Notes under the pieces: model-generated
Databases searched by the model: none
What the model saw: only the letters and a program-made list of their open reading frames with translations
What the model was told of the DNA's origin: nothing
Part shown: in pieces, positions 1 to 64,000 of the stretch
How the letters are laid out: each line of letters begins with the position of its first letter
Position numbering within the stretch: the first letter of the stretch is position 1
From: Candidatus Aenigmatarchaeota archaeon
GTDB lineage: Archaea > Aenigmatarchaeota > Aenigmatarchaeia > CG10238-14 > SCSR01
DNA: 64,000 nt
Assembly (NCBI GenBank): GCA_039090665.1
Contig: JAWCSL010000002.1
Location: 36,809-100,808 of the forward strand
Direction: 5' to 3'
Program-made: the position numbers and the translations under genes

Positions 1-509
1 AAGCTCAAATCAGTTTCGTTGAGTTTTTAACTTCAATAACAATTTTTCTTGGTTTTACTGTATATATCGCTTTCCAAATTTCAACATTCATACCAAATTA
101 TCTCAATGAAATTAAAGCAGAAAGAATGAGATGTGAAGCTTTTCAACTTTCAGAATTATTGATAAATGATCCCGGAGATCCGGTAAATTGGTATCTCACT
201 AATTTTAACAATGTAAAAAGATTGGGTCTTTTGGATGAAACGAAAAACAGAACAAACTTTCTATCTGAAAATAAAATTTTGGCGTTTGAAGGAAATTGTT
301 CTAAAAACTATCAAGAAGTTAAGAGAAAATTGGAGTTAGACTATGATTTTTCCTTAATTCTAAAAGATGGAAAATCCGGAGAAATTAAGATTAATTGTTA
401 TCCAAGTGCTACAATCAAAAGATACACGAACACAACTATAAGGAGAATAGTTGCTTATGAAAAAAATGGTGAAATAAGTTATGGCGAAATGTTATTGCAA
501 GTTTGGTAA
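1..509 (+). CDS. Pilin-like protein with class III signal peptide (5'-partial)
   Basis: The frame of the 126..509 ORF is open to the window edge and reads (K)AQISFVEFLTSITIFLGFTVYIAF, a K-A-Q class III cleavage motif with an acidic residue and a hydrophobic helix. Confidence 0.7.
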   Translation, partial: AQISFVEFLTSITIFLGFTVYIAFQISTFIPNYLNEIKAERMRCEAFQLSELLINDPGDPVNWYLTNFNNVKRLGLLDETKNRTNFLSENKILAFEGNCSKNYQEVKRKLELDYDFSLILKDGKSGEIKINCYPSATIKRYTNTTIRRIVAYEKNGEISYGEMLLQVW

Positions 510-1785
510 AAAATCTCAAATTAACATTGTAGAATTAGTATTCGCGCTAGTAGCTTTATTCATAGCTTTCGGTGTTTTATTTCCAAGCTTTGGTTATAAA
601 AACAGATGGAAAGAGGCAAACATGATTTTAATTTCTAGAGATTTGATTTTGACTATGGATAGAATAGGGGAGTTGTACAATTATTCTTTTGACAAGAAAA
701 AACTAGAAAATTTCTTAAATACAATAATTACTGAAAAAAACTTGATTCCTTGGTCTGAAGTTGAAGGCACGAGCCCAAATGTTTTTGTTATAGCTTGTAA
801 TTGCACAGAAGAGGAAATTAATAAAATGAATTATTGGTTCAATCCCTTAACTTTAAATGGAAGAAGAATTTATTTGTTGTTTCAGAAATCGAATTTTGAA
901 GAAATTCCAACTGAAGCTGATGTCCTTTTGATTAAAGGTTATAAAAATCTCACAGGATTTTCTCAAAAATTCAAAAGTTATATAGCAAGAGGAATAGGAA
1001 TTGTTGAGATTATGGATTTCAATACTCCAGAAAAAGTAAACCAAGATGATACACAAACAAACATATTTGGATTATGGTGTACTGGAATTGAGACTGGACC
1101 TGCAGACTACATGATTTTTTCCAAACCAACTAGTGTAAAAAATTTAACATATTTTCCCTTCAAATACTTTTACCATGTTCCTATCATCTTGAATGCCTCA
1201 TCTTCTGAAGCTATAACTGGTTGCGGCTATCAGCCATCCGGAAAAGGTGTTTTTAATTTAGGAGGAAAAAACTATAATTTTTGGATTTGTGATGATAATT
1301 CTGTTTGGTTTGACATTGATGCGGATGGTACGAGAGATACATTAGTCAATTTGAGACAAAACTTTAAAATAAATGGGTTCAACTTCACTTTGAATTATAT
1401 TAATGACAATGCTACAATATCAATTTCGTTCAAACCCGAGTACATCTTCCCAGATTATCTTTCTTATGAAGAAAATGGAAACAAATACCTTCCGAAAATT
1501 TTGCCAATAGAAAGATCACTAGTTAGAGCAATAAAAGGTAGCGAAGAATTTCCAGCAGTAATTTTGAATTCTCCAAAAGTTGCTTGGATGTATGATATTG
1601 GAGATAACCCTACAGACGAAGAAAAAACTCTTTTGCTTTCTCTCTTGCTCTGGGCTTCTAGAAAAAAGTCTAGCATCCTAACATCAACAATAAAAACAGG
1701 TTTTTCAACTTCTTATGTAAATGTTCAAAATATTGATATGTTTGAAGTTTATAAATTCAGTTTAGGTTTGGCTCATCCCTATTGA
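481..1785 (+). CDS. Large minor-pilin/adhesin-like protein with class III signal peptide
   Basis: N-terminus KKSQINIVELVFALVALFIAFGVLF; 434-aa ORF overlapping the upstream pilin-like gene. Confidence 0.6.
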   Translation: MAKCYCKFGKKSQINIVELVFALVALFIAFGVLFPSFGYKNRWKEANMILISRDLILTMDRIGELYNYSFDKKKLENFLNTIITEKNLIPWSEVEGTSPNVFVIACNCTEEEINKMNYWFNPLTLNGRRIYLLFQKSNFEEIPTEADVLLIKGYKNLTGFSQKFKSYIARGIGIVEIMDFNTPEKVNQDDTQTNIFGLWCTGIETGPADYMIFSKPTSVKNLTYFPFKYFYHVPIILNASSSEAITGCGYQPSGKGVFNLGGKNYNFWICDDNSVWFDIDADGTRDTLVNLRQNFKINGFNFTLNYINDNATISISFKPEYIFPDYLSYEENGNKYLPKILPIERSLVRAIKGSEEFPAVILNSPKVAWMYDIGDNPTDEEKTLLLSLLLWASRKKSSILTSTIKTGFSTSYVNVQNIDMFEVYKFSLGLAHPY

Positions 1786-3654
1786 TTACTTCAACCTTAA
1801 GGTTTCCAGATTTCTTGGAACATTTGTTTCAATTCTGAAAAGTTTATGTATAGTTCGAGCAAGCTCTAAGGATTTTTGAGCCTCACCATGCCCAATTATA
1901 ACTCTATCTGGTCTTGATGCAAGCTTATGGATGAAAGCAAGCAATTGATTTTTGTCAGAGTGTCCACTTAAACCTTCTATGGTATGAACATTCATTTTCA
2001 TTTCAATTGAAATGTTTTTTCCTTCTTCATTTTTCACAGGAATTTCTCTCCACCCTTTTTGTATTCTTCTTCCAAGAGTTCCTTCACATTGATAACCAAC
2101 AAAAATCAATGTATTCCTTGGATCTTCGGCCAAAGCTTTTAAGTGTTCTATTGCAGGACCACCTATTAACATTCCGCTTGTAGAAATTATGACACATGGT
2201 CTTTCTTCCCAAGCTTTTTCTCTATCACTAGGTGAGGCAATTCTTTTGAAAATTGGGTTTAAGAATGGATTTTCTCCTGAGAAGATTTTCTTTTGTATGT
2301 TTCTTGAAAGATACTCTGGATAAGCAGTGAAAATCCCATTTGCATCCCAAATCATACCATCGATAAAAACAGGATATTGAAAATTCTTTTCAACTAAAAT
2401 TGCCATAACTTCTTGAGCTCTTTCGACAGAAAAAGAAGGAATTAAACAAATTCCCTTATTTTCCATAGTAGAATTTATTACACTCATTAATTGTTTTTCA
2501 GTCTCTAGTCTTGATGGCATGATATCTTTTTCACCACCGTAAGTTGATTCAATTATTAGTGTTTCAACTCTTTGGAAATTTGTAAAAGCAGGTTCTAGCA
2601 GAAGAGTTCTTCCAAATTTCTGATCTAAAGCATAGACGATGTTGTGAAGACCATCACCAATATGCAAATGAATTAATGCTGAGCCAAGGATGTGGCCAGC
2701 ATTTTGAAATGTTAATCTTACATCTGGCGCCACATCTGAAACTTCACCATATTCAAGAGAAATAGTGTGTTTAACAGCTTCTTTCACACCCTTTGCAGTG
2801 AAGAAAGGTGTCGTCATACTCTTTTGCATGACATCGATGTAGTCAAGCCAGAGCAAAGTTGCCAAATCAACAGTTGGGGTAGTCATGTAGATTGGGCCAT
2901 CATATCCGCGCTCAACAAGAGCTGGAACAAAGCCACAATGATCTAAATGGGCATGTGAAATAATTATAGCATCAAGTTCATTGTAGTCAAATTCTTTTGT
3001 GTTGAATATAGGATATTGATTTGCGTTTGAAGCACCAACAGAAACACCACAATCCAACAAAACTTTTGATTTTGGTGTTTCTACCAACAAACAACTTCTT
3101 CCAACTTCTCTAAAACCACCAAGCGCTATTACTCTGATCCAATCTCTGTTTGTGCTTCTTTCACTAAAAATTTTCTCTCCTATTTCATTCAAATATTTTT
3201 TTCTAAATTTACTTTCTGTATGTAAAACTTTTCTTATGCCATTTATCACATCAGATTTTATTGGAGGAACTCTTTCTATCCTTGGAGTCCAGAGAGTTTC
3301 AGCTTTAATTCTTCTGAAAGTTTCACCACCTTTACCAATCACAAGACCTGGTTTTTCGGCTGCTATGATGACCAAACTTCTTTCAGGCTCAAAGTATATT
3401 TCTTTTATTTTTGCATCTTCAGGTACTATTTCTTTTATTTTTTCTTTTGCTGCTTCTTCTTCCAGACAAAGGTCTTTTTCAAGCCTGACTTCAATTCTTT
3501 TTTTAATTTCACTGACTATTTGTTTCACTATTTCTTCACTTGTTTTGAAAAATTCTCTGTCTTTTGTGTAAACTATAATTTCACATCCTTCAAGTTCTAT
3601 TCTACTAGCTACACCTTTCGGTAAAAGACTCTCCACTCTTTTTAGAATTTCCAT
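1786..3654 (-). CDS. fttA: Beta-CASP ribonuclease aCPSF1 (transcription termination factor FttA)
   Basis: N-terminal KH region (KPGLVIGKGG), GGFREVGRSC, metallo-beta-lactamase motif SHAHLDH, AGHILGS and SGHSD; next to psmB, a typical archaeal gene order. Confidence 0.95.
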   Translation of the reverse strand: MEILKRVESLLPKGVASRIELEGCEIIVYTKDREFFKTSEEIVKQIVSEIKKRIEVRLEKDLCLEEEAAKEKIKEIVPEDAKIKEIYFEPERSLVIIAAEKPGLVIGKGGETFRRIKAETLWTPRIERVPPIKSDVINGIRKVLHTESKFRKKYLNEIGEKIFSERSTNRDWIRVIALGGFREVGRSCLLVETPKSKVLLDCGVSVGASNANQYPIFNTKEFDYNELDAIIISHAHLDHCGFVPALVERGYDGPIYMTTPTVDLATLLWLDYIDVMQKSMTTPFFTAKGVKEAVKHTISLEYGEVSDVAPDVRLTFQNAGHILGSALIHLHIGDGLHNIVYALDQKFGRTLLLEPAFTNFQRVETLIIESTYGGEKDIMPSRLETEKQLMSVINSTMENKGICLIPSFSVERAQEVMAILVEKNFQYPVFIDGMIWDANGIFTAYPEYLSRNIQKKIFSGENPFLNPIFKRIASPSDREKAWEERPCVIISTSGMLIGGPAIEHLKALAEDPRNTLIFVGYQCEGTLGRRIQKGWREIPVKNEEGKNISIEMKMNVHTIEGLSGHSDKNQLLAFIHKLASRPDRVIIGHGEAQKSLELARTIHKLFRIETNVPRNLETLRLK

Positions 3655-3668
3655 TTCAATCCCAAGTT

Positions 3669-4313
3669 TTACTTGTTTATATCTTCTAGAGATTCGTATC
3701 TTGTGATCTTAATTCCATCTTTTGTGATAACAGCAACATCAGCGCCTTTACCACCAGATGCTATATCACGCTCAACAGCAGCCTTTATTGCTCTCAAAGC
3801 AATTTTCTTTCCTTCTTCAACAGAGATGTTATCTCTATAACTATCTTCCAACACACCTAGAGCCATAGGCGATCCTGAGCCCGTAGAAAAAAATCTTTTT
3901 TCTTCTTCCCAGCCACCAACAGCATCTAAGCTGAAAATTCTAGGCCCAGTATCATCATATCCTGCTAAAATGAGTTGAACATAGTAAGGGAAAAACTTGC
4001 TTCCTTGTAGAATGTTTGCAAGCAGAGTACAAGCTCCTTTTACAGAAATTTTTCTCTGGTTTTGAATTTCAAAGAGCTTGAGCTCAGCTCTCATATATCT
4101 TGCTAAAGTTTGAGCATCTCCGCTTACACCAGCTATGGTCATTGCTATATGGTCAGCTATTGGTAAAATCTTTTCTGATTCTTTGCTTGCTATCAAGTAA
4201 CCCATAGTTGATTTTTTCTCTGCAGCTAGCACTACACCATCCTTGCAAATCAAGCCCACTGTAGTAGTACCGGTTTTCATCACTTCAGGCTTTTCTTCAT
4301 CTAATTTTGCCAA
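3669..4313 (-). CDS. psmB: Proteasome subunit beta
   Basis: Propeptide followed by KTG-TTTVG (catalytic Thr), GSGS and RDIASG motifs; GGTGA SD before a TTG start. Confidence 0.95.
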   Translation of the reverse strand: MAKLDEEKPEVMKTGTTTVGLICKDGVVLAAEKKSTMGYLIASKESEKILPIADHIAMTIAGVSGDAQTLARYMRAELKLFEIQNQRKISVKGACTLLANILQGSKFFPYYVQLILAGYDDTGPRIFSLDAVGGWEEEKRFFSTGSGSPMALGVLEDSYRDNISVEEGKKIALRAIKAAVERDIASGGKGADVAVITKDGIKITRYESLEDINK

Positions 4314-4408
4314 GTTATCACCAAGAAATTGGATAATTTTAATTATGCATTTAGTTTTAAATAGATTTCGGGTTAAAAAATAAATATTTACTTTAATAAA
4401 TAATTTAT

Positions 4409-7400
4409 ATGAAAAAATGGCTTGTCTTTATATTTTTAACATTATTTTTGCTACCTTCTGTAGGTTTTGCAGTTGATTGTGATTATGATTGTAGACATCG
4501 TGGTGGAATAGGAGAATGTACAGGTTGGGCATATTCTTCCTGTTCATCAGGTTATATAGAAGGAAAGGGAAGTTGTAAGGGTTGGTGGGTTTTTACACCA
4601 AAATGCTGTTGTCGACCTGTGATTACCGTATCACATTCACCGACTCAAGTAACTAATAAAGATAAAGTTACATATACTGCTAAACTCTTGGTTAGTATGC
4701 CCATAACACAATTATCAATTATAGTAAAAAGTGACGCTGGAAGCAGTATGAATTCTTGCACGTCTTCCGAGTGCTCTTTAACAGCCGGGCCATATAAGGC
4801 AGGCACTACTGTTATTTACCAAGCTATTGTAAATCCTGTAATGGGAGGTTCAATCTTTACAGAGGAAAAATCTTTCACAGTAGGGGCAACGAAAGAATGT
4901 GATCGTAATAAGTGGAGTGAATGTGTTGTAGACTGTAAAAACAAATGTGGGATTTTAAAAGGAACAGAGAGAAATGAATGTGGTGAAGAAAGAGGATGTA
5001 GTAAAGACTGTGGAAGCTGCCCATCTGGTTATGAATGTAGAAATAATAGATGTGAAAAGATTGGGGAAGAGGCTCCTATAACCACATGTGCTAGAAGCAA
5101 TCCTAGTATTAGCGTTAACCCTTCCTCTTATACAGCAACTGCAGGTACTGAAAAAGAATACGAAGTGACAGTTAAAAATAATAATCAGAATTGTAAGGAT
5201 AGTGTTTTTATCCTTGAAGCTTCTTGTCCACCAGGCTGGGATTGTTCTTGGTCTCCATCTTCACTTACAATATCTTCTGGATCGTCTGCAAAATCCACAC
5301 TAAAGGTTAGATCTTCTGCAAAAGAATCCCCAGGATTATTTAGAATAAAAATTGTTGTTTCAGACAAAGAGTCATCTGTTTATAGAGCATCAACTTATGT
5401 AGACTATATGGTTTTTTCAGGACAACAACCTTCCTTAGGAAGAGAAGAAGGAGAAGCCCTCTCAGTGACTACCACAATCCCATCTTGCCCAATCTGTTCC
5501 CAACCATCTCAACTCCCCTGTCAATGTGGTAATAGTAGAGTTGACTGTGCTTACGGCTATTGTTATTGTTCTGCCAAAGGCCAGGTTCATTACTCTATAC
5601 AGGATTGTGAAAAGGCTAGCAATTATCTAACCCTCTCTTTAAGCCCGAGCAAATCAACTTATGCTCCAAATGAAGAAATAACAGTCAACGTTGAGGGTTA
5701 TGCTTTTAACCAAATAGGTGGAATTTACATTTATGATGTTCAAGGATCTTCTACTTCGACAACCTATTGTGGAGAATTTCAAGCAGCAAATAGGCCGGTA
5801 AAATGTAGCCAAAAAATAAGCTTCCCTTCAGAAGCATCTAGGATTTGTGTGAAGGCAAAGATGCATGTTTACTACTACAACTATGATGTATACTCGAATG
5901 AAGTTTGCTTCCAAGTCAAAACCCCCACCCCAGATACTACCCCACCTTCTACCTATATCTCACCCAATGGCAATTCATGGACAAATAAAGATATTAGCTT
6001 CACTTTAAGTTGTAGCGACTCTAATTCAGGTTGCTCCGAAACAAGATATTCTATCATCGATTCAACTGACAATTGTCCTTACTATGAGAACTTAGCTAAT
6101 AAAGGAATGCAAGGCACAATTGCTTGTCCATCATCTCAAGTTTGTAAAAAAGTAGTTTGTTATGCAAGCAAAGACAATGCGGGCAACATTGAAGTAATAA
6201 GAAGAAGCAATATTTTCTACATAGACAAAATACCGCCCACAATTGACATAAAAATTTCAGAATCTTTACCAACAATCAATACTAGAGTTGCTTTCATTGC
6301 TACAGGAAGCGATGCAGATTCTGGAGTAGATTACATAGAAATATTTGTAGATGATATTTCACGCTATAAATGTGCTTCTACTTCGTGTACTTATTTGGGT
6401 GAGCCTTATCCAGTGGGAACTCACACATATTTTGGGGCAATTAAAGATAAAGCAGGGAATTATGTTCAAACGTCTAAAAAGACTTTTACAGTTATGCAAT
6501 CACCTCCTTGTACAGGCTCAATTTCCCTGAAATTATCACCAAATCCTGCTCAAACAAGCTCAAAAGTGACAGCCACAGTCTCAGGATTAGTTTACTGTGA
6601 TAATAGAGAAGTTAAAATTATTAAACCCGATAGAACAACACTTACTTGTAAAGTTTCAGGTTCAGGTTGTTCAGTAAGTTTTGACGCTCCTAGCACTGAA
6701 GGAGAATATGTTTATTATGCTGGAGTTGATATTAACGGAGATATGGATACTTCGGATGAAGGTGAGACTTCCTCTGCAGTTTTGAAGGTAAGTAAGCCAA
6801 CTCAAATCCCATCTTGCCCAATCTGTTCCCAACCATCTCAACTCCCCTGTCAATGTGGTAATAGTAGAGTTGACTGTGCTTACGGCTATTGTTATTGTTC
6901 TGCCAAAGGCCAGGTTCATTACTCTATACAGGATTGTGAAAAGGCTAGCAATTATCTAACCCTCTCTTTAAGCCCGAGCAAATCAACTTATGCTCCAAAT
7001 GAAGAAATAACAGTCAACGTTGAGGGTTATGCTTTTAACCAAATAGGTGGAATTTACATTTATGATGTTCAAGGATCTTCTACTTCGACAACCTATTGTG
7101 GAGAATTTCAAGCAGCAAATAGGCCGGTAAAATGTAGCCAAAAAATAAGCTTCCCTTCAGAAGCATCTAGGATTTGTGTGAAGGCAAAGATGCATGTTTA
7201 CTACTACAACTATGATGTATACTCGAATGAAGTTTGCTTCCAAGTCAAAACCCCCACCCCAGATACTACTCTTATTCAAACATCTCTTTCCCAATCAGTT
7301 TATCCGCCAAGCCCCCAACCCCAAGGCACCACAGTAATTTTTCTGTGTGACTATACTGCCAACAACCAAGATGTTACAGGGGCAACTTGTTATGTGAACA

Positions 7401-7837
7401 TAGATGGAAAATCCTATTCAACAACTTATGGACAATATGTAAGTGGTGGCTATTATGCTTATGGTTATTCCACATCTTCCCTTTCAGCAGGCACTCACTC
7501 TTGGTATTGCAGCTGCTCTAAATCAGGCTACCAAAGCCAAGTAGGAAGCACACAAAGTTACACAATTACCTCAGTCTCTACAACCACCACAACCTCACCG
7601 CCTTACACACCTTGTCCTTCAGGCTATAGCTGCGTTCCAAGCTACGGTGTTTCAAACTTTTGTCAAGGTTGTGGGTATAGTGGAATGAGGTGTGATTGTC
7701 AAGGTCAAACAAGAGCTTGCAATCAAAACGGTGACAACTACTGTTGCAGATGTGTCAGATATAGTTCTCAACCTGTGCCAGCCGGAATTTTAAGCAGCTT
7801 GTGGGACTTCATCAAAAGCATCTTTGGTATACAATAG
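4409..7837 (+). CDS. Large secreted Cys-rich, Ig-like multidomain surface protein
   Basis: Signal peptide MKKWLVFIFLTLFLLPSVGFA, many Cys clusters, NEW3/Ig-like segments (PPGWDCSWSPSSLTISSG; DTTPP...DNAGN), and a C-terminal amphipathic GILSSLWDFIKSIFGIQ. Confidence 0.8.
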   Translation: MKKWLVFIFLTLFLLPSVGFAVDCDYDCRHRGGIGECTGWAYSSCSSGYIEGKGSCKGWWVFTPKCCCRPVITVSHSPTQVTNKDKVTYTAKLLVSMPITQLSIIVKSDAGSSMNSCTSSECSLTAGPYKAGTTVIYQAIVNPVMGGSIFTEEKSFTVGATKECDRNKWSECVVDCKNKCGILKGTERNECGEERGCSKDCGSCPSGYECRNNRCEKIGEEAPITTCARSNPSISVNPSSYTATAGTEKEYEVTVKNNNQNCKDSVFILEASCPPGWDCSWSPSSLTISSGSSAKSTLKVRSSAKESPGLFRIKIVVSDKESSVYRASTYVDYMVFSGQQPSLGREEGEALSVTTTIPSCPICSQPSQLPCQCGNSRVDCAYGYCYCSAKGQVHYSIQDCEKASNYLTLSLSPSKSTYAPNEEITVNVEGYAFNQIGGIYIYDVQGSSTSTTYCGEFQAANRPVKCSQKISFPSEASRICVKAKMHVYYYNYDVYSNEVCFQVKTPTPDTTPPSTYISPNGNSWTNKDISFTLSCSDSNSGCSETRYSIIDSTDNCPYYENLANKGMQGTIACPSSQVCKKVVCYASKDNAGNIEVIRRSNIFYIDKIPPTIDIKISESLPTINTRVAFIATGSDADSGVDYIEIFVDDISRYKCASTSCTYLGEPYPVGTHTYFGAIKDKAGNYVQTSKKTFTVMQSPPCTGSISLKLSPNPAQTSSKVTATVSGLVYCDNREVKIIKPDRTTLTCKVSGSGCSVSFDAPSTEGEYVYYAGVDINGDMDTSDEGETSSAVLKVSKPTQIPSCPICSQPSQLPCQCGNSRVDCAYGYCYCSAKGQVHYSIQDCEKASNYLTLSLSPSKSTYAPNEEITVNVEGYAFNQIGGIYIYDVQGSSTSTTYCGEFQAANRPVKCSQKISFPSEASRICVKAKMHVYYYNYDVYSNEVCFQVKTPTPDTTLIQTSLSQSVYPPSPQPQGTTVIFLCDYTANNQDVTGATCYVNIDGKSYSTTYGQYVSGGYYAYGYSTSSLSAGTHSWYCSCSKSGYQSQVGSTQSYTITSVSTTTTTSPPYTPCPSGYSCVPSYGVSNFCQGCGYSGMRCDCQGQTRACNQNGDNYCCRCVRYSSQPVPAGILSSLWDFIKSIFGIQ
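5476..5940 (+). repeat. 465-bp direct repeat, copy 1 (in-frame, 155 codons)
   Basis: aatcccatcttgccc...cagatactac recurs at 6805-7269 (offset 1329); no mismatch seen by eye. Confidence 0.95.
6805..7269 (+). repeat. 465-bp direct repeat, copy 2
   Basis: Matches 5476-5940. Confidence 0.95.
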
Positions 7838-7870
7838 AACTTTTTATTTAGCCTAAAAATAAATTCAATT

Positions 7871-8309
7871 ATGGTCAAAGATCAAAAATCTCCCATTATT
7901 CTATTAATTCTGTTATTCTCATTTCTCGCTATAACATTTCTTTAAAAAACCAGAAATCTCTACAAAAGAAACAAGCACAACAACTTTACCACAATGCAGA
8001 TTTGATGAAGAAACACAAAAATGTGTAGGGTCTTGCGGTGAAGGCTTTGAGTGCAGAATTTCACCTCTGGCAGTTCTCCCACCTGTCTGTGAGTGCTTCC
8101 CAACTACTACCACAACAACACATGCTGAATTGCCTGCAAGCAAATACAGCGGAACTAATTCTCGCGTTTGTAGCTATGGTTTCAAGTATGATTGTTTGAT
8201 CTCCAAGTGTTGCTATTGGGATTCAAATCTCTCCAAATGCAAACCTAGACCTCGCTCAGATATAGAAACAAATTATTGCATAAGCTGTGGTTGTATTTTA
8301 TCTCAATAA
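7871..8309 (+). pseudogene. Frameshifted small membrane-anchored Cys-rich protein
   Basis: ATG at 7871 gives MVKDQKSPIILLILLFSFLAITFL* (TAA 7943-7945). The +1 frame continues KKPEISTKETSTTTLPQCRFDEETQKCVGSCGEGFEC...NYCISCGCILSQ* to 8309. Confidence 0.75.
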
Positions 8310-9748
8310 GATTTGGCCAAATAAACAACTTCCTTTGCTTCTTTCCCACAATAAATACAATTAGAAAATATTTTTTCTTTTTTGAATGGAATTATTCTGA
8401 TAGTTGCTCCAGTTTCTTCTTTTATTTTTTCTTCACAACTCTCTTCACCACACCAACACACTTTTAAAAAACCACCCTTTTCTTCCAGAATTTTTTTGAA
8501 TTCTTCATAGTCTTTTGGAGTGAAAGTGTTTTTCCTTAAAAACTCCTTTGCTTTCTTGAACAAGTTTTCTTGTATCTTTTCCATCAGCTCAAAGATTTTC
8601 TTAACAGTTTGCTTATCTTTCACAACAATTCTTTTAGACTCGTCTCTTCTGACAAGCGTCACTTGTTTTTTGCTCAAATCTTTTGGTCCAATCTCAACCC
8701 TTATAGGAACTCCTTTTAATTCCCATTCATTGAATTTCCAACCAGGAGTGTAAATTTCCCTATCATCTAGCAAAGCCGAAATACCAGCCTTTTTCAATTC
8801 CTCCAAAACTTCTTTAGCTTTTTTCAAAACTTTTCTTTTTTCCACTTCTTTATAAAATATAGGCACGATCACAACTTGAATAGGTGCAATTTTGGGTGGC
8901 AAAATTAAACCTTTATCATCTCCATGTACCATAACTAAAGCTCCAATTAAACGAGTAGAGATGCCCCAGCTAGTTTGCCAAACATAATTTTCTTTACCAT
9001 TCTTATCCATAAACTTTATTTTGAAAGCTTTTGAAAAATTTTGACCCAAATTGTGAGAAGTACCCATCTGTAAAGCTTTACCATCTGGCATAAGTGCTTC
9101 TAGGGTTGTGGTGTAGAGAGCCCCAGCAAACTTTTCTTTTTCACTCTTTTTTCCCACAAGCACGGGAATAGCTAAATATTTTTCCATGAGCTCTTGATAA
9201 AGTTTTAAAATCTTCATCACTTCTTCATCAGCTTCTTCTTTTGTTTTGTGAGCTGTATGACCTTCTTGCCATAAGAACTCACTTGTTCTTATAAAAGGTT
9301 TTGTTGATTTTATTTCGGCCCTTGTTATATTGCACCATTGATTCAAAAGAACAGGCAAATCTCTCCAGCTTCTTATCCATTTAGAATAAAAATGGTAAAT
9401 TATTGTTTCCGAGGTTGGTCTTATTGCAAGCCTTTCACCAAGCTTGTTATCTCCAGAATGTGTCACCCAAAAAACTTCTGGGACAAATCCTTTAAAATGT
9501 TCAGCTTCTTTCTTCAAGAAGCTTTCTGGTATTAGTAAAGGGAAGTAAGCATTTTTGTGTCCAGAGTCTTTCAACATTTTGTCAAAAATTTGATGAATTT
9601 TTTCCCATATTTCAAATCCATATTCTCTTATAGCCATCGTGCCTTGAACTGGACCATAATCAGCTAAGCCAGATTTCAAAACCACTTGAGAATACCATTC
9701 TGAAAAGTTCTCTGATTTTTTTACAGTAATTCCTTCTTGCTCACTCAT
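8303..9748 (-). CDS. proS: Prolyl-tRNA synthetase (archaeal/eukaryotic type)
   Basis: RPTSETI, FIRTSEFLWQEGHT, QMGTSHNLGQNF and WGISTRLIG motifs; ends in AKSY. Confidence 0.97.
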   Translation of the reverse strand: MSEQEGITVKKSENFSEWYSQVVLKSGLADYGPVQGTMAIREYGFEIWEKIHQIFDKMLKDSGHKNAYFPLLIPESFLKKEAEHFKGFVPEVFWVTHSGDNKLGERLAIRPTSETIIYHFYSKWIRSWRDLPVLLNQWCNITRAEIKSTKPFIRTSEFLWQEGHTAHKTKEEADEEVMKILKLYQELMEKYLAIPVLVGKKSEKEKFAGALYTTTLEALMPDGKALQMGTSHNLGQNFSKAFKIKFMDKNGKENYVWQTSWGISTRLIGALVMVHGDDKGLILPPKIAPIQVVIVPIFYKEVEKRKVLKKAKEVLEELKKAGISALLDDREIYTPGWKFNEWELKGVPIRVEIGPKDLSKKQVTLVRRDESKRIVVKDKQTVKKIFELMEKIQENLFKKAKEFLRKNTFTPKDYEEFKKILEEKGGFLKVCWCGEESCEEKIKEETGATIRIIPFKKEKIFSNCIYCGKEAKEVVYLAKSY

Positions 9749-9788
9749 ACTTAAAATTATTCTAACTTTTATATAAAATAAAATTGAT

Positions 9789-10736
9789 ATGAGGTTTAGG
9801 TTTAGACCAAGCTATTTGAAGTTGATTGAATCAGGAAAGATGGAAGAAAGAATAGAAAAACTTTACAAGATTTTGGAGAAATGTGAGCTATGTCCAAGGA
9901 AATGTCATATAAACAGACTTGTTGGAGAAAAAGGAGTTTGTCGATCTGGCTTGAAGCTAAAAATTTCTAGTTTTTTTCCACATTTTGGTGAGGAAGATGT
10001 TTTGGTTGGAACTCATGGTTCTGGTACAATTTTTTTATCCAATTGTAGTTTGAGATGTGTGTATTGCCAAAATTACGAGATTTCTCATTTGGGGGAAGGA
10101 AAAGAGTTTTCAGAAGAAGAAGTTTCTGAGATGATGTTAAGCTTGCAAAAAATGGGTTGTCATAACATTAATCTTGTAACACCAACTCATTTTGCTCCCC
10201 AGCTCGTCAAAGCTATAAAAATTGCTGGTGAAAAAGGTTTAAGGTTACCAATAGTTTGGAATTGTGGTGGTTATGAGAATGTTAAAGTTATCAAACTACT
10301 TGACGGAATAGTTGATATTTATATGCCAGATATTAAATATGGAAGCAACGAAGGAGCTAAGAAATATTCTGACCCACCAGTCCAAGATTATTGGGACAGA
10401 TGTAAAGAAGCGGTAAAAGAAATGTATCACCAAGTTGGAGATCTGAAAGTTGAAAATGGCTTGGCTATAAGAGGTTTGTTGATAAGACATTTAGTTTTAC
10501 CCAACAACATAGCAGAAACTTTCAATGTTCTAAATTTCATAGCAAAAGAAATTTCCCCAAACAGCTATGTAAACATAATGTCTCAATACTATCCAGCAGG
10601 AAAAGTTTTGCTTAAACCAGAAAAGTATCCTGAACTCACGAAAAGTATAAGAGAGGATTATAAAAAGGCAATAGAGCTAGCTTTCAAGTTTAATTTGATA
10701 AGAGGTTTGGAAGAAAGACAGCTCAAAAGAATTTAA
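9789..10736 (+). CDS. Radical SAM protein, PflX-like family
   Basis: CELCPRKC, HFGEE, radical SAM CSLRCVYCQN, DIYMPDIKY and RHLVLP motifs. Confidence 0.85.
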   Translation: MRFRFRPSYLKLIESGKMEERIEKLYKILEKCELCPRKCHINRLVGEKGVCRSGLKLKISSFFPHFGEEDVLVGTHGSGTIFLSNCSLRCVYCQNYEISHLGEGKEFSEEEVSEMMLSLQKMGCHNINLVTPTHFAPQLVKAIKIAGEKGLRLPIVWNCGGYENVKVIKLLDGIVDIYMPDIKYGSNEGAKKYSDPPVQDYWDRCKEAVKEMYHQVGDLKVENGLAIRGLLIRHLVLPNNIAETFNVLNFIAKEISPNSYVNIMSQYYPAGKVLLKPEKYPELTKSIREDYKKAIELAFKFNLIRGLEERQLKRI

Positions 10737-10769
10737 ATAACTTCGGTTTCATACTTTAAGTAGGGTGTC

Positions 10770-12047
10770 ATGAAGATAGCAGTTCTTTCAGACTTTCATT
10801 TTGGCTTTTCTTTTAGCCCAGAGCTAGAAGATGATAGTTTTGAAAATGCGGAAGAAGCTATAGAAAAAGCTTTGGAAGCAGATTTGATTTTAATTCTGGG
10901 CGACATTTTTGATTCCAGAGTACCAAAAACACAGACATGGGCAAAAGCTATGAAAGTTTTAGTCAAACCTTTACTTGAAGAAAATAAGGAAGTAAAGTTG
11001 ATAAGCTCTTCAAAAGAATTGAAAAAAGCCTCTACAAGAACTCTAAACCATTTACCTGTAGTAGCAATTCATGGTACACATGAAAGAAAGGGAAGGGGTG
11101 AGTTGAATGCAGTTGAAGTTCTGGAGAATGCGGGTTTATTGATTCATTTACATTGTCAAACAATTGTTTTTGAAAAAAATGGGATTAAAGTTGCAATTCA
11201 TGGGATGTCTGGCGTGCCGGAAAGATTTGCAAAAGATGTCCTTCAACAATGGAATCCCCAGCCAATAAAAGATAGCTACAACATCTTGCTACTCCACCAA
11301 AGTATTGACCCTTACATTTATTCGCCTCTCGAACCACCAACAATATCTGTTTCTAACTTACCAAAAGGATTTGATTTGATAATAGATGGACACATTCACC
11401 AACACGGAGAATATAAGATTAACGGAACAACTTTGTTATTTCCAGGTAGTACAATAGTAACACAGTTTGAAAAAACTGAAAGTGAGATTGAGAAAGGATT
11501 TTATTTTGTTGAGTTAACTGATAAAATAAAAATTGAGTTTATACCTCTTGAAAAAGACAGGAAATTTTTCTATGAGGAAATTCAGCTAACAGAAAATTCC
11601 CCAAAAGAACAAATAGAAATTAAGATAGAAGAAATCTTGAAAAACAATTTCCTTAAACCACCAATAATAAGATTAAAACTTCAGGGCAAAGGTATAGAAA
11701 TTCTGGACCAGGATTTAAAAATTTTGGAAAGAAAGTACGCGGGAAAAGCTTTTATAATTTTTGCTAAAGAGTTCGAATCCCCAGAGATTCAGAGAAAAAC
11801 TGAGTTCTTAAGAGCTTTGAGAGAACAAAGGCTTTCAGTTGAAGATATAGGTATGGAAATTTTTAGGAAAAATTTGGAAGAGCTGAACTTTTCTTCATCT
11901 TTTGATTTTGATCATGTTTTCAGATTGTTGAGTGAGGGTGAAGTAGAAAAAACTTTTAATATTCTTATGGGAGACCAAAAAACATTAGAAGGAATTTTGA
12001 AGAAATCTCTGAAAGATTTTGGTGTTGGTGATGATAACAAAAGTTGA
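10770..12047 (+). CDS. mre11: DNA double-strand-break repair nuclease Mre11
   Basis: Phosphoesterase motifs SDFHFG, GDIFD, HGTHE, HQ, GHIH and PGS; directly upstream of rad50. Confidence 0.9.
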   Translation: MKIAVLSDFHFGFSFSPELEDDSFENAEEAIEKALEADLILILGDIFDSRVPKTQTWAKAMKVLVKPLLEENKEVKLISSSKELKKASTRTLNHLPVVAIHGTHERKGRGELNAVEVLENAGLLIHLHCQTIVFEKNGIKVAIHGMSGVPERFAKDVLQQWNPQPIKDSYNILLLHQSIDPYIYSPLEPPTISVSNLPKGFDLIIDGHIHQHGEYKINGTTLLFPGSTIVTQFEKTESEIEKGFYFVELTDKIKIEFIPLEKDRKFFYEEIQLTENSPKEQIEIKIEEILKNNFLKPPIIRLKLQGKGIEILDQDLKILERKYAGKAFIIFAKEFESPEIQRKTEFLRALREQRLSVEDIGMEIFRKNLEELNFSSSFDFDHVFRLLSEGEVEKTFNILMGDQKTLEGILKKSLKDFGVGDDNKS

Positions 12048-14394
12048 ACTTAAGAACTGGCGTTCACATTTGGAATCCAAATTTGATTTTTCTCCAGGCA
12101 CAAACATATTACTAGGAAGCATAGGCTCTGGAAAATCTTCTGTTCTTGATGCTATTTGTTTTGCCTTTTTTGGGACTTTCCCTACTCTTCAATCGAAAAA
12201 GATAAAGTTAGATGATGTTATCATGAAAAAGCCAGTAGAAAAAAATAGAGCAGAAGTTGAAGTCCATTTCCAATCAAATGGAAAGAATTATGTGGTCAAA
12301 AGAATTATAGAAAAGGGTAAAGGCACAACTTATTCTGAGATAAGAGAAGAAGGAAAATTACTTGAAGCTCCAAATACACAAAGGGTTACAGAAAAAGTGG
12401 AAGAAATTTTAAAAATTGATTATGAACTTTTCAGTAAAGCGATTTATTCTGAGCAAAATGCTTTAGATTATTTCTTGACAATACCAAAAGGTCAAAGAAT
12501 GAAAAAAATAGACGAACTTCTAGCCATAGATAGATTTGAAAAAGCTAGGGCAGCAGCAGTAACTTTAATCAATAGAATTGCTGATAGAAAATTTGGATTA
12601 GAAAGTATAATAACACAGATTGATGAAGAGGAACTAAGAAAAAGCATTTTTGAGTTGGAAAATATGATAAAAAAGCTTATTTTAGAAAAAGAAAGTTTGA
12701 AAAAAGATTTAGAAAAAATAAGTGAAGAAAGGGCAAATCTTGAGAAAGAGCTACGAGAATTAAAGAAAATGAAAGAAACATTGGAAAATTTGAAGAGAGA
12801 AGAAAGAGGAAAGGAAACGGTTCTAGAAGAGACTTCGAGAGCAATAAAATCAATTGAAGATGCAGTAAAAGGATTTTCAAAAGAGGAAATTCAAAAAACT
12901 CTTAAAGAGCTAGAAGAATTTGAAAAAAGGCTGGATGAAGAAAAAAAGCAAAAGAAAGAAGCTTATGAAAAGCAATTTTCCGAAATTTCTCAAGCTAATA
13001 GCAAGAAATTTTTCTATGAAGAAAAAATCTCAGAACTCAGACCAAGGCTTGCTGAAAAAATCGAACTAAAGAAAAAAATTGATCAATTGCTAAGCATGAC
13101 AGGAGAAAATATAGAAGAACAATTAGAAAAAACAAAAACAGAAATAGATAAAATAAACTTTGAAATTTCTTCCACAACTACAATGATAAATGATTTGAAT
13201 TCTTTCATCCAACATCTTTCATCTCCAATTAACAAATGTCCTGTTTGTGATTCAACATTGACTCAAGAAAGGAAGGATTTTTTGATAAAACAAAAACAAG
13301 ATCAGTTGAAGAAACTGGAAGATAAGCTTGAAAATCTAATGGTTAGCAAGCAAAATATGGGTGAAACTTTGAAAAGGCTTGAAGATTCTGCTAAGAAAAT
13401 AAGCGAGATGCATATCCAAACAAAAGATATACCAGAGATTCAAAGAGAGCTTGAAAATTTGGAAAATAATTTAGTTCAAATCATTTCTTTCTTATCTCAA
13501 AATGAGAAAATCTTAGAGAATTTTAAAAGCGATCTGGAACAAATAGATAAGCAGATAAAAGAAAATGAAAACAAGAAGAAAAAGTATGAAATACTATTGA
13601 TACAACTTGAAGATTTAGAAGAAAAGAAGAAAAGAAGTGAAGTGTTAAAGAAGGAAATAGAAGAAATCAGGTTAAGGATGAAAGAAATAGAAGTAAAACT
13701 TGAGGGCAAGGATTTAACAAGAATTGAAGAATTTCTCAAGTCAATTATAAGTAAAGAAAGTGAGATAAAGACAAGGATTGAGTCTTATGATTCTTTTATT
13801 CAAGAAAAAGAGTTGAGGAAAAAAGAATTTGAAGAAAAACTGAAAAATTTGGAAAAACAGAAGAAAGAAATCAAAAGATTAGAGAAGCTTATAAGAGACC
13901 TAGAAATTTTCACTCTTGCTCTTCAACAAACACAAATTGAGCTGAGGAGCAATTTCGTGGAAGCGGTAAATTATACTATGGATAAGCTTTGGGGAACTCT
14001 TTATCCGTATCATGACTTTATTTCCGTTAGATTGAATGCAGAAGAAGGAGACTATGTTTTACAATTGCAAGGAAGAGACGGAAATTGGATGAATGTTGAA
14101 GGCATAGCTTCTGGTGGTGAAAGAAGCATAGCTTGTCTTGCTTTGAGAATAGCTTTTGCTCTTGTGCTTGCGCCAACCATGAGAATGATCTTTCTAGATG
14201 AACCAAGTCACAATTTGGATCAAGTTTCGTTAAAAGTTTTTGCTACAACTTTGAAAGAAAAAATAAACGAATTTATTGATCAAGTTTTCTTGATAACACA
14301 TCAGTCTGAACTAGAAGATGCATTGACAGGCAACGGTTATTTGCTGGAAAGAGATAAAGAAAAGGATGGTGTGACAAGGGTAGTTGCTTTATAA
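12031..14394 (+). CDS. rad50: Rad50 SMC-like ATPase
   Basis: Walker A GSIGSGKSS, long coiled coil with CPVC zinc hook, signature SGGE and Walker B FLDEP. Confidence 0.95.
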   Translation: MITKVELKNWRSHLESKFDFSPGTNILLGSIGSGKSSVLDAICFAFFGTFPTLQSKKIKLDDVIMKKPVEKNRAEVEVHFQSNGKNYVVKRIIEKGKGTTYSEIREEGKLLEAPNTQRVTEKVEEILKIDYELFSKAIYSEQNALDYFLTIPKGQRMKKIDELLAIDRFEKARAAAVTLINRIADRKFGLESIITQIDEEELRKSIFELENMIKKLILEKESLKKDLEKISEERANLEKELRELKKMKETLENLKREERGKETVLEETSRAIKSIEDAVKGFSKEEIQKTLKELEEFEKRLDEEKKQKKEAYEKQFSEISQANSKKFFYEEKISELRPRLAEKIELKKKIDQLLSMTGENIEEQLEKTKTEIDKINFEISSTTTMINDLNSFIQHLSSPINKCPVCDSTLTQERKDFLIKQKQDQLKKLEDKLENLMVSKQNMGETLKRLEDSAKKISEMHIQTKDIPEIQRELENLENNLVQIISFLSQNEKILENFKSDLEQIDKQIKENENKKKKYEILLIQLEDLEEKKKRSEVLKKEIEEIRLRMKEIEVKLEGKDLTRIEEFLKSIISKESEIKTRIESYDSFIQEKELRKKEFEEKLKNLEKQKKEIKRLEKLIRDLEIFTLALQQTQIELRSNFVEAVNYTMDKLWGTLYPYHDFISVRLNAEEGDYVLQLQGRDGNWMNVEGIASGGERSIACLALRIAFALVLAPTMRMIFLDEPSHNLDQVSLKVFATTLKEKINEFIDQVFLITHQSELEDALTGNGYLLERDKEKDGVTRVVAL

Positions 14395-14395
14395 C

Positions 14396-15094
14396 TCATC
14401 TGAACAATTTTTCTGTTGGATAAACAATTATTCCTTTGCCAGACTTTATTTCAAATGGATGCGAGTCTGTGTCATGGTCTGTTGCTCTCATTTTTCTTAT
14501 TGTTATTCCTCGAGGAGAGCCTGAAGAGTAAGATAACAATATTATGCCATCTGAAGTGAACTCCTCTATTCCGAAAGATGAAATAGAATTAGAACCTTCT
14601 GGAATTTCGCAAGTGAGTAAAGCAGTGCAATTCAATTTCTTGAGTAGTTTATCTAACTCAAGCAAACTCCTTCTAATCTCTAATGGTCTTTCGAAGAAAA
14701 GGCTTATAACTGTTATGGGATCAATAACTACCCTTTCTGCACCTATTTTTTCAACACTGTTTTCTATCAAATTCTTGAATTTTTCAAAATCATAAATATC
14801 TGATTTAACAAAAAGCAGCTTTCCCTCTTTTTCCAATTTTTCCAAAGGCCAACCAAAAGTTAAGTTCATATACTTTTTTATTCTATCGACACTTTCTTCT
14901 AAAGATATGTACACGCCTTTTTCATTTTTTTCCAAAGCACCATTCACCAAGAACTGTAAAGATAATATTGTCTTACCAGATCCAGGGGTACCTGAAACAA
15001 GAACAGTAGAGCCTTTTGGAAAACCTCCTTTGAGCAAGATATCCAAACCTTTTATACCTGAAGAAGTTCTTTCTATACCGTCAACTTCTTTCAT
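14396..15094 (-). CDS. KaiC/RAD55-family single-domain ATPase
   Basis: SSGIKGLDILLKGGFP, Walker A GTPGSGKT, SLEE, RVVID and IRKMR motifs. Confidence 0.9.
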   Translation of the reverse strand: MKEVDGIERTSSGIKGLDILLKGGFPKGSTVLVSGTPGSGKTILSLQFLVNGALEKNEKGVYISLEESVDRIKKYMNLTFGWPLEKLEKEGKLLFVKSDIYDFEKFKNLIENSVEKIGAERVVIDPITVISLFFERPLEIRRSLLELDKLLKKLNCTALLTCEIPEGSNSISSFGIEEFTSDGIILLSYSSGSPRGITIRKMRATDHDTDSHPFEIKSGKGIIVYPTEKLFR

Positions 15095-15129
15095 AATTTA
15101 ATTTATTCCCCTAAGGTATAAGAATTAAT

Positions 15130-15717
15130 ATGGAGAAGTCGATAGAGACCATAAAAGGTGAGAAAAATCTTAAAAAATTTGTCAAAAAACTTGAACCAAA
15201 AACTGTGGTTTTGTTCATCATTGATGCAAAAAAATATCATAAGATACACCCAAAGCTCCTCCAAACTATAATAAAAGAAAAGTGTTTTGCTGGAATTTAC
15301 ATAACAATAAACAAACCTTACAGTACTTTGATAAAATACCTTAAAGAAAATAAAATAAACACAGACAATATTTTCTTTATTGATGCTATATCAAAGAGTG
15401 TTGGTGGAGAAATGAAGATGACAAAAGACTGTTTATTTATTCCATCTCCTTCTCAACTAACTGATTTGGCAATAGCTCTAACACAAGCTCTAGAAAGTAT
15501 GGAACATAAGGAAAACAAATTTATTTTTTTAGATTCTCTTTCAACTTTGTTGATTTATAACTCTTTTGAAGTTGCGGCCAAGTTTGTTCATTTCGTAATC
15601 TCTAGGCTTAGATTGTTTGGGCTTGTTGGAATGATAATCTCAATAGAAAAGCAAATAGACGAGAGAATGTTAAATATTTTAATAGAGATGTGTGATAAGG
15701 TGGTGGAAGTTAAATGA
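15130..15717 (+). CDS. Inactive KaiC/RecA-fold-like protein
   Basis: Keeps GIYIT, FFIDAIS, FLDSLSTLLIYN and CDKVVE but has no Walker A; divergent from the KaiC gene. Confidence 0.65.
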   Translation: MEKSIETIKGEKNLKKFVKKLEPKTVVLFIIDAKKYHKIHPKLLQTIIKEKCFAGIYITINKPYSTLIKYLKENKINTDNIFFIDAISKSVGGEMKMTKDCLFIPSPSQLTDLAIALTQALESMEHKENKFIFLDSLSTLLIYNSFEVAAKFVHFVISRLRLFGLVGMIISIEKQIDERMLNILIEMCDKVVEVK

Positions 15718-16064
15718 TTGAAATCTTCTTTCAGATCTTGAGCTTGCTCAACTCCATTTTAGCTTTCATAACAGTCATTATTTTTGCTCGTTCTAACATT
15801 AAATTCACGAAGGGTGAGCTACAAGAAATAATCAATTATTTTGTTTGGGGAACAATATTCATGTTTGGTGGAATGATAGCTCAACTTGAAGTCGAGTTTT
15901 TAAATTTAGCTGGCACACCGATAGACATGATAAAATATTTCCTGTTTTTAGGAGGTTTCTCATACTACTTGCTTGCTTCCTTTAAGATTCATAAGATGTC
16001 AAAAGTTTTAGGCTTCGCTTCAGGAGAAATGCCTAAGAAACTTAAAAAAATCCTTAAATCTTAA
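15714..16064 (+). CDS. Small multi-pass membrane protein (possible sensor)
   Basis: 116 aa with three hydrophobic segments; start overlaps the previous stop. Confidence 0.6.
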   Translation: MIEIFFQILSLLNSILAFITVIIFARSNIKFTKGELQEIINYFVWGTIFMFGGMIAQLEVEFLNLAGTPIDMIKYFLFLGGFSYYLLASFKIHKMSKVLGFASGEMPKKLKKILKS

Positions 16065-16089
16065 TTTCAAGGAACAGTTAATTTAGATT

Positions 16090-16500
16090 ATGAAAGCTCA
16101 AGTTGCACTTGAATATTTGATGATAATTTCTTTTGCTTTAATGGTTTTGTTACCTTATGCTCTTCATCTTCAAACAGTTTCTCAAAATTTGAGAGAAGAT
16201 AACAATTTAGCTATAGCTTCAAATTCTCTACAAAAAATAGGTCAGGCAGCAGATTGGGTATTTTCTCAAGGCGAACCTGCAAAAATTACAATTTTAGTCC
16301 AAATTCCTGCTAATGTTGAAGAGATTTCTTTTGCCGGAAAAATGATGAAATGGAAAGTTAGAACTAGTGCTGGTTTATCAGAAATTTACTACATTTCTTC
16401 AGCCAACTTGACGGGAAGTTTGCCTACCACTCCAGGCTACTATAATTTATTGATTCAAGCTATGGGGAATGGGGTGAAAATAAGTGTCAGCCCAAGTTAG
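16090..16500 (+). CDS. Type IV pilin-like protein (class III signal peptide)
   Basis: MKAQVALEYLMIISFALMVLL. Confidence 0.85.
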   Translation: MKAQVALEYLMIISFALMVLLPYALHLQTVSQNLREDNNLAIASNSLQKIGQAADWVFSQGEPAKITILVQIPANVEEISFAGKMMKWKVRTSAGLSEIYYISSANLTGSLPTTPGYYNLLIQAMGNGVKISVSPS

Positions 16501-16873
16501 CCTAGAATTCATTTCTTTACTTTCACTTCTTTTCATCTTTTTATTTCTCACAATCTATCACAGCTCCAATCTTTATATTCAAACAAACAGAGCAAAAGTA
16601 TTAAAAGAAGCTCAAACAATAAGCGATCAAATTGCTTCTGAAATAAACTTGGCTCTTAAAGCAGGGAGTGGCTATTCAAGAATTTTCACTATCCCCCAAA
16701 AAATTTCTAATGCAATAGATTACAACATAACAGTAAAGGATTATCTTGTGATTTTGAGTTGGAATAATGGTTTTGTCCAATCCACAATTTTGACAAGAAA
16801 CATAAGTGGCGAAATCTTGAAAGGTGAGAACTTGATAAGAAATTTAAATGGTGTAGTTTATGTTAACCAATAA
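16484..16873 (+). CDS. Type IV pilin-like protein (class III signal peptide)
   Basis: SAQVSLEFISLLSLLFIFLFL. Confidence 0.8.
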   Translation: MSAQVSLEFISLLSLLFIFLFLTIYHSSNLYIQTNRAKVLKEAQTISDQIASEINLALKAGSGYSRIFTIPQKISNAIDYNITVKDYLVILSWNNGFVQSTILTRNISGEILKGENLIRNLNGVVYVNQ

Positions 16874-17342
16874 AGCTCAAGTTGTCACTTATGATTTTTT
16901 CATAGCTTTAGCTATTTTCTTTTTAGTTATGGGTCTGGTGATGAGTATTTGGTATTATACAGTGATTCAAGCGGAAGAAAGTATGGAAAAGAGATTGGCT
17001 TATAATAACTTGCTTTCTGCATCTCAAGTTTGGTTCAAAGAGGGATTCCCAAAATATTGGGATGCTGAGAATGTAGTTGAGCTAGGCTTGTCGAATGATG
17101 GAAAAATAAATGAGACAAAAATAGAAATGCTTAAAAATTCTGTTGGGTATTCTAAAGCAAGCCTTCTGCTTAATCTTGGTAATTTTAACTTTTGTTATGA
17201 AGTTTATGACAAATCCGGAAATTTAATTTTTCGCTTTCCTCAAAATTTAGATCTTAGTTCAGCAAGAAACATATACAAGATAGAAAGAATTGGAATACTG
17301 AATGAGCAACCTGTGAAAGTGAGGACTTTGATATGGAATTGA
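16860..17342 (+). CDS. Minor pilin-like protein (class III signal peptide)
   Basis: NKAQVVTYDFFIALAIFFLV and a G-x-P-x-x-W motif (EGFPKYW) resembling DPGDPVNW in the first ORF of the window. Confidence 0.8.
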   Translation: MLTNKAQVVTYDFFIALAIFFLVMGLVMSIWYYTVIQAEESMEKRLAYNNLLSASQVWFKEGFPKYWDAENVVELGLSNDGKINETKIEMLKNSVGYSKASLLLNLGNFNFCYEVYDKSGNLIFRFPQNLDLSSARNIYKIERIGILNEQPVKVRTLIWN

Positions 17343-19267
17343 AAGGTTTAGCTTTTACAACAGACATTTTAATAGGCTTAACTTTAGTTATATCTTTAAT
17401 CCCTCTCTTTTATTTTGTAATTGAGTCAAATTATCCAGAAACTTCTTTTCAGTCTTTGACCTACCAGGCAAATGATTTGATTGAAATACTAGCAAATTTG
17501 AAAGCAAGCTCTTTTTCAAACACATCTACAATTTCCATGCTCTTATCAAATAAAATAATTTCAGAAACTGATTTAAACAAAACTTTGTTAGATTTAATAG
17601 GAACATTCTGGTATTCTGGAAACAAAAGCATCGCTTCAAATATAACAAAAGAAGTCCTGGAAGGTTTGACTGAAAAATGCTTCAGCCTCCAAACTCACAA
17701 CGAAACAATCTATTCATCTTGCTCATCTAATCCAAAAACAGTTTCTGTTGCTTACAGGTTGGAATCTGGCTATGAAATCGGAAAGCCGGTTTCTGGTTAT
17801 GTAGCAAGGGCATGGGCAACAAAAGTGAGAAAAAACACCACTCAAATAATTATTTTCTATCCAGAAGGCTCAGGTTGGACTGCTCAAAGGTTGGAAATCA
17901 CGAAAAACTTTGCTTTACCAACAAACATAACAATCTACAATGCAACTTTGTATGTTTCAATCCATTTCGGAACTTCCAAATCCCAAGCCCAATTCGAGCA
18001 ACTTAAAATCAATGATGTTCAAAAGAAAAATGATATAAAATGGCTTTACATGCAAGAAGAAGCTTTTGGGTGGGAAATTACTACAGCAGCTTACGGTGTT
18101 GTTGATGTTACAAATGAAATTCAACCGGGAAACAATTCAATTTACTTGGTAATAGGAACACCAAACTACCATTCTCACATTCATCCAGGCATGAGACTTA
18201 TAGTAACTTATAGCTTAAGCCAAGAACTTTCAACAGGTAACAAAAGTTTCAAGAAGAGATATTATTTCGATAATGTGGTAGGAAGGACAGGTGCTTGGTC
18301 GATGGTCTCTTTCTACATTCCAGAAAATGCAAAAAACGCGAAAGCTCAACTTCATCTCAAAACTTTAGAGGTTGATGATACTGTAGATTTGTTTGGAAGA
18401 AATTCTAGCGATGTGATAATTTACTTCAATTCAGGTCACATCTTTTATAAAGATGGATATTGTTCTTCTCAAAATTGTTATCCTTCATGCAGCATCTCAG
18501 GCCTTTATTACAGGAATTGTCGAAAAGTTGGTGTTATGAATCCTGAACTCTTCTTGAATCTCACAAACAACTTGACGATAGGAACAAACGTGATTTCAGT
18601 GTATTTGAACAATTATGGTGATGTTCATTGGGGAGATCAAAAGGCAATAATTTATTCAGATCCCCTGAATGATCCTGAAGGATCTTCTTATGTTGAAGTC
18701 TATTATGAAATGGAAGAACCAACTTTCAATTATGGTGAGATTGATATAACTAGAGAAATGTTGTTTGGAGGCTCTGCTAGCAACCCAAAAACTTTCAATT
18801 TCACTCTAAACCAGAGCCAGAATAAAGTGATAGAGGCTTTTGTTCATATAGCCCAAGGTTTCAGTAGTATGGTTAACGCTTCAATAAACAATTTCTGGAT
18901 CTTCACTTCACCTTCTATTCGTGTGGTTCCTGAAAATGTGTATGTTTATCCCAACAAATTAAGTGTTGGAAAAAATTCAATAAGGCTTGTGGACTTTCAA
19001 GAAGGTGGCTCTATTTCAGGAACAAACTACATCTTACCATGGTCTTCTTTTGAATATACATACCTTGTTAAAGGTTTAGTTGGTTATGGAAATGTTTTCA
19101 ATTCTTCTCAACTTGCAATAGAAGATGCTAAGCAAAGGCTTATTTCTCAAATGGGTGAAGAGGGAATAAAACCGGAAGGGATTCAAGTTGATTCTCAATC
19201 CGTTCAGGGTTTGAGATGGCTTTGGGGTCCAAGCTTGTTCAAAATCTTGGTATGGGAGAGAGAATGA
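17333..19267 (+). CDS. Large minor pilin/adhesin-like protein
   Basis: KGLAFTTDILIGLTLVISLI class III-like N-terminus, beta-rich body with a Cys cluster; within the overlapping pilin operon. Confidence 0.7.
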   Translation: MELKGLAFTTDILIGLTLVISLIPLFYFVIESNYPETSFQSLTYQANDLIEILANLKASSFSNTSTISMLLSNKIISETDLNKTLLDLIGTFWYSGNKSIASNITKEVLEGLTEKCFSLQTHNETIYSSCSSNPKTVSVAYRLESGYEIGKPVSGYVARAWATKVRKNTTQIIIFYPEGSGWTAQRLEITKNFALPTNITIYNATLYVSIHFGTSKSQAQFEQLKINDVQKKNDIKWLYMQEEAFGWEITTAAYGVVDVTNEIQPGNNSIYLVIGTPNYHSHIHPGMRLIVTYSLSQELSTGNKSFKKRYYFDNVVGRTGAWSMVSFYIPENAKNAKAQLHLKTLEVDDTVDLFGRNSSDVIIYFNSGHIFYKDGYCSSQNCYPSCSISGLYYRNCRKVGVMNPELFLNLTNNLTIGTNVISVYLNNYGDVHWGDQKAIIYSDPLNDPEGSSYVEVYYEMEEPTFNYGEIDITREMLFGGSASNPKTFNFTLNQSQNKVIEAFVHIAQGFSSMVNASINNFWIFTSPSIRVVPENVYVYPNKLSVGKNSIRLVDFQEGGSISGTNYILPWSSFEYTYLVKGLVGYGNVFNSSQLAIEDAKQRLISQMGEEGIKPEGIQVDSQSVQGLRWLWGPSLFKILVWERE

Positions 19268-20229
19268 AAGGAATATTTTTCAGTTCGATGATAATTTTCT
19301 TAATAACTTGCTTATTCATATTTTTTTCTATTCAGAGATCTATGCTATCTTTTTATTCCTCTCAAAGGGCAATTGAAAACAGGGTAGAAGCCATGATCAA
19401 ATTTTATGAAAGTGTAGTTTATGATTCAAGAAAATCTATGGAAATTACAGCACAAAGGGCAACTTGCTCTGCAATAAATTATGTAGTCACAACAGGTTCT
19501 CCTTTACAATCTTCAAATGAAACTATAGCAGAGCTCATACTTCAAGGTACAATTAATTCTGAGCCTCAAGGGCTAATGGAAGCATCTACCGTGAAAGATT
19601 GGGAAGATAGTATAGAATACTTGGGAACTCTTCAAGGGTTTAGGACTAGTGTTGATATAAGAGATTTGTTGATAGAGCCTGAAGATAGTTATCATCTCTC
19701 CATTTCTTACACTATTTTTGTAGAGCTTTATGATGATAACATCAAAACAAACCTTACAAAAAACTCAAGAGAAAAAATAATTATGAGCATAGAAAATATG
19801 GAAGATCCTCTTTATCCACTGAACACTTTAGGCAGAATAGTAAATATAATAAGACCAAGTCCACATTGGCTCAACTACTCTAGTGAAGACACTTCAAATT
19901 TGAAGGACGATTTAGAAAATTCTTACTATCATCCTAGCTTATATGGAGCAAGTTTTCTGGATAGGCTTGAAGGCAAGTTCTTCGTTCAAGAAAAATACTT
20001 CAAACCAAACCCAATCGGACTGGAAAGTTTTGTCAATAAAGACAAAATCCTCAGTGCAGGCTTGCCGATAGACGCTTACGCTACAAATATAGATTATCTT
20101 TACTTCTCAAAGAGTGGTGTAGATGCTTATTCTATTTCAGGAATGCCTTCTAATTTTAGATTAGATAATGAGACGAGTCTAGAAGGGAAGACCCACCTTC
20201 AAATATACAATGTCACGGTGATTGAATGA
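19264..20229 (+). CDS. Pilus-associated protein with class III-like N-terminus
   Basis: MKGIFFSSMIIFLITCLFIFF; EDPLY and SFLDRLEG segments; ATGA overlap with the previous gene. Confidence 0.7.
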   Translation: MKGIFFSSMIIFLITCLFIFFSIQRSMLSFYSSQRAIENRVEAMIKFYESVVYDSRKSMEITAQRATCSAINYVVTTGSPLQSSNETIAELILQGTINSEPQGLMEASTVKDWEDSIEYLGTLQGFRTSVDIRDLLIEPEDSYHLSISYTIFVELYDDNIKTNLTKNSREKIIMSIENMEDPLYPLNTLGRIVNIIRPSPHWLNYSSEDTSNLKDDLENSYYHPSLYGASFLDRLEGKFFVQEKYFKPNPIGLESFVNKDKILSAGLPIDAYATNIDYLYFSKSGVDAYSISGMPSNFRLDNETSLEGKTHLQIYNVTVIE

Positions 20230-20963
20230 AATTAAAATATAAAATTTCACTCATAGCCTTGATGTTAATAATATTGAGTTCCCTAATCTTGGGTCCAAAA
20301 GAGTTTAAACAAGCTTTTTTTCAATATTTTGAGAGAGACAAGGGAGAAGAAAGCACTTCAACTCAAAATTTAACTCAAAGTCAAACTGGCCAAACGAGCG
20401 AGACTAATTACTCCACAAGTCCACCCCAAGAAGGTGAAGGAGGTGCTGGGGAAACAAGCAAAGAAGAAGAACAAGCAGCAAAAGCAATAACCCTTGAAAT
20501 CACAGACATTTGTTCAGGAAAGCTTGATCTATTCACTATTTCAGAAGGTGCTACCAAATGCTTGAACAAAAAATATCCATATCAAATAATCCTTGAAAAA
20601 AATTCAACTCATTTGACAACAAGTTTTTATGGTTTAAGCGGGTTTGAAGAAAGCTATGAGCTGAACGAAACTATTCTAATCTTCTTCATCTTTGCTGAGG
20701 ATGTAGCGAGCGTGAGCCATGAGATTCAATCTTTCAGTTTGGAAGGGGGTCAAGACTTCAGTTTGGGTCAATATTATCTCCACACAATCTGGGAAAGAGA
20801 TGCTGTTGGAAATTTAGTGATCTCAAAGATGATAGCAATTTTGCCTTTGCAAGTAAACGGCAATATTATGAGCAGTGATTGGAAAGAGCTTAAATTCTAT
20901 CTAAATATACCTAACAAAACTTATTATTTGGGCAACCTTTGGGTCTTAGTGAAAGAAAAATAA
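20226..20963 (+). CDS. Membrane-anchored hypothetical protein
   Basis: N-terminal TM helix and Ser/Thr/Glu-rich linker; last gene of the pilin operon. Confidence 0.6.
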   Translation: MKLKYKISLIALMLIILSSLILGPKEFKQAFFQYFERDKGEESTSTQNLTQSQTGQTSETNYSTSPPQEGEGGAGETSKEEEQAAKAITLEITDICSGKLDLFTISEGATKCLNKKYPYQIILEKNSTHLTTSFYGLSGFEESYELNETILIFFIFAEDVASVSHEIQSFSLEGGQDFSLGQYYLHTIWERDAVGNLVISKMIAILPLQVNGNIMSSDWKELKFYLNIPNKTYYLGNLWVLVKEK

Positions 20964-20973
20964 AAGAAAAAAG

Positions 20974-21384
20974 CTAAGACGCTCCATGTAAAGTTGCATT
21001 AACACTGCTCTCTATACCGCTAGCAACATCTATGAAGGTTATTTTCACTTCTACATCTCCAGCAAAGCAACCACTGCAAGGTATGGAAAGTCTTGATTGT
21101 GGTTTTCCATTTATGGGTATTTCAAAGATGTTTGAACCTTTTGAAGTATCAACTCGTGTAACATTTATTTCTCTTGGTCCTACAATCACCGAAAGGGTAT
21201 TAGCACCATGATAGTCATAGGTAATTGCTGCGCCAGGCGGGAAACATGGACTACAAGGTCCACCAACACCACCGCCAGGCAATTTGAAAATACCCATTGC
21301 ATATAAAGCTGCAACCACTGCAATTACTATCAAGATTGCCCATCCATATGTCATCAAAAACTCAAGGGCTGCTTGTGCTTTCAT
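20974..21384 (-). CDS. Probable major type IV pilin
   Basis: MKAQAALEFLMTYGWAILIVIAVVAALY, a canonical archaeal pilin N-terminus; downstream of the TadC-like genes. Confidence 0.88.
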   Translation of the reverse strand: MKAQAALEFLMTYGWAILIVIAVVAALYAMGIFKLPGGGVGGPCSPCFPPGAAITYDYHGANTLSVIVGPREINVTRVDTSKGSNIFEIPINGKPQSRLSIPCSGCFAGDVEVKITFIDVASGIESSVNATLHGAS

Positions 21385-21415
21385 AAATTATATTTAATTT
21401 TTCCGCCTTTTAAAG

Positions 21416-22411
21416 CTATAGAGTTGCTGCTGGGACAAGGAAGCCTATGAGGCTTGAGAGAACAAGTCTTGCTATGAAATAGATTGTTAGGTTGATTGTC
21501 AAGAGTAAGGGAATGTATTTCAAACCAGCTTTTTCCTTCCCCTCTTGCAACAAACCTATGAGCAAGCTGCCAAAAATCGATGAAAAAATTAAAGTTAACA
21601 AACAATAAGCTCTGATGAAATCTGAAGAAACTTTAACTACACCAAGCTTCAAGCTTCCTATGGTGGTGTAGCTTGCAGCTTCCTCTATTCTCAGCTTGCT
21701 TCCTATTGTGCTCATGGTCTCAACCAAATAGGAAGAAAATGCAAATAGGACAGGAGAAGCAAAACCCACGGCTATGAAGATGAAAATGGCATACATTCCA
21801 ACTTGTGCTGCTATCTCTTTTTTCAAGAGCTTAAGCTCTCTTATGTCTTCAGCCGTTTGCTCGAGTAAGCTTGCTATTTCTCCCCCCTTTCTCATACCTT
21901 CAACTATCAAGTTGAAAGTCCTGTTTATTATTTTAGACTTAATTTTCTTTCCCAAAGAAAGCAAAGCATCTTCCAAAGCTTCACCAGCTATTGCTTTTGT
22001 GGCAGCCATCTTAATCTCTTTTTCCAAAACGCCAAACTCTGGTCTGGCAGAATAAAGTAAGGCCTTGTCTGGGGTTAAACCAGAGCGAATGTTTGCCGCC
22101 ATTAGTTGCAGAGCATCGGGAAGAACAGATTCTGCAAAGCTTCCCCTCTTATCACCTATCAATATTATAATGAGATCAATTATCAATTGAATTCCAATGA
22201 AAGTTAAAGGAATCAACAGCAACACAAACCATCCAAAAACAAAGATAAAAGGAAGCAACAAGAATGAAAATGCAAGAGAGTAAAGAAAAGATAAGGACAA
22301 GAACTTTTCTATTTTCATCTCAATTCCAGCATACTCTAAATTCTGCTCTAACCATTTCACATACTTCTTGGGATAAATCCACCTTATTCTTCTATAAGCT
22401 CTTTCTATCAT
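21416..22411 (-). CDS. Type IV pilus platform protein (TadC/T2SS-F family)
   Basis: LPDALQLMAANIRSGLT and GGEIASLLEQTAEDIR segments with multiple TM helices. Confidence 0.9.
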   Translation of the reverse strand: MIERAYRRIRWIYPKKYVKWLEQNLEYAGIEMKIEKFLSLSFLYSLAFSFLLLPFIFVFGWFVLLLIPLTFIGIQLIIDLIIILIGDKRGSFAESVLPDALQLMAANIRSGLTPDKALLYSARPEFGVLEKEIKMAATKAIAGEALEDALLSLGKKIKSKIINRTFNLIVEGMRKGGEIASLLEQTAEDIRELKLLKKEIAAQVGMYAIFIFIAVGFASPVLFAFSSYLVETMSTIGSKLRIEEAASYTTIGSLKLGVVKVSSDFIRAYCLLTLIFSSIFGSLLIGLLQEGKEKAGLKYIPLLLTINLTIYFIARLVLSSLIGFLVPAATL

Positions 22412-23286
22412 ACTTCCACACTTGGTCTTCTACTTTTAACCATTCCTATGAGCATAACTTGAAAAACAGCAACAACAAACAAAATCAAAAAGAATATCGT
22501 CTCTGGAACTTGTATGCCAGCAAAAGTAGAGAAAATTATGAGAAAAGTTATTCCAAGAGTAGGTAAAATTACTGTCAGCATCAAGTACATTAGAGCTAGT
22601 GGGCTGAGTTGAGAGCCATACTTCCTTATCTTCACTTTCTGCTCTTCTGAAAGATTTTGGGCTATGATGTTGAGTGTATTTCCCAAATCACTTCCTGCTC
22701 TTAAGCTGTTGACTATTTGCCAAATAACCCTCTTGAAACCGACATTCGGAACTCTAAAAGCAAGTTCTTCTAAAGCTTGGGTTTCTTCCTTTCCTGTTGC
22801 TATTTCTTTAACACATTTTTCAAATTCTTCCGAAACAGAGCCATAATTTCCTTTCGAAACAGAAACCAAAGAATCAAAAATTGAAACTCCTGACTTGATT
22901 TGAATGAACAAATGCCTTATAGCAAACAAAAGATTTTTTTCTATGTCTCTGTCTTTTCTTGAAAGCAAGAGGCTTGGATAAAAGCTGATGTAATTGAAGA
23001 CAACCACAGATATCAAAAGAGAGAAGACGAGCGAAAGTAAGAGTAGATTTTTCCCAGCTACCAATCCGAGAATTAGGAAGATTGAAAAAACCAAGAAAAA
23101 CCAAAAGACAGAAGAAAAAATGGCTATTGCCAAATACTCTCTGTCTTTCAAGTTTATTTCAGCTTGAATCAACTTCTGGGCAAGGAAAGGATTCAGTTTG
23201 ACAAGTCTGCTCGATAGAAATAAAAACGGTCTTGAAAGTTTCAAAACCTTTTGAACTGGAAACGGAACAAATGGTATTCTTTTCAT
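22408..23286 (-). CDS. Type IV pilus platform protein (TadB/TadC family)
   Basis: IQIKSGVSIFDSL and QIVNSLRAGSDLG segments with TM helices. Confidence 0.88.
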   Translation of the reverse strand: MKRIPFVPFPVQKVLKLSRPFLFLSSRLVKLNPFLAQKLIQAEINLKDREYLAIAIFSSVFWFFLVFSIFLILGLVAGKNLLLLSLVFSLLISVVVFNYISFYPSLLLSRKDRDIEKNLLFAIRHLFIQIKSGVSIFDSLVSVSKGNYGSVSEEFEKCVKEIATGKEETQALEELAFRVPNVGFKRVIWQIVNSLRAGSDLGNTLNIIAQNLSEEQKVKIRKYGSQLSPLALMYLMLTVILPTLGITFLIIFSTFAGIQVPETIFFLILFVVAVFQVMLIGMVKSRRPSVEV

Positions 23287-24794
23287 TCAAACCAACTTTT
23301 TATCACTTTCTCCACACTTTCTTTATTTTCAACAGCTTTAACCAATTTCTCAGGTGAAGAATAATAAATTGCTATGAGCCTTCCAAGCTTGTTCAAATCT
23401 TTAACTTGATTTTCAACAAACCATTTCAATATCCTTACTTTTTCCTCCACATTTTTTTTGATTTCTTGTTCAGTCATACCTGTGTGCATGCCGATCTCTT
23501 CCACAATTCTCAAACTATCATTCTCTCTTTCAATTTCATCTTTCACAGGCTTCCATCTGTAGAGAGTGTTCAATTGCGGGCCCTGTTTTTCGTTTCCTGG
23601 CAAAATTTCACTCAGTTGAAACATCCTTCTTATTCCTAACCTTCTATCCCTGAAAGCAACTGCAATTAAGTGCAAAGCCTCTATCACACTTTCCGGCACA
23701 TTTATTGGTGGGTTTATTAATCTTTTCAAGGCTTGCTCTGCTGTATCAGCATGCAAAGTAGCATAAACTGAATGGCCTGTGTGCATGGCTTCAAAAAGGA
23801 CTTCTGCTTCTCTAGCTCTTCTTATTTCACCAACTATTATCCTATCAGGCCTCATTCTCAAACTGTTTACAAGCAGGCTGAGCATGCTGACTTCTCCCAA
23901 ACCTTCGGGATTTGGTTCTCTTGTTGTCAAAGGTACCCAATGTAAAAAATCAGCCAATTGTAACTCGCGCGTGTCTTCAATAGAAACTACCCTTTGATTT
24001 GGTGGGATAAAACTCATGAAAACATTCAGCAAAGAAGTTTTTCCGCTTGCTGTACCACCAGCTACAATCATATTCATCTCATACTGGATAGCAAGCCAAA
24101 TTAAAGCAGCCACTTCATAATTCAAAGTTTTGTTCTCTATGAAATCCACTATTGTCCATGGTGATCTTCTGAATTTTCTTATTGTTATTGTATTTCCATG
24201 AGTTGAAATAGGGAACAAAGTTGCATTGACTCTATCTCCAGTCGGTAAGTGAGCATCCATGAGCGGGTTGAGAAGCGTGATTTGTCTTCCAACTTTTCTC
24301 CCTATATTATTAGCATAATTCAATATCTCGCTTTCTTGCTCGATTCTTATATTAGTTTTAAGCCAACCATACTTCTTATGATAAACCCACACGGGCTCTT
24401 TAGAGCTGTTAATTACAACTTCTTCCAAGTTTGGGTCTGCAAGCAAGAACTCAATCTTTCCCAAACCAAACATTTCTTGTATAAGAGATCCAATCAAATA
24501 CTTTTGAGTGCCCTCATCAACAAAAGGCATCTCTTTCTTGAAAATTTCCATTCCTTTTTCAAAAAATTTTCTCTTCAAGTTTTCTATTGAAGTTACATCC
24601 ATGAGTTCAGCTGGCTTGATTGGAATTTCGGTCAAGAGCATTGTCCTGATTTTTTCCAGAAGGACAGAAGTGCCTGCAGCTATTTCTGGAAGCTTAAGCT
24701 CATAGATGAGAACGAAATCAGAAGTTTTTTTTATTGTGACAGAAGCTTCTATTCCTTCCGAGCTAACTTTGTAGCTCTCAAACTTTTCACTCAT
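23283..24794 (-). CDS. Type IV pilus assembly ATPase (VirB11/CpaF/FlaI family)
   Basis: Walker A GGTASGKT, IEDTREL, LRMRPDRIIVGEIR and TGH...TLHA motifs. Confidence 0.95.
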   Translation of the reverse strand: MSEKFESYKVSSEGIEASVTIKKTSDFVLIYELKLPEIAAGTSVLLEKIRTMLLTEIPIKPAELMDVTSIENLKRKFFEKGMEIFKKEMPFVDEGTQKYLIGSLIQEMFGLGKIEFLLADPNLEEVVINSSKEPVWVYHKKYGWLKTNIRIEQESEILNYANNIGRKVGRQITLLNPLMDAHLPTGDRVNATLFPISTHGNTITIRKFRRSPWTIVDFIENKTLNYEVAALIWLAIQYEMNMIVAGGTASGKTSLLNVFMSFIPPNQRVVSIEDTRELQLADFLHWVPLTTREPNPEGLGEVSMLSLLVNSLRMRPDRIIVGEIRRAREAEVLFEAMHTGHSVYATLHADTAEQALKRLINPPINVPESVIEALHLIAVAFRDRRLGIRRMFQLSEILPGNEKQGPQLNTLYRWKPVKDEIERENDSLRIVEEIGMHTGMTEQEIKKNVEEKVRILKWFVENQVKDLNKLGRLIAIYYSSPEKLVKAVENKESVEKVIKSWFE

Positions 24795-24822
24795 AAAATA
24801 AATTTTCTCTTTCGTATAAATA

Positions 24823-25566
24823 TCATTCTTGTTTTTTCATTTTCACAACAGGGCTTCCAATAGCAGGATAGTTTATCTCGACTATATCATGCTCTTCAAG
24901 AATTTTTGCCCAATTTTCAACCAAATTCTCTGGAGTGCTTAGTAGCTTGGAAAGTTTCTGGAGCTCGATTGGTCCTTCTTCCAGGATTTTTAACATTTCA
25001 TCAATTTTTGTTGAGATAGTTTCCTTTATCTCTTGTTTTGGAGCCCATTTCAGCAAATCAGTTCTTGTTATTATTCCAACAAGTCTGCCTTTTTTATCAA
25101 GAACAAGAAGCCTTTTGATGTTGTATTTTTCCATTTTCTTCTTTGCTTCTTCCACGCTTTTATCTTCACGAATGCAAATTGGTTTTTTCATAACATCAGC
25201 AACTATTATTTTTTTGAGAACTTCTCTATCTTTATCTTCTATCTCTTCCAAGCTTCCTTTATTGATAATTTTCAAAATGTCAGTTTTGCTAATCTCACCT
25301 ATAAAAAACCCTTTATCGAGGACAGGAGCACCTGAAATTTTCTTTTCTTTGAAAATTTCGAGAACTTCACACAAACTCATGTAAGGGCTAACAGAAATTA
25401 TGTTTTTTGTCATGAGTTCTGAGACTATTATTTTTTTCTTCCCGGGTTTTAACTTTCTTTTGATTTTCACAATTCTTCTAATTTTTTTAACTTTCTTTTT
25501 ACCTGCTTTTATTTTCTTCTTTTTCATTTTTTTCTTGAAAATTTTTAGGAACAAGTCAAGCACCAT
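24823..25566 (-). CDS. CBS-pair protein with Lys-rich N-terminus and C-terminal winged-helix-like domain
   Basis: Two CBS repeats (VSELMTKN...ISGAPV; VADVMKK...LVGIITRTD) and a C-terminal TKIDEMLKIL...VENWAKILEE...INYP domain. Confidence 0.8.
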   Translation of the reverse strand: MVLDLFLKIFKKKMKKKKIKAGKKKVKKIRRIVKIKRKLKPGKKKIIVSELMTKNIISVSPYMSLCEVLEIFKEKKISGAPVLDKGFFIGEISKTDILKIINKGSLEEIEDKDREVLKKIIVADVMKKPICIREDKSVEEAKKKMEKYNIKRLLVLDKKGRLVGIITRTDLLKWAPKQEIKETISTKIDEMLKILEEGPIELQKLSKLLSTPENLVENWAKILEEHDIVEINYPAIGSPVVKMKKQE

Positions 25567-25601
25567 AATTATTATCTAAAAAATCAAACATAAATTTTCA
25601 T

Positions 25602-27107
25602 TTACTTGAAAGTTTCCAGATCTTCAAACTTCCTTTTTTCATTTTCCATAAAACTGACAATTTCTTCTTCCAGTTTTTTACCTTTTTCTGATTTTTTGCT
25701 TTTTCTTTCCCTAACTTTAACTAGCAGAGGATAGTTTACGGCTTCACCAACAATTAAAGCTTCCCCAACTTTCAATCCTGGTAACATGTCCAAAACATCT
25801 TTTGTCACACCTTCGGAACTTTCTCCTATGTGTTTAATATCGTAAGGGTTGTTTATTCTCATGATTATATGAGTGTTGCATTGACTCAAGGCTGTAGTAG
25901 CAAGTCTTATAGGCCTTTGAGTTATTAAAACTAGACAAGCCCCAAATTTCCTTCCTTCTCTTGCTATTTGTTCTATCACATTTCTTGAAATTGCAGAAGC
26001 AGCTTCCTCTCCTTCCGGGCAGAATTGATGGCTTTCTTCAACAAAAAGAATAAAAGGTGGAATTTTTCTTTGTCTCCTTAAATCAAAAAGCTTTCTCGCA
26101 AAATAGGTTAAGATGATTTGTCTTTCTTTCAGATGAACAAAATCAGAGAGATCAAAAACTGTAAGTTGACCAAGTTTTGCAACTTCTTCCAAGGAAGGTG
26201 AATCTATTTTACTGAACAATCCGGTTGAAGCCAACTCATAAAGCCAAGAGCTCAGAGCAGCTTTTGTTTTCGGGTTTATTTCACTTTTTTCTACAGCTTC
26301 AATTAGCTCGTCAAGATCATAAACTTTCTTTTCTTCTTGTAATTTTTTGATTATTGGTGAAAGCTCTCTTCTTTGGACCAATGACATTTGTGGTATGAGC
26401 TCATTCATTAAACTTGGTGAAATTTTGTTAGCAGCTATAGAGATTTTATCTTTTCCGTAAACTTTTGTTTTAGTTATATAGTTTTCATCTTCAGCAAACC
26501 CAATGTACTCACCGTGAGGATCGAAAACTATTATTGCAGGTTTTGCCTCATCTTTTCTATCTAGAATTTCTTCTATTAAAACAGAAGCCAAATAACTCTT
26601 ACCAGCACCACTTATGGCCAAGATTGCTAAATGTTTTTGAAAAACTCTTGTTAAATTCAATTTTACTTCAATTTCGTGTGCTTCCATTTTTCCAATATAC
26701 AAGCCATTTTCATCTAATCCCAAAAATTCGGAAAGCAGTTTTTCATCAGCTTTGTAAACTTTTTCTCCAGGTGAAGGAGGAAAAGAAACTCTAAGTTGTT
26801 TACCATTTTCAAAAACCCCCAAAGGTATGGCTGAAGCTACAAGAAATTCCCATCTATCAGCTGGAAAAATTTCTTTGAGTCCTTTTCCACTTCTTTCATA
26901 TTCTTTTACAGATTCTGCTCTCATGAAGTATCTGTTCATCCTGAAAATTTCAGCAACTCTTGCTATCAGTAAACCTTGTTCTGTTTTTAGCTGGACATAC
27001 TCATTCTTCTTCACAGGAATTTTTTCTTCACTTTCATTTATTACAAAAGAAAATTCACTGCTGTTCGGATCTTGCATGGTTGAGATTACAGTTCCAATTT
27101 CTTTCAT
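25602..27107 (-). CDS. herA: HerA helicase/translocase
   Basis: N-terminal HAS-barrel-like region, HLAILAISGAGKS, EESHQF, AREGRKFG, TQRP and SQCNT motifs. Confidence 0.9.
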   Translation of the reverse strand: MKEIGTVISTMQDPNSSEFSFVINESEEKIPVKKNEYVQLKTEQGLLIARVAEIFRMNRYFMRAESVKEYERSGKGLKEIFPADRWEFLVASAIPLGVFENGKQLRVSFPPSPGEKVYKADEKLLSEFLGLDENGLYIGKMEAHEIEVKLNLTRVFQKHLAILAISGAGKSYLASVLIEEILDRKDEAKPAIIVFDPHGEYIGFAEDENYITKTKVYGKDKISIAANKISPSLMNELIPQMSLVQRRELSPIIKKLQEEKKVYDLDELIEAVEKSEINPKTKAALSSWLYELASTGLFSKIDSPSLEEVAKLGQLTVFDLSDFVHLKERQIILTYFARKLFDLRRQRKIPPFILFVEESHQFCPEGEEAASAISRNVIEQIAREGRKFGACLVLITQRPIRLATTALSQCNTHIIMRINNPYDIKHIGESSEGVTKDVLDMLPGLKVGEALIVGEAVNYPLLVKVRERKSKKSEKGKKLEEEIVSFMENEKRKFEDLETFK

Positions 27108-27462
27108 AGATTTTAAATTGATTGCTTAGAATATAAAAACTTAGAACTCAACAAGTGAATAAATCATTTTTATTCAATGATGGCAATTTTTCATACTATT
27201 TTTAGAGTTTCTTTCCAAAATTAGGCCGTGTTTTTTACAAGTTTCAAAAACATTACCCACTACAAGCTTTCGGATTATAAACTATTTTTGAATTGAGGAA
27301 TTTCAGCAGCTATTTTTTACAAATTTCTTTTAATTGTTTGTCTACTTTCTTTTGCCAGAATGGATTGGATAGGTAACTTGCACTAGCTTCCACTCCTATA
27401 ATCTAAAACAACTTTATCCAATTTTAAAAGCAGTATATTTTTTCTTCCCTATAGATAAAAAT

Positions 27463-28218
27463 ATGGCAACAATAAAGTTTATAACCAATCAACCAGCAGC
27501 TTTCATACAAGAAGAAAAGGCCTTGGTTATTGCAGAGCTTCATTTAGGCTTGGAGCATGATCTCTTCAAGAAAGGAATTACAATTCCACCACAAAGAGAA
27601 AAATTTCAAGAAAGATTGAATGAAATTTCCAAGATCACAAGAGCAAAAACTCTAATAATTTTAGGTGATATAAAACACAAAGTTCCAGGTATGAGTAAAA
27701 TAGAAGAAAAAGAGCTTTCAAAATTTTTGGATTGGTTGAAAGAAAATTTCAAAGTTATTCTTGTAAAAGGAAATCATGATGATGAAATTGAAGAAGTAAT
27801 ACCGAGAGAAATTAAAGTTTATGGAAGCAGAGGGTTTAAACTTGGAAAATATGGTTTCTTTCATGGCCATGCTTGGCCTTCTAAAAAACTTTTGAAGTGT
27901 ACTTACCTTTTTCTAGCTCACTTACATCCATCCATCGAGTTTAAAGACAAGTTTGGTTTTAGAAATTTAGAGCAAGTTTGGATTAAAGGAAAAATTGATT
28001 TGAATAGAGTAAAAGAAAAATACAAGGTAAAAAAATTAGGAAAAATAAATCTCATAGTTATGCCAACCTTCAATCAACTTCTTGGAAGTGTGAACATTCG
28101 CAAGTTAGTGGAAACTGAAGAACCAGGAGTAATAGGTAAATTAATTGATGTAGAAAATTCTAAGATTTACCTTTTGGATGGAACTTTCCTTGGTTACTTG
28201 AAAGATTTGAAAATTTAG
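27463..28218 (+). CDS. Calcineurin-like metallophosphoesterase (COG1407-like)
   Basis: AELHLG, LGDIKH, GNHD, HGH, HLHP and MPTFN motifs. Confidence 0.85.
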   Translation: MATIKFITNQPAAFIQEEKALVIAELHLGLEHDLFKKGITIPPQREKFQERLNEISKITRAKTLIILGDIKHKVPGMSKIEEKELSKFLDWLKENFKVILVKGNHDDEIEEVIPREIKVYGSRGFKLGKYGFFHGHAWPSKKLLKCTYLFLAHLHPSIEFKDKFGFRNLEQVWIKGKIDLNRVKEKYKVKKLGKINLIVMPTFNQLLGSVNIRKLVETEEPGVIGKLIDVENSKIYLLDGTFLGYLKDLKI

Positions 28219-29111
28219 CCTTTCTTCCTAATTTCAGCTTCTACTCTTTCTCTTATTTTTGCTTGAACCGCTTCAGTGATGTTATTGAACTCTTCACCAA
28301 ATCTTTCTCTCCATTCTGTTCTATTTCTGAGTTGCCACTTTGCTCCACAAGCACACAAACCATTTAAACAAATCGCTGTATCATTTCCCAGGATCATTGG
28401 ACAAATCAAGCTCCTGCACTCAGAATCGTCAGTACAATTCATCCTTGTTCTGTTCCATGCTGGTAAACACATACAAATTCCTATTGTCTTGTTTGGTGGG
28501 ATGAAACACCTTAAATTCCTACCAAATTTCAAAGGACACCAAACACCTAACTTTTCACAATCTTCGTCGCTACTGCAACTTCTTTTGCTCAAAGTCTCAT
28601 TTATTCTCTTCAAAACTTCCTCTACTCTTTCTAAACATCTTTCATGTGCTTTTATTGATGCATTAATCGCTCTCTCCAACCCAGGTCTTGCAGTCTCTGG
28701 TGCTTTACTTAATACTCTTTCAAGAACTGCTATATGTTTATAAGTTACATTGCAAACATGCTCAAGCAAGGCAGTCACATTCTTTCCAACACCAAATACT
28801 TTGTTTGTTTCTTCATCAGCCTCTTCCAATTCCTTTTCATATTCGTATCTCAATCTTTCTACATACCGCCACTTACCTTGTGCTAGAGTAGCATTGAGCT
28901 CTGCTAACCTCTGCTCAGCAAGAAATGCATGGAATCTTGCTCTTGCTTCTGAGTCAAAAGTCAACCAGAGTCTTACTTTTTCAAGAAAGGTTTTTAATGG
29001 ATAGAATGGATGGTCTGGTAAGATCCCTGGGTTTGGCAAATCTTTTGCTGTTGCTATAGTAGTTAGTAAAACACTTGAAATTAACAATGAAATCAAAAGT
29101 TTGTTCTTCAA
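28215..29111 (-). CDS. Secreted DUF5667-like helical protein with Cys-rich C-terminal repeats
   Basis: Signal peptide, PGILPDHPFYPLKTFLEKVRL...AEQRLAE, and two C-x-x-D-x-[DE]-C modules. Confidence 0.7.
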   Translation of the reverse strand: MKNKLLISLLISSVLLTTIATAKDLPNPGILPDHPFYPLKTFLEKVRLWLTFDSEARARFHAFLAEQRLAELNATLAQGKWRYVERLRYEYEKELEEADEETNKVFGVGKNVTALLEHVCNVTYKHIAVLERVLSKAPETARPGLERAINASIKAHERCLERVEEVLKRINETLSKRSCSSDEDCEKLGVWCPLKFGRNLRCFIPPNKTIGICMCLPAWNRTRMNCTDDSECRSLICPMILGNDTAICLNGLCACGAKWQLRNRTEWRERFGEEFNNITEAVQAKIRERVEAEIRKKG

Positions 29112-29145
29112 ACTCCCACCCTCTAATAAAATTTATTCTTCAGTT

Positions 29146-30861
29146 TTAAAAACTTATCATCTCCCTTTCATCTTCACTTAATCTTTCCCATACTTCTTTC
29201 AAAATCTTCATATCATCTTCACTTATGACAGAAACCAAAACATCACCTTCATTTATATGCCTTCCAATTGTTGGTTCTTCCATGCTGACTGCAACCTTAT
29301 CACCTTTCTTAGCCTCTTGTATACTCTGTCCTTCTCTTTGAATCTCCTTTATTTTACCGACAATCTTACCATCTTTCCTTTTCATCAAAGTTCCGGGTTT
29401 TAACAGACCTTTTTTGACTTCAATACCAAAAATAGCAGGATTACAGCTTCTGAAAACACATCCTTCCAATATTACAACTTCACATGGTCTTGTAACTTTA
29501 CTGAGCTTCTCTTCAATTTCTCTTTCTTTAGCCTTCAAAACCCATTGCTTGTAATCTTCTATTAACCTGTAGATGATATTGTTTTGAAAAATTTCTATTT
29601 TTAAGTCTCTGGCCAAATTCTTTGCTTCTTCCAGAGCTTCAACATTAAACGCTAATATTACTCTTCTCAATTTTTCTCCAACATTTTCAGCTTCTATTAC
29701 ATCTTGTTTTGTAACTCGACCAACTTCAGCTTTTCTTATGGGAATTCCTTCTTCACTTAAAAGCTTTATCATGGCTTCTAAACTGCCTAAAGTATCAGCT
29801 TTTATTACCACACCGTCTACCTGCTTTACAAATTGAACTTCTTCAACTTCAGTTTGTACGCTTCTTTTTGCTTCTTCAATATCTTTTTCATCTTTCACCA
29901 CAATTATCGGAGAGCCAGCTATCACATTTTCCAGATTGGGTGCAGCAATTTTAATTCCGGCAGCAGCGCTAACTTCTTCCACGCTTTCAAATTGTTTCTC
30001 AACCCTAAGTTCTTGTAAGGGTCGAGGTCTGAGTAAAGCTCTTATTTTTGTGACTATTGGTTCTTTTCCACCAATTACAAGGTAGTCCCCTCTTGCAATT
30101 TTTCCGTCATAAAGTATAACATCGATAGTAGTTCCAAAACCAACTGTCTCTTTAACCTCTAGAACTGTACCTTTAGCAATCTCAGATAACTTTAATCTTT
30201 CTTTTAAAAATTGTTGTGAAAGGCCAGTTAAAATAACCAAGAGCTCAGGTATTCCTTCTCCAGTTATACCTGAGCAAGGGACTATTGCAACTTGCTTTCT
30301 AAAATCTTCTACCCTATCAAATCTTTCAGAGTTGAAACCCCTTTCAGCTAATTGCGAAACAAGCCTATAAACATTTTTTTCCAATTCTTCTTTTACATAA
30401 TCTGCTTGCATTTTAAAACTCTCAGAAAAACAAGAATTTGGATAAGGACGCCAGCCTTGAATTTTATCAATTTTCGTGGCAGCAACAACAAAAGGAGTTT
30501 TGAATTCTTTTAAGATGGTCAAACTTTCATCTGTTTGCTCTTGAAATCCTTCTGTAATGTCAATAACTAAAATAGCAAGATCAGAAACAGCCCCTCCTCT
30601 TTTCCTTAAAGTTATGAACGCAGCATGACCAGGTGTATCGAGTAAAAGCAAGCCTGGAATTTGAACATCTATCCTTAAATTTTGAATTAAAGTACCACAT
30701 ATTTTTTTGATTGTTTCTATTGGTATGTAGCTTGCACCAACATGTTGACTTATCATTCCTGGCTCAAGTTTAGTAACAGCAGTACCTCTAATTTTGTCTA
30801 ACAAAGTTGTTTTACCATGGTCTATATGACCAACTGTTACTATTATAGGTGATCTTATCAT
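29146..30861 (-). CDS. infB: Translation initiation factor aIF5B (IF-2)
   Basis: RSPIIVTVGHIDHGKTT, DTPGH, TKID and KADTLGSLEA motifs; AAGGTGA SD before the ATG at 30861. Confidence 0.96.
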   Translation of the reverse strand: MIRSPIIVTVGHIDHGKTTLLDKIRGTAVTKLEPGMISQHVGASYIPIETIKKICGTLIQNLRIDVQIPGLLLLDTPGHAAFITLRKRGGAVSDLAILVIDITEGFQEQTDESLTILKEFKTPFVVAATKIDKIQGWRPYPNSCFSESFKMQADYVKEELEKNVYRLVSQLAERGFNSERFDRVEDFRKQVAIVPCSGITGEGIPELLVILTGLSQQFLKERLKLSEIAKGTVLEVKETVGFGTTIDVILYDGKIARGDYLVIGGKEPIVTKIRALLRPRPLQELRVEKQFESVEEVSAAAGIKIAAPNLENVIAGSPIIVVKDEKDIEEAKRSVQTEVEEVQFVKQVDGVVIKADTLGSLEAMIKLLSEEGIPIRKAEVGRVTKQDVIEAENVGEKLRRVILAFNVEALEEAKNLARDLKIEIFQNNIIYRLIEDYKQWVLKAKEREIEEKLSKVTRPCEVVILEGCVFRSCNPAIFGIEVKKGLLKPGTLMKRKDGKIVGKIKEIQREGQSIQEAKKGDKVAVSMEEPTIGRHINEGDVLVSVISEDDMKILKEVWERLSEDEREMISF

Positions 30862-30908
30862 CTTCACCTTAATCAATTTTTAAATACATTTAAATAATTA
30901 GGATAAGT

Positions 30909-31340
30909 ATGGTTTTAACCATTAGCGATTTAATGCCAATAAGTTTGTGTATAGCAACTCAAGAGCTTCTAGATGTAAAGCGCTTCAGGAACAATTTCTG
31001 TGATTTTGTTCTCTTCAAGTACAAGAACTTTAATTTTATTAACAAAATAATTGAAACAAAAAGACAACTCAACTCCTCTTCTCTTGAAAAAAATTTTTTC
31101 GAAGGACACAAGACAGCTATTGTGAGTAATATTGATAAAATAATCTCACTTGTGATTTCAAGATATATGAACTTAGATGCAAGAGTTGTAGAGAAAATCG
31201 TGGAAAGTGCAAAAGAGATTATGGAAAAAGTTGTAACTGCTGAGAATTTTAATCAACTAGCCTCGCTAGAACCAGAGTTCAGAAGCAAAGTAACTTTAAA
31301 AGTATACGAGCTCTTCACGACTTCTTCAAGACCGAGGTAA
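30909..31340 (+). CDS. Hypothetical protein
   Basis: 143-aa ORF divergent from infB. Confidence 0.65.
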   Translation: MVLTISDLMPISLCIATQELLDVKRFRNNFCDFVLFKYKNFNFINKIIETKRQLNSSSLEKNFFEGHKTAIVSNIDKIISLVISRYMNLDARVVEKIVESAKEIMEKVVTAENFNQLASLEPEFRSKVTLKVYELFTTSSRPR

Positions 31341-31345
31341 ATAGC

Positions 31346-31516
31346 ATGATTGGAGATTTAGAAGGAGAAATAGAAAGACTTAAGGCTAAGAGATCAGAGA
31401 TAAGTAGCAAGATAGCTTCAACTAGAAATTTTGAAAAGAAAGAAAAGTTGAAAGAAGAGCTTGCAAGGATTGAATCACAAATAAAGATCTTGGAAAATAT
31501 GAAAAGAAAACTATAA
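31346..31516 (+). CDS. Small coiled-coil protein (56 aa, absent from ORF track)
   Basis: MIGDLEGEIERLKAKRSEISSKIASTRNFEKKEKLKEELARIESQIKILENMKRKL*; GAGGT SD upstream; fills the gap exactly. Confidence 0.7.
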   Translation: MIGDLEGEIERLKAKRSEISSKIASTRNFEKKEKLKEELARIESQIKILENMKRKL

Positions 31517-31517
31517 A

Positions 31518-34400
31518 TTACTTACCTTTCTTTTTTTCTAACTCTTCCCACTTTTTCTTTACTTCATCCCAAACCTTTTTGATTTCATCATCTTCTTTTT
31601 TGTTTTGAATTATTGGTTTTTCTTCTTCAACTGGCCAGAACAAGAAAACTAGAATTCCTCCCACAATTCCCCCAACGATTACCCAAATTATCCAGATTGG
31701 AAAGCCTTTCTTCCAATTACCAGCTATGGCAAAAAGAGAAAGACCAGGAGATATTGCTCTGAATTGATAATATTCCGAAGTTTCATTAATTTTTATTGTC
31801 TGAAGTTTTCTCCAAGTGTTGTTCGAAAGCCTGTAAAGAGCTATTGTGTTAACATCAATATTATTTTCACTTATCCAAGACTTTTCGACTTGAAAGTCTA
31901 TGCTTACGCTTGTTACATCACTCTCGTTCATGTTTGTTGTCACAATTTCTAGATATTTGAGGATAAGACCCTCTTCTGTTCTCACAGCTGCAGGAATGTT
32001 TTCTGGTTTTACCCCTTCTTTTACAATCAATGTAGCATTGCTTACATTCTTGCTAACAAAGATTGTTATTTTCACAATTTTTAGTATATTGGCATTAGGA
32101 ATTTCAACTACAGCAGGAGATTCTGGAGTGATCGATTGAATTTGAAAGCTTGCGTTTATTGGCATGATTAGTGGTGGAAGTGTAGTTGTTGTGGTTGTAG
32201 TGGTTATTGTAGTTGTGGTGGAAGTAGTTGTAGTAGTTATATTTGGTACTGGTGGAAGTGTAGTTGTTGTGGTTTCTGGAGTAGTAATTGTTGTGTCAAA
32301 AGATATGTTCCTGAACCAAGTACCAGAAGTTTTATTTATCCATGATGTGCAGCTCCCTTCAGCATCACCAGCAACTACTCTCCAAGCGATATAGCAACCA
32401 GTATAATTGTAAGCTGAAATGTTGAAGAATACTTCTTCTCCAGGGTTTGGATATTTCAAGCAATTACTTGAGTAGAAATAAACAGCAGACAAACAAGAAC
32501 CTTTGTTTAATTTAATCGAACTGTTTACAGCATCAATAGGACCAAAATTTTTTATGGTGACATTCACATAGCCGGTTGAATTTTTATTCAGACTTGAAGG
32601 ATAGCTTACCAAGCTCATGCTAAGTCCGGTATCATTGATTGTGAGCAACTTATTTATTGAATAATCTAGACTTTCTCCCTGATAAATATCTGAATCGAGT
32701 CTGATGTGAACATAATACTTTCCGCCAGGAGTTTTTTGCGGGACTGTTATATTTATTTTTCGATGGGTTTCATTCGAAACATTTGTAAAAGTCAGGGTTC
32801 CAGTAGAATAGGAAGCATTTGGCTCATATAGCCACACGCTCATGTTTTGAGTGAAATTGAATGGAAAATCTAAAGGAATAGAAACACCATCAACATAAGA
32901 TATATCAAAAACAACACTCACATAGCCTTGCTGAGAGCTAACATTAACACTTTCATTTTCCAATTCCACTATTGTTATGTTAAGGAAATTGGTTAAATTG
33001 AGTTTGATTGGGACTTTAAGTTGACCACCATTCTCACCCAGATAAATCAAATTTCCTTCATATCTTCCACTAATGGCATCTGCAGGTATGGTTAAATTAA
33101 TTTCTATAGTTTTTGTTGAATTTTCACTTCCCACAACATCGAAAGTTTTGTTTTCGTAGCTTGAAAAGTTTGTGATGATCCATTTGCTTGAGTTGACGAA
33201 AGCTTGTATAAGAAGCCTATATTCTGAAAAATTGACAGTTGTGTTTTTCACTTCAACTCTCCACCACCCAGCTTTTCCTGCATTATCAACTTCTACAAAC
33301 TCTTCTTTTTCCAAGTTGCTCATGTTGGCGTTAAAATATTTACCAGAAGAGCTATTTACAAATTCTCCAGAAGGATTAAACAGTGAAATGTTATAAGCCC
33401 CGATACCAGACCAAATCAATCTGACTTTTATCCTTTCAAAAACAGAAGAATTTGGCAAAAAGAAAGTGAAATTTTTTGAACCACTGTCTATGAACTCTTT
33501 CAAATAATAAAGCTCAGATTCTTCACTCACACTCTGAATTGAAACATTGCCTTTGTTTGTTAAGTTGAAAATTTTTGTGATATTGGTTATATTCTGTAAA
33601 CCGAAATCAATTTCTTCTGGGCTTGAGCTCAAAGCAAAAAGAATAACACTTCCATTATAAGAAATTTCAGAGCTATGATTACCGTAAATTCTTATCTCAT
33701 AAGTTGAATTAGGGTTGATGAAACTATAGCTAAGTCTTTCTTCTTTTCCATCTTTATTTATTGATTTTGCTTTCAGTTCATTATTAGCTAGTAAGAATAG
33801 GTCTACATCTCCAGCATCAAAACTGATGTTCACAGTTATGCTTGTAGCATTTGGCAGGGTAGAGCAATTGAAATAGAAAGAATGGTATTCTACTGCATTT
33901 ACAGGAAGAGTACCGTTGAACTTTCCAATTCCTGTAGAGCTATTTATCTCTATAGGCAAATCAACTATTACTTTAATGCTAACATTTTCGCTTGAGTTTG
34001 TGATATTCTCAACAAAGAAATTTCCTTTGTATTTTCCAGGCATTCTATCTTGAATAGAAGCAATTATCGTGAAGTTTGAAAAGTTTGATTCTGAAGTGTT
34101 AATTGTGGTGATATTGCTTAAGTTGCCGGTATGATTCATTAAAATTAATTCAATTCCCTCTCCTTGGGAATAGTTTGCGACAACAGTGGTACTGTTATTG
34201 AAAATTAAGATGATGTTAAAAGTGGAATTGATAGTTAAATTTGTTTTATAGCTATTAGTCCAGTTCAAGTAAATCGTTTCTGGTTGCAGACTGAATTCTC
34301 CACTGGTGCTAGAGACTAAAGCTTTAACAAAAGAGAAAATTGCAAGAGAAAAAATAGTCAAGAGAAGTAAAGTGAAGGACCAATTTTTCATGTTTCTCAT
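31518..34400 (-). CDS. Surface glycoprotein with PPC-like and PGF-pre-PGF domains
   Basis: Signal peptide, dense N-x-S/T sequons, GDVDLFL (PPC-like), Thr-rich linker, FQVEKSWI...SPGLSLFAI, then a C-terminal TM helix and charged tail. Confidence 0.8.
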   Translation of the reverse strand: MRNMKNWSFTLLLLTIFSLAIFSFVKALVSSTSGEFSLQPETIYLNWTNSYKTNLTINSTFNIILIFNNSTTVVANYSQGEGIELILMNHTGNLSNITTINTSESNFSNFTIIASIQDRMPGKYKGNFFVENITNSSENVSIKVIVDLPIEINSSTGIGKFNGTLPVNAVEYHSFYFNCSTLPNATSITVNISFDAGDVDLFLLANNELKAKSINKDGKEERLSYSFINPNSTYEIRIYGNHSSEISYNGSVILFALSSSPEEIDFGLQNITNITKIFNLTNKGNVSIQSVSEESELYYLKEFIDSGSKNFTFFLPNSSVFERIKVRLIWSGIGAYNISLFNPSGEFVNSSSGKYFNANMSNLEKEEFVEVDNAGKAGWWRVEVKNTTVNFSEYRLLIQAFVNSSKWIITNFSSYENKTFDVVGSENSTKTIEINLTIPADAISGRYEGNLIYLGENGGQLKVPIKLNLTNFLNITIVELENESVNVSSQQGYVSVVFDISYVDGVSIPLDFPFNFTQNMSVWLYEPNASYSTGTLTFTNVSNETHRKINITVPQKTPGGKYYVHIRLDSDIYQGESLDYSINKLLTINDTGLSMSLVSYPSSLNKNSTGYVNVTIKNFGPIDAVNSSIKLNKGSCLSAVYFYSSNCLKYPNPGEEVFFNISAYNYTGCYIAWRVVAGDAEGSCTSWINKTSGTWFRNISFDTTITTPETTTTTLPPVPNITTTTTSTTTTITTTTTTTTLPPLIMPINASFQIQSITPESPAVVEIPNANILKIVKITIFVSKNVSNATLIVKEGVKPENIPAAVRTEEGLILKYLEIVTTNMNESDVTSVSIDFQVEKSWISENNIDVNTIALYRLSNNTWRKLQTIKINETSEYYQFRAISPGLSLFAIAGNWKKGFPIWIIWVIVGGIVGGILVFLFWPVEEEKPIIQNKKEDDEIKKVWDEVKKKWEELEKKKGK

Positions 34401-34474
34401 TAAAATAATTTCTATTTCTTAGATAAAAAATCTAACCAAAAAAGATTTATTCAAGCTCTTTCTTTTTTAAATTG

Positions 34475-35071
34475 ATGAGATTAGCTTGGTTATTTGTTTT
34501 GGTAGCAATAATTTTAATTGCTGGGTGTGTGGAGAAAGAGAGCATGCCAAATTTAGAAGGGAAAAAAGTTTTGATGATAGTAGCGCCTAACAATTTCAGG
34601 GATGAAGAATTGCTTAAGCCAAAAGAGATTTTGGAAAAAGCTAAAGCAGAAGTTAAAATAGCTTCAAAAAGCGTTGCCACAGCAAGAGGAATGCTTGGTG
34701 CAAGCGTAAGCGTTGATCTTGATTTGAGTGAAGTTGAGGTCAAGAGCTATGATGCAGTGATTTTTGTTGGTGGGACAGGGGCTCAAGTTTACTTTGATGA
34801 TCCAACAGCTTTGAAAATAGCAAAAGAAGCTTATGAACAAAGAAAAATTGTTGGGGCGATTTGCATAGCTCCTTCCATTCTAGCTAATGCGGGAATTCTT
34901 GAAGGTAAGAGAGCTACAGCTTGGCCAAGCGAAGTGAGCAATTTAGAAGCTAGAGGAGCTAAATATACAGGAGAACTTGTTACTGTAGATGGAAATATAA
35001 TAACGGCTAAAGGGCCAGAAGCTGCAAGTCAATTTGGTAGAGCTATAGCTGAAGCTTTGAAATTAAATTAA
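34475..35071 (+). CDS. DJ-1/PfpI family protein with lipoprotein-type signal
   Basis: FRDEE, YDAVIFVGG and GAICIAP motifs; N-terminal ILIAGC lipobox. Confidence 0.88.
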   Translation: MRLAWLFVLVAIILIAGCVEKESMPNLEGKKVLMIVAPNNFRDEELLKPKEILEKAKAEVKIASKSVATARGMLGASVSVDLDLSEVEVKSYDAVIFVGGTGAQVYFDDPTALKIAKEAYEQRKIVGAICIAPSILANAGILEGKRATAWPSEVSNLEARGAKYTGELVTVDGNIITAKGPEAASQFGRAIAEALKLN

Positions 35072-35087
35072 GGGAGATATTTTAACT

Positions 35088-35309
35088 ATGAGAAAGAAAC
35101 CTGAAGAATTTAAGAAATTAACAAATGAAAAAAGAGAAAAACTCAGACAATATATTCTGGCTACTATGGCATGGATTATGGCATGGATAATCGCAGTTTG
35201 GCAAGTTTTACTTTCTAAAATAAATGCTGATACAAATATATTAATACTGACATTGGTTTTAACCACAATAATCTTCTTTTCTTTGATTTTTTTCTATTGG
35301 AAAGCTTGA
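35088..35309 (+). CDS. Small two-TM membrane protein
   Basis: 73 aa with two hydrophobic helices; GGAG SD-like element upstream. Confidence 0.5.
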   Translation: MRKKPEEFKKLTNEKREKLRQYILATMAWIMAWIIAVWQVLLSKINADTNILILTLVLTTIIFFSLIFFYWKA

Positions 35310-35314
35310 AACTG

Positions 35315-35389
35315 TGCCCCCGAGGGGATTTGAACCCCCAACCAACGGCTTAGGAAGCCGCTGCTCTATCCAAGTTGAGCTACGAGGGC
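35315..35389 (-). tRNA. tRNA-Arg (anticodon CCT), intronless, CCA not encoded
   Basis: Reverse complement folds as GCCCTCG-TA-GCTC AACTTGGATA GAGC-A-GCGGC TT CCT AA GCCGT-TGGTT-GGGGG TTCAAAT CCCCT-CGGGGGC-A. Confidence 0.96.
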
Positions 35390-35423
35390 CTCTAAATTTA
35401 TAAGAGCCATATTAATTTATATT

Positions 35424-36530
35424 ATGCTTTCTGAAAAAGAAATGCAAAAAATTGCTAGAAATGTGATAAGAACAAACTTGGCAGTTAAAGAAAAAGATGT
35501 TACTTTGATTTCTTGTGGCCCCAAATCTTTGAAATTTGCTGAAGCTTTGGCTTTTGAAGCAGCAAAAATTGGAGCCCAACCAACAATAACTTATGGAAGC
35601 GATGAGCTAAGCTTAAAAATTTACAAAACCATTAAAGTAAAGTTTTTAAAACAATGGCCAAAGCTTGCTGATGTTCTTTCCAAGCTTGTTGATGTTAAAA
35701 TTGTCATAGACGATACAAATCCTTTTGTTGCAAGAGAACTTCCTCAATGGAAAGTTGAGATAAGGAGAAAAACTGTTAAGCCGATAAGGGAAAGAGAAGA
35801 AGAGAGACAGAGAAAAAAAGAAATGAAAGCTGCTTTAATCGGCTTCCCAACAGAAGAAGAAGCAAAAGCTTTAGGTATACCTTTTCAAAAACTAGACAAG
35901 ATATTCTGGAAGGCTATGAAAGTTGATTATGAGAAGCTTTACCAATACAACCAAAAGCTCATTCAAAAGTTGAAAAATTCAGATAAAGTTAGAATAATAG
36001 GCGAGAGAACTGACTTGAAATTTTCAGTTAAAGGAAGAAAGTTCATCAATGCTTGTGGCCTCGTGACAAAAAAAGGTGAGATTGGCTATTTGAATTTGCC
36101 TGATGGCGAAGTTTTCTGTCCTCCGGTTGAGGATTCGGTTGAAGGAGAAATTTATTTTGATTTGCCTTGCATGTGGCATTATGGAAAACAAGTTGAAGGA
36201 GTTTGGTTCAAGTTTGAAAAAGGAAGGCTTGTAGATTACAAGATAGAAAAAGGAAGAGAGAATTTTGAAGATGTTTTTAAGCACGCTTCTGGTGATAAAG
36301 ATAGAATAGGGGAATTTGCTATTGGCACAAATCCAAAAGCAAAACCAACAGGAGGAATGATAATTGTAGATGAAAAAGTTAGAGGAACAATTCATTTTGC
36401 TTTGGGACACAACAAACACTTCGGTGGAAAAAACAATTCAACTCTCCATTGGGATTTCTTCAAAGACATGAAGCAAGGAGAAATTTATGTCGATGGTGAG
36501 CTTTTGATGAAAAATGGAAAGATAGTGTAG
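35424..36530 (+). CDS. Aminopeptidase, M29 (AmpS/AmpT) family
   Basis: NLPDGEVF, IGEFAIG, DEKVRGTIHFALG and STLHWD motifs. Confidence 0.9.
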   Translation: MLSEKEMQKIARNVIRTNLAVKEKDVTLISCGPKSLKFAEALAFEAAKIGAQPTITYGSDELSLKIYKTIKVKFLKQWPKLADVLSKLVDVKIVIDDTNPFVARELPQWKVEIRRKTVKPIREREEERQRKKEMKAALIGFPTEEEAKALGIPFQKLDKIFWKAMKVDYEKLYQYNQKLIQKLKNSDKVRIIGERTDLKFSVKGRKFINACGLVTKKGEIGYLNLPDGEVFCPPVEDSVEGEIYFDLPCMWHYGKQVEGVWFKFEKGRLVDYKIEKGRENFEDVFKHASGDKDRIGEFAIGTNPKAKPTGGMIIVDEKVRGTIHFALGHNKHFGGKNNSTLHWDFFKDMKQGEIYVDGELLMKNGKIV

Positions 36531-36533
36531 CTC

Positions 36534-37268
36534 ATGGGGATGATTAAAACTAAAAAAGAAATCAAACTTTTAAAAAAATCTGCTGAAATTACAAATTCTT
36601 GTATTCAACTGATTGAAAGCTTGTTAAAAAAAGAAAAAATTACAGAGAAAGAAATAGCTTCAGCTATCAGAAGAAAAATTTATTCTGAAGGAGCAAAACT
36701 TGCTTTTAGGACAATTGTTGCTTGTGGAAAAAGAGCTGCAAGAATCCATGCAAAGCCAAGAGCAACCAACAAAATAATCTCTGGGTTGGGATATGTAGAT
36801 TTTGGAACTTCTTATAAGGGCTACAAAACAGATGTCACTGTACCATTCATAAAGGGAAAAATAAGTAAGAAAGAAGAAAAAATAGTCGAGGCAGTTATTC
36901 AAGCTTATAGCTTAGCTTTTAAATCTTTGAAAGTTGGTCTTCCTTGTTTTCAACTTTTTCAAAAAGTTGATAATTTTTTGAGAAAACAGGGCTTTAGAAT
37001 GCAACATTCTCTTGGCCACGGTGTTGGCTTAAAAATTCATGAATTGCCTACCATTGGAATACCGAAAGAAAAATTGGAAAAACTGAATAAAAAGAAGAAA
37101 AAGAAATTGGAGAAATTGAAGAAAATAAGATTTCAAGAAGGTATGGTCTTCACAATCGAGCCAGCAGTGTATGTTAAAGGTTTAGGTGGTTGTAGATTTG
37201 AGAATACAATTCTCTTAACAAAAAACGGACCAATAAGTTTAACACTCTCCAAGCTGATAAGGGTTTGA
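36534..37268 (+). CDS. M24 family peptidase (Xaa-Pro peptidase catalytic domain only)
   Basis: IKTKKEI, DFG...YKTDVT, HSLGHGVGLKIHELP, TIEPAVY and GCRFEN motifs. Confidence 0.88.
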   Translation: MGMIKTKKEIKLLKKSAEITNSCIQLIESLLKKEKITEKEIASAIRRKIYSEGAKLAFRTIVACGKRAARIHAKPRATNKIISGLGYVDFGTSYKGYKTDVTVPFIKGKISKKEEKIVEAVIQAYSLAFKSLKVGLPCFQLFQKVDNFLRKQGFRMQHSLGHGVGLKIHELPTIGIPKEKLEKLNKKKKKKLEKLKKIRFQEGMVFTIEPAVYVKGLGGCRFENTILLTKNGPISLTLSKLIRV

Positions 37269-38108
37269 ACTTTTCATGTAATTCTCTATTATCTTTAAAA
37301 CCTCTTTTCCTTTTTTTGCTTCTCTTATTTGAGCAGTGCTGTGTGGAGTAGCTATAACTCTTGTATGTTTTGCTAAACTATTGCTAATTTCATTTCCAAA
37401 ATGAGGTTGGGAAGTAAACATCTAAGTATGCACTTTTTACTTTTCCATCTTCAAGAGATTTTAGAAAAAGCTTCTTCATCAATAATTCCACTCTAGACGT
37501 GTTGATTATATAAACACCATTTTTCATTATTTCAAATTCTTCATAACTTATCATGCCTTTTGTCTCTTCTGTTAAAGGCACGTGAATTGTGATGAGATCC
37601 GAATTTTCTAAAAGTTTTTTAAGTGAAGCAAATTCAACCCCTCTATATTTTCTTTCATACTCCTTATTCTTCCGTATCCTATCACTTCCAAAATTTTATC
37701 AGAAATTCTGTATCCAACCAAATCTTTCTTTTTCCACCCTCTTTTTTCATTAATCTATCAGCTTCAACCAATTTGTGGCAAAAACAAGAACATATGTCAT
37801 AACACCTTGAGCAACATCATAAGATTGTAATGGTGTATTGTAGAGCTTTATACCCTTTTCTTTCAAGTATTCTTTATCTATATGATTAGTACCGTGAGTG
37901 GTGATTCTCATAAGCTTCTATTTTGGCATTTTATTTATGAGTTCTTTGTTTACATTTATATTGCTGCTGATTATAACAACATCAACATCCTATATCCTTT
38001 CATTTGTTTTTCCACTTTTTCATTTTTATAACTTTTGTAATTTCTTCAAGTTTTCTAAAAATCTTCAGTAAAAATGTCAGCAACAAGAACCTTTAAATTT
38101 TTCCTCAT
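37240..38108 (-). pseudogene. Degraded D-2-hydroxyacid (SerA-like) dehydrogenase
   Basis: Fragments in several frames with stops: MRKNLKVLVAD, HGTNHIDKEYLKEKGIKLYNTP, SDLITIHVPLTEETKGMI...IINTSR, AYLDVY and VIATPH. Confidence 0.85.
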
Positions 38109-38182
38109 TTTATCCCAAACAATAATAAAGATAAATTAAACTTGAATAATTTTACTTCCTCATTTAAACATTCATCAGAATT

Positions 38183-39982
38183 TTAAATAAGAACCTTAAT
38201 TTTTTTCTTACTTATTAGGGCTCTAAGTACTTCTTTTCCAATTTCTGATGCTTTATTGAGTTTTATGTTTGCTTTTTTGCCTATGGTAGCAGAGAATAAA
38301 AACTCATCCTCAACATAGAAATTTGCGACTTTTCCAACAAACTTTTTATTGAATTTAAACTCTATACTATTTCCAGTTTCAGTGATTTCGAATTCAACTT
38401 CTTTTCCTATTGCAGGCACTTTAGGTTCAACTTCTATTCGTAAACCAAGTTTTTTCTCTATTGCTGAGATGGTGTTACCCTCTTTTCCAATCAGCCTTGC
38501 AATCACATTATTATCAACTCTTACTACAGCTTTATTGTCAGAAACAAGCTCAACCTCTGCTCTTGGATCAAATCTTTCTATTTCTTGTTTTATTCTTTCA
38601 ACAGCCAATTTTTTAATTGGTGAAACTGTAGGTTCAGTAACAGGAACAATAATATTTTCTTCACCAAAAGTATAAATTTCATACTCAAGCTTTCCTGTCT
38701 CAAAATCTCTTACTTCGACCAGAGGTCTTGCTAAATCTGCTTCTGTCATTCCCGTAGGTACTCTTACAGTCAGATTTAACTCGTAAACCTTTTTTACTTC
38801 CCCTTCCTTTATGAAAATCACAGTATCGATGATGTGAGGAATCATACCAAGTTCTGTCCTCATTATAAATCTTTGAATTGCATCTATTGCATCACTTGCA
38901 TGAACTACACCTATCATTCCAACTCCAGCCAAACGCATATCAGAAAAGATCTCAAAATCTTTTGTCTTTCTAACTTCATCATAAATTGAATAATCTGGTC
39001 TAACCAAAAGCAATATATCAGCAGTCTTTTCAAAATCTCCTTCCAAGGGTCCATATTGAGTGATTTCAGGACCAACCTGTAAGTCTTTTGGACTTTCTAA
39101 AGTCTTAACAATTTTGCCTTGTTCTTTGTAAAATTCTGCAATCGAAGAAGCAAAAGTTGTTTTTCCACTTCCTGGAGGCCCAGCAATTAAAATTCCTTCT
39201 GCTTTTTCTTTCAACCTTTTCATAAGTTTTTCAGAAAGCTTATAATCTTCAAGCTTAAGCTTTACAATAGGCCTAACAATTGTTAGTTCAATACCATCAG
39301 AAAAAGGAGGCCTTGCTATTGCTATTCTATAATCACCGAGCTGTAAAACCATTGCTCCAGCTCTAGCTATTTCCACATTTGCTTCTTCACTCACTCTAGC
39401 AGCTTCCAAAATCTCTTTTATCATTTCTTCAATTTCATTGGCTTCCAACTTTTCTTCTCCAATTTTCACAAGCTCAAACTTTCCAGGCTTCCCTCTCTTA
39501 GCCAAAGGTGGAACACCTTCTTTCAAGTGTACACTAAGAGTGTCAGGAGTAAAATATTTTTCAAATTTTAACCCAGTTGTTTTTATTTCTTGTGCTATGT
39601 ATTCAACAGGAATTCCTTCAGCTTCTGCAACCAAAGCCTGAACATAATCAGCGGTAATTAGCTTTCCATTTTCAGCTTTTGCTACATCTCTAATCAAAGC
39701 ATCAATTCTCCCTGATTTAGCGAGTTTTATTTCCTCCAGGCTTGGTCTTTCTCCAGTAAACCTTATTTTTATTCCCTTCTCTTCGCAAATTTTCCTTATT
39801 TTTTTCAATTCATCAAGACCAATGAAACCCACATCTCTACCTTTTGATGCTTGTGCTTGTAGTTCATCTAAAACAGCTAGAGGTATGACTATTTCACAGT
39901 CTTTCAGCTCACCTTTCTCCAGCATTTGGAACAAATTTCCATGAATTATAACTGAAGTGTCTGGAATAATTTTGTTTGTCAT
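38183..39982 (-). CDS. PIN-domain P-loop ATPase with KH domain (PINA family)
   Basis: PIN domain (PDTSVII...IDALI...TAD), Walker A GPPGSGKT, RPDYSIYDEVR and KH motif LIGKEG. Confidence 0.92.
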   Translation of the reverse strand: MTNKIIPDTSVIIHGNLFQMLEKGELKDCEIVIPLAVLDELQAQASKGRDVGFIGLDELKKIRKICEEKGIKIRFTGERPSLEEIKLAKSGRIDALIRDVAKAENGKLITADYVQALVAEAEGIPVEYIAQEIKTTGLKFEKYFTPDTLSVHLKEGVPPLAKRGKPGKFELVKIGEEKLEANEIEEMIKEILEAARVSEEANVEIARAGAMVLQLGDYRIAIARPPFSDGIELTIVRPIVKLKLEDYKLSEKLMKRLKEKAEGILIAGPPGSGKTTFASSIAEFYKEQGKIVKTLESPKDLQVGPEITQYGPLEGDFEKTADILLLVRPDYSIYDEVRKTKDFEIFSDMRLAGVGMIGVVHASDAIDAIQRFIMRTELGMIPHIIDTVIFIKEGEVKKVYELNLTVRVPTGMTEADLARPLVEVRDFETGKLEYEIYTFGEENIIVPVTEPTVSPIKKLAVERIKQEIERFDPRAEVELVSDNKAVVRVDNNVIARLIGKEGNTISAIEKKLGLRIEVEPKVPAIGKEVEFEITETGNSIEFKFNKKFVGKVANFYVEDEFLFSATIGKKANIKLNKASEIGKEVLRALISKKKIKVLI

Positions 39983-40122
39983 ATTTTAACCTTGTTTTTC
40001 CTTTGTTTTAAACCTTATCTTTATTCACTTTTAACTCATAACAAATTTATTCATTCCAAAACAATGTTTTCAGAAGAGTAAATGATATAAAAGTAAAGGG
40101 ATTCTCTTTAATCAAGGTAAAT

Positions 40123-40242
40123 ATGAAAGCATGTCCAGAGTGTGGAAGTGATAATCTGAAACATGATTTTGAAGGCTTGGTATGTGAAAAATGCGGGATA
40201 GTTATAGAAGAAAGTATAATCTCGGGGAAAAGAATAATTTAA
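40123..40242 (+). CDS. Stand-alone TFIIB/TFB-type zinc-ribbon protein (39 aa, absent from ORF track)
   Basis: MKACPECGSDNLKHDFEGLVCEKCGIVIEESIISGKRII*; AAGGT SD-like element and upstream TATA-like gatataaaag. Confidence 0.8.
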   Translation: MKACPECGSDNLKHDFEGLVCEKCGIVIEESIISGKRII

Positions 40243-40253
40243 AAATCTTTCAA

Positions 40254-41573
40254 CTATTTTTCCTCTTTCAACAATTCTATGATTTCTTCAACTCCAAGTT
40301 CTTTCTCAATTTTTTTCTCCATATCTTTAACTTTGAACTTCTTTTTCTCCACTTCTTTTTTTCCTACTATCACAACAAAAGGTATTCCTAAAGCATCAGC
40401 ATATTCAAGCTGTTTGGTCAAATTTCTTTTCATTAGATCTACTTGAGTTGGAATTCCTTCTTTTCTCAATTTATTTGCAATTTCAATGGCTTCTTTTTTC
40501 ACACTTTCTTCAACATTGGCAACAAACACTTTAACTCTTGTTTTCTGAAGTTTAATCTTTTTTTCTTTTTTTAATATTTCCATTATTCTTTCTATTCCAA
40601 GCGAAATTCCTGTAGCTGGTGTCGGTTTTCCACCATAAAGCTCTATAAGCTTATCATATCTTCCGCCTCCGGCCAAAGAACCAATCTTTTCTTTTTTAAC
40701 TTCAATTTCGAATATAGGTCCTGTGTAATAGTCTAAGCCTCTTGCCAAACTGAAATCTAAAACAAGTAGTTCAGCTATTCCATAGATTTTTGAAAATTCA
40801 TAAATTTGTTTCAGCTCCTCAATACCTTCTTTTCCTTTTGAGTTATTTTTTAACAATTTTTCTCCTTCTTTCAAAACTTCTTCATATTTTCCTTCAATTG
40901 ATATGATCTTGAGAAGTTCTTCAATTTGTTTTTCTGGCATTCCAATTTTTTTCAATTCTTCTTTCACTCCATCTTTTCCAATTTTCCCCAATTTGTCTAT
41001 AGCTCTGAAAATCTCTAAGCTTCCAAACTCAATCTTAACTTCTTCAGGGATTTTTTCTTTCAAGATTTCAACAAAAGCTTCCAAAAGTTTCCTGTTGTTT
41101 ACTCTAACTTTCAAATCTTTGAAGCCTAAGGCTTTCAAACAATCTACCGCACATGCTATACATTCGACATCGGCTTCCATGCTGCTTGATCCACAGATAT
41201 CAACATCAGCTTGATAAAATTGTCTTAACCTTCCGGCTTGCGGCTCTTCATATCTCCAAACCGGTGCAATAGCATATCTCTTGAAAGGTTTTGGAAGTTG
41301 AGGGTTGTTTGCAAGAAATCTTGCCAAAGGTACAGTTAAATCAAATCTTAAGCCTAGCTTTTTTTCTTTTTCACTCTCAATTCTGAAAATTTGTTTGGCA
41401 ACATCTTCCCCACTTTTTGCCGTCAAAAGTTCCAACTCTTCAAGGGCAGGGGTTTCTATGGTTTCGAAACCATAGGCTTCAAAAATTTTCTTGATGGTTT
41501 GGATCACATATTCACGAATAATCATTTCTTCTGTTCCAAAATCTCTCATACCTTTTGGTGGTTGAAACTTCAC
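40254..41573 (-). CDS. hisS: Histidyl-tRNA synthetase
   Basis: PPKGMRD, LRFDLTVP, WRYEEPQAGRLRQFYQ, LARGLDYYTG and GGGRYD motifs. Confidence 0.97.
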   Translation of the reverse strand: MKFQPPKGMRDFGTEEMIIREYVIQTIKKIFEAYGFETIETPALEELELLTAKSGEDVAKQIFRIESEKEKKLGLRFDLTVPLARFLANNPQLPKPFKRYAIAPVWRYEEPQAGRLRQFYQADVDICGSSSMEADVECIACAVDCLKALGFKDLKVRVNNRKLLEAFVEILKEKIPEEVKIEFGSLEIFRAIDKLGKIGKDGVKEELKKIGMPEKQIEELLKIISIEGKYEEVLKEGEKLLKNNSKGKEGIEELKQIYEFSKIYGIAELLVLDFSLARGLDYYTGPIFEIEVKKEKIGSLAGGGRYDKLIELYGGKPTPATGISLGIERIMEILKKEKKIKLQKTRVKVFVANVEESVKKEAIEIANKLRKEGIPTQVDLMKRNLTKQLEYADALGIPFVVIVGKKEVEKKKFKVKDMEKKIEKELGVEEIIELLKEEK

Positions 41574-41695
41574 TATTTCGCCTCTAATAAATTAATTCTT
41601 GAGAAAAGATATAAAATACCAACTCTCATTTTTTGTATTCCTTGTTGAGCAAATTATCCACACAAAACAATAAAAATTTCTTTTGAAAGGGTTAT

Positions 41696-43135
41696 ATGTT
41701 TTTTATGCCAACTGTCTTGGTTGTCGATAGAGGTGGAAGGGGAAATGCAATTGCTTACTCTTTTGCCAAAAGCCCGAAAGTCTCGAAAGTTTTCGTGGCT
41801 CCTGGAAATGCCGGCAGCAACTTGCTTGAAAAATGTCAGCAAGTTCCAATCGAATCAATAGAAGAGATGATAGATTTTGCAGAAAAAAATAAAATCGATT
41901 TGACTTTTGTTGGACCAGAAGGTTATTTATCAAAGGGGATAGTCAACAAGTTCTTGGAAAGAGGTTTAAAAATAGTTGGGCCTACAAAAGAAGCAACAAT
42001 TTTGGAATCAAGCAAATGCGACACGAAAATTTTTCTAAGTCAGATAGGAGTTCCGGTCCCAGAGTTCAAAGTTTTCGAAGATCCAGAAGAAGCTAAAGCT
42101 TACGTGAGAGATTTTTACAAAAATAGACCAGGAGAGAATGTTGTGGTTAAAGTAGATGGCCTTGCTGAAGGTAAAGGTTCTTTTGTTTGCAATTCTCTTG
42201 AGAATGCAGAATATGCAATAGACTACATAATGATTCAAAAAGCTTTTGGAGATTCTGGAAAAAGGGTTGTTATAGAAAAAAGGCTTTATGGCCAAGAGCT
42301 TATGTTTTTTGTTCTCACTGATGGCAAAACCGTTTTACCGATGGAATCTGCTATGGACTACAAGGCAGCTTTTGATGATGATAACGATGCTAGAACAAAA
42401 TATTTCGGTGGTTTGAATCCAAGAACAGGGGGGATGGGTGGCTACTCACCACACCCTTGGCTTGATGAAGAACTAAAACAGAAGATCATGGAAAGAATAG
42501 CAATTCCCACAATAAGAAAATTCAAAGAATTGAAGGGAATAGAGTACAAGGGGATAATGTATTTTGGTCTGATGATATGTGAAGAAAATGGGAAGAAAAA
42601 CCCTTATGTTCTAGAAATCAATGTTAGGATGGGGGATCCAGAAGCTCAAGTAATTTTGCCAAGATTGAAAACAGATTTCTATGACTTATCAGAAGCTATA
42701 GTAGAAGGTAGGCTTAATGAAATCACTTTAGAGTGGGAGCCAGATTATTATTTGGGAATCTGTGCAGTTAGCGGAAAAATAATCAGGCCACTTTTTGAAT
42801 ATGGTAGGGGAGAAGAATATGATGAAAGAAAGAACATAGGTTATCCTGGTCCTCATATAACAAACCAACCAATTTTTGGTCTGAGAAAAGTAGACCCAAG
42901 CTGCTTAATTTTTCACAACGGAACAGCTTTCAAACCAAAAGATCCCAAAGACCCAAGCAGCATAGACCCAAGCAAAAGAGATGAAGATGGCAACCTAGTA
43001 ACAACAGGGGGAAGAGTGTTGACATTAGTTGCTAAAGGAAAAACTTTAGAAGAAGCTAGACAAAAAGCCTATTCTGAAATCGAGAAAATATTTTTCCCAG
43101 GAATGAGGTATAGGAAAAATATAGGTAAAATTTAA
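41696..43135 (+). CDS. purD: Phosphoribosylamine-glycine ligase
   Basis: GGRGNAI, APGNAG, VGPE, KVDGLAEGKG, TGGMG, EINVRMGDPE and TGGRVL motifs. Confidence 0.93.
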   Translation: MFFMPTVLVVDRGGRGNAIAYSFAKSPKVSKVFVAPGNAGSNLLEKCQQVPIESIEEMIDFAEKNKIDLTFVGPEGYLSKGIVNKFLERGLKIVGPTKEATILESSKCDTKIFLSQIGVPVPEFKVFEDPEEAKAYVRDFYKNRPGENVVVKVDGLAEGKGSFVCNSLENAEYAIDYIMIQKAFGDSGKRVVIEKRLYGQELMFFVLTDGKTVLPMESAMDYKAAFDDDNDARTKYFGGLNPRTGGMGGYSPHPWLDEELKQKIMERIAIPTIRKFKELKGIEYKGIMYFGLMICEENGKKNPYVLEINVRMGDPEAQVILPRLKTDFYDLSEAIVEGRLNEITLEWEPDYYLGICAVSGKIIRPLFEYGRGEEYDERKNIGYPGPHITNQPIFGLRKVDPSCLIFHNGTAFKPKDPKDPSSIDPSKRDEDGNLVTTGGRVLTLVAKGKTLEEARQKAYSEIEKIFFPGMRYRKNIGKI

Positions 43136-44566
43136 AGTTCAACTTCATAATACCTTTTTACAGTAGATTGAGTTCTCATTTTGTCTGCCAAAGATTGTGC
43201 AAGTGGTGTAGGATATCTTCTTGTTAAACAAGCTGTACAAAGTTCTTCTTCTTTGAAGCCAATAGCATCTACAAGACCTTCAATTGTTTGATAGCAAAGC
43301 CTATCAACATTTATTTTCTTTACAATTTCTTCTACACTGTGGTTTGCCGCAATTAGTTCAGTGTGAGTTGCCATGTCAATTCCATAGAAACATGGAGAAA
43401 TGATGGGAGGGCAAGTTATCCATAGCTCAACTTTTTTAGCTCCAGCCTTTCTCACTATCTCCACAATTTTTCTGGAAGTAGTTCCCCTAACAATACTGTC
43501 ATCCACCAAAAGTACTTTTTTATCTTTTATCACAGATTTTATTGGATTAAGCTTGAATTTTACAGCACCGTCTCTTGCTTTTTGTACGGGCATGATGAAA
43601 GTTCTCCAAATATATCTATTCTTGATTAAACCTTCTGCAACAGGCAATCCGGTCTGTTTGCTAATACCTTCTGCTGCCGGTCTTGAAGTATCCGGCACCG
43701 GTATGACAACATCAGCATCTGCTTTATAAGTTTTTGCTAAATTTTCCCCCAACTTTATTCTCACATCATAAACACATTTTCCTTCAATTACACTATCAGG
43801 ACGAGAAAAATAAACATATTCAAACATGCAATGAGCTTTTTGTTTACATGGAAAAACTTGTTTTCTTTCAAAATTATCTTTCCTCACAATTACCATTTCA
43901 CCAGGCTTCACATCTGAAAAATTTTCTATATCATTTATATCAAAAGCAACACTTTCGGAAGCAAATGCTTTTAAATTTTCATCTTCACCAAAAACAAGAG
44001 GTTTAAAGCCGTGTGGATCCCTGAAAGCAACGAGCTCATAATCTCCTGTTAAAAATACAGCAGAATAAGAACCTTCTATTTTGTTCATACAATTCAGAAT
44101 TGCATTTTCCAAATCGTTTTTCCTTATTAGCTCTTCTGCCAATAGATGGGTTAAAACTTCAGCATCGCTTCCGGATTGAATTAATCTCCCACTTTGCACA
44201 AGCTCTTTCCTCAAATTAATTATGTTTACGATGTTCCCATTGAAGCAAAAAGAAATTCCACGCTTAGGGTAATTTATCACAAAAGGTTGGGCATTTTCTA
44301 GTGTTGAAGTTGCCATAGTTGAATATCTAACATGTCCTATTCCAACTTTTCCTTTCAACTCAGCGATTGTCCTTTCCTTGAAGCAATCAGTCACAAGCCC
44401 CATCGCTTTTTTCACATGAATTTTTGAATCTTCCAATGTTTGATATTCCTACAGATTCTTGGCCTCTATGTTGTAGAGTTACAAGACCATAATAAATTTT
44501 CCTTGCCACATCTTCTGAAGAACTACAACCAAACACACCACAAGCTTCTTTCAAAGGACAAAACAT
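43132..44566 (-). pseudogene. purF: Amidophosphoribosyltransferase with one frameshift near 44440
   Basis: The N-terminal [13 protein letters not shown]...LQHRGQES is in a different frame from the rest (GHVRYST, CMFEYVYFSRPDS, VDDSIVRGTT, CFYGID). Confidence 0.88.
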
Positions 44567-44626
44567 ATTTCAAAATTGGTTTTGTTATTTAAAACCATTT
44601 AATTCCCCAAACACTAATTTTATTAA

Positions 44627-45014
44627 ATGGGAGGGCTACTACATCATCTTGTTTTTGGCTCAATCTCAGCTTTAATAGTTTATCGCAATTTCAAGAAGTG
44701 GCAATATTCTGTCGCAATTTTCATAGGAAATTTCCTTCACAATATTTTTATCCTACCTTTTATTTTAGTTATTCTAAAAACACTTGATTTGACGAAAATA
44801 ATCTCATCTTCTTACTGGCTTCACAGAGACACTTCTTTTCTCATCTTGTGGATGTTTTTTCAAACAATTTTTGTAGCTTCCTTCCTTTTCTTTCAAAATA
44901 CTTTAAAAGAAAAGAGTTCAAGGATTTGGAATATAATGTTGGCTTCCTTCTTTAGGGATTTTGATTCACGCTTTCATAGATATTATAGTTGAAGAACAGG
45001 GAATTTTGTATTAA
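44627..45014 (+). pseudogene. Membrane protein resembling metal-dependent hydrolases (YdjM-like), apparently with two frameshifts
   Basis: LLHHLVFG, GNFLH and HRD in frame; the tail reads KYFKRKEFKDLEYNVGFL and then LGILIHAFIDIIVEEQGILY* in two successive other frames. Confidence 0.5.
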
Positions 45015-45099
45015 TAATTTTTTGCAGTTCTAAGATATTAATTTCAAATCTTAAGAAAACTTTAAGTGTATTGCTATTTATAATAAATTGAGGATTGAA

Positions 45100-45123
45100 A
45101 TGAAGGGTGATACTCGGATCTAA
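45100..45123 (+). promoter_or_regulatory. Possible ileS leader uORF MKGDTRI*
   Basis: ATG AAG GGT GAT ACT CGG ATC TAA preceded by TGAGGA, 40 nt upstream of the ileS ATG. Confidence 0.3.
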
Positions 45124-45163
45124 TTCTAAATTTTTATTTAATCAAAATTCTAAAAAAGAAATT

Positions 45164-48043
45164 ATGACTAGACAAGCTACGCCAAAAGAGCAGGAAGAAA
45201 AGATAATACAATTCTGGAAGAAAAATAAAGTTTACGAAAAAGTTAAAGCCCAAAGGAAAAATGCAAGGAAGTTTTATTTCTTAGATGGTCCACCTTATGC
45301 TACTGGAAGCATTCATGTTGGTACTGCAATGAACAAAGTGATAAAAGATTGCTACTTGAGATTTTTCAGAATGTTTGGTTTTAATGTTTGGGATCAGCCA
45401 GGATATGACACTCATGGTGTGCCGATAGAAAATAAAGTGGAAAAGGAGTTAGGCTTCAAGAGCAAGAAAGATATAGAGAAGTTCGGTGTTGCTAATTTTA
45501 TTCAAAAATGTAGGGAATTTGCCACAAAGTACATAGCAATTATGGGGAGACAGTTTGAAAATCTTGGAGTTTGGATGGATTGGAAAAATCCTTACTTGAC
45601 TCTAACAAACGACTACATAGAAGGAGCTTGGTTTACCTTCAAGAAAGCTTTTGAAAAAGGCTTCTTGTACAAGGGAAATTATCCTGTTCATGTTTGTCCA
45701 AGATGTGAAACTGTTGTAGCTTACAATGAAATAGAATATACAAAACTAAAAGACCCTTCTATCTATGTTAAATTCAAGCTGAAAAACAAGCCAAATGAAT
45801 ATCTTGTTATCTGGACAACCACACCATGGACTTTACCTGCTAACACAGGTGTAATGGCAAATCCAAATGCAGAATATGTTAGAGTTCAAACCAATGGAGA
45901 AATTCTGATTTTGGCTAAACCATTGTTAGAAGAAGTGATGAAAAAAGTTGGGATAAAAGATTACAAAATTTTGGAAACAAAGGTAGGCAAAGACTTGGAG
46001 AATTTGAAGTACGAGCATCCTTTTGCTGATGAGTTTAAATTCCAACAAGTTTTAACAAATGCTCATCGTGTAGTCCTTTCAGACCAATTTGTAAGCTTGG
46101 AAGAAGGTACAGGCTTAGTTCACACGGCTCCAGGCCATGGAGAAGAAGACTATAAAGTTGGTTTGGAAACAGGATTACCACTAGTTTCTCCTGTTAAAAT
46201 TGATGGTACTTTTGATGAAACTTGTGGAAAATATGCCGGCATGTTTGTTAAAGATGCTGATAAGTTGATATTGCAAGAGCTAAGAAAGAAAGGTTTGTTG
46301 CTTCATGAAGAAACTATTGAACACGATTATCCCATTTGCTGGCGCTGTAATACTCCTTTGCTTCAAATTTCAATTCCTCAATGGTTTTTCAGAGTTACTG
46401 CGATCAGAGACAAGTTGATAGAGGAAAACAAAAAAATAAAGTGGAATCCACCTTGGGCGAGTCAAAGATTTCAAAACTGGCTTGAAAACTTAGGAGACTG
46501 GCCAATTTCAAGACAAAGATATTGGGGAATTCCTTTGCCTATTTGGGTTTGTGAAAAATGTGAAAACATTAGAGTTATTGGTTGTAGGGAAGAATTGCCA
46601 AAAATACCTAAAGATTTCCACAGACCTTACATAGATGAAATAACTCTGAAATGTGAGTGTGGAGGTAATATGAAAAGAATCCCAGATGTGCTTGATGTTT
46701 GGTTTGATTCAGGAGTTGCTTCTTGGGCTTCTTTAGGTTTCCCAAGAGAGAAAAAACTTTTCAAGAAACTTTGGCCAGCAGATTTCATTTTAGAGGGTTC
46801 CGATCAGTTTCGTGGCTGGTGGAATTCTTTGATGATAACAAGTATGATGACATTTGAAAAAGCTCCTTTCAAAAGTGTTTTAATGCATGGTTTAGTTTTA
46901 GATGCTCATGGTCAAAAAATGTCAAAGAGCTTGCAAAACATTGTAACAACAGAAGAAGTAATAGAAAAATATGGAAGAGATTTATTAAGATTTTACTATC
47001 TTTCGAATGAGCCGTGGAATGATTATTATTTTAGTTGGCAAAGTATGGAAGAAATTTCTAAATCTTTTGTTGTGGTGAGAAATACTTTCAATTTTGTTAA
47101 AACTTATGTTTCTTCTCCAGGAAACCCAAAAGGCTTAAAGCAAGAAGATAAATGGATTCTTTCTAGACTGAATTCATTAATAGAAAGTTGCACGAAACAC
47201 TTCAAAGATTACAATGCTCACAAAGCTGCAAACGAAATTTTGGATTTCATCTTGAATGATTTTTCAAGATGGTACATTAAGCTTATAAGAGACAGGGTTT
47301 GGCCTTTGTATGAAGGTAAAGACAAACAAACAGCCTTCTACACTTGTATAACTGTGACAGAAACTTTAGCAAAACTTTTAGCTCCAATTTGTCCTTTCCT
47401 AGCAGAACAAGTTTATCAAGAAATTATCAAGCCTCTGAAAAAATCTAAACTTTCGGTTCATATGGAGGATTGGCCAAAAGTTGATAAGAAGATGATAAAT
47501 AAAAACTTGGAAGAAAAGATGAAAGTTGCGAAACAGATTGTGGAAGCTTGTAGTGCTGCAAGACAAAAAGCTAGCTTGAAACTAAGATGGCCAATCGGTT
47601 TTGTTATTGTGATGTCTGAAGATAAGAGAGTTGTGAGTACAGTGAAGAATTTGAAGGAAGTTTTGCTTAGAATGTGTAATAGCAAAATTATAAAGATTTC
47701 AAAAGATGAGCCAAAAGGTGAATTCTCAGTAGCAGATTTCAGTCTAGGCAAAGTTTTTATTCCACTCAAACTTGATGAAGAGCTTTTGAATGAAGCTCTA
47801 TTAAGAGAACTGATTAGAAGGATTCAAGAGATGAGGAAGAAGTTTGGTTTTGTTGTGAAGGAAATGATTGATTTGAGTTTAAGTTCCGATGAAGAGACAA
47901 ATAAGCTCTTAGAGAAAAAGAAGGATTTGATAAGTAAAGAAGTTGGAGCTAAATCTGTTGTAATAGGAACCACGAAAGGAAAATTTTCAGAAACTCTTGA
48001 ATTTGAAAACAAGAAAATAACCATAGCTTTTAGTAAAGCTTAA
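45164..48043 (+). CDS. ileS: Isoleucyl-tRNA synthetase
   Basis: DGPPYATGSIHVGT, GYDTHGVPIE, WTTTPWTLP, GTGLVHTAPGHG, DWPISRQRYWG and KMSKS motifs. Confidence 0.97.
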   Translation: MTRQATPKEQEEKIIQFWKKNKVYEKVKAQRKNARKFYFLDGPPYATGSIHVGTAMNKVIKDCYLRFFRMFGFNVWDQPGYDTHGVPIENKVEKELGFKSKKDIEKFGVANFIQKCREFATKYIAIMGRQFENLGVWMDWKNPYLTLTNDYIEGAWFTFKKAFEKGFLYKGNYPVHVCPRCETVVAYNEIEYTKLKDPSIYVKFKLKNKPNEYLVIWTTTPWTLPANTGVMANPNAEYVRVQTNGEILILAKPLLEEVMKKVGIKDYKILETKVGKDLENLKYEHPFADEFKFQQVLTNAHRVVLSDQFVSLEEGTGLVHTAPGHGEEDYKVGLETGLPLVSPVKIDGTFDETCGKYAGMFVKDADKLILQELRKKGLLLHEETIEHDYPICWRCNTPLLQISIPQWFFRVTAIRDKLIEENKKIKWNPPWASQRFQNWLENLGDWPISRQRYWGIPLPIWVCEKCENIRVIGCREELPKIPKDFHRPYIDEITLKCECGGNMKRIPDVLDVWFDSGVASWASLGFPREKKLFKKLWPADFILEGSDQFRGWWNSLMITSMMTFEKAPFKSVLMHGLVLDAHGQKMSKSLQNIVTTEEVIEKYGRDLLRFYYLSNEPWNDYYFSWQSMEEISKSFVVVRNTFNFVKTYVSSPGNPKGLKQEDKWILSRLNSLIESCTKHFKDYNAHKAANEILDFILNDFSRWYIKLIRDRVWPLYEGKDKQTAFYTCITVTETLAKLLAPICPFLAEQVYQEIIKPLKKSKLSVHMEDWPKVDKKMINKNLEEKMKVAKQIVEACSAARQKASLKLRWPIGFVIVMSEDKRVVSTVKNLKEVLLRMCNSKIIKISKDEPKGEFSVADFSLGKVFIPLKLDEELLNEALLRELIRRIQEMRKKFGFVVKEMIDLSLSSDEETNKLLEKKKDLISKEVGAKSVVIGTTKGKFSETLEFENKKITIAFSKA

Positions 48044-48092
48044 GTTTAATTATTTATATTTATCTTTCCATAAGATTTTTTGGTAATTCAAA

Positions 48093-48866
48093 ATGGGTTT
48101 AGGTTTAAAATCTCTCGGAGACACACTCAGTTTTGTGAAAAATAATCCAAAAGTATTTTTCTTAGCATTCCTTTCATCATTATCAGAAGTACCACTTAGT
48201 TTTATTATGCTATCAGATTTGAATTTATTTTGGCTTTCGAATTTGTTTTATCTTATAAGTGCTATGGTAGCTTGTTTGGTCTTTAGCCTTGTTCTTTCGG
48301 TGATAGTAATAGGTGCTTTTCCCCTTGCTGTCTATCAGAGCTTAAAGAAGAAGGAAATTAAACTTACAGAAACACTTAAATCTTCCTTAAAGAAATTTGG
48401 AAAAGTTCTACTTACATTAATTCTACTTGCAAGTATTTTTATTGGCATAATTTCAATACCTTTCTCATTTCTCATTTTATCTATTTTTTTAAATCTTCAA
48501 TACCTTTTCTTAATTTTTATCATATTGTTAATACCTTTTCTTATTCTCTTCATCTTTTTTTCCTTAAGGTTATCCCTAGCCATCCCAATTTTAATGCTTG
48601 AAAATAAAAGTTCATTGGAAAGTATCAAAGAAAGTTGGAAGAAGACAAAAGGTCGAGTTTGGTCTATTCTTGGTGGTTCTCTTCTTCTTACTTTAGTTAT
48701 GATAATAATTTCACTTCCTATAAACCTTTTGGCCATTATTGTAGAAGAAATTCTACAAACTCCTTATACTTCCACTCTAACCAATATTATAACTTCTACA
48801 ATAAATTTAGCCGTATCAACACCATTCGCTACAATTGTTTATCTCAACATCAAGAAAAAGCTCTGA
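48093..48866 (+). CDS. Multi-pass membrane protein (GDPD-membrane-domain-like)
   Basis: About six TM helices and SIKESWKKTKGR motif. Confidence 0.7.
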   Translation: MGLGLKSLGDTLSFVKNNPKVFFLAFLSSLSEVPLSFIMLSDLNLFWLSNLFYLISAMVACLVFSLVLSVIVIGAFPLAVYQSLKKKEIKLTETLKSSLKKFGKVLLTLILLASIFIGIISIPFSFLILSIFLNLQYLFLIFIILLIPFLILFIFFSLRLSLAIPILMLENKSSLESIKESWKKTKGRVWSILGGSLLLTLVMIIISLPINLLAIIVEEILQTPYTSTLTNIITSTINLAVSTPFATIVYLNIKKKL

Positions 48867-48934
48867 AAAATGATTTTTAACTCACTTCCGAAGTTCTAAA
48901 TCTATATCAACAATCTTTTATTCAAAACTAAAAC

Positions 48935-49333
48935 ATGGAGATCAAGAAGAAAATTCTACTACTTACTTGTGCTTTAATCTCATTAGTAGGCTTAGTTTTT
49001 ATCTATTTTTCGTCTTTGGCTATTTCACCAGTTGAAATAAAAATCAGCCGGATAGATTCAAGTCTAATTGGTAGGCTTGTATCTACCACAGGTAAAATTT
49101 CCTATGTGAGAACACATTCTGCAGGTCATATTTTTTTGACATTGGTTGATGAGAATTCAAGAATAGAAGTTCCAATTTTTTCGAGCCTGGCAAGTAAGCT
49201 AAACAGTAACGGAATAACTCAATATGATTTGAAAAAAGGTAAGACTGTGAGGATAACAGGAATTATCGGTGAATACAAAGGTCAGCTCCAAATTGTTCCA
49301 AGAAAACCAACAGACATCCAAATTTTAGATTGA
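48935..49333 (+). CDS. Membrane-anchored OB-fold protein
   Basis: N-terminal TM helix, then GHIFLTLVD...VRITGIIGEYKGQLQIVP. Confidence 0.8.
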   Translation: MEIKKKILLLTCALISLVGLVFIYFSSLAISPVEIKISRIDSSLIGRLVSTTGKISYVRTHSAGHIFLTLVDENSRIEVPIFSSLASKLNSNGITQYDLKKGKTVRITGIIGEYKGQLQIVPRKPTDIQILD

Positions 49334-49336
49334 AGT

Positions 49337-50578
49337 ATGTTGGATTTTGTGTTGATTTCAATTCTTGGACTCTCTCTAGGTTTATTTTTAGGTTTGATGC
49401 CAAGCATGCATATTAACACTTTATTGCCCTTGCTTCTCTCCCTTTCAACATTTTTTAACTTATCATCTCACCATTTAGCAGTTCTAATAGTTTCAACAGC
49501 TATGAGTGAAATTTTCTTCAATTTCATTCCCTCAATTTTCATCGGTGCACCTGAAGAAGGTACGGCTCTATCTGTTCTTCCAGGCCACAAACTTCTTCTC
49601 GAAGGAAGAGGTTATGAAGCAATTAAGCTTACGGTCATAGGTAGCATAGGTTCCTTAATTTTCACACTTTTTCTAATAACTTTTCTTTCACCTTTTTTCA
49701 CATTTTTCTATAAACTCACAAGATCATACATACATTTTGCTATAATTGCTGTTATTGCTTTTATGATTTTTTCTGAGAGAAAGCTAAAGAAAATAATCTT
49801 TTCAGCTTCCATAATTCTGCTTTCTGGATTTTTTGGAGTGCTTGTTTTGAATTCTCAATTTTTACCTTCACAACATGTTCTTTTTCCCGTTTTGACAGGT
49901 ATGTTCGGTATGAGTACCTTAATCATAAGCTTTTGTGAAAATTCAAAAATTCCAGAACAAGAAGAAGATTTTCTTTTAAAAATTTCAACAAAAGAAATTT
50001 TGAAATCAATTTTTTTAGGCTCAGTTGCCGGTATCATTGTAGGCTTTTTACCAGCAGTGGGAATTTCAGAAGCTGCTGTGATGGTGCAATATTTAGGAGG
50101 AAGAGGTGATGCAAGAAGCTTTCTAGTTACACTTTCTGGAATTAATGTTGGAAATGAAGTTTTTTCCTTAATTTCTCTTTACTTAGTTTCAAACCCAAGA
50201 AGTGGTTCAAGTGTTGTAATTCAAAGAATTTTGACGGAGCTAAGCTTTTATGATGTTTTGCTTTTAGTTGGAGCTATTTGTTTTGTTTCAGGCATTTCAG
50301 CTTTATTTACACTTTATCTTAGTAAACAAATACCAAAATTCTTAGTCAAGCTAGATTACAAAACTTTAACTCTTTCAATTATAACTTTCATTTGTGGTAT
50401 GGTCTTCATATGGACTGGAATTATTGGCTTAATTATACTTTCAATTTCAACTGCAATTGGCTTACTTTGTGTTCATTTAGAAGTAAGGAGAAGTCATTGT
50501 ATGGGTGTTCTTTTGATTCCAAGCATTTTGTTTTTTGCAGGTTTAAACTCTTCAATTCTTTCAGCATTAAGAATTTAA
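49337..50578 (+). CDS. Archaeal TctA-like (tripartite tricarboxylate transporter) membrane protein
   Basis: GLMPSMHINT, FIPSIFIGAP, SVLPGH and GFLPAVG motifs with about 11-12 TM helices. Confidence 0.85.
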   Translation: MLDFVLISILGLSLGLFLGLMPSMHINTLLPLLLSLSTFFNLSSHHLAVLIVSTAMSEIFFNFIPSIFIGAPEEGTALSVLPGHKLLLEGRGYEAIKLTVIGSIGSLIFTLFLITFLSPFFTFFYKLTRSYIHFAIIAVIAFMIFSERKLKKIIFSASIILLSGFFGVLVLNSQFLPSQHVLFPVLTGMFGMSTLIISFCENSKIPEQEEDFLLKISTKEILKSIFLGSVAGIIVGFLPAVGISEAAVMVQYLGGRGDARSFLVTLSGINVGNEVFSLISLYLVSNPRSGSSVVIQRILTELSFYDVLLLVGAICFVSGISALFTLYLSKQIPKFLVKLDYKTLTLSIITFICGMVFIWTGIIGLIILSISTAIGLLCVHLEVRRSHCMGVLLIPSILFFAGLNSSILSALRI

Positions 50579-50601
50579 ATTTTAAACTTTTTTATTAGAT
50601 A

Positions 50602-50967
50602 ATGAAAAAGTTGGAACGATATTTAGAACTTTTAAAAAAAGATTACATTTCTAGTTGGAAATGTGAGGGGGAGGAAAAAACTAGAATAAACCATGTAAGA
50701 ATTATAATTGAGCTTTTGGACGGAAAACCAGAAAAATTGTGGGAAGAAAATTTTCCAAGTGAAGTTGAAAAATATGAGAGACAAAGATTTAGAAAATATA
50801 TGAACACTAGAACATCACACCATATAAAGTCAACTATTAGAGCAATGAGAAAAGATAGTAAGTTGGTGAGAGAGGTTTGTGAATATTACAAAAAGAGAAA
50901 TGAAGAAGAAAAAAATATCTTGAGTAAAATCAAAAAATTTCTTTATCGAAAGAAAGTGAAAGTATGA
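50602..50967 (+). CDS. Hypothetical protein
   Basis: 121-aa charged ORF whose stop overlaps the alaS start. Confidence 0.55.
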   Translation: MKKLERYLELLKKDYISSWKCEGEEKTRINHVRIIIELLDGKPEKLWEENFPSEVEKYERQRFRKYMNTRTSHHIKSTIRAMRKDSKLVREVCEYYKKRNEEEKNILSKIKKFLYRKKVKV

Positions 50968-53288
50968 TGACGAAAAAAGAATTAATTCAAGAATTTCAAA
51001 AAAACCCAGACCGTTATTGGAAGGTTAAACTCTTTGACGAATTAAACTTTAAAAGAAGGCAGTGTAGCAAATGTGGTAAATATTTCTGGTCAATTAAAGA
51101 GCAAGAAACTTGCAATGATTCAACTTGCAGAACTTACGATTTCATAGGTAAGCCACCAACAAAAAAGAGCTGGGATATTTTTAAGACTTGGAAAAAAATT
51201 CAGAAATTTTTTGTCGATAATAATCACATCACTCTCAACCGCTATCCTACAGTTTGCAGATGGTATCCACTTTACTTCACAATTGCAGGAATAGTAAATT
51301 TTTATAGAGTTGGTGAAGATGGAAGCCTAGACTGGGAGTTTCCAGCAAACCCAACTATAATGTTACAACCTTGTTTGCGCTTCAATGATATACCAAATGT
51401 TGGTCTGAATTCAAAAAGCTTCACTTGTTTTGGTATGGTTCAGCAAACTTCTCTCTTTGATGGAAAAAATGGTTATTGGAAAGATAAATGTATAGAGTTA
51501 GATTTTGAACTATTGACAAAAGTTTTCGGAATTAAACCAGAAGAAATAAACTTCATAGAAGATGCTTGGCTCGGTTATGCTGCTTTTGGAAGTAGTTTGG
51601 AATACCATGTTCAAGGAATAGAGCTTGGTAATGCGGTCTTCACGGAATTTCTAGGAACGCCTGAAAATTACAGAGAAGCAAAAGAAAAAATAATTGATAT
51701 GGGTGCTGGTTGGGAAAGGTTTACTTGGATAACTCAAGGCACACCTACTTGCTACGATGCAGCTTTTGGTCCAGTTTTGGAAAAAATGAAAAAAGCTTGT
51801 GAGATAAAATATGATAAAAAGTTTTTTGCACAATACTCAAAAATTTCAGGAAGGATCAATCTTGATGAGTTTGCCGATTTTAAACCAGTTTTACAATCTT
51901 TAGCTAAAACACTTAAAGTATCTCCTGAAGAACTGCAAAAAATAATTGAACCTTTGCAAGCTTTGTACGCAATAGCAGATCATACAAGAGCTTTAGTTTT
52001 TGCAATTGCAGATGGTGGTCTGCCTAGTAATGTTGCAGGTGGCTACAACTTAAGAGTAATTTTAAGAAGATCATTGAGTTTCATAGACAAGTTTGGATGG
52101 AATTTGAAAATAGAGGATGTTGCTCATTGGCATGTAGAGTATTTGAAAAAAATGTTTCCGGAGCTTGAAGAAAAAATAGAAGAAATTGAAAAGATTTTGC
52201 GAGTTGAAACTAATAGATATAAAAATACCAGAGAAAGAGTTAGTAGAATCGTACAAACCTTTGCCGGGAGAAAACCAACAGAAGAAGAATTGATAAGGTT
52301 ATACGATTCTGAAGGGATAACACCTGAGCAACTTGGAATAGAAGTTTCTTCTGATTTTTATACGAAGATTACGGAAAGACATATGGTTGAGAAAAAAGAA
52401 AGTGAAAAAATAGCTTTGGATGTTTCTGGCTTACCAAAAACAAAAATTCTTTACTATGATGATGTTATCAATTTTCAAGCAAAAGTTTTGAAAGTTTCAG
52501 GAAATTTTGTTGTTCTTGATCAAACAGCTTTTTATCCAACTTCTGGTGGTCAAGAGCATGATACGGGCTACATTGGTGATAATAAAGTTGTTGATGTGAT
52601 TAAGATTCATTCTATTATAGTTCATCAGCTTGAAGAATGTAACTTAAAAGAGGGACAGATTGTTGATTGTAAAGTTGACAAAAAGAGAAGGGAAATTTTA
52701 AAGAAACATCATGATGCAATTCACATAATAAGTGGGGCTGCAAGAAAAATTTTGGGTTCACATGTACATCAATATGGTGCAGAAAAAACAGAAGAAAAAG
52801 CAAGAATTGATATCACACACTTTGAAGCTTTAAGTGAAGATGAAGAAGAAAAGATAGAAAAACTTGCAAATGAAATTGTGCAAAAAGGTTTGAGGATAAA
52901 TAAGTTTGTTTTGGAAAGAGGTGAAGCTGAAAAGAAATATGGTTTTGGAATTTATGCGGGTGGTTACATACCTTCAAGAAAGCTTAGAATTGTTGAAATT
53001 GAAGGATTCGATGTTGAAGCTTGTGGAGGTTTGCATGGTGACAACACAAAAGAAGTAGGTTTGATTAAAATTTTGAGAACAAAAAGAATTGCTGATGGTT
53101 TGGTTAGAATTGAAATAAAAGCAGGAGAAGTTGCTTTAGAATATTTGAAAGAAAAAGAAAAAATACTTGAAGAAGTAGAAAAGAGGTTGAATGTAAAAGG
53201 AGAAAAAGTAGTTGAAGCCGTAAAGGAACTATTTGAAAAATGGAAAAAACTCAGAAAACAGTTGAAAAAAATGAGGAAGAAAAAATGA
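50964..53288 (+). CDS. alaS: Alanyl-tRNA synthetase (archaeal type, C-terminally shortened)
   Basis: QPCLRFND, ELGNAVF, IDMGAGWER, IADHTR, FYPTSGGQ and editing motifs HDAIH and EACGGLH. Confidence 0.95.
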   Translation: MMTKKELIQEFQKNPDRYWKVKLFDELNFKRRQCSKCGKYFWSIKEQETCNDSTCRTYDFIGKPPTKKSWDIFKTWKKIQKFFVDNNHITLNRYPTVCRWYPLYFTIAGIVNFYRVGEDGSLDWEFPANPTIMLQPCLRFNDIPNVGLNSKSFTCFGMVQQTSLFDGKNGYWKDKCIELDFELLTKVFGIKPEEINFIEDAWLGYAAFGSSLEYHVQGIELGNAVFTEFLGTPENYREAKEKIIDMGAGWERFTWITQGTPTCYDAAFGPVLEKMKKACEIKYDKKFFAQYSKISGRINLDEFADFKPVLQSLAKTLKVSPEELQKIIEPLQALYAIADHTRALVFAIADGGLPSNVAGGYNLRVILRRSLSFIDKFGWNLKIEDVAHWHVEYLKKMFPELEEKIEEIEKILRVETNRYKNTRERVSRIVQTFAGRKPTEEELIRLYDSEGITPEQLGIEVSSDFYTKITERHMVEKKESEKIALDVSGLPKTKILYYDDVINFQAKVLKVSGNFVVLDQTAFYPTSGGQEHDTGYIGDNKVVDVIKIHSIIVHQLEECNLKEGQIVDCKVDKKRREILKKHHDAIHIISGAARKILGSHVHQYGAEKTEEKARIDITHFEALSEDEEEKIEKLANEIVQKGLRINKFVLERGEAEKKYGFGIYAGGYIPSRKLRIVEIEGFDVEACGGLHGDNTKEVGLIKILRTKRIADGLVRIEIKAGEVALEYLKEKEKILEEVEKRLNVKGEKVVEAVKELFEKWKKLRKQLKKMRKKK

Positions 53289-53446
53289 TTTCGAAAAAAG
53301 AGTTTGAAGAACTCAAGAAAAAAGAGAAAATATTGAAAAAGGCAGCAGAAATTCTCAGAGTTGAAGATAAAGATTTGCCTAGGGTTATAGAAAGATTTCA
53401 AAAGGAAATAAAAGAAATGGAAGAAAAACTGAAAGGGTTTGCTTAG
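53285..53446 (+). CDS. 53-aa helical protein similar to the AlaRS C-terminal helices
   Basis: MISKKEFEELKKKEKILKKAAEILRVEDKDLPRVIERFQKEIKEMEEKLKGFA; ATGA overlap with the alaS stop. Confidence 0.7.
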   Translation: MISKKEFEELKKKEKILKKAAEILRVEDKDLPRVIERFQKEIKEMEEKLKGFA

Positions 53447-53452
53447 CAAAAC

Positions 53453-54046
53453 TTAAACTTTTTTTGGCAGAATTATCAAACCTTCTTTTTTATCGCCTAG
53501 AGCGATATAATTTTTTTCCAGATAGAACTTTCCCACTAGAGCGCAAGTTATTGCATCCAGTTCGTGATCTGTTATTTTTTCTTTTTCAATACCTTTTTTA
53601 ATTCCAAGTTTTATCAAAGCTTTTTTCAGTTTTTCTTTACCTTTTTGTTTTCTAGGAATTCCTAGCAAATCTTGAGCTGCCCCGGGAAAACTTTCAATCA
53701 CTTTGTATCCTTTTTCTTCAAAAAACTTCTTTAATTTTATTCCCCTTTTTGTTAAACTTCTCATAGGCCCAAGAGTGATTGGAAAGAATTTTATTCTCAT
53801 TTTTAACAATTCTTTGTCACAGGCTCTAAAATGGGGAGGACCTTTTTGTTCTAGGCTTTTTCTTCCTTTTGGTAAGCTTAGAGGAGCGTCTATGCTTATG
53901 ATATCAGGATTTCTTTTGAGAGTTTCTTCAATTATTTCTTTGTCTGAATGTAAAACAAAAGTTTCACAGTTCAAATTTTCATCCATAAAACAAAATCCAG
54001 TAGCTTGTTTTTTGCTACCAGCCAAATCTATACCCACAATCTTCAT
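53453..54046 (-). CDS. DUF429-like RNase H-fold predicted nuclease
   Basis: VGIDLAG, SIDAPLSLP, RACDKEL, IESFPG and HELDAITCA motifs. Confidence 0.85.
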   Translation of the reverse strand: MKIVGIDLAGSKKQATGFCFMDENLNCETFVLHSDKEIIEETLKRNPDIISIDAPLSLPKGRKSLEQKGPPHFRACDKELLKMRIKFFPITLGPMRSLTKRGIKLKKFFEEKGYKVIESFPGAAQDLLGIPRKQKGKEKLKKALIKLGIKKGIEKEKITDHELDAITCALVGKFYLEKNYIALGDKKEGLIILPKKV

Positions 54047-54142
54047 GTTAATTCCAATAAATAAAAATCATTCAGAAGTTTTAAATAGAATCTTGATTAA
54101 ACCAAAAAGAAAATCCTTTCTTCTTCATTTTCAACACCAAAA

Positions 54143-54592
54143 CTAAATTTTAACACACTCTACAGGTGGATAAAGCATTATTTCACACAAGAGATTCATG
54201 ATATTTTCTTCTGTTACATTTTCTTCTTCCAAATCCTTTTCTTGAAGATAAATTACGTTTTCAGTTATGTTAAAGCCTATCAAGTGGAGTCTTGTTGGAG
54301 TTTCATCGAGCAAAACCTTTTCAAGAAAAACTTTATCAGGATATTTGTTTGCAATAGATTCAAGGATAGAGATTTTTTCTTGACAATCCTTACAATTTCT
54401 TCCATAAAAGAATTCCATCAGAACTCTACCTTGTCTCAAGGCTAAATTTTTTTGTTGAATATCGAGCTCATACTCAACTATATTGCCTGTAGGTAAGCTA
54501 GGTTGAATTAATAAGGAAGAAATTAAGTAAATTAGAGTAGAGCTGAGTACAAGCAAGATCAGCATCCATCCGAGTAAGACTGATTTTTTCAT
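54143..54592 (-). CDS. Membrane-anchored thioredoxin-like protein
   Basis: Start MKKSVLLGWMLILLVL (TM helix) and FFYGRNCKDC (CxxC). Confidence 0.65.
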   Translation of the reverse strand: MKKSVLLGWMLILLVLSSTLIYLISSLLIQPSLPTGNIVEYELDIQQKNLALRQGRVLMEFFYGRNCKDCQEKISILESIANKYPDKVFLEKVLLDETPTRLHLIGFNITENVIYLQEKDLEEENVTEENIMNLLCEIMLYPPVECVKI

Positions 54593-54640
54593 ACTTAAGA
54601 GATTTAATCTTAAAGTATTAAAATTTTTTATAGATAAAAA

Positions 54641-55432
54641 ATGGTCCTGGAAAGATTGGTAAATGTTAGGATTGCCTTGAAACAACCTTTTTGGGTATTT
54701 ATCTTGGGTGGTCTAATTTCTACAATATGCTTAGCCTTATCTTTTATTGTTTTTGGTGAATCCGCAGGTTTGATAAGCAATTTCTTAATAACTTTTGCTA
54801 TAATGCCTTTTATGCTTGATTTCATAAGATACGAAGGAGCTAACATAGAGCAAAAAGCCGAAGAATTGAAGAAAATGAATATTTTCCAGAGACATAGAAA
54901 TGTCATCATGGTCTACATAGCTTTTTTTGCAGGCATGGTCTTAACTCAAACAATTCTCTATATGATGATACCAGAAAGTTGGTCCCAAAAACTCTTTCAA
55001 GACCAAATCACACAAATTAATTTAATAAGAGGCAGAGCCACATTTGGTGGAACATTTTCCACAATATTGATAAACAATTCTGGTGTGTTAATGCTTTCCT
55101 TCCTTTTTTCCTTTCTCTTCGGTGCAGGAGCAATTTTTATCTTAGCCTGGAATGCTTCAGTTCTTTCCGTTGCCATAGGGATGACTGCAAAAAGTTTGGG
55201 TGGTTTTAAAGGGATACCCCTAGCTATTTTGACTTTCTTTCCACACGGAAGTCTTGAAATTTTGGCTTACTTCATAGGAGGAATTGCAGGTGGACTAGCC
55301 TCAGTTGCTTTCACAAAAAGAAAAACAGAAAAATTTAGCTTCATATTGAGAGATAGCATTGAAATGATGATGGTAGCTTTTGCTTTGCTTATGATAGCTG
55401 CAGCTATAGAAACAACTTTAATTGTTGTTTGA
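54641..55432 (+). CDS. SpoIIM (stage II sporulation protein M)-family membrane protein
   Basis: ILINN, LAWNAS, PHGSLEI and AAAIE motifs. Confidence 0.85.
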   Translation: MVLERLVNVRIALKQPFWVFILGGLISTICLALSFIVFGESAGLISNFLITFAIMPFMLDFIRYEGANIEQKAEELKKMNIFQRHRNVIMVYIAFFAGMVLTQTILYMMIPESWSQKLFQDQITQINLIRGRATFGGTFSTILINNSGVLMLSFLFSFLFGAGAIFILAWNASVLSVAIGMTAKSLGGFKGIPLAILTFFPHGSLEILAYFIGGIAGGLASVAFTKRKTEKFSFILRDSIEMMMVAFALLMIAAAIETTLIVV

Positions 55433-58126
55433 TCACTCCAAATAAATTCCAGGCTTACCATATTTTGCTTTTGATGACTTGTTTTGTGGATCATACTTCT
55501 TCTCATCAGAAACCTTGAAACCGAAAATTTTCTTGAACCCAAATTTTTCTTTCAAATACTTTACATTTTCTTTAAAATATTCTAGCTCTTTATCAGTTAC
55601 AAAGTAAAAGTAAGCTTTCTCTTTTTCTCCAGCAAGTTTTCTTACTTGAGAGATGTCTTCCATTAACTTCTGGAAGATTTGCTCAAGCTCGATTACACTC
55701 TTATCAATTTTATTTTCTATAACTTCTGGCCATTTAGCTAAACAAATAAAACCTTCATTTCCTAGCTCATGCCACCACTCTTCAGTCAAATGTGGTAAAA
55801 CAGGAGCCAACAATTTCACCATAGTGCTAACAGCATCTGAAATTATTTGCCTATTACAATTCTTGATTCCTCCACATCTTTCCACATATTCTTTCAAGTC
55901 ATTAACAAACTCGAAAAGAGCAACTTGAACAGCTGTTCTGAACTTTAATTCTTCATAAGCTTCTGTAACCCTTTTCACATTTTGTTGGACTTTACTTTGA
56001 ATTAGCAGATCGATTTTCTTCATTTCTTCCCTTTCAGCTTTCTTCAGATTTTTGATTAATTTTGAAATGAATTTAATTCTTGAAGCATAAATTGGAATAT
56101 TTTCATCTCTCCAATCAGCATCATCCAAATTTTCAGCAGAAGCTATTATATTTATTCTAACCAAATCGCTCCCAATTTTCTTCACCAAATCTTTCAAAGG
56201 TATTATGTTGCCCTTGGACTTACTCATTTTTGTCCCGCTGACATTAACAAAACCGTTCACACCTATAGCCTTTGGCCAATATTTTGAATCATCCCAAATT
56301 GCAACATGATGGAAAAGATAAAATGTCAAGTGGTTTTGCACGAGATCTTTGCCAGAGTTTCTTAAATCGACAGGATAGAAATACTCGAACTCCTTCCTCA
56401 TCTCTTCTATAATCTCTTTATCTAATCCAGAATTCTTGCTCACTTCCTCTATATTCCCTTTTCCTAGGAACACATAATCAAAAACTTCATCTCTCAGACT
56501 TTTAGCTCTCACTTTTTTCTCATTTATAACTTTTGCTATAGTGTAATAAGCCATATATATCACACTATCAGAAAGAGTTTCGATTTTCCAGCTCTTATCC
56601 CAAGGTAAAGGTGTTCCTAGACCGGTTTTTCTAGTACAAGCTTTATCTTTCAACCAATCTACAGTGTTCAAGAACTGACTTCTTATCTCTTCTGGATAAA
56701 ACTTCATAGCTTTTATACATTCCCTCACCTTTTCTTTCCAATTTTCGTCAGAAAACTTCAAGAACCATTGATTTTCTAAAATCTTAACATGGTTTTTTGT
56801 TCCACATCTACAAATTACCAAGCCCGTTGATTCCCACATTATGTCAGCTATACCTTTCTCGATGAAATCTCTTGAAAGTTTTTCCTTACATTCAGAAACC
56901 TTCATTCCAGAATATTCACCGCAATTCTCTTTCAAAACACCAAGATGGAACTCTTTTTTGTAAACTTGGGAAGTAGCTTCTTCTAATTTCTCTTTATCAT
57001 TTTGATCTTTTATTCCTAACTTTTCGCAAAATTCTATTCCTGGATGATCACCAAATCCAGGAGTTTTTATGAGCGAGACTGGTTCAATTTCAAGCACAAC
57101 TTTTGGATCAATTCCATATTTTTTCACTTCTTCAGGATTCTTTTGTAAATCATAAAGACCAATCCAGTCATAAGGAGCATGAGAAGGTACGGACATCACA
57201 ATCCCAGTAGCAGCATCAGGATCTACAAAACTTGCAGGCAAAACTATAACTTTATTTCCATTCACTGGATTTTCCACATATTTACCAACAAGCTCAGATC
57301 CTTTTATGCTACTCAAAACCTCAACTTTTTTCATTTGATCTTTAAGTTTTTCAACAGCTTCTTTACTCAAAAGCCAAGTTTCAGAATCAACTTTAGCCCA
57401 AACATATTCAACATTTGGATTAATCCAAAGATTTGTTACACCATAAGTAGTTTCTGGTCTTAAAGTACCACACGGCAAAATTTCTCCAGACTCTAACTTG
57501 AATTTTATCAAAATGTAATCTATTGGACTTTCTCCTTCACCTTTAAGTCTATCATGATCTCCTGTTGGTGATTGACACTTCGGGCACCAAATAACTGGAT
57601 GAGTACCTTGAACTACATATCCCTTTTCTCTCAAAGTGTTATATTGCCATTCGATGAAGCGATTGAAGCAGGGATCTATTGCTGTGATGAATTTTCTCCT
57701 CCAATCAACAGAAAGTCCAAATAACCTTGAAGTTTTTTCAATTTTTTTTGCCCAGAATTTTGCCGCAAATTCTGGTCCTTTTTCCACAAAATTCTTTAAA
57801 TCTCTGTCACTAGCACCAAATAAACGGAAAGTTTCTATCTGTGTTTGGTCACCAGCTTTAATCCTTTCTATCGAGCCCAATATAGGTTCACCAGTTGCAT
57901 GAAATCCCATAGCAAGAAGGACATTAAATCCTTGCATCCTTTTAAATCTGGAATAAGCATCAGTCCTGCTGTAAGTAAAAGCATGTCCTATATGCAAGTC
58001 GGCATTCACATAAGGTATGATTATCGAAGTGAAGAATTTTTTCTTGCTTGGATCAACATTTGCTTCAAAAATCTTAGCCTTTTCCCATTCACCTTGCCAT
58101 TTCTTCTCTATTTTTTTCAGATTCAT
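55433..58126 (-). CDS. leuS: Leucyl-tRNA synthetase (archaeal type)
   Basis: PYVNADLHIGH, TLRPET, TGIVMSVPSHAPYD, IETLSDSVIY, GKDLVQNHL and KMSKSKGN motifs. Confidence 0.97.
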   Translation of the reverse strand: MNLKKIEKKWQGEWEKAKIFEANVDPSKKKFFTSIIIPYVNADLHIGHAFTYSRTDAYSRFKRMQGFNVLLAMGFHATGEPILGSIERIKAGDQTQIETFRLFGASDRDLKNFVEKGPEFAAKFWAKKIEKTSRLFGLSVDWRRKFITAIDPCFNRFIEWQYNTLREKGYVVQGTHPVIWCPKCQSPTGDHDRLKGEGESPIDYILIKFKLESGEILPCGTLRPETTYGVTNLWINPNVEYVWAKVDSETWLLSKEAVEKLKDQMKKVEVLSSIKGSELVGKYVENPVNGNKVIVLPASFVDPDAATGIVMSVPSHAPYDWIGLYDLQKNPEEVKKYGIDPKVVLEIEPVSLIKTPGFGDHPGIEFCEKLGIKDQNDKEKLEEATSQVYKKEFHLGVLKENCGEYSGMKVSECKEKLSRDFIEKGIADIMWESTGLVICRCGTKNHVKILENQWFLKFSDENWKEKVRECIKAMKFYPEEIRSQFLNTVDWLKDKACTRKTGLGTPLPWDKSWKIETLSDSVIYMAYYTIAKVINEKKVRAKSLRDEVFDYVFLGKGNIEEVSKNSGLDKEIIEEMRKEFEYFYPVDLRNSGKDLVQNHLTFYLFHHVAIWDDSKYWPKAIGVNGFVNVSGTKMSKSKGNIIPLKDLVKKIGSDLVRINIIASAENLDDADWRDENIPIYASRIKFISKLIKNLKKAEREEMKKIDLLIQSKVQQNVKRVTEAYEELKFRTAVQVALFEFVNDLKEYVERCGGIKNCNRQIISDAVSTMVKLLAPVLPHLTEEWWHELGNEGFICLAKWPEVIENKIDKSVIELEQIFQKLMEDISQVRKLAGEKEKAYFYFVTDKELEYFKENVKYLKEKFGFKKIFGFKVSDEKKYDPQNKSSKAKYGKPGIYLE

Positions 58127-58240
58127 AAATAACCTCCTCGATGGATTATAAGATAGAGAAAGAAGGCTTTAAGCTTACAGGAGAAGTCGCTCACCCATCT
58201 CGCTCACTAAATTATTTTTAGGATAAAAAGATTAAAAAGC
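58127..58240 (-). promoter_or_regulatory. leuS leader: TATA-like element, Leu-codon uORF, anti-SD and strong SD
   Basis: Minus strand reads aaagctttttaatc (TATA-like) ... GTGAGCGAG ATG GGT GAG CGA CTT CTC CTG TAA gcttaa AGCCTTCTT tctctatcttataatccatc GAGGAGGTT attt ATG. Confidence 0.65.
58175..58198 (-). CDS. Putative leucine leader peptide MGERLLL*
   Basis: Eight codons ending in CTT CTC CTG TAA, 48 nt upstream of leuS; in-frame alternative GTG start at 58207. Confidence 0.65.
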   Translation of the reverse strand: MGERLLL

Positions 58241-58456
58241 TTTGGGTTTATAACACTTTTTTACAGGATAAATTAGAGTCCAATTTTTCGTAATTAGTTA
58301 AAAACACGAGACTACTAATGAAATTTATGAACAGGCATTTTTGATTATATATTGCATCTGAGCAACATCAGGAATATGAATAAATCGAATTCCATAACCA
58401 AATGGAATAAGAAAAAAAGATTAGCAACACAGAAGCACACATAGTTTTAGACTATT

Positions 58457-59464
58457 TCATGTAGTCTGCAATTTTTCTATTATTCGGTTTGTAAATTCGT
58501 CAGTACTCATTCCAATGAAATTCATATTTCCATCAATTTTTCCATTTTCATAACTTTCTTTTAAGACTTCATCTGTAATTTCCTCTAGCTTTCTTCCTTT
58601 TTCATCCCATCCAAAAGAATACAACATCAGACTTAAAGCTCTAATAGCTCCTGTAGGGTTAATTCTTTCTCTTTGTCCCCTTTCTATTAAATCGTCTGCC
58701 GTGCCATGTACAGGCTCAAAAATATTTGCTTTTTCACCTATGGCAGCACTTCCCAGTGACCAAGGGGGTACAGGTGAAATCGAGGAAGCTAAATCTCCTT
58801 GAGAGTTTTCCAACACGATAACTTTTCCATTTAAAGTTGCAGGATTTTGTGCGATTTTGTGGAAGCAATCATCCACATTTATTTTTTCTTTTGGAACTAA
58901 AGGATAATTTTTTCCAACTTCATCAAATATTTCATTCCAAAAACCATCTCCCATTTTTATGACAGTTGGTTTGGAAGCACAAATAACACCAAGCTTATTT
59001 CTTTCAGCATACTCGAAGGCTTTTGAGAAGAAACTTCCCAATTGTTTTCTAGAAAACACTCTTTCTGTGATAACAATTTCATCATCATTAATTTCTCTTC
59101 TTTCTTTTCCGGAATACAGCCCTTCTCTACCTTGTCTAAAAATAATAAAATTGTAAGATTCTTTTGACCAAGGAAGACTTTTTATCGGTCTTATGATAGC
59201 ATTTACTTGGGCAACATCTCTCATGTAAACTACAGCACTTTTTGACATGCCTTTTGTGTTTATCGGGCCTTTGAATATATTTCTATTTCTATCTACAAGA
59301 TTTTCTATATCTTTGTAAATTGACTCTCCTCTTTCCTTCCAAGTTTTTTGACTTATTAAATATTCTTCAAATTCTAATTCAGGAGCTATATATGAAGCTA
59401 TCTTAACTACAGAATTTACTACATATGGACCAACACCATCCCCCGGCACAACAGCAACTTTCAT
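58457..59464 (-). CDS. Isocitrate/isopropylmalate dehydrogenase family protein (LeuB-like, divergent)
   Basis: PGDGVG, KGP, REGLY, VDD, FEPVHGTA and INPTG motifs; follows leuC/leuD-like genes. Confidence 0.85.
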   Translation of the reverse strand: MKVAVVPGDGVGPYVVNSVVKIASYIAPELEFEEYLISQKTWKERGESIYKDIENLVDRNRNIFKGPINTKGMSKSAVVYMRDVAQVNAIIRPIKSLPWSKESYNFIIFRQGREGLYSGKERREINDDEIVITERVFSRKQLGSFFSKAFEYAERNKLGVICASKPTVIKMGDGFWNEIFDEVGKNYPLVPKEKINVDDCFHKIAQNPATLNGKVIVLENSQGDLASSISPVPPWSLGSAAIGEKANIFEPVHGTADDLIERGQRERINPTGAIRALSLMLYSFGWDEKGRKLEEITDEVLKESYENGKIDGNMNFIGMSTDEFTNRIIEKLQTT

Positions 59465-59937
59465 TTCTGATAACCCCCATGTTTCTTTAAGTAATTAATC
59501 AGGCCCCCACTTTTGCAAATTTCTAAAATAAAATCTGGTACCTTTTTCAGCTCATAAGTTCCTTTTTCTGTAATCAATTTATAATTTTCCAAATCAACTT
59601 TTGCTTCTTCCCCATCTTCTATTTCCACAGGCTTTTCAAGTTGTAAAGGCAAGAGCCCAATGTTTACACAATTTCTATAGAAAATCCATCCGTAAGATTC
59701 TGCAATTAGATAAACACCTTTTGCTTTTAATCCTATTGCTGCATGTTCTCTACTAGACCCACAACCGAAATTTTTTCCTGCTATGATTACATCTCCCGGT
59801 TCTGCATTTTTAAACTCTTCCTTCTTGTATACAAATAGATTTTTGGCTAGTTCTTTAGGATCAGTTGTAATATTAAGCCTACCAGGAATTATGTCATCAG
59901 TGCTTACATCATCACCAAAAACCCAAACCCTACCCAT
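59461..59937 (-). CDS. leuD: 3-isopropylmalate dehydratase/homoaconitase small subunit
   Basis: GDDVSTDDIIPG, NFGCGSSREHA and IFYRNCVNIGL motifs. Confidence 0.88.
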   Translation of the reverse strand: MGRVWVFGDDVSTDDIIPGRLNITTDPKELAKNLFVYKKEEFKNAEPGDVIIAGKNFGCGSSREHAAIGLKAKGVYLIAESYGWIFYRNCVNIGLLPLQLEKPVEIEDGEEAKVDLENYKLITEKGTYELKKVPDFILEICKSGGLINYLKKHGGYQK

Positions 59938-61135
59938 TTAAATACCCCCTTGGATCAGCAATTCTACCTTCGATTGCAGTAGCTGCTGCAGTTGCAGGAG
60001 AGGCTAGGTATATCTCGGCAGTTGGGTCTCCCATTCTTCCCTCATAATTTCTATTACTAGTGGAAACACACACTTGATTTTTTCCCAATACACCTGCTTG
60101 CCTTCCTAGACATGGACCGCAAGAAGGTGGTAGTACCACCATTGCCCCGGCTCTAACAAAAATATCTATCAAACCTTCTTTGTAAGCTTCTTCATAAGTT
60201 TTTAGAGTTGCTGGAATGATTAGAGTTCTTGTGTAAGGATTGACTTTTCTCCCTTTCAATATTTTGGCAACTTCTCTCAAATCGTAAATCGTGCCGTTGG
60301 TGCAACTTCCTATGAAAATTTGATCAACTTCTTTGCCAGCAACTTCTCTAACAGCTTTAATATTATGTGGTTTGTGAGGACATGCTATGAGTGGTTCTAA
60401 TTTCTCAACTTCTATTTCCAATTCTTTAGCATATATCGGGTTTTCTGGAAATAGTCCATATTCTTCTAAATAGAAAATCTCTGTGATTGCACCAACTTCA
60501 GTTGCCATTAAACCAATTGGCATGCGTTCATATGGAGTTAATTTCTTAAGGAAGCTTCCACTAAATTCGATTGCTTTATCTAGTGCACCATCTGCTCCTA
60601 GTTCACCCACATATTTGAGAGAAACATCTTTCGGATAAATACCTTTTCTTGGTTCACCTTCAATTTTTATGTGAATACTTTCCGGAATTTGGATCCAAGT
60701 CTCACCAGTTTTCCAACATGCTGCTATATCAGTTGATCCCATCCCAAGTCCAAGAGCTCCAGCAACACCATAGCAGGGTGTGTGTGAATCACCCCCAACA
60801 ATAACATCCCAAGGTCTTACAAAACCTTCTTCTAACATCAACGCATGACAAATGCCTTGACCTTCATAAAAATTTATTCCATACTTCTTACAAAACTCTT
60901 TAATTATTTTTTGATTGTATGAAGCTTCAGGAAAGGAAGGAGGACAAATATGATCAAAAACTATAATCATTTTTTCTTTTTTAGGTTTTGCCCCTTCTTT
61001 CTCAAATTCTTCGAAAGACTCGATAGCCAAAGGTGTTGTTTGGTCATGTGACATTATCATATCTACTGGCAGAATTGCAATATCACCTTCAACTCTACCC
61101 TTTTTCTTTATTATTTTTTCTATAACTGTACCCAT
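59930..61135 (-). CDS. leuC: 3-isopropylmalate dehydratase/homoaconitase large subunit
   Basis: GICH, GGDSHT, GSCTNG, CGPCLG, STSNRNYEGRMG and YLASP motifs. Confidence 0.88.
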   Translation of the reverse strand: MGTVIEKIIKKKGRVEGDIAILPVDMIMSHDQTTPLAIESFEEFEKEGAKPKKEKMIIVFDHICPPSFPEASYNQKIIKEFCKKYGINFYEGQGICHALMLEEGFVRPWDVIVGGDSHTPCYGVAGALGLGMGSTDIAACWKTGETWIQIPESIHIKIEGEPRKGIYPKDVSLKYVGELGADGALDKAIEFSGSFLKKLTPYERMPIGLMATEVGAITEIFYLEEYGLFPENPIYAKELEIEVEKLEPLIACPHKPHNIKAVREVAGKEVDQIFIGSCTNGTIYDLREVAKILKGRKVNPYTRTLIIPATLKTYEEAYKEGLIDIFVRAGAMVVLPPSCGPCLGRQAGVLGKNQVCVSTSNRNYEGRMGDPTAEIYLASPATAAATAIEGRIADPRGYLNG

Positions 61136-61181
61136 TATCTCTTTTTTTAAAGATGGTTAGTTAAATTTAAAAAGTTGTTTT

Positions 61182-63137
61182 TTAAATCATGGCTATAATT
61201 TCTTTCAGCTTTTCCACGCTTTCAGGGTTTGCCAAAGTGGAAACATCTCCTGGTTCTTCCTTCTTGATTAAATTTTTAATTATCCTCCTCATTATTTTCC
61301 CGCTTCTTGTTTTAGGCAAATCTTGCACATAAACAATCTTTGCAGGCTTTGCTATTGGCCCAATTCTCTTGGCCACAAGCTCTACCAGCTCAGAAGAAAG
61401 TTTTTCACTTGCTTCAAAACCTGCTTTCAAAACAACAAAAGCTATAGGAACTTCACCTTTAATTTCGTCAGGCAATCCAACAACAGCAGATTCAACAACA
61501 GCTTCATGTTGATTAATCACATCTTCAATTTCAGCATTAGATAAGCGATGACCAGCAACTTTCAGCACATCATCTATTCTTCCTGTAATTCTAATCAAAC
61601 CATTTTCATCTTTCAAAGCTCCGTCTCCAGCAAGGTAAATTTCCTTTCCATACTTGCTGAAGTAAGTTTCCTCATATTTTTCCGGATCTTTGTAAATTCC
61701 TCTAAACATACCAGGAGGAAAAGGAGGCAATATAACAAGATTTCCTATTTGGTTTGTTTGACAAGGTTTACCTTCTTCATCCAGTATATCAACTTTTATC
61801 CCAGGAAAAGGCAAACCAACATGAGCTGGCTTGAAAGGTCCAATTCCTGGCAAAGAAGTTATCAGTATGCCGCCAGTCTCAGTTTGCCACCAAGTGTCAA
61901 CTATTAGACATCTTTTCTTCCCCACATTTTCAAAATACCATTTCCAAGCACCTTCATCTATTACTTCACCAACCGAGCCCAAAAGTCTCAAACTTTTGAA
62001 CTTATACTTCTTTACAGCTTCTCCACTCAATTTTTCAAACATTCTAATTGCAGTAGGCGCTGTGTAGAAAATTGTCACCTTATATTTTTCAATTATTTGG
62101 GCCCATCTATCTGGGCTTGGAAAATCTAAAGAGCCTTCAAAAATCAAAGTTGTTATACCATTTAACAATGGAGAGTAGCAAACATATGTATGCCCTGTGA
62201 CCCAACCTAAATCAGAAGTACACCAAAGCAAGTCATCTTCATGAAAATCAAAAATCCATTTTCCAGTCCAATAAGCTTGAACAGTATAGCCTCCACAAAC
62301 ATGCATACAGCCTTTAGGCTTTCCTGTAGAGCCTGATGTGTACAATATAAAAAGCAAATCTTCAGAATCCATAACCTCAGCTTCACATTCTTCGCTTTCT
62401 CTTTCAACAATCTCATGCCACCAAAAATCTTGTCCAGAATTCCAAGCAATTTGGTTACCAATCCTTTTCACCACAACAATTTTCTTTACACTAGTTTCTT
62501 TTATTCCTTCATCAGCATTTTCTTTCAAGTTAATAATTTTTCCTCTACGATAGTACCCATCAGCAGTTATAAGTAACTTTGCTTTTGTGAGTTGAAGCCT
62601 TACTCTCAAGGCTTCAGGAGAAAAAGCCGAAAAGATAACTGTATGTACAGCCCCTATCCTCGCACAAGCTAGCATGGAAATTATGGCTTCAGGAATCATG
62701 GGCAAGTAAATTCCAACCACATCTCCCTTCCTAACACCAAGTTTTTTAAAAGCATTTGCAGCTTTGTTGACTTGTTTGAAAAGATCTTCATAAGTTAAAA
62801 TTCTTGGTTTCTCTTCAACTGGTTCAGGCTCCCAAATTATAGCCGGTTTGTTCTTGATCTTCTCCCAGTTGATCCTTTTCTCAAAAATGTTTGAAGTTAT
62901 GTTTATTTTTCCACCCAAAAACCATTTGAAGTAAGGCGGTTCATGCTCAAAAGCTCTCTCCCATCTCTTGAACCAAAAGAGCCTATCAGCCAAATCTTCC
63001 CAAAATTTCACAGGATCTTTATTTGCTTCTTCATAAATTTTCTTGTCGCTAACCCATGCTTTATTCTTCATCTTCCTCGAGGGCCAATAAAGTTCACCCT
63101 TCTTTTCAACCCAAGAATTTCCAAAACCAAAAATCAT
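61182..63137 (-). CDS. acs: AMP-forming acetyl-CoA synthetase
   Basis: LYTSGSTGKPKG, GWVTGH, DTWWQTETG, GRIDD and LPKTRSGKIMRR motifs. Confidence 0.93.
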   Translation of the reverse strand: MIFGFGNSWVEKKGELYWPSRKMKNKAWVSDKKIYEEANKDPVKFWEDLADRLFWFKRWERAFEHEPPYFKWFLGGKINITSNIFEKRINWEKIKNKPAIIWEPEPVEEKPRILTYEDLFKQVNKAANAFKKLGVRKGDVVGIYLPMIPEAIISMLACARIGAVHTVIFSAFSPEALRVRLQLTKAKLLITADGYYRRGKIINLKENADEGIKETSVKKIVVVKRIGNQIAWNSGQDFWWHEIVERESEECEAEVMDSEDLLFILYTSGSTGKPKGCMHVCGGYTVQAYWTGKWIFDFHEDDLLWCTSDLGWVTGHTYVCYSPLLNGITTLIFEGSLDFPSPDRWAQIIEKYKVTIFYTAPTAIRMFEKLSGEAVKKYKFKSLRLLGSVGEVIDEGAWKWYFENVGKKRCLIVDTWWQTETGGILITSLPGIGPFKPAHVGLPFPGIKVDILDEEGKPCQTNQIGNLVILPPFPPGMFRGIYKDPEKYEETYFSKYGKEIYLAGDGALKDENGLIRITGRIDDVLKVAGHRLSNAEIEDVINQHEAVVESAVVGLPDEIKGEVPIAFVVLKAGFEASEKLSSELVELVAKRIGPIAKPAKIVYVQDLPKTRSGKIMRRIIKNLIKKEEPGDVSTLANPESVEKLKEIIAMI

Positions 63138-63170
63138 ATAGTTTTAATTATTCTTTTTATGGTAAAAAAC

Positions 63171-63740
63171 TTACAGTTTAAACGCTTCTTCAAAAACTTT
63201 CTTGTTGGCTTCCAAGAATTGCGGTCTTATCTTTTTAGAAACAGCTTTCCAAGTATTTTCTTTTCTTATTGGCAAAAGCTTCTTCTTCACAGCATAGCCA
63301 AGCATGAAGATGTTGCTCATTGCAGCTTCTCCTGTGAGCTTTTCCACAATCTCGCTAGCATTCACAGCTTCAACTCTAGCAATTTTTTTCATTTCTTCCA
63401 AGATTTTTTTTGCATCTAAAATTCTAGCTAAAGGCTTCGGGCTTAGCAGCTTTTTATCTGTAAGCACAACAGTTCTCTTGTTAGCATAATAACAAGCTCT
63501 CCAAGCTTCCAAAGCATCTAGGGCTATTATTAAATCAGCTCCTGCTTTTCTCACCAAAGGTGAAAAAACTTTTTCTCCAAATCTAACATGACACTGCAGA
63601 GCTCCTCCTCTTTGAGAAAGACCATGAACTTCTACTGCTTTAACATCATACCCTTCTTCAATCGCTGCTCTAGCTATTATTTCAGCTAAGCTCAAAACTC
63701 CTTGACCACCATAGCCTGCAACAACCAAATTGAATTTCAT
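63171..63740 (-). CDS. iorB: Indolepyruvate:ferredoxin oxidoreductase subunit beta
   Basis: MKFNLVVAGYGGQG, EVHGLSQRGG and HVRFG motifs; likely start is ATG 63740 with a GGGTGG SD. Confidence 0.88.
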   Translation of the reverse strand: MKFNLVVAGYGGQGVLSLAEIIARAAIEEGYDVKAVEVHGLSQRGGALQCHVRFGEKVFSPLVRKAGADLIIALDALEAWRACYYANKRTVVLTDKKLLSPKPLARILDAKKILEEMKKIARVEAVNASEIVEKLTGEAAMSNIFMLGYAVKKKLLPIRKENTWKAVSKKIRPQFLEANKKVFEEAFKL

Positions 63741-64000
63741 TTTTCCACCCTTGGTTTTATTCCTTTGAAAATTTGAGTGCAAACACCACAACCCCAGCAA
63801 AGATTTTGATCTATGTAAAACTTTTCTTCTTTTCTTATCGCCGGACAACCAAAAGCTTTTAGTTCTTCAGCTTTTTCTTCATCAGGCTGTTCAACAAACT
63901 CAAACTTAGGAATTTTTGCTCCACTTCTTGCGAGCTTCCTCACGGTTTGAAGCCTACATTCACCTCTTGCAACTATAAGACTTACCCCCGGCAAAGAATA
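63737..64000 (-). CDS. iorA: Indolepyruvate:ferredoxin oxidoreductase subunit alpha, C-terminus (partial)
   Basis: GVSLIVARGEC, FGCPAI and CWGCGVCTQI ferredoxin-like tail directly upstream of iorB. Confidence 0.8.
   Translation of the reverse strand, partial: YSLPGVSLIVARGECRLQTVRKLARSGAKIPKFEFVEQPDEEKAEELKAFGCPAIRKEEKFYIDQNLCWGCGVCTQIFKGIKPRVEK

What the first reader, a model, noticed from the sequence alone, without database searches (positions are those of the whole stretch)
58127..58240. Candidate leucine-sensing leader-peptide attenuator upstream of archaeal leuS
Seen: a 7-aa ORF (ATG GGT GAG CGA CTT CTC CTG TAA, 58198-58175) ends in three tandem, different Leu codons 48 nt before leucyl-tRNA synthetase. 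TATA-like runs near 58239-58224 would put its start (or the in-frame GTG at 58207) close to the transcript 5' end. leuS has an unusually strong SD for this window (GAGGAGGT, 58139-58132). Two upstream segments can pair with that SD: AGCCUUCUU (58168-58160; 9 bp including G-U pairs) and UCUCCU within the Leu codons themselves. GAGAUGGG at the uORF start can alternatively pair with UCUAUCUU or CCAUC. Established: leader peptides with runs of the cognate codon control bacterial amino-acid operons and some synthetases (e.g. pheM-pheST, actinobacterial leu leaders). Inference: ribosome stalling at low Leu-tRNA remodels the RNA and exposes the leuS SD. Such translational attenuation is barely described in archaea.
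Basis: partly seen in the sequence, partly recalled or inferred. Interest (0 to 1): 0.85.

Follow-up and report, generated by a model that had tools for sequence, protein, structure and literature searches.

The report
Amino-acid-sensing frameshift leader before leuS
A seven-codon mini-gene in front of this archaeon's leucyl-tRNA synthetase gene belongs to a large family of such mini-genes, each holding one codon for the amino acid of the gene behind it, and it probably makes ribosomes slip one base when that charged tRNA runs short, which would be an undescribed way for archaea to sense amino-acid supply.

Summary
The uORF ATG GGT GAG CGA CTT CTC CTG TAA (58198-58175, minus strand) lies 48 nt before leuS, behind a BRE/TATA-like box.

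It is not a lone leucine leader. The same cassette occurs 66 times in Aenigmatarchaeota: in 54 of 370 genomes and 16 families, plus one metagenome contig. Five diverged copies sit in this genome, one of them before ileS inside this window.

- In 58 of 58 leaders with an identifiable amino-acid-specific gene downstream, codon 6 encodes that gene's amino acid. Eleven amino acids are covered, through synthetases and the trp, his, cys and phe enzymes.
- Codon 5 is slippery (NYY) in 65 of 66.
- The 0 frame stops early, while the +1 frame reaches or encodes the downstream gene.
- The main exceptions carry a second cassette in the +1 frame.

Best reading (about 0.6): a hungry-codon programmed +1 frameshift sensor, related in design to prfB and Ty1.

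Nothing is tested experimentally, and no RNA run was listed. My six literature searches found no description of it. Earlier AI notes of this scan reported similar cassettes on other archaeal DNA.

The parts
58231..58243 (-). BRE/TATA-like promoter element AAAGCTTTTTAAT, about 25 nt upstream of the conserved 5' motif
   Evidence: Sequence. It is conserved in the 6 leuS leaders of the genus. A TATA-like box at the same distance precedes nearly all homologous leaders. Its role as a promoter is inferred from recalled knowledge of archaeal promoter geometry; no TSS data exist.
58203..58208 (-). AGTGAG: 5' SD-like motif and predicted transcript 5' end. GUGA lies 5 nt before the uORF AUG.
   Evidence: The motif (A/G)GTGAR-N4-ATG recurs in all 66 leaders, but the search patterns required it. 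The 16S rRNA 3' end of this genome reads GGATCACCTCCT.
58175..58198 (-). Leader uORF ATG GGT GAG CGA CTT CTC CTG TAA (MGERLLL*)
   Evidence: Conserved, with a variable seventh codon, in G001, G002, G004, G006, G007 and metagenome locus L044.
58191..58196 (-). GGGTGA inside codons 1-3. It is complementary to the 16S 3' end, and GUGA lies 5 nt before the +1-register codon UUC. It also encodes the conserved Gly-Glu.
   Evidence: Variants GGC GAT (Gly-Asp) in this genome's valS, cysS and asnS leaders keep Gly-acidic but weaken the pairing.
58184..58186 (-). Codon 5, CTT: the proposed slippery P-site codon, which can re-pair as UUC in the +1 frame
   Evidence: Codon 5 has identical second and third bases in 65 of 66 leaders. 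tRNA-Leu(GAG) is present in the genome.
58181..58183 (-). Codon 6, CTC: the proposed Leu sensor ('hungry') codon
   Evidence: Codon 6 is CTC or CTA in 7 of 7 leuS leaders. It is the cognate codon in 58 of 58 determinable leaders of other specificities.
58123..58182 (-). +1-frame path: 19 sense codons (SCKLKAFFLYLIIHRGGYL), then TGA at 58125-58123 overlapping the leuS ATG as ATGA
   Evidence: The same end points occur in relatives: ATGA overlap in G002 and G004, TAG 2 nt before the ATG in G006 and G007, in frame with LeuRS in L044. Under shuffling alone this openness is not unusual for this spacer (P = 0.44).
58156..58162 (-). CTTTCTC pyrimidine tract (anti-SD) predicted to pair with the leuS SD
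   Evidence: RNAalifold and pair counts on 6 leuS leaders. The window's own MFE fold pairs 58168-58160 with the SD.
58132..58139 (-). leuS Shine-Dalgarno-like GAGGAGGT
   Evidence: Complementary to the 16S 3' end.
55433..58126 (-). leuS, leucyl-tRNA synthetase (897 aa)
45100..45123 (+). Second, diverged cassette in the same window: ileS leader ATG AAG GGT GAT ACT CGG ATC TAA (MKGDTRI*). The sensor codon ATC is at 45118-45120.
   Evidence: The +1 frame from 45119 runs in frame into the IleRS ATG at 45164.
45164..48043 (+). ileS, isoleucyl-tRNA synthetase (959 aa). There is no SD-like sequence in the 15 nt before its ATG.
   Evidence: NCBIfam TIGR00392, 962 bits against a cutoff of 621. Sequence.

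Best explanation
The leuS uORF is one member of a modular leader cassette used across Aenigmatarchaeota. Its parts are a promoter, a 10-nt 5' UTR with an SD-like GUGA, then AUG GGU GAR NNN, a slippery codon (NUU, NAA, CCC or CGG), and one codon for the amino acid handled by the gene behind it.

Proposed mechanism (inferred, not shown):
1. When charged tRNA-Leu is plentiful, the ribosome reads CUC and CUG and stops at UAA, 48 nt before leuS.
2. When Leu-tRNA is scarce, the ribosome waits with CUU in the P site and an empty A site at CUC.
3. The peptidyl-tRNA-Leu(GAG) re-pairs one base forward on UUC. This may be helped by the upstream GGGUGA (anti-SD pairing) and/or the nascent Gly-Glu.
4. The ribosome then continues in the +1 frame. 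For leuS this carries it through the anti-SD:SD helix to a UGA that overlaps the leuS AUG (AUGA). That opens the site and allows re-initiation, so more LeuRS is made.

In relatives the +1 frame directly encodes the regulated protein: HisRS, IleRS, LeuRS, TrpE, HisG, cysteine synthase, or small wHTH or AbrB proteins.
For: 1. Cognate match. 66 leaders were collected: 58 of the 74 exact pattern matches in 370 genomes, 7 from the 2-mismatch search and 1 metagenome locus.
- 58 have an amino-acid-specific gene downstream, and in 58 of 58 codon 6 is cognate: Leu 7, Pro 8, Thr 6, Cys 12, His 15, Lys 2, Asn 3, Trp 1, Val 1, Ile 1, Phe 2.
- 53 of these rest on family hits above the curated cutoff or on 74-91% identity to this LeuRS.
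- 5 (L044, L113, L118, L168, L173) rest on partial or below-cutoff matches.
- Five further diverged cassettes in this genome precede ThrRS, ValRS, IleRS, AsnRS and CysRS, and 5 of 5 are cognate.
- The cognate tRNA gene lies between leader and synthetase in several operons: tRNA-Pro(UGG), tRNA-Cys(GCA), tRNA-Asn(GUU).

2. Slippery codon 5. Its second and third bases are identical in 65 of 66. NTT precedes sensor codons that start with C or T, and NAA precedes those that start with A.

3. Frames. Median open lengths are 11 codons (0 frame), 61 (+1) and 9 (+2). The +1 frame is longer than the +2 frame in 55 of 66, and in 39 of 45 genus-by-amino-acid representatives (binomial p = 5e-7). The +1 frame ends at or overlaps the next start codon, or encodes the next protein.

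4. Double cassettes. 6 of the 11 frame exceptions carry a second cassette with the same cognate codon in the +1 frame, and its own +1 frame is the gene's frame. These are Thr in genus g20 (3 leaders), His in L103 and L177, and Phe in L168.

5. GUG route closed. In L100 and L184 the alternative GUG start in the +1 frame is closed by a TAG. Yet the +1 frame encodes conserved proteins right from the shift site, and the first canonical start codons lie only at nt 91 and nt 166.

6. Supporting facts in this genome. tRNA-Leu(GAG) is present, the 16S 3' end is GGATCACCTCCT, and all three stop codons are in use.
Against: - No RNA, ribosome or protein data exist. The transcript start is only predicted.
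- For this window's leuS alone the evidence is weak. Shuffled spacers keep the +1 frame open to the start in 44% of trials. leuS has its own strong SD and ATG. The +1 path itself contains four Leu codons.
- In 62 of 66 leaders a GUG at nt 5-7 could start the +1 frame without any frameshift.
- The CGG_A and CGG_G junctions re-pair poorly in +1. They occur in 6 of 66 leaders and in this genome's ileS and valS leaders.
- GGC GAT variants weaken the SD-like pairing.
- L185 (CTC_TTT before prephenate dehydratase) fits neither a single nor a double +1 shift.
- L156 has a Cys codon, but the only specific gene nearby is HisRS, behind an unknown 418-aa ORF.
- Leaders followed by a tRNA gene would need translation across the tRNA. 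This hints at an effect on transcription instead.
- Codons 1-3 and the 5' motif were fixed by my search patterns, so their conservation is not independent evidence.
Confidence: 0.6

Rival explanations
1. Ribosome stalling without frameshift. A ribosome paused at the cognate codon changes RNA folding or blocks termination. The leuS SD is then exposed, or transcription reads on, as in bacterial leader-peptide attenuation.
For: - The cognate codon rule holds in 58 of 58 leaders.
- Some uORFs carry extra cognate codons, such as MGERFCCSCSR, MGERQKK and MGERLLL.
- The leuS leaders have an anti-SD:SD helix with 4 compensatory pairs.
- T-rich tracts lie just after many uORF stops, and tRNA genes lie inside several regulated units. 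Both fit control at the level of transcription.
Against: - It does not explain the slippery codon 5 (65 of 66).
- It does not explain the excess of open +1 frames.
- It does not explain the second cassettes placed exactly in the +1 frame.
- It does not explain conserved proteins that have no start codon of their own.
- A ribosome stalled at codon 6 would cover the start region of the overlapping ORFs, which would lower expression during starvation.
- The folds are no more stable than shuffles, and no alternative hairpins were found.
Confidence: 0.2
2. Two overlapping start codons. The real start of the +1-frame ORF is the GUG inside AUGGGUGA. The AUG uORF is only a competing or coupling reading frame, with no frameshift.
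For: - GUG at nt 5-7 is present and open in 62 of 66 leaders.
- Many +1 ORFs (wHTH, AbrB, HisG, TrpE) begin right there.
Against: - It gives no reason for the cognate codon in the 0 frame, or for the NYY codon before it.
- The GUG frame is closed by TAG in L100, L113 and L184, and the GUG is missing in L118. Even so, L100 and L184 encode conserved proteins from the shift site onward.
- The fourth codon of the GUG frame is almost always UUY or AAA in unrelated proteins, which is unexplained by protein function.
Confidence: 0.07
3. A nucleic-acid element that is not translated. It would be either a T-box-like RNA that displays a specifier codon to uncharged tRNA, or a DNA operator (direct repeat GTGAR-N8-GTGAR at the transcription start) for a shared repressor such as the small wHTH or AbrB proteins.
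For: - The position is fixed about 25 nt after the TATA box.
- The motif is a direct repeat.
- wHTH (HTH_20/ArsR) and AbrB genes are linked to many leaders.
- The specifier idea parallels the T-box.
Against: - No Rfam family reaches a meaningful score on the region; the best E-value is 2.
- AUG and an early stop are always present.
- Variation is codon-like: GGT/GGC, GAG/GAA/GAT, and CGA/CGC/CGT/CGG.
- A DNA operator cannot explain a codon that changes with the downstream gene.
- The motif occurs once with its exact form in this genome.
Confidence: 0.05

Closest known systems
Bacterial prfB (release factor 2) autoregulatory +1 frameshift
   Same: - A short 0-frame ORF that stops right after the shift site.
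- CUU as the slippery P-site codon.
- An SD-like sequence a few bases upstream.
- A slow-to-decode A site acting as the sensor.
- The useful product or path lies in the +1 frame.
The general class is described in PMC5009743 (passages). The prfB sequence details are recalled.
   Different: - The sensor here is a sense codon read by an aminoacyl-tRNA, not a stop codon read by the gene's own product.
- The cassette is modular and re-used for at least 11 amino acids.
- The host is archaeal.
- The SD-to-codon spacing is 4 nt to the 0-frame codon (5 nt to the +1 codon), against 3 nt recalled for prfB.
- For leuS the +1 frame only leads to the gene's start.
Yeast Ty1 +1 frameshift at CUU_AGG_C (hungry codon)
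   Same: P-site tRNA-Leu slips from CUU to UUN while the A-site codon waits for a scarce tRNA (PMC5009743 passage).
   Different: - Ty1 depends on a constitutively rare tRNA and gives a set ratio of products.
- Here the waiting codon is the cognate one of the regulated gene, which suggests feedback on charging level.
Bacterial leader-peptide attenuators (trpL, hisL, pheL; pheM before pheST)
   Same: - A tiny uORF with codons for the amino acid of the operon or synthetase behind it.
- The logic is induction when charged tRNA is low.
This comparison rests on recalled knowledge. The Actinobacteria leaders paper PMC1262725 was seen only in the search listing.
   Different: - One conserved sensor codon at a fixed position, instead of runs of codons.
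- No terminator and antiterminator hairpins were found.
- There is a frame relation to the downstream gene.
- The domain is archaeal.
Ketolide-induced frameshifting in the ermC leader ORF
   Same: Frameshifted ribosomes translate on into the spacer, unfold the mRNA structure and allow initiation of the downstream gene (PMC5009743 passage). This is the effect proposed here for leuS.
   Different: - The trigger there is an antibiotic acting on the ribosome, not the supply of a specific aminoacyl-tRNA.
- That system is bacterial.
T-box riboswitches of Gram-positive bacteria
   Same: They serve the same set of genes (synthetases, amino-acid biosynthesis). One 'specifier' codon changes with the gene (recalled).
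   Different: - The T-box is an untranslated, structured RNA that binds uncharged tRNA.
- No such structure or Rfam match is present here.
- The codon here sits in a translated-looking uORF.

Membership tests
prfB-type regulatory +1 programmed frameshift | Short 0-frame ORF that terminates soon after the shift site | tested here: met
   The uORF stops 2 codons after the sensor codon. The median 0-frame length is 11 codons in 66 leaders.
prfB-type regulatory +1 programmed frameshift | Slippery P-site codon whose tRNA can re-pair one base forward | tested here: met
   CTT_C can re-pair as UUC with tRNA-Leu(GAG), which is present in the genome. An NYY codon 5 occurs in 65 of 66 leaders. CGG-type junctions re-pair poorly.
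prfB-type regulatory +1 programmed frameshift | SD-like stimulator just upstream of the shift site | tested here: inconclusive
   GGGTGA is complementary to the 16S 3' end and lies 4 nt before CTT. However, the pattern search required it, and GGC GAT variants weaken the pairing.
prfB-type regulatory +1 programmed frameshift | Functional product or path lies in the +1 frame | tested here: met
   For leuS the +1 frame ends in TGA overlapping the ATG. In relatives it encodes LeuRS, HisRS, IleRS, TrpE, HisG, CysK, wHTH and AbrB proteins. For leuS alone the shuffle test gives P = 0.44.
prfB-type regulatory +1 programmed frameshift | Frameshifting actually occurs and responds to the sensed factor | not testable with these tools
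   No RNA run was listed, and there are no ribosome or protein data.
Leader-peptide transcription attenuator | uORF rich in codons of the regulated amino acid | tested here: met
   One conserved cognate codon, with further ones in some leaders.
Leader-peptide transcription attenuator | Mutually exclusive terminator and antiterminator hairpins followed by a terminator | tested here: not met
   The scan found 0 terminator-like sites, though it uses a bacterial-type consensus. The folds are not more stable than shuffles. The only conserved helices are 5' UGAGC with GCUUA, and anti-SD with SD.
T-box riboswitch | Stem I with specifier loop and a T-box antiterminator sequence | tested here: not met
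   There is no Rfam match on 57900-58700 better than E = 2, and the hits are unrelated families.

The most novel reading that the evidence does not exclude
Aenigmatarchaeota, and by the scan's earlier notes perhaps other archaea, use a modular, portable aminoacyl-tRNA sensor built on programmed +1 ribosomal frameshifting at a hungry cognate codon.
- It would be the archaeal functional counterpart of the bacterial T-box and leader-peptide systems.
- It would control synthetases, their tRNAs, amino-acid biosynthesis operons and small wHTH or AbrB regulators.
- It would include tandem 'two-shift' cassettes that sharpen the response.
Probability: 0.55. Interest if true: 0.95.

Novelty: new variant of a known kind. 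Interest (0 to 1): 0.9.

Why it matters
How archaea match synthetase and amino-acid-pathway expression to the supply of each amino acid is largely unknown. They have no T-boxes, and I found no paper describing leader-peptide control of these genes in them.

A 2021 review states that only one case of programmed frameshifting (-1, in Saccharolobus) has been reported in Archaea (PMC8211752, abstract).

If the reading is right, it would be:
- the first regulated +1 frameshift in Archaea;
- the first natural use of 'hungry-codon' slippage as a specific sensor;
- a compact part of about 30 nt whose specificity can be changed by swapping one codon.

It also means that many 'start-less' or 'frameshifted' genes in DPANN genomes are intact and should not be annotated as pseudogenes.

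Tried and rejected
- **Rfam** on 57900-58700 at E up to 10: only 3 chance-level hits, to snoRNA and lncRNA families.
- **Sigma-70 promoter and hairpin-terminator scan:** 0 sites of each. The tool does not model archaeal signals.
- **Metagenome pattern scan:** 16 stretches.
  - 4 were real: L044; L047, which is the window's own sequence; and L051 and L053, which are like G001.
  - 12 were unrelated GC-rich chance matches.
- **Phylum-level search:** it returned the same 370 genomes as the class search, so nothing is known outside this phylum from my calls.
- **Candidate MGERVW uORF at G000:C9:4757:** it lies inside a 330-aa gene, so I rejected it.
- **Pattern matches that are ordinary genes or lack leader features:**
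  - L073, L074, L077 and L082 from the 2-mismatch search.
  - L089, L090, L097, L099, L104, L110, L114 and G000:C2.
  - L151, L157, L158, L160, L162, L169, L179 and L182.
  - Three hits were not followed. G007:C2 repeats the sequence of L082. G003:C132 (L120) has a 2-codon frame, and G066:C72 (L121) opens a 216-aa gene.
- **Five matches of the generalised regex in G000 without a TATA-like box:** not counted as leaders.
- **TAG reassignment:** I considered it because ARAGORN called a tRNA(CTA). That call is a misfolded, intron-containing tRNA, and TAG ends 44 of 291 long open frames.
- **Expression data:** no RNA holder was listed. Contigs of four hot-springs DNA runs matched without differences:
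  - X8 covers 57950-58450 in two overlapping pieces;
  - X9 and X2 each cover it in one piece, and both are flagged as near-identical to the window and possibly its own source;
  - X10 covers 57950-58165 only.
- **Protein Atlas look-up of the unknown 418-aa ORF of L156:** it gave only a weak GNAT-like lead.
- **Not used:** structure prediction and complex prediction. No claim here rests on them.
Full report
**1. The observation**

On the minus strand the window reads ATG GGT GAG CGA CTT CTC CTG TAA at 58198-58175 (MGERLLL*). The stop lies 48 nt before the ATG of an 897-aa ORF at 58126-55433. That ORF is leucyl-tRNA synthetase (Pfam; NCBIfam TIGR00395, 1000 bits against a cutoff of 648.5).

The genome is small: 620,606 bases in 15 contigs, about 91% complete. 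The closest named records are MAGs of Candidatus Aenigmatarchaeota, with LeuRS 79-91% identical. The DNA runs that hold the stretch are hot-springs metagenomes.

The three genes upstream on the same strand are an aconitase large subunit, an aconitase small subunit and an isopropylmalate/isocitrate dehydrogenase family gene.

**2. Conservation with leuS**

I searched 40 related genomes with the LeuRS protein and printed the upstream regions of 16 loci.
- Six of the 8 genomes of the genus (G000, G001, G002, G004, G006, G007) share a block of about 100 nt. It runs from AAAGCTTTTTAAT through AGTGAG-N4-ATGGGTGAGCGA(C/G)TTCTC to the leuS SD.
- The block is present although the gene upstream differs. 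It is an acs-like gene in three of them and other genes elsewhere.
- G003 and G005 lack it, and so do the 8 loci from other genera.
- The uORF variants are MGERLLL (third Leu codon CTG, TTA or CTA), MGERLLV, MGERVLKL and, on a metagenome contig, MGERLLSN. So only CTT CTC is conserved, not the triple Leu run.

**3. The same cassette before other genes**

A pattern search in the family found the core before a histidyl- and a prolyl-tRNA synthetase gene. There the sixth codon was CAC and CCA respectively. I then widened the search.
- GTGAR-N4-ATGGGTGAR, exact, gave 36 matches against 2 for the reversed control in the 117 genomes of the order.
- It gave 74 matches against 4 in the 370 genomes of the class. 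The phylum search returned the same 370 genomes.
- After fetching the flanks I classed 58 of the 74 as leaders: a short 0-frame ORF, usually behind a TATA-like box about 25 nt before the motif. The other 16 are ordinary genes or lack leader features, for example an Sm-like protein and a ribosomal protein.
- Seven more leaders came from a 2-mismatch search (39 matches against 12 controls). One came from the metagenome scan, in which 4 of 16 stretches were real.
- The 66 leaders comprise one on a metagenome contig and 65 in 54 of the 370 genomes, spread over 16 GTDB families.

**4. The codon rule**

Downstream genes were identified with NCBIfam and Pfam.
- 58 of the 66 leaders have an amino-acid-specific gene downstream on the same strand.
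- In 58 of 58 the sixth codon encodes that amino acid.
- 53 of these rest on hits above the curated cutoffs, or on 74-91% identity to this LeuRS.
- 5 (L044, L113, L118, L168, L173) rest on partial or below-cutoff matches.

| Amino acid | Leaders | Downstream genes |
|---|---|---|
| Leu | 7 | LeuRS |
| Pro | 8 | ProRS; one operon also holds ornithine cyclodeaminase |
| Thr | 6 | ThrRS |
| Cys | 12 | CysRS, cysteine synthase, cystathionine gamma-synthase |
| His | 15 | HisRS, HisG, HisI |
| Lys | 2 | class I LysRS |
| Asn | 3 | AsnRS, AsnA-like |
| Trp | 1 | trpE-G-D |
| Val | 1 | ValRS |
| Ile | 1 | IleRS |
| Phe | 2 | prephenate dehydratase |

Eight leaders are undetermined because of contig ends or unknown proteins.
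- One of them, L156, has a Cys codon while the only specific gene nearby is HisRS, behind an unknown 418-aa ORF. This is an apparent mismatch.

In several operons the cognate tRNA gene lies between leader and synthetase: tRNA-Pro(UGG), tRNA-Cys(GCA) and tRNA-Asn(GUU).

**5. This genome has more of them**

I looked upstream of eight other synthetase genes of G000 and applied a looser expression: an optional extra codon, then GGY GAN.
- The expression matched 18 times.
- 11 matches have a 0-frame ORF of 25 codons or fewer.
- 6 of those 11 have a TATA-like box.
- All 6 precede the cognate synthetase, confirmed above cutoff.

| Gene | uORF | Codon 5_6 |
|---|---|---|
| leuS | MGERLLL | CTT_CTC |
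| ileS | MKGDTRI | CGG_ATC |
| valS | MKGDRRVQL | CGG_GTA |
| asnS | MRGDCQNNSC | CAA_AAC |
| thrS | MIGECQTLF | CAA_ACA |
| cysS | MGDSFCIN | TTT_TGC |

The ileS leader lies in this window at 45100-45123 (plus strand). Its +1 frame runs in frame into the IleRS ATG at 45164, and that ATG has no SD-like sequence before it.

No cassette was seen within 220 nt of proS, hisS or lysS.

**6. Why a +1 frameshift is the best mechanism**

The patterns I searched with fixed only the 5' motif and codons 1-3. Everything below is therefore unbiased by the search.

a. *Slippery codon 5.* Its second and third bases are identical in 65 of 66 leaders: CTT 28, GTT 13, TTT 6, GAA 6, CAA 4, CGG 6, CCC 2. NTT goes with sensor codons that start with C or T, and NAA with those that start with A. 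After a one-base forward slip the P-site codon would therefore be UUY, AAA or CCN.

b. *Frame lengths.* The 0 frame stops early (median 11 codons). The +1 frame entered after codon 5 has a median of 61 codons, and the +2 frame 9. The +1 frame is the longer of the two shifted frames in 55 of 66 leaders, and in 39 of 45 genus-by-amino-acid representatives (p = 5e-7).

c. *Where the +1 frame leads.*
- In some it ends at the next start codon: an ATGA-type overlap in the leuS leaders of G000, G002 and G004, in the thrS leader L098, and in many wHTH and AbrB ORFs.
- In others it is the gene itself: LeuRS in L044, HisRS in L155 and L173, IleRS in G000, TrpE, HisG, cysteine synthase, cystathionine gamma-synthase.

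d. *Double cassettes.* Six of the 11 frame exceptions hold a second cassette, with the same cognate codon, in the +1 frame of the first. Its own +1 frame is the gene's frame. These are Thr in genus g20 (three genomes), His in L103 and L177, and Phe in L168.

e. *The GUG route.* The obvious alternative is that the GUG inside AUGGGUGA starts the +1 frame. This is excluded in L100 and L184.
- A TAG closes that frame before the shift site.
- The +1 peptides nevertheless align with their homologues from the first residue after the shift.
- The first canonical start codons lie at nt 91 and nt 166, inside or beyond the conserved core.
- TAG is a working stop here: it ends 44 of 291 long open frames, and the tRNA(CTA) call by ARAGORN is a misfold.

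**7. What this means for leuS in the window**

tRNA-Leu(GAG) is present. It can read CUU and re-pair on UUC.
- After the slip the ribosome would read 19 codons (58182-58126) and stop at TGA 58125-58123, which overlaps the leuS ATG.
- On the way it crosses the predicted helix between CUUUCUC (58162-58156) and the SD (58139-58133). That helix has 4 of its 7 pairs with changes on both sides in six leuS leaders. Five of 500 shuffles reach the observed value, and the slid controls score lower.

This would open the SD and deliver ribosomes for re-initiation. It is the same effect described for ketolide-induced frameshifting in the ermC leader (PMC5009743, passage).

GGGUGA in codons 1-3 is complementary to the 16S 3' end GGAUCACCUCCU. 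Its GUGA lies 5 nt before the +1-register codon, the same spacing as between the 5' GUGA and the AUG. That this favours the shifted register is my inference.

The GGC GAT variants in this genome keep Gly-acidic but weaken the pairing. The conserved element may therefore act as a nascent peptide instead, or as well.

**8. What speaks against it**

- There are no expression data. No RNA run was listed. DNA contigs confirm the sequence without differences in X8, X9 and X2, of which X9 and X2 may be this DNA's own source.
- For the leuS spacer alone, an open +1 frame is not unusual: 44% of shuffles keep it open. The values are 0.31-0.55 for the other leuS leaders. In other lineages they are 0.23, 0.08, 0.15 and 0.013.
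- leuS has its own strong SD, and the +1 path contains four Leu codons.
- The CGG_A and CGG_G junctions re-pair poorly.
- L185 (CTC_TTT before a prephenate dehydratase whose N-terminus has no start codon) fits neither a single nor a double +1 shift.
- Leaders followed by tRNA genes and T-rich tracts leave room for an effect on transcription.
- The leader folds are not more stable than shuffles, with z from +0.20 to -1.72.

**9. What is known**

Six full-text searches found no paper on cognate-codon leaders or frameshift sensors before archaeal synthetase genes.

I read passages of two reviews.
- PMC8211752: its abstract says only one programmed -1 frameshift has been reported in Archaea.
- PMC5009743 covers frameshifting as sensor and effector, hungry codons, Ty1 CUU_AGG_C, the apparently incidental pheL frameshift and the ermC leader.

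All other papers were seen only as search listings. The prfB sequence details and archaeal promoter geometry are recalled, not taken from a call.

**10. Earlier notes of this scan**

After I had reached the frameshift reading, a look-up showed that other agents had proposed similar cassettes on other DNA.
- Salt-loving nano-archaea: e1-7660830 and e1-2720082.
- An Asgard ileS: e1-5655520.
- Caldivirga leuS: e1-2625975.
- A DPANN Trp case: e1-3387010.
- A -1 variant: e1-6493000.
- Haloarchaeal Phe and Trp leaders: e1-5142839.
- One note, e1-3399270, reads GGTG(A/G) as a ribosome-binding site with an unusual start codon. I treat that as a rival. It does not account for L100 and L184.

These notes are unchecked and are not independent evidence.

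**11. Verdict**

The uORF is real, conserved and part of a large codon-matched leader family. I am about 0.9 confident that it senses the cognate aminoacyl-tRNA, and about 0.6 that it does so through +1 frameshifting.

Noticed in passing
window 45100-45123 (+), before ileS 45164-48043: A second, diverged cassette in the same window: MKGDTRI*, junction CGG_ATC. Its +1 frame is in frame with IleRS, and the IleRS ATG has no SD-like sequence before it.
   Followed up: yes
G000:C11:13117 (+), C9:56408 (-), C9:9931 (-), C13:23198 (+); loci L196-L199: Diverged cassettes before thrS, valS, asnS and cysS of the same genome. The asnS and cysS units also hold a tRNA between leader and synthetase: tRNA-Asn(GUU) called by ARAGORN, and a tRNA-Cys-like sequence that was not called.
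   Followed up: yes
window 58457-61135 (-): Aconitase large and small subunit genes and an isopropylmalate/isocitrate dehydrogenase family gene (leuC/D/B-like or homoaconitase-type) lie directly upstream of the leuS leader in a 0.62-Mb DPANN genome. In relatives the neighbour is an acs-like gene instead.
   Followed up: partly
L106, L107, L109, L112, L119, L154, L161, L170, L174, L178 (wHTH); L103, L115, L116, L152, L153, L165, L166, L171, L177, L180, L183, L184 (AbrB): Small wHTH (HTH_20/ArsR-like) or AbrB-domain proteins are encoded directly in the +1 frame of many Cys, Lys, His and Asn leaders. In L103 the AbrB domain is fused to HisRS. They could be regulators that are made only after the shift.
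   Followed up: partly
L094-L096, L100, L172: A conserved 86-110-aa protein (N-terminus ..ISSYSD..; weak DUF1699 hit) sits between the Thr leaders and ThrRS, and its stop overlaps the ThrRS start.
   Followed up: partly
L166 (G281:C121): Two cassettes in one his operon. The first leads into an AbrB gene. The second overlaps the N-terminal codons of HisG, so that the conserved Phe-Ile of HisG doubles as the slip site plus His codon.
   Followed up: partly
L185 (G279:C115): A Phe leader (MGEHLFLV.., CTC_TTT) precedes a prephenate dehydratase. The conserved N-terminus of that enzyme lies in the +1 frame behind a TAG and has no start codon. This is unexplained by the simple model and could be an assembly error.
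   Followed up: partly
L156 (G146:C4): A leader with a Cys codon is followed in the +1 frame by an unknown 418-aa ORF (weak GNAT-like lead) and then by HisRS. This is the only apparent mismatch to the codon rule.
   Followed up: partly
L091-L093: A CsaA/Trbp111-type tRNA-binding protein gene lies between tRNA-Pro and ProRS in the Pro-leader operons of one genus. L093 also carries an ornithine cyclodeaminase, a proline-forming enzyme.
   Followed up: no
G000:C12:24957-25045: ARAGORN calls a 'tRNA-Pyl(cta)'. The drawn anticodon stem is mismatched and the gene is 89 nt long, so it is probably an intron-containing tRNA that was misread.
   Followed up: partly
window 58338-58418 (+) and 58422-58515 (-): Weak C/D-box snoRNA-like Rfam matches (E = 2 and 9, far below gathering scores). 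The first lies in the 330-nt spacer upstream of the leader and the second straddles the 3' end of the Iso_dh gene. They are probably chance.
   Followed up: no
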